Below, one piece after another: positions 1-64,000 of a DNA stretch of 64,000 nucleotides. Where the stretch lies: positions 72,788,001 through 72,852,000 of the forward strand of contig NC_090331.1 in assembly GCF_035084215.1 (NCBI RefSeq). Direction: 5' to 3'. The position numbers and the translations under genes are program-made. Under the pieces are notes generated by a model, which made no database searches, was not told where the DNA came from, and was given only the letters and a program-made list of their open reading frames with translations. Origin of the DNA: Heptranchias perlo. Its lineage: Eukaryota. How positions within the stretch are numbered: position 1 is the first letter of the stretch; every line of letters starts with the position of its first letter.

Positions 1-1156
1 TGTGCTCTTTTATGCAATGTATAGATTTAGGAAAGAAAAGCATGCTTATACATTTCCTCCATATTTTGCTTTGGAAAGTAAGCAATTACATAATGGAGGA
101 CTGACTGCAGCATTGTCAGAAATTACAATTGGCTGCAATTTATAACTTGAACTGAGAAGAGTAAGTGATTAGAGACAGAAAATCATTACATTTGTAAGTA
201 TTAAAGTTTTTTCTTGGGGACAAAGAATGCAACATTTGGTTTTACCAAATTATAAGGAGTCATCTCAGTTTTGCATAATTAAATAAAAGCCTGGTCAATC
301 ACCTCAGGATCAGACAGACACTTCCTGGGGCAAATTTATATTTAATTTTCACTATGTTACTTCACAGATATTGTTGCTGATGATCCAGCTTTGACACACT
401 TTTCAAAGTATTTGGCTTCAAATAAACCAACATGCCCGGTATCATTAATTATCACATAAATTGTTGTGTAATACATTGTGCATCCACTGAATTTTGTATT
501 TCAAGATATCTACATAAATTCCCTTCAAAAACTTAGTGAAATTAAATTGTTCCAATCTATGGTATTAGTTGCATGTTGCAATGATAATGGAGAAAGGGGA
601 CATTCTAGTCTTGATTCACTGTCCAAATAAAAGGCTAAATAAATGTTTTTTAATAATCGCTGCACAGGGATAATTGCATAATCAATTGACTATTTTACCA
701 CTGTTGGAAACTGGGTTCCAGTTAAAAAGTTCATGAATCAGGCAGGAAATATTTCCATTCAATTCTTCCAAAAGCTATCTCTGCATCTACTAAAAATATA
801 GCTTTTTAGCTAAAATGATTGCTCAGAAAAAAAGTGAGAGATAAAGACCCAATCTAATTCATATTAAGAATTATTGTTAGAATCAGTTCTACCCTCAGTA
901 TCTAGCATTTTGGAATCTGTCCGGAGAAAGAAAGATTATCATGAAGGCAGCACAGATTGGCTGTTCTCAGCAGAGATTTCTAATTGGAACCTAACTATTT
1001 GACGTACAATCCAGTAGAGAATTATATTAAGTCAAGTGATTTTGTTGTTGTGCCATCTGCTCAGAAATAGGCATATTCACTGCCTCTGGGACCTTTGATG
1101 CAAAATTGCTCAGTTAGCTAATTACGAAATTTGCGGGATTTGTTATGGGTTGTCAT

Positions 1157-1425
1157 TAGGGTTGCCAACTCTGGTTGAACGTACTCCTGAAGGTTTCATC
1201 ACATGACCTTCCACCTCCAACCGCCCTTTCCAATCAAACAATCTTTTTTTCCATCTCCAATATTTTTATAACTAATAAATAAAAGTGTTTAAAGAAAATG
1301 AAAAAGAACAGCATTTTTTCTCATGTCCCTATGATCTTTCTCTTGGGTTTCTCGCAGCAGTGTCCAGGAGATTAATCTTCAATTCCTGAACACTGCAAGG
1401 CAATCCTGGAGGGTTGGCAACCCTA
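1157..1425. mobile_element. Non-autonomous DNA transposon (MITE) with terminal inverted repeats
   Basis: TAGGGTTGCCAAC at 1157 and GTTGGCAACCCTA ending at 1425 are reverse complements; AT-rich non-coding interior. Confidence 0.75.
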
Positions 1426-1654
1426 GTTGACGTGCCATGCCAAATCCTAGTTATGAGAGTTGGTGTGCTATTGGTGACTGAGGGAGAAGTGAGACTGGGT
1501 GTTCTGTCACATTAAGAACTATTTACAAAATTGAAAGTAAATATAACATAGTTGAGGTACTTTCTTATCATCAAGGTAATCACTGTGTTTATGTAATCAG
1601 CTGTTCAATCAAAAGTATTTATCAAGTCCAATTACAATGTAAATTATTATCTAG

Positions 1655-1768
1655 CGTTAGATGAAGAGGGGTGTGAGGAGGCTCGTGTGGAGCAAAAACG
1701 CCGGTGTGGACCAGTTGGGCCGAATGGCCTGTTTTTGTGCTGTAGACTCGATGTAATTCTATGTAATC
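1655..1768 (+). mobile_element. CR1-type LINE 3' tail fragment
   Basis: GGAGGCTCGTGTGGAGCA...GGGCCGAATGGCCTG...CTATGTAA; the same tail ends the RT-bearing copy at 12300-13056. Confidence 0.7.
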
Positions 1769-1915
1769 TATCGGATTAGTCACCCAAATACAATTATTGT
1801 TCTATATAATTCCATGAGAATCAGAAAAAATGAATAAGATTATAGTGCAGTGAAGCATATTTTATTCTGCTCAGAAATGTTTCAGTAAAATAATATCAAG
1901 CTTTTCAACAGCAAT

Positions 1916-2191
1916 TTAGAAATCCCTCATTCGCCTGAAAGATCCGATAGTTGCACAAGAGCTGCCCCAGTCACTGAATCTCCTGTATTCACCGGGTCTC
2001 ATGAAGTACTGTCGGCCTCTGTAGTTGGGATGTTCATAGAAGGTCCAGTAACCGTCCATCACATGGCAGGAGTGAATGTCACGGTAGCGGAAACGATCGT
2101 AGACAGATGGACAGTCATCCATGAATTCCATCATCTGTCCTCCAAAGTCAGGCCTCTCATAAATCCTCATTTTGTAGGAATCACCTCTGTA
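1916..2191 (-). CDS. Gene 1 exon 3 (C-terminal Greek-key domain)
   Basis: Open 276-nt exon, AG acceptor at 2192-2193, TAA at 1916-1918. Confidence 0.93.
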
Positions 2192-3747
2192 CTATAATAT
2201 AAATAACAATTAACATATTAACATATCATCATGCCAACATGACTGCAGCATATTTAGGAAAACAGATTGCTATAAGGCGGCAGAAGGTTATAACAAAACC
2301 AAGCAATAGATGAAGTTATTAACCATTAAAGCAAATCATAAACAGTCTATTAAAATATTTGGAACCTTTTGATCGGGTTACGCCATTGTAACTCCCTTAC
2401 TGCTTACCCAATGAAACATTTATTGTGACTACCTTGGAAGCTGATTTTAGGCTGACTGAAGATGCTGGATTTTCATAATGACAATAACTGGGAGATACTT
2501 CACCCAAGATTTCAGCGAATTCTCTCAGTAAAGTAACGCTGGTACCAGGTTTTAGATCGTCCTTTTCTCTTTATAATTAAAGGAGCATACCACTAGCACT
2601 TAACAAAGAGGATAACTTGGGGGTAGCCACAGTTTTTGTATTTGTGGGCCGCTTAGATAAATCCTCGTGGGCCAGATATAAGGTTTAAATCATTGTTCCT
2701 GTTAATTTAATTTATATCTCAAGCCACTGATACTAACAGATCATGAAGTTATGACATGGGATTTATCTACCAGGGAGGGAACAGCAGTAAGAATGATCCA
2801 TTGGATACCTCTAGGCTTGCAAAATTCAAACAGGACTAACCAGACAGTAAGAAATGTAAGATAGTTGTTTGGGCTTTGTGGGCCATGCTACCAGGACACA
2901 CAAGGAGCCCACATGCCCGAGGTGGGACACCCTGATTTAACCAGTATACCCGGGGCAAGGCTTTTGCGCTAACACATCATTTCCCCCCATACCAATGAGA
3001 GGAATAAATAAATCAGAACAATTACATTTCAATACTTCCTGTGACTGAGTAACAAACCTGCAACCAGATACTACAATATTAACCATAATTTCAAGAACTT
3101 GTCTTACTATGATTGGTCAGAGTATTATAACATTCTCTATTCTTACACCGTTGATGTAACAGTGTGGTGCAGCAATGATTTAATGCTAGCTTTTAAATTA
3201 AAATGTTAATTCATCTTCAGAGACAGGAATTGACAATAGTCTGTTAGGTAAAAGATTACCCATTGAAAAAATGAGGGAATTAGAATAAACCTGTATTAAA
3301 AAGGCAGCTGGTAACAAAAATCTATTAACGGCCCAACAATATAAATCACACAAGAAAATCATTTACATCATTATCATGACCATAAAACCAAAACTTACAT
3401 ATGGGTAGGTGCGACATGACCTGATATTGTCATCGAATCCCATCCAGCGCTGGTAGTCAGGATATTCTCCCTTGCTCAGAACATACTGGTATCCCATGTA
3501 ATTGGGTTTCTCATACAGCACCCACCAGTCACTGTCAACACGGATGGAGTTACAGCGGCTGAAGAAAGAGTGCAGGTCAGCACAGTCTGTACTGCACTCA
3601 TGGTGCCGACCCTGGAAGTTCCTGTCCTCGTAAAAGATGATCTGAGAAAAAAAAACATAAATTAACCAATAGTTTAAACAGTTTAGAGTTATTATAAAAT
3701 AGTTAATATAATACGCAAAATACAATGGGCAGGCCAACCTTTCCCAT
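1916..3747 (-). CDS. Gamma-crystallin gene 1 (shark gamma-S-1-like); exons 3739-3747, 3399-3641, 1916-2191; 175 aa; alternative first exon at 4201-4209
   Basis: ATG GGA AAG|gt, ag|[20 protein letters not shown]...RTYPY|gtaagt, ag|[27 protein letters not shown]...GSFRRMRDF*. Exons are 9/243/276 nt and in frame; AATAAA at 1861-1866. The upstream region is rearranged (see findings). Confidence 0.85.
3399..3641 (-). CDS. Gene 1 exon 2 (N-terminal Greek-key domain)
   Basis: Open 243-nt exon with canonical AG and GT boundaries. Confidence 0.93.
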
Positions 3748-3758
3748 TTTGACTTCAT

Positions 3759-4064
3759 ACCTCAAGTCACTGATACTAACAGATCATGAAGATCTGATTT
3801 AGGATTTATCTAAAAGGGAGGGAACAGTAGTAAGAACGATCCTTTGGAAACCTATAGGCTTGCAAAATTCAAACAGGACCAGCCAGAGAGTAAGAAATGT
3901 AAGATAGTTGTTTGGGCTTTGTGGGCCATGCTAGCAGGGCACACTGGGCAGAAGGAGCCCCCATGCCCCAGGTGGGACACCCTGGCTTATCCAGTCTACC
4001 CAGGGCAAGGCTTTTGCCCTGCACATCATTTCCCCCCATACCAATAACAGGAATAAATAAATCA
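3759..4064. repeat. Diverged direct copy of a gene 1 intron 2 segment (2718-3014)
   Basis: Colinear match from CTCAAG.CACTGATACTAACAGATCATGAAG to GGAATAAATAAATCA, with many substitutions. Confidence 0.9.
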
Positions 4065-4219
4065 TGGTGCCGACCCTGGAAGTTCCTGTCCTCGTAAAAG
4101 ATGATCTGAGGAAAAAACATAATTTAACCGATAGTTTAAACAGTTTAGAGTTATTATAAAATAGTTAATATAATATGCAAAATACAATGGGCAGGCCAAC
4201 CTTTCCCATTTTGACTTCA
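4062..4219 (-). pseudogene. Duplicated crystallin exon 1 (4201-4209), intron 1 and first ~42 nt of exon 2 (4064-4105)
   Basis: Near-identical to 3598-3757; reads [14 protein letters not shown], then runs into intron-derived sequence and stops at 3869. Confidence 0.88.
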
Positions 4220-4555
4220 CAGTTAGATTGAGCTGACTGGATGTGCTATTGCTTCATACAGCTTGGTATTTATATGCTATACTGAAAGGCCATGGTAGAG
4301 AATAGCTTTGTTAATTTAATGAGAGAACTGTATTTCAGCAAAAAAGGAACAAAGGACATTTCATATACATTGCAGAGAAACACCAGCATTGATACTAACA
4401 AACATGTCATTCATTCTTTTCATTTTGCCTTCATTCACTTTTATTGTTCTGTGACAAAAAGAAAATCAGAGGATGAGATTCCACAGAGCTTTTAAGAGCT
4501 GGTGTCATGCAAAACACACAAAATGTTTAATTTCCTACTTTGCTGAGTCTAATAA
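4220..4555 (-). promoter_or_regulatory. Crystallin promoter: TATA 4267-4274, SOX-like site 4306-4312, half-MARE 4335-4344, MARE-like TGCTGAGTC 4541-4549
   Basis: TATAAATA about 60 nt above the ATG; block is colinear with the promoter at 15380-15715. SOX and Maf control of gamma-crystallin promoters is established in other vertebrates. Confidence 0.7.
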
Positions 4556-5147
4556 AAGTATTTTGACATTTCTGTTGCTCCTTATAACCCTTCTGGTTAA
4601 AAGCCATTGATTTTTTACCAAAGGTTTACCTCCTAATTGCTGATGGATTATGTTTCTGTTAGTATTATTTTCATCATCTCATTCTGCTATAGCTGGGAAT
4701 GTTTTATTCATTTTTTTTCTAATTCAGAAATTGCTTAATTACAGAAAATTATATTTATCTGATCAGCCAAAATCTTTAATTAAAATACGAACATTATCAG
4801 AGAATAAATCAGGGTCTTAAATCTTCATCATTATTAAACTTGATGACAAAAAAAATTAAAATGTATTGACATTTAATTAATTTCAATTAGTTCAATAGAA
4901 TTCTAATTGCATACATAGGTTCAGTTAAGACTTTATATCCATCGTATTATTAATAAAATGGGATTAAAACTATTTCAGAGTTATAGCAAGCAGTGCTTTG
5001 TGATAACTGTTTCCTAAATTCCTATAGCGTAATTTAATCAATATCATTAGGAAGATGTGTCTTACTCAAGAAATTAATTCCCCACATGCTACATAAGTTT
5101 AGAATAGATCTCAGAACTCTACATTTGGGAAGGAAAAACAAGGAATG

Positions 5148-5870
5148 GGAGTACACACTCAATGGAAAGACACTGAAGGATGTGAATGAACAGAGAGAGG
5201 ATTCAAATACATAATTCCCTGAAAGTGCAGGTAGATAAAGCCATGAAACAGCCAATAGAACTTTAGGTTTTATAAATAGGGGCATAGAGTACAAGAATAA
5301 AAGAGCAATGATAAATTTGTACAAAACATTGGTTATGCCATAGTTAGAGTACTATGAGCAGATTTGGGCACCCCATTAAAGGAAGGACATGAAAGCCTCA
5401 GAAAGCATACAGCATAGATTCACCAGGATGATGCCAAGGATGGGAAACAAAAGTTATGAGGAGAACCTTGGAAAACAGACAATTTCCATTGGAGCAGAGA
5501 GAACAAGGAAGAGGTTTAATTGGGGGGTTTAAATTATGAAGGGTTTTGCTATGGTGAACAATGAAAGACTATTCCCTCTGGTTTGGGAGTCAGTGTTGAG
5601 GGGCCATCAATTTAAAATTACCATTAAGAGAGGGAGGTTAGGTGACATTTCTCTACACAAAGGGTTGTTGTAATATGGAGTACTTTTCCACAGGGAATGG
5701 CTGAGGCAGGAATCATTGCATCTTTTAAGGTTAAATATTTGAAGCAGAGGGCTATGGGAAGAGCTTGGGGTAGTAGGATTAGTTTTGGGTTGCTCCAGCA
5801 AAGAGGCGCCACAGACACGATGGGCTAAGCAGCCTCCTTCTGCACTGTAAACCTCTATGGTGCAATGGTT
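5148..5870 (+). mobile_element. Degenerate CR1 LINE 3' fragment
   Basis: Decayed RT C-terminal coding (LGFINRGIEYK; RFTRMMPRM) followed by a CR1 tail. Confidence 0.75.
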
Positions 5871-6679
5871 CTTTACAAGAGTTAAGTCTAATTTTGCTCA
5901 CATGGCATATGTAAATCTGTTTAATGATGGGTGAGGATTGAATGGAGTTTACTTACCAGTTTGCTTTTTTGAAACCTAAAATGATCTCGACTAAGAAATC
6001 CAATCAGAAAATTTTAGAACCTTTCAATTGTTTGCTGATATTATATCCGTATCAAATGATCCTGAGATATTGTTATCCACTATATTGCATTCCTGAATAG
6101 ATATTTGGTTGCTTTCATTTCAAGATTAATCTGGGGTTCCAAATTTTAAAAAGGAAGGAAATTATACAAAAGAACTTAATTTTTTTCCAGAGAGGTACAG
6201 TCTTGGGATAGACCTAAAACATCTCCACATATGCCTTTTATCAATGTCATATATCCCACACATACATATTCTATTTGATCAGACAATGGGTGAGCTATAT
6301 CAAGCTGTAAATTTTAACTGAATTCTTTTTAAATCAGTACGGAAGGAAATTCTCTATCTCTGTGACTAGATTTTAGGAGATCAGTTGTACACGTGACCTT
6401 AATATTTCCAATTTTTAAGTTAAACAATCAAGCAATTATCTTACGGCTTTTTCTGACTCATGAATAATATCTGAATTGCAGTATTAATTAAAATATTCTT
6501 GGTCATTCCTGAATTCCTCAACTAATAGATGAAATGAACAGCCAGTAAATGTATTTTGGATTGACACTAAATCCAATGATTTGCCATCAAATTGCACAGC
6601 ATATTTAATGTTTCTGGTGTGATGCTCCTGGCAATAAATTGAAACAGCTTCACCTCCAAGTTCCCCTTTAGCATGTATC

Positions 6680-6860
6680 AATGTCTCTTCATTGTCGCTG
6701 AGTCAAAATCCTGGAATTCCCTACCTTCCCCCATCATGACACTATTATCAATACAAGGGTTGTAGTGGTTCACAGAGAAGGCCGACCACCACCTTCTCAG
6801 AGCAACTGGGGATGGGCAATAAATGCGGCCTTACCACCGTCATCATCATCCTGAAAACAA
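6680..6860 (+). mobile_element. Decayed 3' end of the Jockey-group LINE family seen at 36421-39530
   Basis: TTCATTGTCGCTGAGTCAAAATCCTGGAA...GGGATGGGCAATAAATGC matches the 3' end of the longer copies. Confidence 0.75.
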
Positions 6861-7787
6861 ATCCAAACAGATTAAGCATCCTCTACTCTCTGGCCTCACT
6901 TGACTTGTATGCATGTCTTCTAGCTATGTGATCATAGTTTAAGTTAAATAACCTGTTTCCATTTATATCATGCTGGTCTTAAAGATCTCAGGATCTTTAA
7001 GACCAGCATCAAAATTCTTCTTAATTTTCCTTTCCTTTCTCGATTGAAAACAATTTGCATTTTGAGAACCAGTTACCTTCAGCCTTGTTCCCACATACAG
7101 ATGAATTAACCAATATTTGACTGGCATAAAAACCTGATTTAAGCTCAAACTTTAAATACTTAGTTACTTATGTAGAGCTCATTGATATATTTATGAAAAG
7201 TGATGAGAGTAAGAGGGACATGCTAGCCTTGCTTTCTGGTGTAAAATCAAAGAAGAAGGAACTCAGGCCATTGTAATAATAAAGGATTCATGGCAGAAGA
7301 TGTTCTTCAGTCATACAAAGCACAAAAAAATTCTATATATCTGCAAAGCTAAAAGGGGACAATTCCACTCAACTATTAAAGGTCATTTCCATATCTTGGG
7401 GGAGACCAACTGTTAGGGAACATCACAATCCAGAACAATAATCAAAATTGCTAAATCACTTGGCATTATCAACAGGCAAATAATATTTAATAAATCTAAA
7501 TTAACAAGGAGGAGTAGAATCCCCACGGATCTCTGTAAGAGAAGCATTATGCAAACTTTCTAAATAATATTGCTAACCTTGTTAGGAAAAGCATTATATA
7601 GGCTTTCCCTGTGAGCAAGGCTTTCTGTTCTCTGTTATTAAGCACCAACAGGCTTTTGCTCACCTTCTGTAGATAATGCACCCTTGAGTAATGGGAATTA
7701 TGTCTCATTCCTATCTCATGTGCATAAGATGGGTAAAGGGAGTTGGCCAGAGTTTAGTAAGAATACAGGATGCTTTGGGATAAACAT

Positions 7788-9485
7788 GGGGCTAGAAATT
7801 CGGCCGTGTAACACCCATTGTTTCGCGCTACGCAGCCTCCCGAAGCTCCAAAATGACGTCTGGGATATGCGCGCATGCTTCTAGCGTTATGTCCGCCGGA
7901 CGCCATGTTGGTAAAGGGTTTCACACACACACAGAAAACGAACGCAGGGTTAGCATGTAAAGTAGGGAGAATATGCGTTAGATCAGTGTGCATTGCTGAT
8001 TTAAAGTGACAGATACTATTTTGGCACTTAACGCTCCACTCAATGCATTGTCTTAACCACCAACACCTGAACATGTCTTAGATGGCCTGGAGGACCCCCC
8101 ACAAGTGCTATTTAAAGGGACCATGCAGGATTTACATGTAAGTTAATGGATTATTGCTTCTGGCTGCTGATGCATTTGTACCTGTTTTTGGAGGTCTCCT
8201 ATACTTGATTACTAGGACGAGGGGAAATAGCCTAAAATTTAGAGCCAGGACTTGCAAGAGTGAAGTTAGGCAACGCTTCTACACACAAAGGGTGGGAGAA
8301 GTTTGGAACATTCTTCTGCAAACGGATGTTGATGTTCACTCAATTGTGAATTTTAAATCTGAGATTGATAGATTTCTGTGAACCAAGGTATTAACGGATA
8401 TGGAGCTAAGGCGGGCATATGGAGTTAGGTCACAGGTCAACAATGATCTCATTGAATGACGGGACAGGTTCGAGGTGCTAAATGCCACTGCCACTTGCTG
8501 CCTCCTGTTATGCGCCACCTTCTCCTGCAAGAAAGCGGGACCTGTGTCGGTGAGTGTCCTGCAGGATGTTTGAATGATGTGCCTGTCATGGTTGAATAGC
8601 TGCCAGTGTTTGTGACCTGTGAGTTGTGGATTTGCGGCTTGCAACAGTGGTAATGTGCGAGGGTAAGAGGAAGCATCTGATTGGAAGAGTTGAGTACTGA
8701 ATGGAAGAGTTTGTTGGTAGGTAGGTGTTGGGGGATGGAGTGCGTGGATGTGGCTAGTGGTGCAGTTGGTAGGAGATGCCCCTTGACAGTTGGCCTTATT
8801 CACCTTGACCACTCGTGTCAAAGCATTGAACTTCTTCCTGCGCTGCATCCATGCTCATGATGCTATGAGCCTGGCATTGAGTGCGTCCCCTACTGCCTCC
8901 CACTGCCTCTTGAGCATATGTCAGAAGCGACTTTTGCCCCCCCTCCCCACAGATATTGGATGCCCCTCCTTCTGTCCACCTCTTGCACCAAGGCTCTAGT
9001 GCATCAGCAGAGAACCTTGGTGCACGCACTCTCGCAGGCCTGGTACAAACTCAGATCGGAAGATTGGTGAGGTCTGGCATGCAGATTAGAGGATGTGGGA
9101 TTTAGTAGTGCGCAACCTTTATTCAATGTTTTAACATAACTCATCAGTTTGTAAACGTCGGGACGGGACCTGCATCTGTGCTTTATGTGTGCAATGTCTG
9201 ATCTCCGTTCAGACTCCATATGGACCTGTATCTTATTTTTTGCAAATAAGAGGTGCAGGCTGCCTTTAAAAGTTGCAGTCTGCCTTTAAGAGGTGCGAGC
9301 AAATTACACGATATTTGGGCCCCCTGGTGAGAAGTGCAAACCTGGTGCAAGGCATGATTGCTGCACTTGAATGAGATAAGTGAGCAGGCAGAACGAATGT
9401 CTCGTGCTGCCTGTATCAGAACCACTGGTTGCAAGTTAATCACGCACCGTGATACCCGGATTCGGGCCCTATTCAATTTAACCTC
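7788..9485 (-). mobile_element. Non-autonomous PIF/Harbinger-type element with a decayed Myb/SANT-like ORF and an internal CR1 tail (copy 1)
   Basis: Imperfect termini GGGGCTAGAAATT / AATTTAACCTC; minus-strand RAPRFSADALE...MQRRKKFNALTRVVK; CR1 3' piece at 8211-8484; colinear with 13516-15284. Confidence 0.75.
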
Positions 9486-10029
9486 TATAGTGTCCTTGAT
9501 AAGTCGGAGACAACTAATCAAAGAGGCCCAATGATGTCAGGTATTCTGTTATCTGGAGTGTCCGGGGTATCTTTGTACACACAGACCCTGAGCAGTTTTG
9601 ATAAGGGGTCGAGTAATGTGAATAACAAATGTTTAAAGAATGAGTCATAGCCTGGAGACAGAGAAAGCTATTGATGGGAGGCCCATATTTGCACACGGTC
9701 CTGTAAAACTAATGTGTTAATAACATATATCAGCTGAGAAGTAAATTGTCCATATTAGAACGTTCTCAGAGCAAGACTGGACCGCTCAACTGTAATTTCA
9801 AGGACCTTCGAGAAGTGCACCTCGGAACCTTGCATAGTGATAACCTTTGCCAGATTGTATCCCAATGTCTTATAATTTTACTTATAATTGTACTCTTGTA
9901 TTTTAATTTTTGTTATTTCTTTTATAACTTATTAATAAAGCGATTATACTTTGGAACGAAACACCTCTTAGTCTTTTTGATTAAAGACCAAACCATTTAA
10001 AAGATCGCTTACAATCTCATTGAAAGTAT

Positions 10030-10261
10030 TTTCCCTCTCTCCCTGGTGTCCTAGCCAATATTTATTCCCCAACCAAAACCTATAAATAGATTATCTGGTC
10101 CATTGTCACATTGCTGTTTGTGGGACCTGTGCACAAATTGGCTGTTGCGTTTCCTACATTACAACAGTAACTACACTTCAATAGTACTTAATTGGTTGTA
10201 AAGTGATTTGGGACGTGCTGAGGTTAAGAAAGGCGCTATATAAATGCAAGTTCTTTCTTTC
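10030..10261 (+). mobile_element. DeuSINE-type SINE 3' half (SacSINE1/AmnSINE-like) with L2-like tail
   Basis: CCTGGTGTCCTAGCCAATATTTAT...TTGCTGTTTGTGGGA...GAAAGGCGCTATATAAATGCAAGTTCTTTC; family recognised from memory. Confidence 0.7.
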
Positions 10262-12299
10262 TTAATATCTAGAGAGATACACTCTGTAGGGAAAGTAGTT
10301 TGCATAGATTGGATAGTCATGTAACATACTTTGGTTCTTCAAAGTGGAAACAAAATTGTAGCTGGTGGCTGGTCTAATATTTCTGTTTGCCAGAGCACTA
10401 ATAAATGGTCCAGTTGTGCTGGCACATGTTAATAATAACTTCCTTGAGCAATTAAAGTGACTGAAGGTCAGTTAATATGAATACTTTCCTGTTGACAATT
10501 TCATGGGTGTGATTTGTTTCTATACTACCAGGTTACTTTCCAGCTAAAGGTATTCATTAGTTCACATCACTGTGTTAAATATTTTACTGTGAATGTAATT
10601 ATTATTCTATGTAACTTTCAGAAAAATCCAAAATCAAAGAAACTAAATTCAATAACAGTATTGTATTACGTTCAAAAACATTTCAGCAAAACAGGGTCAA
10701 GTTGTTCCGAGACAATCTAGAAGTCCCTCATACACCTGAAAGATCCGATAGTTGATCTGTAGCCACCCCAGTCACTGAATCTCCTGTATTCGCCGGGACT
10801 CATGAAGTACTGTCGGCCTCTGTAGTTGGGATGTTCATAGAAGTTCCAGTAACCGTCCATCACATGGCAGAAGTGAATGTCACGGTAGCGGAAACGATCG
10901 TAGACAGATGGACAGTCGTCCATGAATTCCATCATCTGTCCTCCAAAGTCAGGCCTCTCGTAAATCTCATTCTGTAGTTTCCACCTTGGTACTGTAATAT
11001 ATAAATAAAATGTCTGTGATTACCTGGAAACATATACATAATTTTATATTAGCAAATCTCCCATGGCATTACCCACTGTAAATTGGAAGATGCGCCGTTT
11101 TGTAACAATTAGGGTGTTACTAATGAAGTGTGAGGGTGAAATGTGTCACAGGAGTAAGCATAATGTCTACAGGAAGTGCACACTACACTCAAGACCTTTA
11201 ATATAGTAAGATAAATATAGCAAAATATAGCAAAATTTAATCATATGGTTTAGATCAAATTGCAGAAATTGGGTTCTTCGGTCAGCAGGTTCTCAGTTTG
11301 AATTCTAAATTGCTAAATGTCCGTTCACAAATTATCCCCTTGAGCAAGGAACTCAACATGAATCAGCTCCAGTCCTCCCAGTTGCTAAGTAAGTGAGCAC
11401 CAACTGGGAAGTCAACCGAAACCTGCATATGTAGCAATTACACACTCCATATGAAAGCAAGATGGGCACTATCTTTAATATTGGCCTTTGTTTAAGGGGT
11501 GGCTTCAGGAATGTTTGGCTTTGATCATCTGTACAAGTTGAAACAGCTAATGGTAGTGTTTTTACATTCTAAAGATCCAATCAAATAATCAGATCTTTAG
11601 AATTAGCACTTGATTGGCTTCTTTAGATTTGCATACTCAAAAACTGATCTTCCTAAGCTTGCTGCTATCTGCTGATTTTTACCTACATAAAAGTCCAACA
11701 TATAATTTCTTAATACAAGTTCAGGTCTCATTCTTTCATTTTTATTGTGATAGAGAATAAATGCTTGCTGTTCCTAGATTATCTTTGTTTATCTGGTCTG
11801 ATATTGGATCTCATTCTGCTTAAAGGAATGAATTTCATTAGTGTCAACTGAGTCACCTAAGGGGCTGAAGAAGTGTTGCCTGCAGCAATTCCCCACGCAC
11901 TGTTTAAGCATGTTGCTTGGTTTGTCAGTCAATTGCTTGGACTGACGGTGTGCATTGAGATGTCTGTGGGCTGCACAGATTTGACATCCAGAGTAATAAC
12001 ACTGGAGGTGTGCAGAGAAAGTTGGAATGGGAAATAAGAAAAAAAAACAAAAGAAAATTCAATAAGAAAGCCAAAGTATAAACATAAAGGGGATAAGGTT
12101 GCCTTATAAACAGGTTTATGATTTTGCTACAGCTAGCACACAAAGTAAAACTTGCCCAAAGGTTTAAATGTTGTGGGCAGGATAGAATTCTGTCCTTTTA
12201 AACTATTTGCATGACTGGTACTTGGATTTCTATTGCACATCCGGTGATCACACTCAGCTTGGATCAGGCTACAATTTATAGCTTTTCTAATGTAGGAGG

Positions 12300-13056
12300 A
12301 ATAAGAAGGTCACATATTGCTTGGATAATAAGAGTCTAAATGGAATAGAGGAACAAAGGGATCTCGGGATACAGATACACAAATCACTAAAAGTAGCGCC
12401 GCAGATTAATAAAGGCATAAAAAGGCAAACCAAACACTGGGGTTCATTTCTTGAGGGATAGAATTTAAAAGCAGATAAGTTATGTTAAACTTGTATAGAA
12501 CCTTGGTTGGATCACACTTGGAGTATTGTGCACAGTTCTGGGCTCCATATTATAAAAAGGATAAAGAGGCATCAGAGAGGGCACAAAAAAGATTCACAAG
12601 GATGATACCAGAACTGAGAGGATATCCTTATCAGGAAAGACTGAACAAGTAAAGACAAGAAAGGTTATTTTCTCTAGAAAAGAGAAAGCTGAGGGGTGAC
12701 CTGATAGAGGGTTTAAGATAATGAAGATAATGAAAGGGTTTGATACGGTAATTGTAGAGAAAATGCTTCCACTTGTGGGGGAGTCCAAAACTTAAGATCA
12801 TAAATATAAGATAATCACTAATAAATCCAATAGGGAATTCAGGAGAAATTTCTTTACCGAAAGAGTGGTTAGAATGTGGAATGTGCTACCACAAGGAATA
12901 ATTGAGGTGAATAGCATAGATGCATTTAAAGGGAAGCTAGATGGGGGTAGATGAAGTAGGGAGAGAGGAGGCTCATGTGGAGCATAAACGCCAGCATAAA
13001 CCATTTGGGCCAAATGGCCTGCTTCTGTACTGTAGACTCAAAGTAACTCAATGTAA
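12300..13056 (+). mobile_element. CR1 LINE 3' fragment in gene 2 intron 2
   Basis: Decayed RT C-terminus (HLEYCAQFWAPYYKKD; RRNFFTERVVRMWN) plus tail. Confidence 0.85.
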
Positions 13057-13515
13057 ATTAGTTTATGCACCAGAAGGGCAAGGAATGAAATTATCTGAAA
13101 AACACTCACAATAGGTTGTATTTCTTCTACTTGTAGATTTGTGTAACCTACACTCAATATGGATTTAATGACAGATTCACTACTTTAAAAATAGTTCAGA
13201 ATTTTAATTTCAGCGTATAATCTGGTTTTGCTAATTCTCCATAAAAATTGCAACTTGTATATGGGTAGGTGTGACATGACCTGATGTTGTCATTGAATCC
13301 CATCCAGCGCTGGTAGTCAGGATATTCTCCTCTGCTCAGAACATACTGGTATCCCATGTAATTGGGTCTCTCATACAGCACCCACCAGTCACTCTCAACA
13401 CGGATGGAGTTACAGCGGCTGAAGTAAGAGGACAGGTCAGCATAGTCAGTACTGCACTCGTAGTGCCGACCCTGGAAGTTCCTGTCCTCATAAAAGGTGA
13501 TCAGTGAAAAGATAT

Positions 13516-15284
13516 AGGGCACCAAATCGGGCCGTGTAGCGCCATTGTTTCGGCGCCTCCCGAATATCCAAGTTGGATGCGCCGGACACCATCTTCGTAA
13601 AGGGTTTATCGCATGCTCGGATAACGAACGCCAGCATCATGTAAAGTAGGGAGAATATGCATTCAATCAGTGTTTAACGCTGATTTAATGTGATAGGCAC
13701 CATTTTGGCACTTAACGCTCCACTCAACTTACTTGTTACTTGCACTGTCTTAACCACGACAATCCAAACATGTCTTAGAGTGCCGGGAGGACCCCCCGCC
13801 AGCACTATTTAAAGGGACCATGCAGGATTTACAGTTTAGTTGCTGGATTATTGCTTCTGGCTGCTGATGCATTTGTATCTGTTTTTGGAGGTCTCCTATA
13901 CTAGAATACTAGGACAAGGGGACATCGCCTTACAATTGGAGCCAGGACTTGCAGGAGTGAAGTTAGGAAACGCTTCTACACTCAAGCGGTGGTAGAAGTT
14001 TGGAACTCTCTTCTGCAAACAGCAGTTGATGCTCGCTGAATTGTGAATGTTAAATCTGAGACTGATAGATTTCTGTGAACCAAGGGTATTATGGGATATT
14101 GGGCTAAGGCGGGCCTATGGAGTTAGATCACAGATCAACCATGAGCTCATTGAATGGTGGAACATCGTTCGAGGGGCTAAATGCCACTGCCACTTGCTGC
14201 CTTCTGTTATGCGCCAACTTCTCCTGCAAAAAAACAGGGCGTGAGTTGGTGAGTGTACTGCAGGATGTTTGGATGATGTGCCTGTCATGGTTGCTGCCTC
14301 CTGATATGTGCCATCGTCTCTTGCAAGAAAGCGAGAAGTGTGTCTAGGTGATGTGCCTGTCATGGTTGAATAGCTGCCAGTGGGTGTGGCCTGTGAGTTG
14401 TGGGTGTGCGGCTTGCATCAGTGGTAATGTGTAAGAGGAAGAATCTGATTGGAAGAGTTGAGTACTGATTGAAAGAGTTTGTTGGTGTGTGGGTGATGGG
14501 GGTGTAGTTTGTGGAGCAGTTGATGCGGCTAGTGGTGCAGTTGGTAGGAGGCGCCATTTTACAGTTGACCTCACTCACCTTGACCACTCACGTCAAAGCA
14601 TTGAACTTCTTCCTGCACTGCATTCATGTTGATGGTGCTATGTGCCTGGCATTGACTTCATCCCCTACTGCTTCCCACTACCTTTTGAGCATATGTCTGG
14701 AGGGCCTATTCCCCCCACCACCGCCCTGCGAATATAGGATACCCCTCCTTCTGTCCACCTCTTGAACCAAGGCCTCTAGTGCATCAGCAGAGAACCTTGG
14801 TGCACGCACTCTCACAGGCCTGGTACAAACTCAGATCGGCAGATTGGTGAGGTCTAGCATGAAGATTGGAGGATGTGGGAACTAGTAGTGTGGAATCTTT
14901 ATGTTATAACATAACTCATCAGTTTGTAAACATAGCGACAGGACCTGCATCTGTGTTTTATGTATATTATGTCTGATCTCCGTTCAGACTCTGTGCAGAC
15001 CCGTATCTTATTTTTAGCAAATAGCAGATACCGGCTACCATTAAGAGATGCAGGCAGCCTGTCAGAGATACAGCCTGCCTTTAAGAGATTCAGGCTCCCC
15101 CTACTGGTGGAAACTGCAAATTTCATGGTATTTTTGTGTCAGGATCTGGCTTTATCGCATGCACAAGGTACAACCTCTGGTAGCACGGATGTCTTGTTCT
15201 ACCTGCGATGGGTCGCCCGCATGTGGGTTAATTGCACAATGCGATGCCCGCACCTGTTTTCGGGGGTTAACCAATTTAACCCCC
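13516..15284 (-). mobile_element. Composite Harbinger-type element, copy 2, inside gene 2 intron 1
   Basis: Myb/SANT-like exon ~14579-14812 reads RAPRFSADALEALVQEVDRRRGILY...WEAVGDEVNA...MQCRKKFNALT*VVK|gtgagt with three stops; second exon starts at 14223; CR1 piece at 13908-14183. Confidence 0.78.
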
Positions 15285-15379
15285 TTAGGTTTGCAAATTA
15301 ATAGTTTCTCAAACTAGGAGATAATTAATGGAGAATGTATAAACTCGGAGTTCTCCTTGCCTTTCCCATTTTGAGCTCA

Positions 15380-15715
15380 CAGTTAGATCTGTAACTGACT
15401 CAATGTTTAACAGCTGCACACAGCTTGGTATTTATACACTGGACAGAAAGGCCTCCCTGGGCTATACTTTTGTTATTCTAATGATTCAGGACTGAAAGTC
15501 AGCAATAGATAAATAAAAAACAAAACATATATTGTACAAAAATACCTGTATTCACATTAACAATCAGGTCATCAATTCTTTTCATTTTGCTTTCATGCCA
15601 TTTTTATTGTTCTGTGACAAAGAGTCAAAGGGTGAGAATCTAAATTGCTTCTATTGGCTGATGTCATGATGGATACAATACAAAGTGTTGAATTCTCGTC
15701 ACTGCTGAGACTTTT
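15380..15715 (-). promoter_or_regulatory. Gene 2 promoter relic: TATA 15429-15436, half-MARE 15498-15506
   Basis: TATAAATA; colinear homology with 4220-4555. Confidence 0.65.
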
Positions 15716-16450
15716 TTTGTGTTTTCTTTTACTTTATGGACTTGATTAAAAACTGCTTCAGTGTTCGCAATTTTTACCTCTGATTATGTTTGTAAATTGT
15801 TCTGAAAATTAAAAAGTACCATCAAACTAATATGCATAAACTTTTGTGTTTACCATAAGCCCTATCTGCAGCTGTTTCACACATATGGTATTAAAAAATT
15901 AATCACTTTTGATCTTCCCTGTATTGGTGTTTGAGTTTTTCTTCCATTCTTACTCCATACTTCAGACACACTGCTATTTTGAGTTGTTACACTGTTGACT
16001 GTCAACCATGTAACTTCTCACCCTCTTTAATCTTTACTCTAATTTTTGTTGCTGTTTCTGCCTACTATTAAACTGCAAGTTTTGTTTAATGCCACAGTCC
16101 ATTTCAAGTACCCATTCTCTCCATTTATCACTCTTTAATCCTGTTGTCTCTCCATCACATGTGCCAGCTATTCTCCTCACTTTGAACACAACAGAGATGT
16201 GGCGATGACCACACTCCTCTTGCACTGCATCAATTCATCTCAGGCCTGTATCTTTTGTTTCTCCATAAATTCTGTTTGAAATTAACAATAATTACTTCAA
16301 AGTTTAACTAGTCAATGAAAGGTTCACCAGATGCAGCACATAGGTATGTTAAAAAACAGATATACATCTTGCTAAGTCCGTTTTCGATGCACAACAGGAT
16401 TTGTAGTCTACCAAGAAGCAGCCAATTGTCACTAACGCAGCCAGATTAGG

Positions 16451-17716
16451 TTTTTTATTGATTCATTCATGGGATGTGGGCGTCGCTGGCGAGGCCGGCA
16501 TTTATTGCCCATCCCTAATTGCCCTTGAGAAGGTGGTGGTGAGCCGCCTTCTTGAACCACTGCAGTCCGTGTGGTGAAGGTTCTCCCACAGTGCTGTTAG
16601 GAAGGGAGTTCCAGGATTTTGACCCAGCAACAATGAAGGAACGGTGATATATTTCCAAGTCGGGATGGTGTGTGACTTGGAGGGAATGGGCAGGCTCTTA
16701 TCCTTCTAGGTGGTAGAGGTCGCAGGTTTGGGAGGTGCTGTCGCAGAAGCCTTGGCGAGTTGCTGCAGTGCATCCTGAGGATGGTACACACTGCAGCCAC
16801 GATGCACTGGTGGTGAAGGAAATGAATGCTTAGGGTGGTGGATGGGGTGCCAATCAAGTGGGCTGTTTTGTCCTAGATGGTGTCGAGCTTCTTGAGTGTT
16901 GTTGGAGCTGCATTCATCCAAGCAAGTGGAGAGTATTCCATCACACTGCTGACTTGTGCCTTGTAGATGGTGGAAAGGCTTTGGGGAGTCAGGAGGTGAG
17001 TCACTCGCCACAGAATACCCAGCCTCTGACCTGCTCTTGTAGCCACAGTATTTATGTGGCTGGTCCAGTCTAGTTTCTGGTCAATGGTGACCCCCAGGTT
17101 GTTGATTGTGGGGGATTCGGTGATGGTAATGCCGTTGATTGTCAAGGGGAGGTGGTTAGACTCTCTCTTGTTGGAGATGGTCATTGCCTGGCACTTGTCT
17201 GGCGTGAACGTTACTTGCCACTTATCAGCCCAAACCTGGATATTGTCTAGGTCTTCCTTTGTGCTAGGTATAACTCCAACCACTGGAGAGTTTTCCCCCT
17301 GATTCCCATTGACTTCAATTTTACTAGGGCTCCTTAATGGCACACTCAGTCAAATGCTGCCTTGATGCTAAGGGCAGTCACTCTCACCTCACCTCTGAAA
17401 TTTAGCTCTTTAGTCCATATTAGCTCCAAGGCTTCAATGAAGTTTGGAGCCAAGTGGTCCTGGCAGAACCCAAACTGAGCATCGGTGAACAGGTTATTGG
17501 TGAGTAAGTGCCGCTTGATAGCACTATCGACGACACCGTCCATCATTTTGCTGATGATGGAAAGTAGACTGATGGGGCAGTAATTGACCGGATTGGATTT
17601 GTCCTGCTTTTTGTGGACAGGACATACCTGGGAAATTTTCCACATTGTCGGGTAGATGCCAATGTTGTAGCTGTAATGGAACAGCTAAGCTAGAGGCGCG
17701 GCTAGTTTTGGTGCAG
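16451..17716 (-). mobile_element. Jockey-group (CR1/L2-related) LINE, 5'-truncated and internally deleted
   Basis: RT motifs in the ORF track (WKISQVCPVHKK; PISLLSIISK); same 3' UTR and A-tail as 36421-39530; ~220 bp missing at ~17255. Confidence 0.9.
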
Positions 17717-18229
17717 TTGAGTTATCTAAGTCCGATTGGCTTTGTGGCTTATATTTTTCTGGCTGCCAAGTCCTATTGTGTATCTCTTCTGTGCCATGTC
17801 TTTGAGGTAATTGGTTTTCATCAACCCCTTAAATCCATGTACAATAATACTGTACTACAATAATTTCAGCAATTTATTTTACCTCCAATATTAATTGCCT
17901 CATGCATCACAGTGTCTGAATTATTAGACAAAGTCAGCAAACGGTGCTGAAACAAATATTGTTTTATTGTCATAGAACCCACCAAACTGTATTCGCAAAT
18001 CTTTGTCACTACTCAATTTAATGATGTAAATTTACAATCTGTTACTTCATCTTCCTCTTGAAATTACTTAATTTCTTCCTAGGATAAGGGCTAAAAAACA
18101 TCAGTTCCCAAAATTATGCCACTTAACAAAGTTCAGATGAGTCACGATTTGCCCATATAGGTTTATTTGTGACAGTTAATAGGCGACTTCAAAGTGTTTT
18201 CTGATATTCTATAGTGACATAATATATTT

Positions 18230-19170
18230 GACTCAACTTGGTTCAGTTGCCAGTACTTCCAAATTAGCAAGTTGTAGGCTTGAGCACTAAATCTAGGCTG
18301 ACACTTCAATGCTATACGAGGGAGTGCTGCACAGTCAGCGGACCCATCTTTCAGATTTGATGTTAAACCTGCTTCTTCAAGTGGACTTATTAAAAAATTC
18401 CAAGGTCCTATTTGGAGAAGATCAAGGGAGTTTTCCTGGTGCCCTGGCCAACATTCCTCTCTCAACCAAAACAGATTGACTGGTCATTCATCTAATTTGC
18501 TACCACTACAACTATAACTACAACTTGCATTTATATAGCGCCTTTAACACAGTAAAATGTCCCAAGGAACTTCACAGGAGCATTATCAAACAAAATTTGA
18601 CACCGAGCCACGTAAGGAGATATTAGGACAAGTTCCCAAAAGCTTGGTCAAAGAGGTAGGTTTTAAGGAGCACCTTAAAGGAGGAGAGAGAAGTGGAGAC
18701 ACGGAAAGGTTTAGGGAGGGAATTCCAGAACTTAGGGCCTAGGCAGCTGAAGGCACAGCCATCAATGGTGGAGCGATGAAAATTGGGATGCGAAAGAGGC
18801 CAGAATTGGAGGAGTGCGGAGATCTCAGAGGATTGTAGGGTTGGAGGAGGTTATAGAGATAGGGAGGGGTGAGGCCATGGAGGGATTTGAAAACAAAGGT
18901 GAGAATTTTAAAATCAAGGCGTTGCCAGACCGGGAGCCAATGTAGGTCAGCGAGCACAGGGATAATGGGACTTGGTGCAAGTTAGGATATGAGCAGCTGG
19001 GTTTTGGATGAGCTCAAGTTTGTGGGACCTTACTGTGTGCAGTTGTCTGGCTGTTGTGTATGCCTACATATCAACATTGTCTGCACTTCAAAGTAATTCA
19101 CTGGTTGTGAAATACTTTGAGTCACCCTGAGGCTGTGATAATGTACTAACATAAATATCAATTCTGTCTT
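18230..19170 (+). mobile_element. DeuSINE-type SINE split by an L2 insertion (SINE parts ~18230-18501 and ~19020-19170)
   Basis: GAGGGAGTGCTGCAC...CCTGGCCAACATT...TTGCT breaks off and resumes as TTTGTGGGACCTT, matching the contiguous SINE at 10030-10261. Confidence 0.7.
18502..19020 (-). mobile_element. L2 LINE 3' fragment nested in the SINE
   Basis: ORF LADLHWLPVWQRLDFKILTFVFKSLHGLTPPYL is the L2 ORF2 C-terminal signature; tail GCGCTATATAAATGCAAGTTGT on the minus strand. Confidence 0.88.
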
Positions 19171-19964
19171 TTACCTATCTGGCATTACAAGAGTGGGGAA
19201 TATAGTTGAATATGGTTGATGCAAGAACTGCTGTCCAATATTAACATGAAATAAATGGGGTAATGAGTCTTCAAAATCCAAGCAGTGCAACCGGATAGTT
19301 GTATATAGTATGTAGCATATAGCATATAGTTTATAGCATATTGTACATAATATATAATGTGGTCCATTTAAACTTCCCAATAATAATGCTGTAAATTTGT
19401 GAATGCCTGTCCATATTCAGAGCAGACAACTGTGAATTTCTATTTGGCCCAAAAAAACTTCCAGCTTTTAACTAAAATGACAGGAGGAGATTGAAACAGA
19501 AATAATGACCTGGGAAGCATATTCATTTTAATTGCATTCGTCCTTTTCCGATATCAGGGGATCCCTCGTGCTTTGTTCACAGGTGCCCTGAAGGAGCGTC
19601 TGTGAACAAAAGTCAGAACAAAAATCTGAGCCCTAAGCAGAGCTGTAGGACTCAAGGATCCAGGGCACTTGGGGCAAGCCACAAGTGACGAGTCAAATGT
19701 TTTAATAACAGCTGGAGCAACCTGCTGGGAGGCCAGTGGTTGTGCATGTTCAGAAAATCTGAACATTAGCAGGATGGAAGGGTTAGTTACACACAAAGAA
19801 GCTCCAGGAAAGCAGCAAACTCAAATTCCGTGCACTGGATAGGGAAGAGGGCATGGGGGCAAAAGTTATTGGGCAAATTTTCAACATGACATGAAACATT
19901 TTTATGGGTAAGTTTAAAGATATTTTTGTGAATTATTTAAGTTATGTGCATTTGTGATAGAAAG

Positions 19965-20500
19965 CTTGGCCCTGAAATTTGACGGGGTCCATTCCACCAA
20001 CACAATTGTTTTGGAGAGGAACCTGATCCACCATAGTCCCAAGCTGGAGACCCCGTCACAAACCCCGGCATTGGAGTCAATTAAATGACCTGAGTAGGCA
20101 AATTGCGTCTGCTGGTAAAAAAGGCCCCTGCCCCGATCCACTGGCCGATGTCATAGCAGCCCCTAACTGCTCCAACAAGGGAATCTGGGGCCCTTCCAAG
20201 GCCAAAGAAATGCTGCCTCCATCTTCATTGTTTGCTCCCATGGGAACTGTATGCAGACATTTTAACTGAATTTCTCTCGGGAGCTACTGAAACCTTACTT
20301 GAGGACTCAGCAGAACTCAAGCCTGAATTCCACTAACGTCTTTTAAAGGTGGAATTTCTCAGGAAAGCCCAGGAACATCCCCAGACATGGAGGGCAGGCA
20401 AAAGATCCGCCCATGGGCCCTACCACCAGAATTTAAAAGGCGAGTGCAACAGGGCAGAATCCCGGTGTAACTGAGCCCCGCCCAAATTCCTGAGTCTCCA
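19965..20500. mobile_element. Possible decayed GC-rich MITE
   Basis: Begins GGCCCTGAAATTT, like the other TIR elements here; GC-rich island; right end poorly defined. Confidence 0.35.
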
Positions 20501-21765
20501 CAGATTGACATCTTGCTTTCTGCCTTTTCGGGCTCCAGGAATTTTGGAATGCTTATGTTTATTACTATAACCCTAGGTTACTGACAAAGCAAGATGGTTG
20601 CTGAAAGCATTTTCAAAAAACTACTTTGAGCTATTTCATTGGTACTGTTTCTCTTCCTTGTTTATTGATAGCTGTTTGTTCTTAAGTAGGTTTCCTGTCT
20701 GCGTCTGTTCATTGGTAGCTTTCCTACATGTTCGCCAATATTTCACCCGATCAGCACTAATTGGGGCTCTGTGCACACTGTGGGTAAACGGGCCATAACT
20801 AATTTCCACCCTCATGTGTCCCACAGAAAGACTACACTACATTTTTCTGCTGGGAGATAGAAATACCTCCAGGGTATCTTTTTGTGCATTTTTGGGCAGT
20901 CTTTAAATTTAGGGTCGGAGAACCATTTTCATTAACTCTCCAGCATTTGGTTTGCAACGGCAGATAAACAGAAAGATAGACAGCGGGTTAACAGAAAGAA
21001 CTAAAGAGGGGAAGAAAAGCATAGACAAGGTTACAGGAAGAGGGACACATACTATTTTTTACATTGAACTGTGTCATAGGAGATTATCTTGTAAGCTATT
21101 TAATAAGGGCTCATTTAAAACGTCAGTCCAATATTTTGGGGAAGTTTCCATAAATCCTAGCTAAAGACTTTTTCACTTTAGGACAAAAGCTGGAGCTGGA
21201 ACTTTGCATTCTAAGAAAAAATGTAACTACCTTCCATAGGCAGAAAAACAAATAATCAATTCAAAATGATTCATATGAAAATTTATACTTCAGTATAAGT
21301 ATGTCGTTAATATGATTTTTCTCTGTTGTTAATATGACATTTTTTATCAAGAAGACAGATTAAACCTATAAATTATATTGATAAGAGGACCATATGGCTG
21401 CCTTGTCATTTGACATTCAACTGGGATTTAAATATTTATAAGAAAAATAATGTTTTTTTAGCAAATTGCCGATGCCTGAAAGAACAGTGTCACTGCATTC
21501 TACCAGTTCATGTCAACTAATCTGACCATTATATAAATTGAACAACCTCGGTCAACATTCATTGGCATGTCATTGGTAGGATTTGTATATATGTAAAAGG
21601 TATTCCTTAGGTCAGATCTGTTGAGTAAAATATTGGAGGAGTCCTGTAATACACTTTCTGCTGTATCGTTTACACGAGAATCCAAAAACTAAGTGAAGTA
21701 AGCTGAGGCATGTACTTTATTTTTTAATCATTTCAACAAGGGTATTTGTGTTTTTCAAGAAAAAC

Positions 21766-23009
21766 CTAGAAATCCCTCATTTGCCTGAAAGATCCGATAG
21801 TTGAGCTGTTGCCGCCCAGTCACTGAATCTCCTGTATTCACCGGGACTCATGAAGTACTGCCTTCCCATGTAGTTGGGATGTTCATAGAAGGTCCAGTAA
21901 CCGTCCATCACATTGCAGGAGTGAATGTCACGGTAGCGGAAACGATCGTTGACAGATGGACAGTCATCCATGAATTCCATCATCTGTCCTCCAAAGTCAG
22001 GCCTCTCGTAAATCTTCATTCTGTAGGAACCCCCACTGGTCTGTAATATAAGTAAAATAATATTTATTAACTGTGAATCCAAAGCATAATTTGATAATGT
22101 TTTTAGGAATCCTTTGTTAAATTACATCCTGTAACCCCCTCACAACTAATCCAATGCTTATTTTTCAAGCAATGCCAACTTGTAGATCTGACTTTAAGCT
22201 TTGGGAGTAGAGTTTTATCCTGTGGGTAACTGGAGAGGGATCTAACCCAGCAGGTTTGTGATTTTTTTTTAACTCTATACGATTGTTATAGCAGAGCCAC
22301 TGCCAAGGTTCAAATTTTCACCTTATCTCCACCACTATTGAAGGAGCAATCACCGATGTTCAGTGATGGAGGTTAATCAGCCTAACAGGGCTATTATCCT
22401 ACCATTCTATTTTCCCTTATCTGTGGTGGTGCTATTAACAGCAGAGATAAATAACCCTTTACAATTTATAGTCCAACAATGTTGTGACTGAAGTACCAAT
22501 TTCCAATAAAGTGTGATCTGCCACTGAAGTAACAACCTCGATATCAAAGTTCCTTTTGTTCTAGTTCTTGTTATCCTTTAACTATTCAGTGCCTTACATC
22601 ATTTATTTTACTCACACTTTGATGTTACAGTACAGTACAGAAGTTACAGATTCTAAACTATCTGTTAGACTTTACTTTGGGGGGGGAAAGGTGCCAATAA
22701 TAAAAGTGTCATCTCCTTAAATAAGATAGAACAAGAATAAAATTATTACTTAAAAGAGAGAAGGGTACATTATCCATTGAGAGGCAGTAAATAATATAAA
22801 GCATTATCAGCAAATAATTTGCTGAATTAGCAGCTTGTGTATGGGTATGTGCGACATGACCCGATGCTGTCATTGAATCCCATCCAGCGCTGGTAGTCAG
22901 GATATTCTCCTCTCCTCAGAACATACTGATATCCCATGTAATTGGGTCTCTCATACAGCACCCACCAGTCACTCTCAACACGGATGGAGTTACAGCGGCT
23001 GAAGTAAGA
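21766..23009 (-). pseudogene. Gamma-crystallin pseudogene (gene 3), 5'-truncated; exon 2 remnant 22839-23009, exon 3 21766-22040
   Basis: Exon 3 is 275 nt (1-bp loss near 21815 gives [16 protein letters not shown]); exon 2 donor is ACAAGC; homology stops at 23009. Confidence 0.9.
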
Positions 23010-23097
23010 CGTTCAGTAATTTACCAAATTAATATTTTTTTAATTTTACAAAAATATTATTCACAAAAAGTGCGAAATATAACAGTTAGCCTAACCT

Positions 23098-23847
23098 TGC
23101 CCCATTTTGAGTTCAATTAGGTAGAACAGACTTGCTCTATCAAAACCCCTCATAATTTTGGATACCTTTATTAGGTCTCCCCTTAACCTTCTCTGCTCTA
23201 AGGAGAACAATCCGAGATTCTCCAATTTCTCCATGTAACTGAAGTCCCTCATCCCTGGTATCATCCTGGTAAACCTCCTCAGAACCTTTTCCATGGCCTT
23301 ACATCAAGTTACATCGAAACTACAGCACAGAAGCAGGCCATTCGGCCCATCTGGTCTATGCTGGTGTTTATGCTCCACCCGAGCCCCCTCCCTCCCTACT
23401 TCATCTAACCCTATCAGCATATCCTTCTATTCCCTTCTCCCTCACATGCTTATCTAGCTTCCCCTTAAATGCATCAATGCTATTTGCCTCAACTACTCCT
23501 TGTGGTAGTACGTTCCACATTCTTACCACTCTTTGGGTAAAGAAGTTTCTCCTCAATTCCCTATTGGATTTATCAGCGACTATTTTATATTTATGGCCCC
23601 TAGTTCTGGTCTCCCCCACAAGCGGAAACATTTTCTCTACATCTATCCAATCAAACCCTATCATTATCTTAAAGACCTCTATCGGGTCACCCCTCAGCCT
23701 TCTCTTTTTAAAGAAAGGAGCCCCAGTCTGTTCAGCCTTTCCTGATAAGGATATTCTCTCAGTTCTGGTATCATCCTTATGAATCTTTTTTGCACCCTCT
23801 CCAATGCCTCTATATCCATTCTGTAATATGGCGACCAGATCTGTGCA
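23098..23847 (-). mobile_element. Two adjacent CR1 LINE fragments (~23098-23300 and ~23301-23847)
   Basis: ORFs RRFTRMIPGMRDFSY...LEQRRLRGDLI and TRGHKYKI...RRNFFTQRVVRMWN; tail at ~23300-23400. Confidence 0.87.
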
Positions 23848-23849
23848 AA

Positions 23850-24480
23850 TGATGTGGCCAAGGCATGGTTACATATGGGAAAATTCGCATTGGAAAATGA
23901 GGTAGTCTGGAACCTGGTAAATTCCTGTTGGAACGAGGTGGGTCAGATGCTGCTATTGCTCAGAATTAATATCAGCAGAGTTAATATCAGGCCTTCCACA
24001 GCAGACAAATGTTTTAAAAGAGTTCCATAAAAAACCCTGGGTTGGACACTTGAGGTGCAACAAAAGGGTTAGGAAAAAAAGAAAGAAGTTAAAAGCCCAC
24101 AGCAAAAATTAAAATTGATGTGAGAAAGCAAAAGGATAAGTGTTCTCAGCATTTTCTTCTTCTATTTGAAAAAGAAAAGACTGATGGATTTTGTTTTCAG
24201 TCTCTGAAAGTGGGTGTGAATGTGTGAAAGTTTGCTGCTGGCTACGTGATCTTGAAAGTTAACAGTGATGTTATCAACTGATAACCTGTTTAGCAGAAAC
24301 TGCTGCTGTTTGTTTTCTGTTTTTGGTTTTGAACTGATTTGGAGTAATTGACAGATTGAGAGTTTGATTAGATTATCAAATTATATGACTGGCTTCTGGC
24401 GGTGGCCACTACAGCCAGTTAGCTATTTAAACCATATCGGCTTGAGACCTGGGATTATCACATAAAATGTGGTGCTCCCT
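23850..24480 (+). mobile_element. Possible decayed LTR with a PBS-like motif, upstream of the env-like relic
   Basis: TG at 23850, CA at 24461-24462, then TGGTGCTCC at 24470; no second LTR or TSD found. Confidence 0.25.
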
Positions 24481-24759
24481 GAGTTCATAACCCATTACAG
24501 GGATCAATATTTTTTAAGATGCGTGAAAGTGTGAATATGGTTGTAGAGTATGTTCATTTCAATTTAAGACTGTGCCTCCAAAATATGTGAGATTTAAAGA
24601 AAACTTTTGTGCTTTACATTTGTACAAAACATTGTTTTCTTAATCTTGTCACTGCAAATCATATATTTTTCACTTACTGTATGAGTGAATAAATAATTGT
24701 ATCAGACATTATATCTTATATATTACATCTTGCAGGGATATTACATATTACCACAGTTG

Positions 24760-26319
24760 AACCATAAACCTATTGCTAGCTATTATGTTGGGCTGCGTCT
24801 TACCCTTCAGTGAAGCTGAACACCTTCAGGACAGCTGGGGCTGCGTCCTCATGAGTTATACCACCAATAATACCAAGCCATGGTCAATACAGGATTTTTT
24901 GGCACACGTACCAGCAGGGAAAGACCTTCGATTGACGTGTGCACGTATCAGCAAGGGTTAAGAACCAACTGCTATCAAGAGGCATCGGATGAGTGCGAAC
25001 ATCAGTAAAGACCATGACATTGGGCCTTTTGGCATACCCTATATGGGTGACACTAAGAACACCTTTGCGTTCCCTAATGGGACACGGGCAATGAATAGCT
25101 CCCTCAATTTCCCTCGGGTCTGGAAGCAACATGCTGATTGTTATGGGTGCATACCCAATAGGAGGTCATCCTGGTCCTTCTGCTTTAAAGTAATCAAGAA
25201 TGCGGAGTTGTCAGATGCAACCACCCATTCGGCCTCTACCAGATGCCTGGTTGCAGACAAAGATCCCAGCAATGGTTTATTGGTTTTCAAAACATATCAG
25301 ACCCTATATAACAATATGAGATTTGAAATCTTCCCTGTTCTGTTTAATTTTTCAAAAATTGCTCTGTTACCAAGTTTGTGTAATGAAACTTATGAGAGAT
25401 TCTACTAATAGATGTTATCAGAGAAACTTAGACAGCTTGTGAAGAGAAACTCAGGTTGAGCTAGAGATTCAGTCCCAAGGTATAACCCCATACCGCCCAG
25501 TAGATAGAGAGGAAGACAGAAAGTGGCTGAATGGTTGGGTATAGGGGCAACAGCAGGGACGGCCGCTTGGAACAGGATCGATATAAAGAGCATGTGAGAA
25601 CATGATGAAGCCATGCAAAAGCAATTAAAGGGCATTATGAAAGGGGAGAATAGGGTAGTGACAGGGTCGTTGGATGAACAACAACATGTTTTGGTTCCTT
25701 TGAAGGAGATGTTGACAACTTTTGGCAGACTCAGGAGAAAATTAATAAAGTAAAAAGAGACATAAAGACATTTACGATTCAGATCTCCAAAGGGATTACG
25801 TGCAGCACATTTATGCTGTCTCAGATGGAAAAGGGATTGGAAGATATTGAGAACTAGCGTATCTTCTTCTTTTATAACTGATGAACAGCTAGATAAATGG
25901 ACTGGTGATAATGGAGGAAACCATTATAATATTAAGTGCTGGGATCAGTATACCCAGTGAAACACTCCTGTGAAGACAGAAAAGATGGATAAGTTTTTGC
26001 AGTGACTATTGCCAATCGATGCCTTTCACCCGATCAGAAGCCTTCAGGGGTCTTCAAGGTAGAGTCCATAGGCATCCTCGAAGGTGACATACATAAGGAA
26101 TTGGTTAACCATCCAAAGGTATTGCTAACGGATGGTGAAACCTGGGTAGCACCAGATTTAACTTGCTGTACTGGGATCAAAATCATGTGGATGTGTCGGT
26201 GCGATGTCACCCAGAACAATATCCCGGCTTGTGGTTTCACCCTGGATGAGCACTCCCCTACTTGTACTGTTAGTATTCAAAGCCCCAGGCATTTCCAAGA
26301 GGGTGTCATTCTTGGTTGA
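24760..26319 (+). pseudogene. Decayed env-like class I viral fusion glycoprotein gene (endogenous retroelement relic)
   Basis: ORFs 24773 and 24989 share a frame that continues through stops to SR*RGRQK-VAEWLGIGATAGTAAWNRIDIKSM and a heptad-like segment; after one frameshift near 25735 it continues in the frame of ORF 26002 (PDLTCC...WMC...CG). Confidence 0.65.
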
Positions 26320-26704
26320 CAAAGACATGCTGGGTCATGAAGTCTGCAGCTAGAAAAGGGATGTGATTACTAAGAACAATTGAAATTATTGATCATTGAA
26401 AGACTGCTGAAGCAGTCTAACACCATAGTACTGATATCAGCAGAACATAGCAGACAAATAATATAAAAACAGGGCATGTGGGAGTTTTAGAGCTCTCAGG
26501 ACAGTCGGAGGTCCACAACCCTACGAAAGCCAAGCTTGATCACCCTTGAAGTCAGGGTAAAAACCAGGTTGTACAAATGATTGTTGTTTGATATAACTGT
26601 ATTAGAATATTGTTCTTGGGTCTGTATTAAGCTTGCTGTTAGAAACACAGTCATGTCCGAACCAAGTGGAATATTATTGAAAAGCATTAACAACCCTTGG
26701 TAGC

Positions 26705-28560
26705 AGTAATAATATTTTCCAACGCCCTACTCTCTGATTTCTGTTTTGTAGCCGACTTGCTATCCATTCTGCTACCTGTCCCCTGACTCCTTAGCCATGA
26801 GTCTACTATGCGGTACCTTATCGAAGACCTTTTGAAAATCCAAATATATTACATCTACTGATTACCCTTATCTACTCTTTCTGTTACTTCTACAAAAAAT
26901 TCAATAAGGTTGGTCAAGCTTGACTTTACCTTCTGAAATCCGTGCTGACTATTCTTTATTATAGTTTCATTCTCTAGATGTCTTTCTATTACATCTTTGA
27001 GTAAAGATTCCATTATCTTTCCTACCAGTGATGTTAAGCTAACTGGTCTATAGTTCCCTAGACTTGTCCTACCTCCCTTTTTAAATATAGGAATAATACT
27101 AGCAGTCCGCCAGTCCTCTGGCACTATTCCCTTTTCTATTGAATTTTTATATATATGTAATAGCTCCTCTGCTATCTCTCCCTTAACTTCTTTTAATATT
27201 CACGGCTGCAATCCATCCTGACCAGGGGTCTTATCCTCCCTAAGTTTGATTAGTTTATGAATTATCTCCCCACCTTTCTATCTTAAATGTTTTAATATCT
27301 TTTTTGATCTCTTCTTCTAATGTCCTGCCCACCTTGTTAGTCTCCCTTGTAAATCGGAGGCAAAGTAACTATTCAATATTTCTGCCATTTCGCTGTCATT
27401 ACCTATGAGTTTATCTTGAGCATCCCTTAATGGCCCTATCCCTAGCCTGATTTTTCTTTTGTTATATATGTGTCTGTAGAATACTTTACTATTTCTTTTT
27501 ATATTTCTTGATAATTTAATCTCATGATTCCTCTTTGCTTTCCTAATTGTTTTTTTGACTTCTTTCCTAACCTTTTCGTGTTCTCTTTTGTCATCCTTTC
27601 CTTTATTGTCTAAGTACTTAGAGTATGCCTTTTTCTTTAGTTTCAATTTTACCCTTATCTCTTTATTCATTTATGATGTTTCATTATTAGCTCGTTTGTT
27701 TTTGCTTTTTAGAAGAATATATTTCTCCTGAACTCTATTGATCACCGTTCTAAATATTACACAGTGTTGTTCTATTTCTTAGTCTGTCAAATTTTTTTTC
27801 AGTTTTCCTGCCCTAGTTCCATTCTCATCCCCTCAAAATTAGTTTTTTTACAATCTATTACCTTGGTCTTTGTCTTACTTATGGCTTTCTCAATCATTAT
27901 TTTAAATCTTATTATGTTATAGTCATTATTGCCTAGATGTTCCCCTATGCTTTTCTTATCGGTTCTGGTACATTTCCCATTACTAGATCCAACAGTGATT
28001 CCTCTCTTGTTGGACTTCTCACATACTGGGTAAGAAAGGAGTCATGTACACACTGTAAAAACTCCATTCCCCTTTCCCCTTTCCCTACCTCTTCTTGTCA
28101 GTTTATTTGGGAGCAGTTGAAATCTCCCATGATTATTATTCGATGTTTTTTACTCATTTCATAGATTTGTCTACATATTTCTTCCTCCACTTCCCTTCCA
28201 CTATTAGGTGGTTTGTAGAATATACCTATTAATGTAATCAATCCCTTCTTATCCTTTGTCTCAATCCATATGTTTCTATCTTAATGTTACTTGTGTCCCT
28301 TTTTTCTATTACCATTATGGTGTCTGTAATTAGTATAGCTAACCCACCCCACCACCTCCTCCTTCCCTATCTTTTCTAAATACATTATATCCTGCAATAT
28401 TTAACTGCCAGTCCTGTTCCTTATGCAGCCATGTTTCTGTTATCCCTACCACTTCTAGCTCCTCGCTATGAATTATTGTTTCCAGTACCCCGTTTTGTTT
28501 CGGATGCTGAGCACATTGTTGTATAGGCAATTTAATTTGTTTTTAGTAATTGTTCCTCTC
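26705..28560 (-). mobile_element. CR1 LINE ORF2 fragment (AP endonuclease and RT N-terminus)
   Basis: VVGITETWL...IAGYNVFRKDR; PEDWRTASIIPIFKKG...NYRPVSLTS...SQHGF. Confidence 0.92.
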
Positions 28561-28639
28561 ACTTTGTTTTTAACAGTCATTCTGTACATATGTATAATAA
28601 CTGTATTTGTTCCCTGACCGATTAAAATGGATGACTCAG

Positions 28640-28720
28640 TTAAAGAGCTGACACCAACACAGGCATAATGAGCCAAATGGTCTCCTTCTGGGCATTAATT
28701 TCTATAATTCTAGAATTCTA
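28640..28720 (+). mobile_element. CR1 tail abutting the truncated crystallin exon
   Basis: GAGCCAAATGGTCTCCTTCTG followed by TTCTATAA/TTCTAGAA short tail repeats. Confidence 0.55.
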
Positions 28721-28723
28721 TCA

Positions 28724-28904
28724 CCACAGATGGAGTTGCAGCAGCTAAAGTAAGAGTGCAAGTCAGCCCAGTCAGTTATGAGCCCGTAGTGCTGACCCTG
28801 GAAGTTCCTGTTCTCGTAAAAGATGATCTTAAAACTATGAAATGCATTTGTGTGTTTGGAACGTTTTGCAAATAAAATACCCCACACAAAAATTGCCTTT
28901 CCAT
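28724..28904 (-). pseudogene. Gamma-crystallin 5' relic (gene 3b): exon 1 28897-28904, exon 2 fragment 28724-28827
   Basis: [33 protein letters not shown]; exon 1 is ATGGAAAG|gc (1 nt short); TATA eroded; promoter CTTTGTT at 28985-28991 retained. Confidence 0.85.
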
Positions 28905-30904
28905 TTCTGAGGTCAGCGCCAGAAAAGCAGTGACATGGTTTGGCCCTTTGTAAGGTGGCATGAGGCAGCAAATATGAATAAAACCTTTGTTATTTATTGA
29001 GAGGTCTAATATCAACAAAAGGATTTTGTGATGTGCACGGCATTGTTTGCAAAACATTGCTGTATTATATGGTTACGAATGGTTCATTGTTTCTTTATGT
29101 TCTTTGCTGCACTTTTTGACTAAGACCATACAAAGTAATTTCGTGTGTGTACCTCAACAATCTTGATACATTACTGCACACTGCGTTGGTTAGCTCTGTA
29201 CGGGAAAAACATTTAGAATCAAGCCACTGCCTTGCAGATAAACTATTTGATTTGCTTCTCTGTACTTTTCTCTCCCTTGCTTCCTATTCTCCAAACTGGC
29301 ACTCTCTCCCTCTCTATATGCTCACTGTGTTGCAATAAAAACTTATTACTCATCTCCTATTCTAACTTATTCTTACTCAGTATCTCAAATCTGGAATTTT
29401 TCACCTCCTCAATATACCCCCCCCCCCCCGCCCCCTGAAGAGGTGCTACATAAATGCATGTACTAATAATAATGATTATTTTTGTTAAACTTCCAAATTT
29501 GTAGTTATTTTTGAATCAATTTAAACTACTGACCAATGCGTTTTTGTTGCCTATGCTTCCAATGCCAACTGTTCATAGTCTTGGAAACAATCACAATTCC
29601 AGTGCTATCTATTTATATCATGCTAACCACCTTCACTGTGCCAACTGTGTTTTCCCTGCCAACGACAAAATTTGTGTCAACAGTGTTAAACATAGCTCTC
29701 TTGCTTAAACATGACCTTGTGTTATCTGTGTTTGGCTGAGCCAATTATAGAAATGGTGGCCTCCGATAACTATGCCAATCACACTCCCTAGGCTTGTTGC
29801 ACATTCATTGCCAGACATATCCACTACGCTTTCATCGCCTGGTTATGAATCAAGTCATTGCTGCCAACAGTGATAATCTGCCAACCATGCTCACTATTTA
29901 AAAGATGATTGCTATGCCAATAGCTGCCCTAGAGTCAACTATTTAAAAATGAAAACGTACAAGACCTATAAATTCCTACCAAGCAGATTCTGCTTTCTAT
30001 GCAGTTATTTGTCAAACACACAACCCTTTCTCCGTGTGAAAAGGACAATGACGCGGTCTGCACATAGACTGTTTCACAGCTCTGTCAGAAAGACTTTGTG
30101 AGCAGCTGACAGGATGTGCAATTCAAGTAGAGTTTCATGTGTTAACCTTCTCCTGCAATACAGCACTTCACCTCTGTGCCATGTTGCCTCCACAGCCTGA
30201 GAGCTGGTGGCTCCACATTTGTCAACACATACAGAGGGTTGGGTAATTGTATTGAAATGTTTGGCAGTTGTGGAACTTTGATTCAAACCTGTCTAGTTGG
30301 GTACTAAGTAATTCTTCTTGCTTGAGCTACCAGATAAGCTGCTTAATGTTAGTTATAATTAATGTGGCCTGTGTGTCTCCCACTTTCCCTTTTCCTCCTC
30401 ATGACTACCAGTTAAACATAAATATCCAACTTCCAGTCAGTCACACTAGTTCATCTACTTAGGAACCGAAAACCTAATCAGAGTTCACAGGGCATCAGGT
30501 TACTTTCTTACCAAAACATAAATGAACCTTTTGCAATTGTTTTTATTTTAAGTATTTACAACCGCTTATGCAAAAAATGAGGACTGATCTTAGCTGGACC
30601 ATACTGTAGTACCGTCTGATGTGTAATATTATTGGCTTAAGTTGAAAAGGGACCATCTAACGAAAGTCTAGAAATTTTTCATGTGATTTATAGAAAATGA
30701 GACATTATGGGCCAAATGCAATGGAACATTTTCCTGCAGCAAAAATGTAAGGAAAATCCTGCCTTGTCTTCATTATGTTTTAATCCTCTTCATATGTAGG
30801 TTTTACTGCCTATCAGGAAAAAATAATGGCTAAATTGAGGCAAAAAACTGAAATCTCAGTGTAAATTTTTGCTCTAAACCATTAGTGTTTCCATTGCATT
30901 GGAT

Positions 30905-31470
30905 AAGGGACATCTTGCTTTTATATTAACCCTTTAATATAATAATTGTCCAAAGGTGCTTCACAGAGAAGAAACAGTCACCAAGCAGTAGTCGAAGAGC
31001 TTAGTGAAATCAGAAGACCCCAAATGTATGGTTAAAGAAGGAGATTTTGGGAAGGCTTGGGAAGGTGGGTAGAGATGTAAACAAGGTGGAATAGTTAGGA
31101 GAGTTCCAGAGATTAGCACCAAGGCTCTGCCACCACTGTTGGAGTGGGGAAGGAGACGCACAGGGGCCAGAGTTGAAGGCCGAGTAGAACGTAGGGCTGG
31201 GGGAGGTTCCATGTAGTCGGGATTTTGAATTTAATGTACTGGATGATGGGGAGACAATGATGGTTGTCAAGGATAGGGTATGGGTAATGGGTGAGTGGGT
31301 CCCAGTGTGGACAGAATGCGAATGGGTTATGGTTTAAAAGGTGATCAGAGTGAGGTAAGGATGGAGTCATGTGATGTCACAAAGGTTAAAGTATGCAGTT
31401 TTGGTGATGGATAGAATATGGGGTTTAAAAATCAACTTAGGATAAAGCGGAACACAAAGGTAGCACAAGG
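30905..31470 (-). mobile_element. Old L2 LINE 3' fragment
   Basis: Decayed similarity to the L2 copies at 18502 and 32298 (CCAAAGGTGCTTCACAG; GAGAGTTCCAGAG). Confidence 0.55.
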
Positions 31471-31844
31471 TGGAAATTAAAATCAGGACAAATATATAAC
31501 AGGCGGCTGAAGAGATTCATCATGCTGACAAACCAGATTAGTTGATTTAAGGTTGTTCAAGTGAGACAAATTTAGGGATTTAGTACTTCCTTAGACATGG
31601 ATGGTATATTACCAGAGGTTTCTTTGATGAACTAAGGTGCAATGGTCAAGAATTCATGTGGTGCCCTTTAATTAATATCCCTTACAAGATTTATTGGTGC
31701 ACCAATCTCAGCATTCTAAAACTATTTCCCTGCTTTTAGTACTTCACAAAACAAGAATACATAAACCATATAGAATATTATCATTCTTTATTTCTTAATT
31801 ACAGACTGAGTAATTTTCAGCAACAAAAATCTTTGATTAATGAA

Positions 31845-32120
31845 TTAGAAATCCATTACACGGCGGAAAGATCCAATAGTTGGACAAGTTGCGCCCCAGT
31901 CACTGAATCTTTTGTATTCACCGGGTCTCATGAAGTACTGGCGGCCTCTGTAGTTGGGATGTTCATAGAAGGTCCAGTAACCGTCCATCACATGGCAGGA
32001 GTGAATGTCACGGTAGCGGAAACGATCATGGACAGATGGACAGTCATCCGTGAATTCCATCATCTGTCCTCCAAAGTCAGGCCTCTCGTAAATCTTCATT
32101 CTGTAGGAACCACCGCTGGA
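31845..32120 (-). CDS. Gene 4 exon 3
   Basis: [27 protein letters not shown]...GSFRRVMDF*; AG at 32121-32122. Confidence 0.93.
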
Positions 32121-35100
32121 CTATAAAATTAACAAAATCATTAAATCGATGTAAAAATGTAATTTAAAATACTAACAGAATGATACGCTTTTATTTGCAA
32201 ATCTGATGAATGTTAAATTCCTTTCCTGGAATGCTTTACAATAAAAATCCACAATCGCATCATAAAATAATGTTATCTCTTGAAAATGCTACAAATATAA
32301 TAATAACAACAACAACCTGCATTTATATAGCGCCTTTAACGTAGTAAAATGTCCTAAGGTGCTTCATAAGAGCAATTTTCAAACAAAATTTGACACCAAG
32401 CCACATAAAGAGATATTAAGACAGGTGATCAAAAGCTTGGTCAAAGAGGTAGGCTTTAAGGACCATCTTAAAGGAAGAGAGAGTGGTAGAGAGGTGCAGA
32501 GCAGTAGGGAGGGAATTCCAGAGCTATGGGGCTAGGCAGCTGAAGGTACGGCTGCCAAGAGGCAAGAATTGGAGGAACACGGAGATCTCGGAGGGTTGTA
32601 GGGCTGGAGGAGGTTTCAGAGATAGGGAGGGGTGAGGCCCTGGAGGGATTTGAAAACAAGGATGAGAATTTTAAAATTGAGGCATTCCCGTACCGGGAGC
32701 CAATGTCGGTCAGCGAGCACAGGGGTGATGCGTGAACAGGACTTGGTGCGAGTTAGGATACGGGCAGCAGAGTTTTGGGTGAGCTCAAGTTTATGGAGGG
32801 TGGAAGATGGGAGGCCGGCCAGGAGAGCATTGGAATATAATAAACAGATAAAATCCATGGTATACAGAAGTTCTGGAAATGGAATTTTCCTGTATTTATT
32901 AATATGCTCTTTTGTTCTATTTAGATGTAATTCTATATAGTTCCACTTCTTTCTAACAAAACAAAATATGTGACAATCTCTCACTGAAATCTATTTTGAT
33001 TACATATCTATTTTAGTTATAGAGAATATATGCAGTAGTTGATCTGAAGTCTGAATAGTTCTGTAAGTCATGTTATAAATTCTTTACTGCATCCCAAGAA
33101 TGCTCTGGGAATCTAAGCTATTTCTGATTTGCTTCTGTTTCAAATATCCCAACCATCGTCAGCTGCTTCATCAATGACCTTCCCTCCATCATAAGATCAG
33201 AAATGGGGATGTTCGCTGATGATTGCACAGTGTTCAGTTCCATTCACAATCCCTCAGATAATGAAGCAGTCCGTGCCCACATGCAGCAAGACCTGGGCAA
33301 CATCCAGGATTGGGCTCATAAGTGGCAAGTAACATTCGCACCAGACAAGTGCCAGGCAATGACCATCTCCAACAAGAGAGAGTCTAACCACCTCCCCTTG
33401 ACATTCAACGGCATTACCATCGCCGAATCCCTCACCATCAACATCCTGCGGGTCACCATTGACCAGAAACTTAACTGGACCAGCCACATAAATGCTGTGA
33501 CTACAAGAGCAGGTCAGAAGCTGGGTACTCTGCAGCAAGTGTCTCACCTCCTGTCTCCCCAAAGCCTTTCCACCATCTGCAAGGCACAGTCAGGAGTGTG
33601 ATGGAATACTCTCCATTTGCCTGGATGAGTGCAGCTCCAACAACACTCAAGAAGCTCGACACAATCCAGGATAAAGCAGCCCGCTTGATTGGCACCCCAT
33701 CCACCACCCTAAACATTCACTCCCTTCACCATCGGCGCACCGTAGCTGCAGTGTGTACCATCCACAGGATGCACTGCAGCAACTCGCCAAGGCTTCTTCG
33801 ACAGCACCTCCCAAACCCACGACCTCTACCACCTAGAAGGACAAGGGCAGCAGGCACATGGGAACAACGCCATCTGCATGTTCCCCTCCAAGTCACACAC
33901 CATCTCGACTTGGAAATATATCGCCATTCCTTCATCGTCGCTGGGTCAAAATCCTAGAACTCCCTTCCTAACAGCACTGTGGGAGAACCTTCACCACATG
34001 GACTGCAGCGGTTCAAGAAGGCGGCTCACCACCACCTTCTCAAGGGCAATTAAGGATGGGCAATAAATGCTGGCCTTGCCAGCGACGCCCACATCCCATG
34101 AACGAATAAAAAAAGTAGAGACGGATAAGAAAGCACAACTAGTCAGTGATTTACTTTTACCTCTCTGTATATACTATTGTACTGTAATCGATGATGGGAA
34201 CAGTCCCTTACATAGTACATACAATGACAATCCTGTACAATGTCGATTAGTGTGACATTCTGGGCAGTTTATTCCATATTAATAAGTTCCTATTGGATGC
34301 AATTTTAATTAGATGCTTTTGCTTCAACCCCAACTTTTGTAAATAATTAAATATCACTATCTTACATGCAAAATAATTTATATTTAACATGTAATAAGTA
34401 ACTGCTTATAGTTCTAACTTAATAGCTTGTCTCTTGACTGCACAGTATGGTGTGATATCTTTCCAGTTTGTTCTTATTAATTAGATATTGTATATTCAAC
34501 TCCATATATGTCCAGATAGAATTAACAATAATCACAATGAAAAGGCAGTATTGTTTGCAGAAAATAGGGAAATGGTCACAAGAAGTTGAAACTTACATAT
34601 GGGTAGGTGCGACATGACCTGATGCTGTCATTGAATCCCATCCAGCGCTGGTAGTCAGGATATTCTCCCCTGCTCAGAACATACTGATATCCCATGTAAT
34701 TGGGTTTCTCATACACCACCCAGCAGTCACTCTCAACACGGATGGAGTTACAGCGGCTGAAGTAAGAGTGCAGGTCAGCACAGTCAGTACTGCACTCGTA
34801 GTGCCGACCCTGGAAGTTCCTGTCCTCGTAAAAGATGATCTATAGTGTCACAGAAGAAAGAAAAAAGGTTGAATTTGTTTTTCTACCAAATAGCGCAGAT
34901 GCTTAAGCAACGGAATTCTTTCTTCCCAACAAAGATGCATGTTTGAGTCACAAGGCTGTCTAATAGTTGCCATGATGTGGAGATGCCGGTGATGGACTGG
35001 GGTGGATAAATGTACAGAGTCGTACAACACCAGGTTATAGTCCAACAGCATTATTTGAAATCACAAGCTTTCAAATAAAGCTGTTTGACTCACCCGACGA

Positions 35101-35488
35101 AGGAGCAAAGCTCCGAAAGCTTGTGATTTCAAATAAATCTGTTGGACTATAACCTGGTGTTGTACGACTCCGTACATTTGTCCAATAGTTGGGCAGAGGA
35201 GTAATTTCAACTCACACATGGTCATCTGGATGAAACATGACCAGTTCCACCTGGCGGGTGGGGGAAGGGGAACTGTCAGTCTCACCATGCTCATATTATT
35301 GTTGACCAACTCTGCAATGGTATCGACCATGGCTGTGGACTCTGCTATTCACCCAAACTGTCCCATTCTCCCAGCTGGAGTAGACTGTGTTATGGAGAAT
35401 GTAAACTAAACATGTTGAGAGAATATGAATCCTAAAAAATTACATATTTAATCAAAAATGTAAAAACTTTTTTTTTTACCTTGCCCAT
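31845..35488 (-). CDS. Gamma-crystallin gene 4, intact; exons 35480-35488, 34597-34839, 31845-32120; 175 aa
   Basis: ATG GGC AAG|gt; all splice sites GT-AG; exons 9/243/276 nt and open; TATA 35542-35547; AATAAA 31787-31792. Confidence 0.93.
32298..32836 (-). mobile_element. L2 LINE 3' fragment in gene 4 intron 2
   Basis: [28 protein letters not shown]...HWLPV; (AAC)n tail. Confidence 0.9.
33148..34114 (+). mobile_element. Jockey-group LINE 3' fragment in gene 4 intron 2
   Basis: [11 protein letters not shown] motif, 3' UTR and A-tail; near-identical to the reverse complement of 36421-37390. Confidence 0.92.
34597..34839 (-). CDS. Gene 4 exon 2
   Basis: Translated by hand: [81 protein letters not shown]; absent from the ORF track. 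Confidence 0.93.
34970..35178 (+). mobile_element. Penelope-like terminal-repeat mini-insertion (inverted + forward copy) with 13-bp TSD
   Basis: TSD TGTCTAATAGTTG (34957-34969) / TGTCCAATAGTTG (35179-35191); empty site in the paralogous intron at 53657-53669; internal ~65-bp inverted repeat. Confidence 0.85.
35090..35126 (+). ncRNA. Minimal type I hammerhead ribozyme motif with a mutated core
   Basis: TCAC-CCGACGA-A-GGAGC-AAA-GCTCC-GAAA-GCT-T-GTGA; core reads CCGACGA instead of CUGANGA. Confidence 0.6.
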
Positions 35489-35499
35489 GTTGATTTTCC

Positions 35500-35625
35500 T
35501 GCTGAAGTCCTCGGTGAATTGTAGTCAGAAGGCTGCCCTTTTTTATACTTTCCATGGTCTGTTCAGTCTACAAAGAACATTGACATTTAAATTAACTTTT
35601 ATTCAAGTCAGCAAAATGCTGCTGG
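35500..35625 (-). promoter_or_regulatory. Gene 4 promoter: TATA 35542-35547, AT-rich half-MARE TTTTGCTGAC 35607-35616
   Basis: Motifs read directly; spacing similar to the other paralogs. Confidence 0.65.
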
Positions 35626-36160
35626 TGTGGTATGTTCCATTTAGAAAAAAAACCTGACTCAAGAGGAGAGTTTTTGTTCTCATTGCTTCCAGCGTTTATT
35701 TTACTGAATAGCAGTCTTCACAAATAGAAGCACTAGTGAAAGACTAGTAATCCCTGTATAAAGGCAAGCAAAATAGGCCTACAAATCAGCTAACGTTACA
35801 AAGGTGGAGAATGTGTGGAAAATTCTACTGTGTAAAACACATACAGTAATTGCTTTTTCTCCTTGCAGGAATATCATGGAAAATTAGCTTTTTTTGGTGG
35901 GCTAATTACATTGATAAGAGTGCAAACATGGAAATAACCAAACTGATTGCCTGAGCCCCTAAGATCTGAACCCTAAGGGAATCAGCAGCCTGGATGCATT
36001 CTGCAAAATAACGGCAGCACAGACTCCAAAGAAAATAAAAACATAAAACAGTCTCTTCGAAAAATGAATAATTTGAAATTACTTGCAATCTGTGTCACTC
36101 TTGCTGATAACATGTCTCCTAATATTGCTCCAGTGTTGTTAACAGCACCAGAAGGCATGA

Positions 36161-36222
36161 TAGAGAGAGAGTGAGAGTGAGAGAGAGCAAGAGAGAAACA
36201 GGTACAGATACAGACAGAGAGA
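36161..36222. repeat. Imperfect (GA)n microsatellite
   Basis: AGAGAGAGAGTGAGAGTGAGAGAGAG... Confidence 0.7.
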
Positions 36223-36420
36223 ATAATGTGAGTGGGTTCCGAACGGACACCTGACACAAGATGAGCTCGACTGATTGAATTGCCACAAAGAAGTATGAAA
36301 TGTTGTGTACATTTGAGGGTCAACTGTCAAGCAATTTGAAAGACAAAAGCACAAAGGCAAGAAAGGGAGGAGTCAAACCTTTATCCAAAATGGAAGTGAA
36401 AACAAAATGTGAATGCCACC

Positions 36421-39400
36421 TTTTTTTTATTCGTTCATGGGATGTGGGCGTCGCTGGCAAGGCCAGCATTTATTGCCCATCCCTAATTGCCCTTGAGAAG
36501 GTGGCGGTGAGCCGCCTTCTTGAACTGCTGCAGTCCGTGTGGTGAAGGTTCTCCCACAGTGCTGTTAAGTAGGGAGTTCCAGGATTTTGACCCAGTGACG
36601 ATGAAGAAACGGCAATATATTTCCAAGTCAGGATGGTGCATGACTTGGAGGGGAACGTGCAGGTGGTGTTGTTCCCATGTGCCTGCTGCCCTTGTCCTTC
36701 TAGGTGGTAGAGGTCGTGGGTTTGGGAGGTGCTGTCGAAGAAGCCTTGGCGAGTTGCTGCAGTGCATCCTGTGGATGGTACACACTGCAGCCACGGTGCG
36801 CCAGTGGTGAAGGGAGTGAATGTTTAGGGTGGTGGATGGGGTGCCAATCAAGCGGGCTGTTTTGTCCTGGATTGTGTCGAGCTTCTTGAGTGTTGTTGGA
36901 GCTGCACTCATCCAGGCAAATGGAGAGTATTCCATCACACTCCTGACTGTGCCTTGCAGATGGTGGAAAGGCTTTGGGGAGTCAGGAGGTGAGTCACTCA
37001 CCGCAGAATACCCAGCCTCTGACCTGCTCTTGTAGCCACAGTATTTATGTGGCTGGTCCAGTTAAGTTTCTGGTCAATGGTGACCCTCAGGATGTTGATG
37101 GTGGGGGATTCGGTGATGGTAATGCCGTTGAATGTCAAGGGGAGGTGGTTAGACTCTCTCTTGTTGGAGATGGTCATTGCCTGGCACTTGCCTGGTGCAA
37201 ATGTTACTTGCCACTTATCAGCCCAATCCTGGATGTTGTCCAGGTCTTGCTGCATGCGGGCATGGAATGCATCATTATCTGAGGGGTTGTGAATGGAACT
37301 GAACACTGTGCAATCATCAGCGAACATCCCCATTTCTGACCTTATGATGGAGGGAAGGTCATTGATGAAGCAGCTGAAGATGGTTGGGCCTAGGACACTG
37401 CCCTGAGGAACTCCTGCAGCAATGTCCTGGGGCTGAGATGATTGGCCTCCAACAACCACTACCATCTTCCTTTGTGCTAGGTATGACTCCAGCCACTGGA
37501 GAGTTTTCCCCCTGATTCCCATTGACTTCAATTTTACTAGGGCTCCTTGGTGCCACACTCAGTCAAATGCTGCCTTAATGTTAAGGGTCGTCACTCTTAC
37601 CTCACCTCTGGAATTCAGCTCTTTTGTCCATGGTCGGACCAAGGCTGTAATGAGGTCTGGAGCCGAGTGGTCCTGGCGGAACCCAAGCTGAGCATCGGTG
37701 AGCAGGTTATTGGTGAGTAAGTGCCACTTGATAGCACTGTCGATAACACCTTCCATCACTTTGCTGATGATTGAGAGTAGACTGATGGGGCGATAATTGG
37801 CCGGATTGGATTTGTCCTGCTTTTTGTGGACAGGACATACCTGGGCAATTTTCCACATTGTCGGGTGGATGCCAGTGTTGTAGCTGTACTGGAACAGCTT
37901 GGCTAGAGGCGCAGCTAGTTCTGGCGCACAAGACTTCAGCACTACAGCCAGGATGTTGTCAGGGCCCAAAGCCTTTGCTGTATCCAGTGCACTCAGCCGT
38001 TTCTTGATATCACGTGGAGTGAATCAAATTGGCTGGAGACTGGCTTCTGTGATGGTGGGGATATTGGGAGGAGGCCGAGATGGATCATCCACTCGGCACT
38101 TGTGGCTGAAGATGGTTGCAAATGCTTCAGACTTGTCTTTTGGACTCACGTGCTGGACTCCGCCATCAATGAGGATGGGGATGTTTGCAGAGCCTCCTCC
38201 TCCCGTTAGTTGTTTAATTGTCCACCACCATTCACGACTGGCTGTGGCAGGACTGCAGAGCTTTGATCTGATCCGTTGGTTGTGGAATCGCTTCGCTCTG
38301 TCTATAGCATTTTGCTTCCGTTGTTTAGCATGCATGTAGTCCTGAGTTGTAGCTTCACCAGGTTGGCACCTCATTTTTAGGTACGCCTGGTGCTGTTCCT
38401 GGCATGCTCTTCTACACTCCTCATTGAACCAGGGTTGATCCCCTGGCTTGTTGGTAATGGTAGAGTGAGGAATATGCCAGGCCATGAGGTTACAGATTGT
38501 GCTGGAATACAATTCTGCTGCTGCTGATGGCCCACAGTGCCTCATGGATGCCCAGTTTTGAGCTGCTAGATCTGTTCTGAATCTATTCCATTTAGCACGG
38601 TGGTAGTGCCACACAACACGTTGGATGGTGTCCTCAGTGCGAAGACGGAACTTCGTCTCCACAAGGATTGTGCGGTGGTCACTCCTACCAATACTGTCAT
38701 AGACAGATGCATTTGCGACAGGTAGATTGGTGAGGACAATGTCAAGTAAGTTTTTCCCTCGTGTTGGTTCGCTCACTACCTGCCGCAGGCCCAGTCTGGC
38801 AGCTATGTCCTTCAGGACTCGACCAACTCGGTCAGTAGTGGTGCTACCGAGCCACTCTTGGTGATGGACATTGAAGTCCCCCACCCAGAGTACATTTTGT
38901 GCCCTTGCTACCCTCAGTGCTTCCTCCAAGTGGTGTTCAACATGGAGGAGGACTGATTCATCAGCTGAGGGAGAACGGTAGGTGGTAATCAGCAGGAGGT
39001 TTCTTTGCCCATGTTTGACCTGATGCCATGAGATTTCATGGGGTCCAGAGTCAATGTTGAGAACTCCCAGGGCCACTCCCTCCTGACTGTATATCACTGT
39101 ACCGCCACCTCTGGTGGGTCTGCCCTGCCGGTGGGACAGGACATACCCAGGGATGGTGATGGAGGAGTCTGGGATGTTGGCTGAAAGGTATGATTCTGTG
39201 AGTATGGCTATGTCAGGCTTTTGCTTGACTAGTCTGTTGGACAGCTCTCTCAATTTGCACAAGTCCCCAGATGTTAGTGAGGAGGACTTTGCAGGGCTTG
39301 GTTTGCCGTTGTCGTGTCCGGTGCCTAGTGGTCCGATGCTGGGTGGTCCGTCCGGTTTTATTCTTATTATGACTTTTCGTAGCGAGATTTTACAACTGAG

Positions 39401-39530
39401 TGGCTTGCTAGGCCATTTCAGAGGGCAATTAAGAATCAACCACATTGCTGTGGGTCTGGAGTCACATATAGGCCAGACCGGGTAAGGATGGCAGGTTTCT
39501 TTCCCTAAAGGACGTTAGTGAACCAGATGT
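36421..39530 (-). mobile_element. Near-complete ORF2 of a Jockey-group (CR1/L2-related) LINE, with stops and frameshifts
   Basis: AP endonuclease (PDIAILTESYL, VGDFNVHH, LLDIVLTN, GRSDH) and RT (GVPQGSVLGP, MFADD) across ORFs 38024-39445, 37559-37969, 36998-37558, 36483-37001; poly(A) at 36421. Confidence 0.95.
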
Positions 39531-42500
39531 TGAAGTATAGCAACTGTTTTGGAGGAAATCGCCTGAGAACTAGCAAACGGTGGGCATTGCATTGTGAACA
39601 ATTGGAATCACATCAGAGGATAAGTAACTAGGGTCCTTCTCCTGTCCTGGGAAAGCTCTACCATCAAAATAATGATGGTTAATAAAACAGGAGTAAAAAT
39701 GTTATCATGACTTTTGTTTCAGTATAACCTGTGAAAAAATGATAAGGCATAGATGCTATTCGCTCTGAAATTTCTTGGTGAACAGCCCCACCTTTGACTC
39801 TGCCTTCTCCACGGCTGTTCATCCAGCCCTTTGAAGCTTGGGACTTGGGTCTGGGAATGCGACTGATTGTAATTTTAAACTACTTGCTGCATGAATATGA
39901 ACAGGTTATTGAAATCATATTTTAACATTGTCAGCCAAAGAATCGCAGGTAACATTGACAAGGATAAACCTGGTTGCAATATCTTTAGCCACGTCAATCA
40001 AAGTTAGATTGACACCTCTGCCTTAAAATAAGCTGAGGTGCATGAATATTACCGTCAGTTGCATTATAAGATTATATTTGCTGCCAGCAGAGCATGTGAC
40101 TGATTAAATAACTCATTTCCATTTGCTTAAATTGTGCTACAACCATTTACTGCACTCTAAACAAGAATGGTGAGCGAAAGAGTTGCAGCAAATATGAAAA
40201 CAAAACTATTTGAAGGATTCCTGCCCAGAAAGTGAGAAAGAAACCTTCCTTAGTTATGAGGAGTGATTCGCTCATTGAAGAAGATTGAAGGGAACATGAT
40301 CCAAGTCTTTACTGCCAAGAGCACAAATTATGTGGATATAAGGAGGCAATTTAATTTGGATTGAATAAACATAAAGAATATGGGATTAAAATGATAAAAA
40401 CCTCAATTGTGACTGGAGATTAGAATTATTTTTCATCTGGAAATGTGGAACAGACTCTCAGCAAAAAAAAACAGTTAATGCTCATCAAATAACTCCTTTA
40501 AAAGAGATGGATAAATATCTGGTTGAAGATTTTTTGGAAAAGTGTAGACTGAGATGATCAGATATTCTACATGATGGTTCCTGTGCTACTGAGGTCGAGT
40601 GGGAGGGGGAGTTGTTTACAGAGGCCAGCAGGCTAGAGTTGAATAGTGGAGGTGTGGGAAAAGATATATATTCTGGAGTTTTGATTGTTTGCTTTTGGCG
40701 ATGAGGGATTATTTGTGCTGCAAGTTTAATATGTGGAATACAGTCACAATAGGATACATTTTATTTGGTTCAGTTGTACTGGGTTTGATGAATCAAGTGG
40801 CCTGAAGAGTTTCTGCTTTGTGTATCCAAACTGAGAAAGAAATTACCAAAATATTTCCAGTTTTAATATTTAATCCCACGATACCCAATATTTATCAGTG
40901 CATAGATGTGTGCCGGCACATTGCTTAAATATATCTAGCCCTCGATGTTAAAACTTTAAAAATCTCTCTTCTTTAGCTGTGGCAACCTTATTTCACCTCA
41001 TCAGAATTCATATGATCAGAGAGAAAATCTGTCAAAAGCTTGTAAGCAACACATTCCAACAAATCCAGTCAGGATCATTCAGTGTCAAGACAACCAACAT
41101 TGCGTTTTGACTGTTGCATCTTTACATAAGATTATAGAAGGTTGAATAGCACACGCAAATATTTAAGCTGAAAATTATAAAAATGGGTAAACATAGACCA
41201 ATGAATTCCAGCAGGAAAGACTGATGAAAAGGCTGAAATATCACCACAATCCAGGCATAACCTGTTCATCATCAAGCTGACACTTGCTTTACCCTCCTAC
41301 TCCCCCTAGTGACTTTATATCTAAAAGCCAAGACATCTTTTGCAAACAGTACACAATTCACCACTTTATCCACACATCTATCTTTTTTGCTAAAATTAGC
41401 AAACAGAGGAAAATATAGCCACTTGAGTCTGAAAAACAAACCCATGTTCATGTGCAGACAAACCACAAAAAGGTAAGTAATTCTAACTCAGTTATCCTGC
41501 AATTTGTAAGTATTGTCCCATTTTGTGGAATTAGGAACTAGCTTGTTTTTAAACCAACATATTTTTATAATATTTATTATATGTTCCCCAATTTTCATAA
41601 TATGTTACTTCTTCAAATGTCTGCCTGATCCAACTGGGAGTAGGAAGAACATGGAGGGTGGAAATACTGGTGGAGTGTGCTACACAGATAGAAGGCCTTA
41701 ATGAATCAGTTCGATAGAAAGATATGGACTTCACAATGCGTCGCCCAATTGAAGACAGGACAGCAAGTGTAGACGTGTTCATGCCAGATTTCTATAAACT
41801 GAACTTGGCAAGTGGGGATGGTGAAGTAAAGGAGGCAGCAGTAGCCCTGGTAAACGGTGCCTGAGACCACCAATTTGCCTTAGAGCCACACTTCAGAGGC
41901 TGGTGACTAGGATTCTGTTTGAGGCATGCATATCTCAGTATTCCAAAGTACAATTATGACTTCTATCCACAAGAAGGTTGAGGGTGGGGGGGGTGTCGTA
42001 GTGAGCTAGAAATCTACAGAAGAATTTTGGCTGAAATCAGTGGCTCTTCAATTGGTTATTTGGGTTATTGCGCCATGTATATCAAATGCTCTGGGGGTCT
42101 GCAGAAAGGATTTAGCTCTTGTAAGGAATGTATAGGTCAGGTTTTGCTGTTATTTGAGATTAGAGTGTTGTACGCCTCAGAGGAAACTCCACTTACAATA
42201 TTTCATTGGCTTTCGAATGGCCTTTGACTTAGTGCCTCATGCCGCCCTCATGAGAAAGCTGGAAGCTGTGGAAATACATCATCAAAATTGTCGCAAAGTT
42301 GTGAATGAGTCATGGTTAACCTCCCAAATTAATACAGAAATCATTTCATAGCTGACCACAATGCCTATTTTTAAGAAATATCACATTCAATATAGAGTAG
42401 GATATAATTTTGTTAAGTACATTATTGATTTTAATAGGATTAATTTTGTGGGCAAAGAATTCTCCATTTCTCCACACGATGCCATCTTAGATGTTTTTTA

Positions 42501-42564
42501 CTGCAGCCCACAACTGCTTGGTCACCATTTCTAAGTGCTCCCAGCAGCAATTGAAGTTTTCCAC

Positions 42565-42605
42565 ATTCACCTGAGGAAGGAGGAAGCCTCCGAAAGCTTG
42601 TGAAT
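42565..42605 (+). ncRNA. Minimal type I hammerhead ribozyme
   Basis: ATTCAC-CTGAGGA-A-GGAGG-AAG-CCTCC-GAAA-GCT-T-GTGAAT: paired stems I and II, CUGANGA and GAAA cores, palindromic AGCU stem III. Confidence 0.75.
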
Positions 42606-42657
42606 TTCAAATAAAATTGCTGGACTATAACTTGGTGTTGTAAAATTGTTTACAATT
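42565..42657 (+). mobile_element. Penelope-like terminal-repeat mini-insertion (forward part only)
   Basis: Almost identical to 48451-48540; imperfect flanking repeat CAATTGAAGTT / CAATTAAAATT. Confidence 0.75.
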
Positions 42658-43299
42658 AAAATTAAAGGCAGCCATGCATCCTGAAATGTTATATTTCGAG
42701 CATTCATCGCAGAGATGATTTAAATTTCGAGCTTTGAGTGTTTGCAGGGGACTTCTAAAAAAAATTTGCTCAGAGGCATTCTCCTTTCATTGTCTTCTCC
42801 TGCCTGGCCTACTCTTTGACTCAACAACATGGCTGAAATCAGGAACTTACTGTATGCAGAACTCTGGGATGTTTCAAAAAGACAGTTTAACAAAAATTTG
42901 GAACAATCTGATGTGTGACCGGCCTCTGAATGATGTGTAATCATCTGTACATGTTATGATGTGATTTTATTGTAAAATTTGATTGATGTCAGTATGCAGC
43001 TGCTAATATCAATGATTTCTCATAGACTAGATTGTTGTTGCAACTGGATCAGTTTTTGCAACTAGATCAGAAGTAGATTGTCTAATACAGCACCAGCACC
43101 ACTAATTAAATAAATTAGTGCCATTTGGGTGGGTCAAGATTCAATGAAACTGTAGAATAAGGTCTAAATACAGCACTTAAAGCACAGCTAGAAATATTGA
43201 GAAATATTTGCATTACTTTCTAAAGAAGAATGGAAGACTCATAACTAAAGTGATCAAAACCGTGTTTATTTCTGAATTAACATGGAGGTTTTAAAATAT

Positions 43300-43575
43300 T
43301 TAGAAATCCATTACACGGCGGAAAGATCCGATAGTTGGACAAGTTGCGCCCCAGTCACTGAATCTCCTGTATTCACCAGGTCTCATGAAGTACTGTTGGC
43401 CTCTGTAGTTGGGTTGTTCATAGAAGGTCCAGTAACCGTCCGTCACATGGCAGGAGTGAATGTCACGGTAGCGGAAACGATCGTAGACAGATGGACAGTC
43501 ATCCGTGAATTCCATCATCTGTCCTCCAAAGTCAGGCCTCTCGTAAATCTTCATTCTGTAGGATCCATCGCTAGG
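43300..43575 (-). CDS. Gene 5 exon 3
   Basis: [27 protein letters not shown]...GSFRRVMDF*. Confidence 0.93.
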
Positions 43576-44835
43576 CTATAAAATTTAGAAAATCATTAAA
43601 CTCTTACTACTATAAGTAAATACATCTATATGTAAATATGAGAAATGTAAAACCCATAAAAACAATAATTCTGTGAATGGAGATTCCCTGTATTTATTAA
43701 CATGCTTTTTTGTTATGTTTATATACAATTCTATCTGGTCCCACTTATATCTAAATGAAATATTTATAATAAAATGATAACCACTCACTGAAATCTACAC
43801 CGACATAAATATCCACTTTACTTGTGAATAACATGTTGTATTTGAAGTGAAATCTGAATAGTTCTGTAAGTGATGTTATAGGTTCCTAATTGCTTCCCAG
43901 GAATGAATTATGAATCTTTGCAATTTTTGTTGCTTCTTCTATTCCAAATAAAGATACATAAGAAGCCACAGCTAGATCAGTGTTACAGTACTGTATGTGT
44001 ATCTCTGCACATATAGTACTGTAACATTATTATACTGTAATACAACATGGAAGCACTCCCTTACAGTTTATATACTTATAATCACTACCTATATCAAAAT
44101 ACCTCATTTCACTTGCCTATTTCAGTGTAGTTAATACAGTGCTGTACAGGGCTTCCCATTACTGTATATGACATACAGTTCCAGTTATTTTTCTATTGCA
44201 CCATAAGATTCTGTTGTTTTAATTTACATCTAAATTAGATTATCTATAAATATAGTAAAATAACATGGAAGCTGTAACTAAAGATATCACAGGCTGTAGA
44301 TTGTTTAGACAATTGAGTTATTAGTTTGGCCAGTGACTTCAGGTCTAAATTCAATTCCTTCAGTGTTTTGTAACTATCCATCACTTTGCTGGACTCTACA
44401 TCCTGATATAAATCAGTCATTATCAAATTATTATACTAAAGATGAAATTCACAAAATAGAGAAAGATTTGCAAATCATTAAAGAAGTTATAGCTTACATA
44501 TGAGTATGTGCGACATGACCTGATGCTGTCATTGAATCCCATCCAACGTTGGTAGTCAGGATATTCACCCTTGGTCAGAACATACTGGTATCCCATGTAA
44601 TTGGGTTTCTCATACATCACCCAGCAGTCACTCTCAACACGGATGGAGTTGCAGCGACTGAAGTAAGAGTGCAGGTCAGCACAGTCAGTACTGCACTCAT
44701 GGTGCCGACCCTGGAAGTTCCTGTCCTCGTAAAAAGTGACCTGTGGAAAATAGATACATGTTAGCTGGAACTGCACACATTCAGAGATGTTCATTTAAAA
44801 AAAAATCCAACATGAATTTGTTTTACCTTTCCCAT
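43300..44835 (-). CDS. Gamma-crystallin gene 5, intact; exons 44827-44835, 44498-44740, 43300-43575; 175 aa
   Basis: ATG GGA AAG|gt; GT-AG introns; exons 9/243/276 nt and open; TATA 44906-44911; AATAAA 43265-43270. Confidence 0.94.
44498..44740 (-). CDS. Gene 5 exon 2
   Basis: [20 protein letters not shown]...RSCRTYSY|gtaagc. Confidence 0.93.
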
Positions 44836-46074
44836 TTTGTCTGATTGGAGTGGATCCGAAAATGTCTCTTCGGTAGACTTCACTCACAGCAGAGTAACGG
44901 CTTCTTTTATACAACTCAATTAATAAGGTCCCAGTGACGCTCCATTGTTATTATAAAATCTTTCCTTTATGTGACCAGTGCAGTATACTTTCAAAACAAG
45001 AAAAAAAATCCTGATTCATCACCAGTATCACAAATTTTTGTTGCTTTGTGTTTTATCATTTCTGTCAAAAGAAGCTTTTTGTTTTGGCCTACGTACAACA
45101 GCACATTAATCTCTTGAACAAAAGGAATTCTGAATCAACAGTGTGTAACAACTGGGATTAGCAGTGTCTGGTCTGAATGAAAGCATTCAATCATACTGTA
45201 ATTTGTTTTAAAGGGGCAGTGGCCTTATGAAATAAATGCTTGGCAAACCATTTTCTCATTTGTTTTCAAAACACATCATACCGTGTAATGTAATGGGACA
45301 ACAAGGAAATTAAAATAATGGATCCTTCTTAATCCTCAACTCACCTCACCTCCCCAACCCCACCCTCCAAAAAAAAGGTGCCAGAGCCACCTTTATGAAG
45401 ACGAAACCGCTGCAAATTACTTTTATTGCAGAGTTAGAGTTACTCAATTCTATAACATTTCTTGAAGAGATACAAGATATATTCTATAAAATTGTCCAAC
45501 TATGTTCAGTATCTCTTCATTATTTGTTACAATTATTGTATTTAATTATGTTTGAATGACTTAAGACACATTTAAGTTGATGTCCTGGAAACCAGTGCTC
45601 AAATGGAGACCCTCAGTCTCCATGCACTTCTCTCCCTTATTTGCCTTTATTCCTGCCAAAGCTCCAAGTCAAGGCTTGTTGGTGGCTGGACACCCACAAT
45701 TGATCACTGTAAGGCACTGGCTTTGTGCATTTAGAGTTAAGTGGAAATCTGGTCGCAAAATAAAAATCCGTTTCACAGGACTGTTAACAATACTTGCATA
45801 ATTGGCATAAATTTTGAAAATTGGCTGCTATCATTGAAAATGAGATCATGTTAACTTTTTATTATAACTTTTCCCCATTTGCCACTATACTTTTCCTTGT
45901 AGACGGTCCTGGTTGTCCATTAAGGAAGGTTAATCTGAAGCTGCAGTAGTCTCAGAGCCGCCGGTGGCAATTCTCAGGAGCAGCAGTAACTATTTTGGAG
46001 GATAAGCCAAAACACACCCACTTTTTCCATCCCAGTGAAATGCACATTTTGGGCCTCCACACAGGCTTCCCCAT

Positions 46075-46172
46075 CATAGGAACATAGAAACAGGAGTAGG
46101 ACATTCAGATCCTCGAGCCTGTTCCACCATTCAATTAGATCATGACTGATCTGTATCTTAACTCCATTTGCC
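46075..46172 (-). mobile_element. CR1 3' tail fragment
   Basis: CATAGGAACATAGAAACAGGAGTAGG.CATTCAG...; same tail type as at 51889. Confidence 0.7.
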
Positions 46173-48383
46173 ACCAGGGCGGCTAAGAACAGACACAACA
46201 CAACGGAAGCATCAGAGCCACAATGACGAGAATCTCTGGGACTTAAACTTATTCACTGGTTGGGAGTCAAGCTGTCTCCAATACCAGAGTCCATTAAAGG
46301 GGCAAAAAATGAACTCTCTCAAATTATAACATTATAAACAAACTTCAGCTTCTGTCAGCCCTTTTTATCATCACTCCCAGTGACAGGGAAGCCGATATTT
46401 TTATTCATGTGAGAACTGCTAATCACAAAAACAACTTGCTGACTGAAACCGCCCCACAAAGGACCGTGGCTGGAAAATAAGACCAACAAATGTAAAGACA
46501 AACTAAAGTGACTGGAATATTTTATAAATAATAGCAGGTAGGAGGGAATGATTTTTCAAGATTATAACCTGAGATTGGAGTTTGTATAACATTTATAAAC
46601 CACTCTTTATGAGTTTCGATTTTAGCTATATGACTTGACAATGACAGAGCCTTGTACTCACTCACTGGCATGCAGTGATCTGCACGCAACCAACAGCACC
46701 ACAGTAATGATTAACTGCATTTAGAATTAAGTAAATGTTGCAATACAAGATATCTTTTAAAAGGAGCTGTATGCCACAAGCAAAATCACAAAAAATGATT
46801 TATATCCAAACTATAGCTATTTAAGTCCAGGTGCTGCCAGGACAATTTCTTAAAAAAAAATGTATACTTTTTCTTTTAAAGAGATATTGATTTAATCTCT
46901 CTCTCTCTCACATTGGCAGGACTGGCAATTTTGAATCAGATCTCCAAACAACTAAGTTATTTAATGAAGCATCACTGTAAATGACTATTTACGTTTAAAA
47001 CCAAATCATGATTTATGGAACTGCATAAATAATGCTGGAAAATACTGAGTGTAAATATTACACTATTATCTTTATTTTTAAGAGCCTCAGTTAGGCTGAA
47101 AAATAAAACAGGACTCCTCTGATTAATTCACATTCCTAAATATGCCCCACGGAACTTATTTCTTCCTATCTCGACTCTTTCTTTTCCCCCTGTCCAGTGT
47201 CTTCCAATCAACATCCGCGACTCTTCCGACGCCCTCCGCCACTTTAACAGTTTCCAGATCCCCGCTCCTAAGCGTCTCCTTTTCACCATGGACTTCCAGT
47301 CCCTCTACACCTCCATCCCCCACCAGGACGGCCTGCGGGCCCTTCGCTTCTCCCTTGAACAAAGGCCTAACCAGTCCACATCCACCACCATCCTCCTCCG
47401 CCTGGCTGAACATTGAACAGCTTCTCCTTTGACTCTACTCACTTCCTCCAAATAAAAGGCGACGCTATGGGAACCTACATGGGTCCTACCTATGCCTGCC
47501 TTTTTGTGGGATACGTGGGACATTCTTTGTTCCAGTCCTACTCAGGTCCCCTCCCTCACCTCTTATTCCGGTACATTGATGTCGGTATCGGTGTCGTTTC
47601 CTGCTCTCGCCCCAACCTGGAAAATTTCACCAACTTCCAATTTCCACCCTTTCCTCGCCTTCACATGGTCCATCTCCAACTCTTCCCTTCCTTTCCTCGA
47701 CTTCTCTATCTCCATTTCTGGGGATGAGCTGTCAACCAATATCTACTATAAATCCACTGACTCCCACAGTCACCCTTGATCACACTTCCTCCCACCCCGC
47801 TTCCTGTAAGGACTCTATTCCCATCTCCCAGTTTCTCCGTCTCCATCACATCTGTTCTGATGATGCCACCTTCCACACTCGCGCTTCCGATATGTCTTCC
47901 TTTTTCCTCAAATGAGGATTCTCCTCCACTGTAGTTGACAGGACCCTTGACCGTGCCCATCTCATTTCCCGCACTTCTGCTCTCACCTCTTCCCCTACCT
48001 CCCAAAACCACGATAGGGTCCCCCTTTTCCCTACCTTCCACCCCACCAGCCTCACATTCAATGGATTCAAATCCTCCGCCATTACTGCCACCTTCAGCAC
48101 GATGCCACCACAAAACACGTCTCCCCCTTCCCTCCCCTACAGTATTCCGAAGGGACCATTCCCTCGGCGACACCCTGGTCCACTCTTCCATCACCCCCAA
48201 CACCCGCTCTCCTTCCCACAGCACCTTCCTGTGCGAACGCAAAACCTGCCCTTTCACCTCCTCCCTTCCCACTGTCCAGGGCCCCAAACACTCCTTCCAG
48301 GTGAAAAAGCAATTTACTTGTACTTCTTTCAATTTAGTATACTGTATTCGCTGCTCACAATGTGGTCTCCTCTACATTGTGGA

Positions 48384-48533
48384 CATGATGTGGAGATGCC
48401 GGTGATGGACTGGGGTTGACAATTGTAACGTTGTTGGAAAATCAACAACGTTCACCTGAGGAAGGAGGAAGCCTCCGAAAGCTTGTGAATTTAAAATAAA
48501 ATTGCTGGACTATAACTTGGTGTTGTAAAATTG
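48384..48533 (+). mobile_element. 150-bp hammerhead-bearing mini-insertion with perfect 13-bp TSD, nested in the GIY-YIG motif
   Basis: TCTACATTGTGGA at 48371-48383 and 48534-48546; starts CATGATGTGGAGATGCCGGTGATGGACTGGGGT exactly as at 34971. Confidence 0.88.
48451..48489 (+). ncRNA. Minimal type I hammerhead ribozyme
   Basis: TTCAC-CTGAGGA-A-GGAGG-AAG-CCTCC-GAAA-GCT-T-GTGAA, identical to 42566-42604. Confidence 0.75.
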
Positions 48534-49072
48534 TCTACATTGTGGAGACCAAATGCAGATTGAGTGATCGCTTTGCTAAACACCCCGCTCAGTCCGCAAG
48601 GTGACCCTGACCTTCTGGTTGCTTGCCATTTTAACTCTCCATCCCACTCCCACTCTGACCTCTCTGTCTTCGGCTTCTTACACTGTTCCAATGAAGCTCA
48701 ACAGAAGCTCGAGGAACAGCACCTCTTCTTTCCTTTAGGCACTTCACAACCTTTTGGACTCAACATTTATTTCAATAACTTCAGTTCATAACCACTGCTC
48801 CCATTTTTTCGGACAGCAGGTGATGGTAATGATTCTGCTGTTGCCATTTACAGCTCCTCTACACCCATCTCTTGTTTATTTACTTGTCCCATTACCTCCC
48901 TCCTTGCCTTGCATCATCATCCCTTCTGTCATTTAATCACTCCTGCCCAATCTTATCACAGACCTTCCCTTTTGTTCTTTCCTCCCCTCCCCTTCCTCCT
49001 CCCCCACCCCCCCCCCAACCTTTTCCCTGGCTCTGAACTTGCTTAAAAACTGTTAAATCTTCAACTTCTTCC

Positions 49073-49109
49073 AGTTCTGACGAACGGTCATCAACCTGAA
49101 ACATTAACT
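49073..49109 (+). ncRNA. Decayed minimal hammerhead ribozyme of the host Penelope-like element
   Basis: AGTT-CTGACGA-ACGGTCATCAACCT-GAAA-CAT-T-AACT: stem I AGTT/AACT, both cores intact, stem II weakened. Confidence 0.6.
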
Positions 49110-49412
49110 CTGTTTCTTTCTCCACAGATGCTGCCTGACTTGCTGAGTATTTCCAGCATCTTCTGTTTTTATTTTTATTTCAGATATCCAGCATCTGCAG
49201 TATTTTGCTTTTGATTTCCTAAATATCAATTGTTTTGTATCTATTATATTACATGGTTTCAACATAAAATATCATTTCAGCTCACTGTAATAAAGGATTG
49301 GTGCCCCAGTCCACATTCTTTTAGCCCAAAGAAGGACTGAAATATCTATAGATCTAATAGGTCAAAAGAGATAAATAACCATGAAAGTTACACCCATACA
49401 AGACAACCCATA

Positions 49413-62295: not shown

Positions 62296-62973
62296 CCCCA
62301 TCTTACATATCATCACTACACATCTTCCCATCTTAAAAATCCATTACTACACATCTTCCCATCTTAAAAACCCATCACTACACATCTCCCCATCTTACAT
62401 ATCACGACACACCTCCCCATCTTACATACACAAGACTACACACCTCCCCATCTTACACACCCATTACGACACACCTCCCCATCTTACACACCTCCCCATC
62501 TTACACACCCATTACTACACACCTCCCCATCTTACACACCTCCCCATCTTACACACCCATTACTACACATCTCCCCATCTTACATATCACTACACACCTC
62601 CCCATCTTACACACCCATTACTACACATCTCCCCATCTTACATATCATCTCCACATCATACATATCACTACACACCTCCCCATCTTACACACCCATTACT
62701 ACACACCTCCCTATCTTACATACCATTACTACACACCTCCCCATCTTACATACCATAACTACACACCTCCCCATCTTACATACCATAACTACACACCTCC
62801 CCATCTTACATACCATTACCACATATCTCCCCATCTTACATACCCAGTACTACACACCCATTACCACACACCTTCCTATCCTACATACCCATTACTACAC
62901 ATCTCCTCATCTTACATACCCATTATTACACACCTCCCCATCTTACACACCCATGACCACACACCTCCCCATC
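62296..62973. repeat. Minisatellite, ~31-bp unit CACACCTCCCCATCTTACATACCCATTACTA with 18-30-bp variants
   Basis: More than 20 copies of the CCCCATCTTACA core are visible. Confidence 0.95.
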
Positions 62974-64000
62974 AATCCCAGTTTGTAATTTAACAAAGGA
63001 AATTGAAATTACAAATGTTCTGATTTCCATAATATTTAAAATATTTGGAATTCAATCAAATATTTTTAGAAGCAAATTGTATTTTCAATAAATAAGTGAA
63101 AGGAAAAGAACATTTGCTTTTAACTAAAATTTTTCTTATTGAAATTTAAATTGCTTTTAATTGCAAAAAAATTACACAATGATAAATTTTTGAGCCCAGT
63201 GACTTTCTTTCTTCCTTTGTTGGACATGAGCCTGTTTTCATTAGTGATAGCAAACTGATCATTTATACTTCTAACTCTAGTTAAATGCCAGTTTCTTCCT
63301 CTGCCTTCTCTTCTCCAGGATGGCTACTCGTGTCCTGTTGGGAGAATACAGGATCCCACAATCATTGTTATTACAATACTTTAATAACATTTCATTCACA
63401 TACACAACACCGCTATCTTTTAACTGAGCATTATAAAATGAAGACACAGCAGGATTCCAGTGGAAATATTTTTTACACAAATGGCTGTCAGTGCCATGGT
63501 ATTTGGTCAGAGTTCATTTGTACATACACTTGTGTCCAGTGGGAACTTGCCATGTATTCTCTGTTCGTACCCATGCTTCATTTTCTTTTCCAATATACAA
63601 ATATCAATGATCAAGAAAACTCAGTCAGTATTGCCCTAACATCTGCATCACTCAGTCATCAGTCAAAGTATAACAATCTTCCCCTTCAGGTTTGTGAGCC
63701 AATCTGTCTAATTGAGCTCATTCCTATTAATAAAGCAAAACAGGCCGATTCCCATAATGATCTGAGCACGATAACCTATATGGATAGAATGATTCACCCA
63801 AGCATACATTATCGTGGGAACGGTAGTCTGCAGCAAAGGGAAAGTTTTGAATGACAAGCACTAGTACAACTCAAATTTTTCATGATCCAAATTGCAGATA
63901 TTAAATAGCCTGCAAGCCATTAGTAAGGTCTCCACATTAATAATGAAATGCACAAGTCCATTCAGCTCCTCAAAGATGTGAGAGACTTCGGGTCTATCAA

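Follow-up and report, generated by a model that had tools for sequence, protein, structure and literature searches.

A decayed env gene of predicted F-type fold in Heptranchias perlo and its intact relatives in three orders of sharks

We found that a 64,000-nucleotide stretch of the Heptranchias perlo genome (contig NC_090331.1, positions 72,788,001 to 72,852,000; hereafter the window) carries the remains of an env gene at 24761-26280 on the plus strand, with eight stop codons, one to three frameshifts and the last ~200 codons missing, and that intact relatives of this gene occur in three orders of sharks. The relic is likely the 3′ end of an old, 5′-truncated shark endogenous retrovirus (ERV), in which env is followed by a run of purines and then an LTR-like block, and lies inside a LINE in a split crystallin exon. 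The intact shark proteins are likely to represent a retroviral env that was captured by the host.

The 5′ part of the relic (24761-25744, plus strand) contains six stops and is 34% identical over 244 amino acids to XP_067889054.1 of Heterodontus. It encodes a signal peptide, LLAIMLGCVLPFSEA (24773-24817), an Ig-like arm (~24900-25240) followed by an F2-like core, a basic cleavage site that is broken in the relic (SR*RGRQK, 25499-25522) and a fusion peptide, VAEWLGIGATAGTAAWN (25523-25573), which leads into the start of heptad repeat 1. Beyond a clear frameshift near 25735-25744, the 3′ part (25735-26280, plus strand) encodes the end of heptad repeat 1 and a Cys-rich F1 core, with 38% identity over 201 amino acids to the Heterodontus relative. 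Stops fall at 24959, 25406, 25409, 25457, 25505, 25595, 25855 and 25958. The main env frame is more open than chance, with 6 stops in 327 codons compared with 9-27 in the other five frames. The signal peptide, basic cleavage site, fusion peptide, heptad repeat and Cys-rich core are the motifs expected of an F-type class I fusogen. A preliminary description of this DNA had proposed a fossil env-like gene, which the open frame and the match to an intact protein (E = 3e-57) both bear out; all of the peptide motifs that it listed are in the sequence, including six sequons, CSTF...RI and a Cys-rich block reaching to ~26280. It had also counted a single frameshift. The one near 25735-25744 stands, but 25868-25912 matches best in another frame, with a score reached by 6 of 300 shuffles, so that env probably has a further pair of frameshifts around 25860-25990 that compensate for each other.

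Homology to env ends at ~26280. Residues 555-754 of the Heterodontus protein have no match in the window, and a search for env C-terminal homology in 26270-26730 gave nothing above shuffles, indicating that the second Cys cluster, the stalk and the membrane anchor have been lost from the relic. Consistent with the earlier report of a missing transmembrane anchor, no C-terminal anchor was found in the relic, which lacks the 3′ ~200 codons of the gene; all five relatives scanned have one. Eleven of the 12 cysteines that align with those of an intact relative are kept, and both cysteines of the Ig-like arm are retained. CX6CC, the motif of gamma-type Envs and syncytins, is absent from all seven sequences scanned. 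The splice-acceptor-like motif noted ahead of env is present (24728-24736, plus strand) and is the sole YYYYNYAGG in 23847-24790, yet there are 36 on the plus strand of the window. No in-frame Met precedes the hydrophobic leader, which is consistent with a spliced message, though the acceptor motif is common; the motif at 24728 may therefore be taken as modest evidence for a spliced env mRNA. This copy of env is inert at present.

A phmmer search of 1.84 billion proteins with the env 3′ piece returned seven matches. The best was a 739-amino-acid protein of Chiloscyllium punctatum (GCC29952.1, E = 1.6e-27), which the 5′ piece also matched (E = 2e-35); the rest came from Pelodytes and Xenopus or, in four cases, were unnamed. 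Scyliorhinus torazame XP_072333160.1 was recovered in addition by a profile search, and its cluster contains Heterodontus francisci XP_067889054.1. By tblastn, the Heterodontus protein matched the window over residues 123-554, with 34% identity for residues 123-365 and 38% for residues 363-554. The intact shark members of the family are uncharacterised proteins of 739-754 amino acids with a signal peptide, an Ig-like arm, a furin site (intact in all three), a fusion peptide, a Cys core and an anchor, and without CX6CC. They belong to the same family as the relic, with 34-38% identity over residues 123-554 and a near-identical fusion peptide, but they are unbroken and keep the furin site, stalk and anchor, whereas the relic is defunct and present in many copies. 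It clustered with these three proteins in both of two separate trees, with support of 100/99 and 100/100, and its branch was more than ten times longer than theirs; its placement was flagged as unsure in the second tree. The frog members (Pelodytes and Xenopus tropicalis) are unannotated and share 53% identity with each other. The relic pieces had no match in Pfam or among PDB sequences, and none of 2,769 candidates in a word-index search of longer proteins matched them. The family profile found nothing credible among PDB sequences and gave 61 pattern matches on viral contigs, of which none was confirmed. The two word-index protein searches (2 proteins each of ~8,000 scored) under-sample the range of the family. 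An Atlas feature search with the whole Chiloscyllium protein scored 0.82 to an unnamed chordate cluster, which was uninformative.

We modelled the fold on the Chiloscyllium relative, using AlphaFold2 and a 9-row alignment. Confidence in the model is low, with a mean pLDDT of 44 (mostly 50-80 in the core) and a pTM of 0.33. Foldseek nevertheless returned 265 PDB matches at E ≤ 0.001, the best at 1.9e-10, and all of the best 38 of the 265 were paramyxo- or pneumovirus F proteins. The matches listed from BFVD, in which the top match is unnamed, include mononegaviral and baculoviral F, mononegaviral glycoproteins and the Envs of WEHV1 (E = 3.4e-6), WDSV (4.3e-5) and feline foamy virus (6.8e-5). 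VIA aligned the model with Nipah F (Z 8.3, rmsd 8.0, 295 residues aligned) and with foamy Env 8rm0 (Z 8.0, rmsd 7.1, 273 aligned); its alignments span residues ~190-600 with an rmsd of 7-9, and a Z near 8 is borderline. Structural TM-scores for the F-core matches were 0.2-0.4, with high rmsd. An F core is thus recognized in this low-confidence model of an intact relative by both Foldseek and VIA. For the N-terminal arm, all ten structure rows were Ig-family (TM 0.49-0.56), the best feature score of 0.84, being below 0.9, is a lead only, and one unnamed relative had a weak V-set match in Pfam (E = 0.045). No Pfam fusogen family, including PF00523, matched the two relic pieces or seven relatives, the family being too distant for the profile.

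These data suggest a family with a predicted paramyxovirus-F-type class I fold and an extra N-terminal Ig-like arm, in which the arm is probably receptor-binding and the protein would act as an F-type class I fusogen. The preliminary description had preferred an F-type to a gamma-type layout and had pointed to a comparison of structures; the comparison made with the Chiloscyllium model, with paramyxo- and pneumovirus F as its best matches, and the absence of CX6CC both agree with that preference. By analogy with class I fusion biology, the ancestral env would have been expressed from a spliced mRNA, and its product would have entered the secretory pathway, formed a trimer and undergone cleavage at its basic site; the Ig-like arm would have engaged a receptor, and insertion of the Gly/Ala-rich peptide would have brought about membrane fusion.

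Copies of the relic family were gauged from contigs matching at 80% or more in four runs of one sample, a measure in which depth does not equal copy number. Summed contig depth was 239-653 over env compared with 15-20 on the unique flanks (run X1), up to 28 contigs matched at one env site, and long pieces were 82-86% alike. The env relic family is multi-copy and old, and the multi-copy homologues anticipated in the preliminary description do exist. The block upstream of env is likewise multi-copy in contigs. Two runs from the same sample contain contigs of related copies over env and are guessed to be RNA. In runs X1, X4 and X5, a contig over 24756-25153 recurs with 71 differences from the relic (82% identity), at single-copy depth in the DNA runs and at a depth of 115 in a presumed RNA run. 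If the matching difference counts denote the same contig and that run is indeed RNA, a locus of the env family may be transcribed.

A gap of ~80 nt separates the end of env homology from a polypurine-tract-like run of ten purines directly before a TG (26352-26361, plus strand), which lies at the same position in a second copy; runs of ten purines occur at 0.29 per kb per strand and are weak evidence alone. The TG begins a 3′ LTR-like block (26362-26722, plus strand) with a TATA-like sequence at 26462. Its identity to a second LTR-like block, at 55602-56002 on the minus strand (aligned part 55602-55990), is 77% (231 of 300 aligned nt); this second block has a purine run, a TATA-like sequence and AATAAA. 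From their motifs and from the existence of the second copy, we infer that 26362-26722 and 55602-55990 are 3′ LTRs. A purine tract and a 3′ LTR following env are what an ERV would have, and this order supports the LTR-element origin first proposed for the gene; a clean terminal CA is missing from the 3′ end of both LTR-like copies. The ~550 nt before the second block (55960-56560, minus strand) look by eye like an env C terminus. We leave this stretch unassigned, since only 1 of 15 comparisons with the relic family beat shuffles (1/200) and the family profile had no hit. An isolated, inverted crystallin exon fragment (56555-56659, plus strand) abuts the second element.

The LTR/PBS-like block had originally been placed upstream of env. 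We found the LTR-like block downstream, and the multi-copy block that does lie upstream (23847-24727, ~880 nt; no Pfam match in any of six frames) is not its partner. The global alignment score between the two blocks was 71-89 against null means of 74-94, a level reached by 124 of 200 nulls, whereas the second LTR copy scored 246, a level reached by none of 200. A 52-nt local match between the upstream block and the 3′ LTR is borderline (2-3 of 200 nulls), and the second LTR copy had no match to the upstream block. A paired 5′ LTR with a target-site duplication, as expected of an ERV, was not found, there being no partner upstream; the deletion described below would account for its absence. 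Linked gag or pol was seen in none of the six upstream frames, and 5 of the 21 open reading frames scanned (of 70 listed) hit endonuclease or reverse transcriptase (RT), in LINE context. An HHCC-like regular-expression match at 58915 (minus strand) was rejected as a sign of pol because it had no Pfam support. There are no tRNA genes in the window, and Rfam had no match in 22000-30000.

The window lies in a tandem beta/gamma-crystallin cluster on the minus strand that is rich in LINE fragments. The cluster (1900-53600) comprises about six genes 9-12 kb apart, some with frameshifts, and matches Pfam Crystall at E values of 2e-32 and 4e-36. One member, at 21765-28829 (minus strand), is a pseudogene with a frameshifted last exon and another exon split by the LINE and env insert. 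The 3′ piece of the split exon is at 22840-23009 and the 5′ piece at 28718-28829 (both minus strand), and 38 nt are duplicated at its ends (22972-23009 and the piece at 28718-28829, 33/38 identical). Between them lies the host LINE, which we take to be CR1-type from its motifs and which has very high contig depth. Its 3′ part (23010-23846, minus strand) is 85% identical (436/510) to a copy at 12529-13056, and its 5′ part (26723-28717, minus strand) runs from the endonuclease to the first half of RT, the latter identified by Pfam. The env element (23847-26722) sits inside this LINE in antisense orientation. Elsewhere, a different LINE (36483-39514, minus strand) retains long open frames, with endonuclease and RT by Pfam, and has a 95% identical inverted partial copy at 33148-34114 (plus strand), and a minisatellite array with a 30-31-nt unit occupies 62280-62990.

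Homology of the host LINE ends at residue 33 of a 186-amino-acid reference RT stretch and resumes beyond RT; neither a PQG nor a Y/FADD motif occurs in any of the six frames of 23000-28800, to either side of the insert. We estimate that ~0.55 kb of the LINE was lost at the insertion site. Clean integration removes no host sequence; thus, a later deletion is the simplest cause of this loss, and it would account as well for the lack of a 5′ LTR, gag and pol. Decay, the loss of ~200 codons, intact shark homologues, many diverged copies and the loss of LINE sequence are all directly observed, and a history that fits them would be as follows. A LINE would have inserted into the crystallin exon and a provirus would then have integrated into the LINE; one deletion would have taken ~0.55 kb of the LINE together with the 5′ LTR and the gag and pol genes, and a second the env stalk and anchor.

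With no gag or pol in view, the preliminary description had considered an env-only element. Such a non-autonomous LTR element would consist of a 5′ LTR ending in ATCACA at 24462, a primer site, a leader, an acceptor and env, and would be copied by the gag-pol of another element. The upstream block is indeed multi-copy and without a Pfam match in all six frames, its end is the reverse complement of the first six bases of the 3′ LTR (each word occurring once in 23800-26800), and the 52-nt local match to the 3′ LTR is reached by few nulls. However, the two blocks have no global similarity, the second LTR copy is unmatched upstream, and a TGG lies 7 nt away from the putative LTR end. Moreover, the host LINE has lost its RT core at the very site of env, which points to a deletion. 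We therefore regard an env-only element as improbable and a 5′-truncated ERV as the most likely explanation.

It is also conceivable, at a far lower probability, that the relic is the F gene of a negative-strand RNA virus that LINE machinery copied into DNA and that then multiplied as cargo of the LINE. Among the fold matches, F and G proteins of mononegaviruses rank highest, env is located within a LINE, and paramyxovirus-like endogenous viral elements are described from sharks in the part of PMC11089739 considered here. But env is antisense to the LINE, the LINE is disrupted and the two are not transcribed together, and the purine run and LTR-like block directly 3′ of env recur at a second site. 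Identity is 10-14% to viral F compared with 34-38% to env-like proteins from vertebrate genomes, and the same fold is also found in retroviral Envs, according to the sections of PMC11468914 used here. It is equally implausible that the relic arose not as a proviral copy but as a duplicate, since decayed, of the conserved host gene of sharks. The nearest relatives of the relic are host-annotated shark proteins, and it clusters with them, but its identity to them is 34-38% compared with 85-88% among themselves, its branch is more than tenfold longer, and it is many-copy with an LTR-like end. The preliminary description had held that a match to a cellular gene would tell against a viral fusogen; a host-annotated shark gene does match, but that gene is itself an env, so the match leaves the 5′-truncated ERV in place.

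The three intact proteins, one record each, come from Heterodontiformes (XP_067889054.1), Orectolobiformes (GCC29952.1) and Carcharhiniformes (XP_072333160.1), and their pairwise identity is 85-88% (630/739, 627/739 and 662/754). Compared with Heterodontus, Scyliorhinus is 83% identical in the Ig-like arm, 92% in the fusion peptide and heptad region and 98% in the stalk; the corresponding values for Chiloscyllium are 82%, 89% and 96%. An open reading frame that stays intact over long host divergence is what host capture would leave, and such a frame is found in all three orders, whose representatives Heterodontus, Chiloscyllium and Scyliorhinus split in the Jurassic. In one and the same genome, members of the relic family have already diverged by 14-18% at the DNA level, which makes neutral survival of an intact env across three orders unlikely. 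Each shark record was seen on one contig, a mere hint of a single locus. Together, these results make it likely that a galeomorph gene was captured from an F-type, Ig-armed retroviral env before the three lineages split. Its furin site, fusion peptide and anchor are all retained, and its product is a candidate cell-fusion or antiviral receptor-blocking protein of the host. The rival to a captured gene is the recent spread of one virus among the three shark species. If capture is correct, the relic in the window would be a dead viral cousin that reveals the origin of the captured gene, and the gene would be older than percomORF and a non-gamma, paramyxovirus-F-type captured env in a vertebrate. 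If the three genes are orthologous, they would be a very old captured env of a structural class unlike that of syncytins. They would then make it possible to test directly whether an env that is invisible to syncytin-baited screens takes part in cell fusion, placentation or antiviral defence in sharks. The relic, for its part, connects an Ig-armed Env of F type in sharks with an LTR family of many copies.

In a limited literature search, we found no description of the relic env family or of a conserved F-type shark env. The parts of the published shark env screens considered here examined gamma-type proteins only. In the portion used of a recent screen for syncytin-like genes in chondrichthyans (bioRxiv 10.64898/2026.05.06.723177), an immunosuppressive domain and CX6-7C were required, no candidate was reported in placental sharks, and conservation was demonstrated for two Squalus species only; the shark F-type family, which has no CX6CC, would fail that filter. 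The anamniote env survey, in the sections consulted, is limited to gamma-type genes (10.1101/2021.11.23.469661), and the corresponding sections of a paper on teleost env do not mention sharks (PMC12813294). Paramyxovirus-like or filovirus-ectodomain-like elements are the subject of PMC11089739 and PMC11521997, and the relic family is not described in the parts of these papers covered.

F-type Envs are already known in lokiretroviruses and foamy viruses. As far as the text used here goes, lokiretrovirus Env is F-related, with a signal peptide, RXKR, a fusion peptide, a coiled coil and an anchor, the hosts given do not include cartilaginous fish, and none of three Orectolobiformes genomes was positive (PMC7947760). 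By eye, the Loki Env in that portion has its motifs arranged as in the relic family, both where the F core begins and within the Cys region, but lacks the ~170-amino-acid N-terminal arm; three short family motifs are absent from the examined part of the lokiretrovirus supplement (PMC7947760). Foamy Env shares the F core and, according to the sections used, has a module inserted between its subunits (PMC11468914). On this partial reading of the sources, the Envs of epsilonretroviruses (WEHV1 and WDSV) and foamy viruses, like the relic family, combine an F core with an added receptor-binding module, although the foamy module lies between the subunits whereas that of the shark family is Ig-like and N-terminal. 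Epsilonretrovirus and foamy Envs are 980-1320 amino acids long, compared with 739-754 for the shark family. F-type ENV is also known from invertebrate errantiviruses and baculoviruses, in a study that, in the part considered, found no vertebrate homologues and deferred vertebrates (PMC13524379). The predicted core fold is common to the shark family, paramyxo- and pneumovirus F and the F-type ENV of errantiviruses and baculoviruses, although identity to paramyxo- and pneumovirus F is 10-14%, without a PF00523 match. Gamma-type chondrichthyan Envs and percomORF, so far as the sources drawn on describe them, resemble the shark family in being retroviral env genes kept in fish genomes.

Follow-up and report, generated by a model that had tools for sequence, protein, structure and literature searches.

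A short Penelope-like end-module insertion, probably double-primed, in a crystallin gene intron of Heptranchias perlo

An intron of a beta/gamma-crystallin gene in Heptranchias perlo carries a 209-bp insertion, here called insert 1, which is real, cleanly bounded and of a known kind, and is neither a fixed-size unit nor a retrozyme. We consider it probable that insert 1 represents the end module of a Penelope-like element (PLE), a hammerhead and a tail, inserted as a short piece without an ORF, and that it was double-primed on uncleaved RNA. All positions are those of the window, by which we mean the whole 64-kb stretch of DNA that was analysed (64,000 nucleotides of NC_090331.1).

Results

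Target site and empty site

The window holds a tandem array of crystallin genes, with five copies of exon 2 recognized by translation, one of which matches PF00030 at E 1.9e-32. Insert 1 lies in intron 1 of the host gene, 118 nt from exon 2. A preliminary description of this DNA had proposed a 209-bp insert with a 13-bp TSD and an empty site in a paralogous intron, and alignment with that intron, the sole alignable paralogous one in the window, confirms all three: insert 1 occupies 34970-35178, contains no ORF and is flanked by 13-bp TSDs.

34840..35479, minus strand: intron 1 of the host beta/gamma-crystallin gene; exon 2 begins at 34839 and coding exon 1 is 35488-35480
34957..34969, plus strand: left TSD of insert 1, TGTCTAATAGTTG, 13 bp, with a single C-to-T change relative to the right copy and the empty site
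35179..35191, plus strand: right TSD of insert 1, TGTCCAATAGTTG, 13 bp
53657..53669, plus strand: empty site in the paralogous crystallin intron, where the 13-mer occurs once

The TSD copies are identical at 12/13 positions, and a match of at least 12/13 has a chance probability of ~9e-7. On both sides of insert 1 the flanks align with the paralogous intron at ~86% (121 and 65 nt). Since the TSDs differ at 1/13 positions and the arms of the insert at 4/70, against ~14% for the paralogue flanks, insert 1 is younger than the gene duplication, which agrees with the empty site as the earlier state.

Structure of insert 1

Insert 1 combines an inverted arm with a forward copy of the same module.

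34970..35072, minus strand: inverted arm, 103 nt, made up of the 3' half of the hammerhead, the downstream pLTR and a 38-nt tail
35069..35090, plus strand: snap-back segment in the loop, 22 nt, pairing with 35039-35060 at 91% complementarity around an 8-nt loop and forming a junction palindrome
35088..35184, plus strand: forward pLTR copy without the tail, its final 6 nt being common with the right TSD
35090..35126, plus strand: minimal type I hammerhead, with stem I at 35090-93/35123-26, core at 35094-35100 and stem II at 35102-35114
35132..35163, plus strand: AATAAA (35132) followed by a GT-rich stretch (35157), resembling a poly(A) signal, with putative function

The fold-back of the two arms had been recognized in the preliminary description, which gave it ~65 bp and missed the 22-nt snap-back segment; the stem measures 70 nt (35003-35072 against 35115-35184, 94% complementary), with a fold z of -14.6 and 0/200 shuffles equally stable. 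The forward copy does stop short of the terminus, as stated there, the distance being 38 nt (32 nt when the 6 nt in common with the target are assigned to the element) rather than ~35.

The minimal hammerhead was also identified correctly, except that C stands in place of U at core position 35095, which had escaped notice. A U-to-C change at such a hammerhead core position is expected to impair cleavage. A palindromic AGCT replaces helix III, and the cut is predicted after 35122 (numbering from PMC4209133 and general knowledge). Two hammerhead copies co-fold through stems I and II and not as a textbook dimer, so dimer cleavage is without computational support. Rfam gave no gathering-level match over the window and no hammerhead up to E=10 over 34900-49300; sub-threshold microRNA matches were rejected, as they reflect the hairpin only.

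AATAAA and a GT-rich stretch stand between the hammerhead and the tail in 3/3 forward copies of the window. These forward copies contain no ATG, and the first ATG of the module comes at the tail end, where the inverted arm of insert 1 ends in a Kozak-like context at a presumed ORF start. That arm also has one private ATG, at its altered AATAAA. The tail is 66% A+C and does not fold (z ~ +1.2); its fixed end lies 95 nt from the predicted cut, and 117 nt separate the start of stem II from the tail end.

Other copies in the window

A minimal-hammerhead descriptor that permits C or T at core position 2 finds three matches in the window (35094, 42571 and 48456), against none in 50 shuffles. There are two occurrences of the tail motif (0.02 expected) and two of the intact core pattern (0.06 expected). 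The matches beyond insert 1 belong to two further copies.

48371..48546, plus strand: insert 2, with TSDs at 48371-48383 and 48534-48546 (13/13) around an insert at 48384-48533, 150 bp
48384-48428: inverted tail arm of insert 2
48427-48452: junction hairpin of insert 2 (10 bp)
48451-48533: forward copy of insert 2, with an intact core at 48456
42558..42657, plus strand: copy 3, forward only, ~100 bp with an approximate left edge and an intact core at 42571

The insert at 48384 had been said to repeat the layout of insert 1. The order of its parts, its first 33 nt and its 13-bp TSD are indeed those of insert 1, but it is 150 bp long, has no long hairpin and represents a different subfamily (85.5% identity over 76 nt), the two subfamilies being separated by a compensatory pair change in stem II. 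Its inverted arm, 45 nt long, covers the tail region only and adjoins the forward copy without overlap; read together, the forward copy, one shared T and the reversed arm give the continuous sequence of copy 3, with no gap or overlap. Insert 2 is located inside a GIY-YIG-like region of a different, decayed retroelement, which has no Pfam match and no PDB match, matches Atlas reverse-transcriptase clusters at 0.94-0.95, and which, to judge from its motifs, may be a Neptune-like PLE.

Copy 3 is identical to insert 2 at 82/83 positions, and TSD candidates of 9/11 and 7/8 were not accepted for it. Since it has neither an inverted arm nor a clear TSD, not every copy uses the double-primed route. 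The forward copies of insert 1, insert 2 and copy 3 end 38, 46 and 37 nt before the terminus, and the three module copies in 64 kb measure 209, 150 and ~100 bp; tandem hammerheads are absent from all of them.

Priming junctions

A junction hairpin is present in both insert 1 and insert 2. At the forward-copy junction, insert 1 matches the target at 6/6 positions (TGTCCA, P ~3e-4), and insert 2 at 5/6 with a mismatch of the G:U wobble type (P ~5e-3), its strict overlap being 1 nt. The tail-end junction overlaps the target by 0-1 nt, as judged from the loose-end consensus letters, and microhomology is thus confined to the forward-copy junction; the proposed microhomology priming would apply there, and not at the tail end.

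Junctions in public contigs

Among 24 public runs from 10 studies, four were used: X1 and X19 (organism A, one sample), X5 (organism B) and X7 (organism C). Runs X11-X24 are small shares from which no evidence was drawn, X19, by our guess an RNA run, being the only one of these that was aligned, as contigs. With insert 2 as the reference and a likeness of 82%, 22,109 contigs aligned in X1, 2,510 in X19, 1,647 in X5 and 1,243 in X7. X1 is possibly the window's own sample, so that it is not independent for the sequence of the window itself, while still showing other loci.

The tail end (48384/5) is sharply delimited, the flanks being long and unrelated in 4/4 runs (median loose length 207-255, agreement 0.37-0.41). 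Because unrelated sequence follows in every run, the tail end is a fixed terminus. The view of a Penelope-derived, ORF-less module with a recurring layout is upheld, with the tail as its fixed end. Contigs also continue past the end of the forward copy into tail sequence (loose end behind 48539).

Joints between an inverted arm and a forward copy number at least 14, among the 15 of 30 joints that were listed, and their breakpoint pairs are all different. Arm ends in these 14 lie 23-45 nt from the terminus, as seen with a reference that cannot reveal arms longer than 45 nt, or far-upstream starts, as joints. The forward starts relative to the core are -11, -6, -5, -2, -2, 0, +2, +6, +15, +17, +34, +34, +41 and +45: seven at -11 to +2, three inside the ribozyme, four past the cut and none at the cut (+29). 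With starts over this range and lengths that vary, the suggested fixed-size unit starting at the ribozyme is not supported. The range of 5' truncations that would mark ordinary truncated insertions is present, and so is an apparent upstream limit near the ribozyme.

Among the listed loose ends upstream of the hammerhead, ~5-10 letters are common, and copy 3 shares these letters. Agreement there is mostly 0.42-0.68, with one value of 0.92, against 0.57-0.98 for true continuations among those listed. The pattern suggests that copies may reach an upstream limit ~10-15 nt before the hammerhead, as if by run-off at an RNA 5' end; we word this as a suggestion because the agreement overlaps that of true continuations, the loose ends are partly listed, and copies in organisms B and C may extend further upstream.

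Two back-joints in X1, from 48539 to 48445 (27 letters between, depth 178) and from 48492 to 48445 (depth 50), hint that the module exists somewhere as rare head-to-tail copies. As a rough inference from a summed depth of ~1.2e7 against ~50 per junction, with depth not being itself a copy number, the family may comprise ~1e5 copies or more.

Search for an autonomous partner

The partner query was a reading frame through the pLTR into the terminal ATG. Neither an autonomous partner nor a linked ORF with reverse transcriptase and GIY-YIG was found in these searches, which are weak for a vertebrate repeat, and one candidate (E 9e-4, 41%) was rejected as a repetitive unrelated protein. The Penelope-like assignment therefore rests on the hammerhead, the tail and the layout, and not on a linked ORF. 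Element motifs gave 0 and 0 matches in viral contigs, 0 and 0 in metagenomes and 0 in a second genome scan. Four tail-motif matches in prokaryotes, only 19-25 nt long and with no other part of the element, were rejected as chance.

Discussion

A proposed double-primed route on uncleaved RNA

We propose that an enzyme of the element would cut both DNA strands with a 13-bp stagger. The top-strand end would then prime at the fixed tail terminus, with no homology needed, and produce the inverted arm, while the bottom-strand end would prime 37-46 nt upstream, where ~6 nt of RNA match the target, and produce the forward copy; the bottom-strand primer would pair with RNA just downstream of the end of the forward copy. 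The two copies would be joined through a short snap-back. The pieces of insert 2 abut exactly, as they might after twin priming on one RNA. For insert 1 the overlap of 70 nt, which would give the long hairpin, calls for two templates, perhaps two RNAs, or for the re-reading of one. Each window insert retains bases to the left and right of the cut site and was therefore copied from an uncleaved template; the ribozyme would be a passenger that sets neither end.

Comparison with known systems

The published systems are cited here from excerpts of the papers named. Rotifer Penelopes combine an inverted pLTR, a 31-bp tail, an 8-10-bp TSD and junction palindromes (PMC3846280), and an inverted pLTR with a tail and a TSD is a general PLE pattern (PMC8557442, PMC8969392). 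The report that defines the minimal hammerhead describes opposite-strand pairs 100-700 bp apart and takes dispersed singles to be truncated PLEs (PMC4209133). Our inserts resemble insertions of EN+ PLEs in having an inverted 5'-truncated copy and a direct copy, a tail of 30-40 nt at one end only, a short TSD, a junction palindrome and a minimal hammerhead in the pLTR. The one-end tail measures 38, 46 and 37 nt here, the value of 46 falling slightly above that range, and the inverted arm and the 13-bp TSD are each found in 2/3 copies of the window. The differences are the length of only 150-209 bp, in which there is neither ORF nor body, the TSD of 13 bp against 8-10 bp in rotifers, and a linked autonomous copy, which was not found here. 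Insert 1 thus has four of the five features of a truncated PLE insertion, the fifth being a linked coding element. As an element type it contributes little that is new, since the layout has already been published for Penelope-like elements.

A parallel for the mechanism comes from the Poseidon enzyme, which, according to excerpts of PMC11167929, cuts and extends both strands, acts mainly on uncleaved RNA, uses two internal starts that bound the tail, and initiates without homology at a position 111-118 nt beyond the beginning of stem II. The Anolis Poseidon PAc described there shares with our module the two starts bounding an AC-rich tail, the extension of both strands, the uncleaved RNA and the distance from stem II to the tail (111-118 nt vs 117 nt here). 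The differences are that the ORF of PAc opens at stem II, but the first ATG of our module is at the tail end; that the PAc tail is a stem-loop, but ours is unfolded; and that PAc initiates in the absence of homology, but the forward junctions here match over ~6 nt. Homology at both forward junctions (n=2) is an observation that counts against the proposed route, given the homology-free initiation reported in PMC11167929.

L1 twin and dual priming likewise yields two inverted pieces inside a TSD, a second primer having annealed at an internal position (PMC2837659), and insert 2 fits the twin-priming form and insert 1 the dual-priming form. Unlike L1, the inserts here lack a poly(A) tail, have an internal start site that is fixed, and belong to another enzyme family.

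Possible sources of the RNA

On an unlikely reading that we still find worth setting out, the inserts are aborted strong-stop products. The RNA would start ~10-15 nt before the hammerhead and be polyadenylated at the AATAAA just after the hammerhead, so that in the mature mRNA the tail start sites would be confined to the 5' leader. Reverse transcription begun at these sites would run off the RNA 5' end after ~140 nt, and a jump to the matching 3' hammerhead region would rebuild a full element with a pseudo-LTR, failure of the jump leaving mini-inserts. A hammerhead near the RNA 5' end has a precedent in Drosophila virilis Penelope, judging by its start site at 371 and its intron at 416-491 (PMC2377424); the end of that intron is helix I (PMC4209133), and a 34-bp repeat lies at the ORF start. 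Together with this precedent, the positions of the ATG and the AATAAA allow such a reading. No paper on this Penelope-like family or on a strong-stop model was found in the literature covered, which excluded Repbase/Dfam and subscription journals.

If true, the strong-stop reading would mean that Penelope-like elements couple target priming with an LTR-like strand transfer, and would account for both the regeneration of pseudo-LTRs and the excess of ORF-less copies. The value of the present case lies in its data, as the empty site and two clean TSD-bounded inserts resolve both priming junctions to the base. With so abundant a family, tabulating junctions across the genome could address questions about Penelope transposition, among them whether one or two RNAs serve the two strands, whether microhomology chooses the second priming position, and by what route pseudo-LTRs are restored.

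The same short copies could instead come from a dedicated non-autonomous family, in which ORF-less masters would yield a ~140-nt RNA that is mobilized, in a SINE-like manner, by a Penelope-like protein in trans; double-primed integration would still be possible, the difference being the source of the RNA. This we hold to be quite unlikely. It draws on the abundance of the module, with 22,109 contigs in X1 and three copies in 64 kb, on the lack of any common long continuation up- or downstream among the listed loose ends, and on the clustering of 7/14 listed forward starts at -11 to +2 of the core. Transcription of short copies is conceivable, given the internal promoter of D. virilis Penelope (PMC2377424), and non-autonomous PLEs exist in Chlamydomonas (PMC8557442). 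However, the end of the tail coincides with the first ATG, which has a Kozak-like context, as expected for the leader of a coding element; the dispersed short hammerhead copies of other animals are read as truncated PLEs in excerpts of PMC4209133; and a discrete small RNA is not among the evidence, X19 being RNA only by guess. A fixed SINE- or MITE-like unit is further opposed by the lengths of 209, 150 and ~100 bp and by the distinctness of each listed joint.

Other origins of the layout

The hairpin of insert 1 might alternatively be what is left of a long inverted-pLTR insertion after internal deletion, or a MITE-like DNA element, and its 70-bp inverted repeat would suit either; long PLE copies with inverted pLTRs and microhomology-mediated deletions are known (PMC3846280). 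We regard this as very improbable. The arms are asymmetric, just one of them carrying the tail; insert 2 lacks a terminal inverted repeat, and its pieces abut exactly; the snap-back segments at both junctions favour synthesis over simple loss; and every listed contig junction is different.

The preliminary description had likened the insert to a very small retrozyme, in which tandem hammerheads would release a monomer RNA that is circularized and reinserted. Retrozymes consist of tandem units with one hammerhead each (PMC7229834; 10.64898/2026.07.22.740005), and those of the animal non-LTR type resemble our inserts in being short and non-coding, with a type I hammerhead and a relation to pLTRs, from which a preprint derives animal retrozymes (10.64898/2026.07.22.740005). 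That origin is highly implausible here, since the window copies hold no tandem hammerheads, both inserts span the cut in an inverted layout with ends off the cut site, 0/14 listed forward starts fall at the cut, the motif is of the minimal PLE type and not the canonical retrozyme type (PMC7229834, in excerpt), and the fixed end is the tail, 95 nt away; the two X1 back-joints, which hint at head-to-tail copies, would suit a retrozyme, but partial tandems are normal for PLEs too.

Copies of the hammerhead module

Contigs from a public sequencing run (run X1), aligned on the related 150-bp insertion (insert 2), contain back-joints from 48539 to 48445 and from 48492 to 48445. These joints suggest that the hammerhead module, the element end with the minimal hammerhead, also occurs, though rarely, in head-to-tail arrangement with units of about 122 nt and 48 nt, which, if true, would be similar to retrozyme arrays.

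Insert 2 is itself nested in another retroelement, with an exact 11-bp duplication (47133-47143 and 49216-49226) and with RT-like and GIY-YIG-like motifs, by which it may be a Penelope-like element.

47133-49226, host retroelement, decayed, 5'-truncated, of a family other than insert 2's
~49073-49107, degenerate hammerhead-like motif of this host itself

Genomic surroundings

The crystallin genes form a tandem array (3391-53860).

near 3391, 13245, 34595, 44491 and 53296, crystallin exon-2 copies
near 22832, 28718 and 56555, partial crystallin pieces

On the host pre-mRNA strand, the region of the 209-bp fold-back insertion (insert 1; 34957-35191 with its duplications) is computed to form an extended, almost perfect hairpin (-126 kcal/mol). 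The insertion lies 118 nt away from the crystallin intron's 3' splice site, and the hairpin could possibly act as an editing substrate or influence splicing. Near 53860, the empty-site paralogue shows what looks like an exon 1 with an odd length; this gene copy is possibly a pseudogene.

Two further repeats are present, the dispersed one presumably LINE-like.

16452-17715, 33148-34114, 36421-37928 and 49417-49757, dispersed repeat, copies 86-95% identical
62296-62973, AC-rich minisatellite, period ~31

Near 62626, one minisatellite sub-unit is similar to the final 14 nt of the tail, the fixed-end segment of the insertions, probably by chance.
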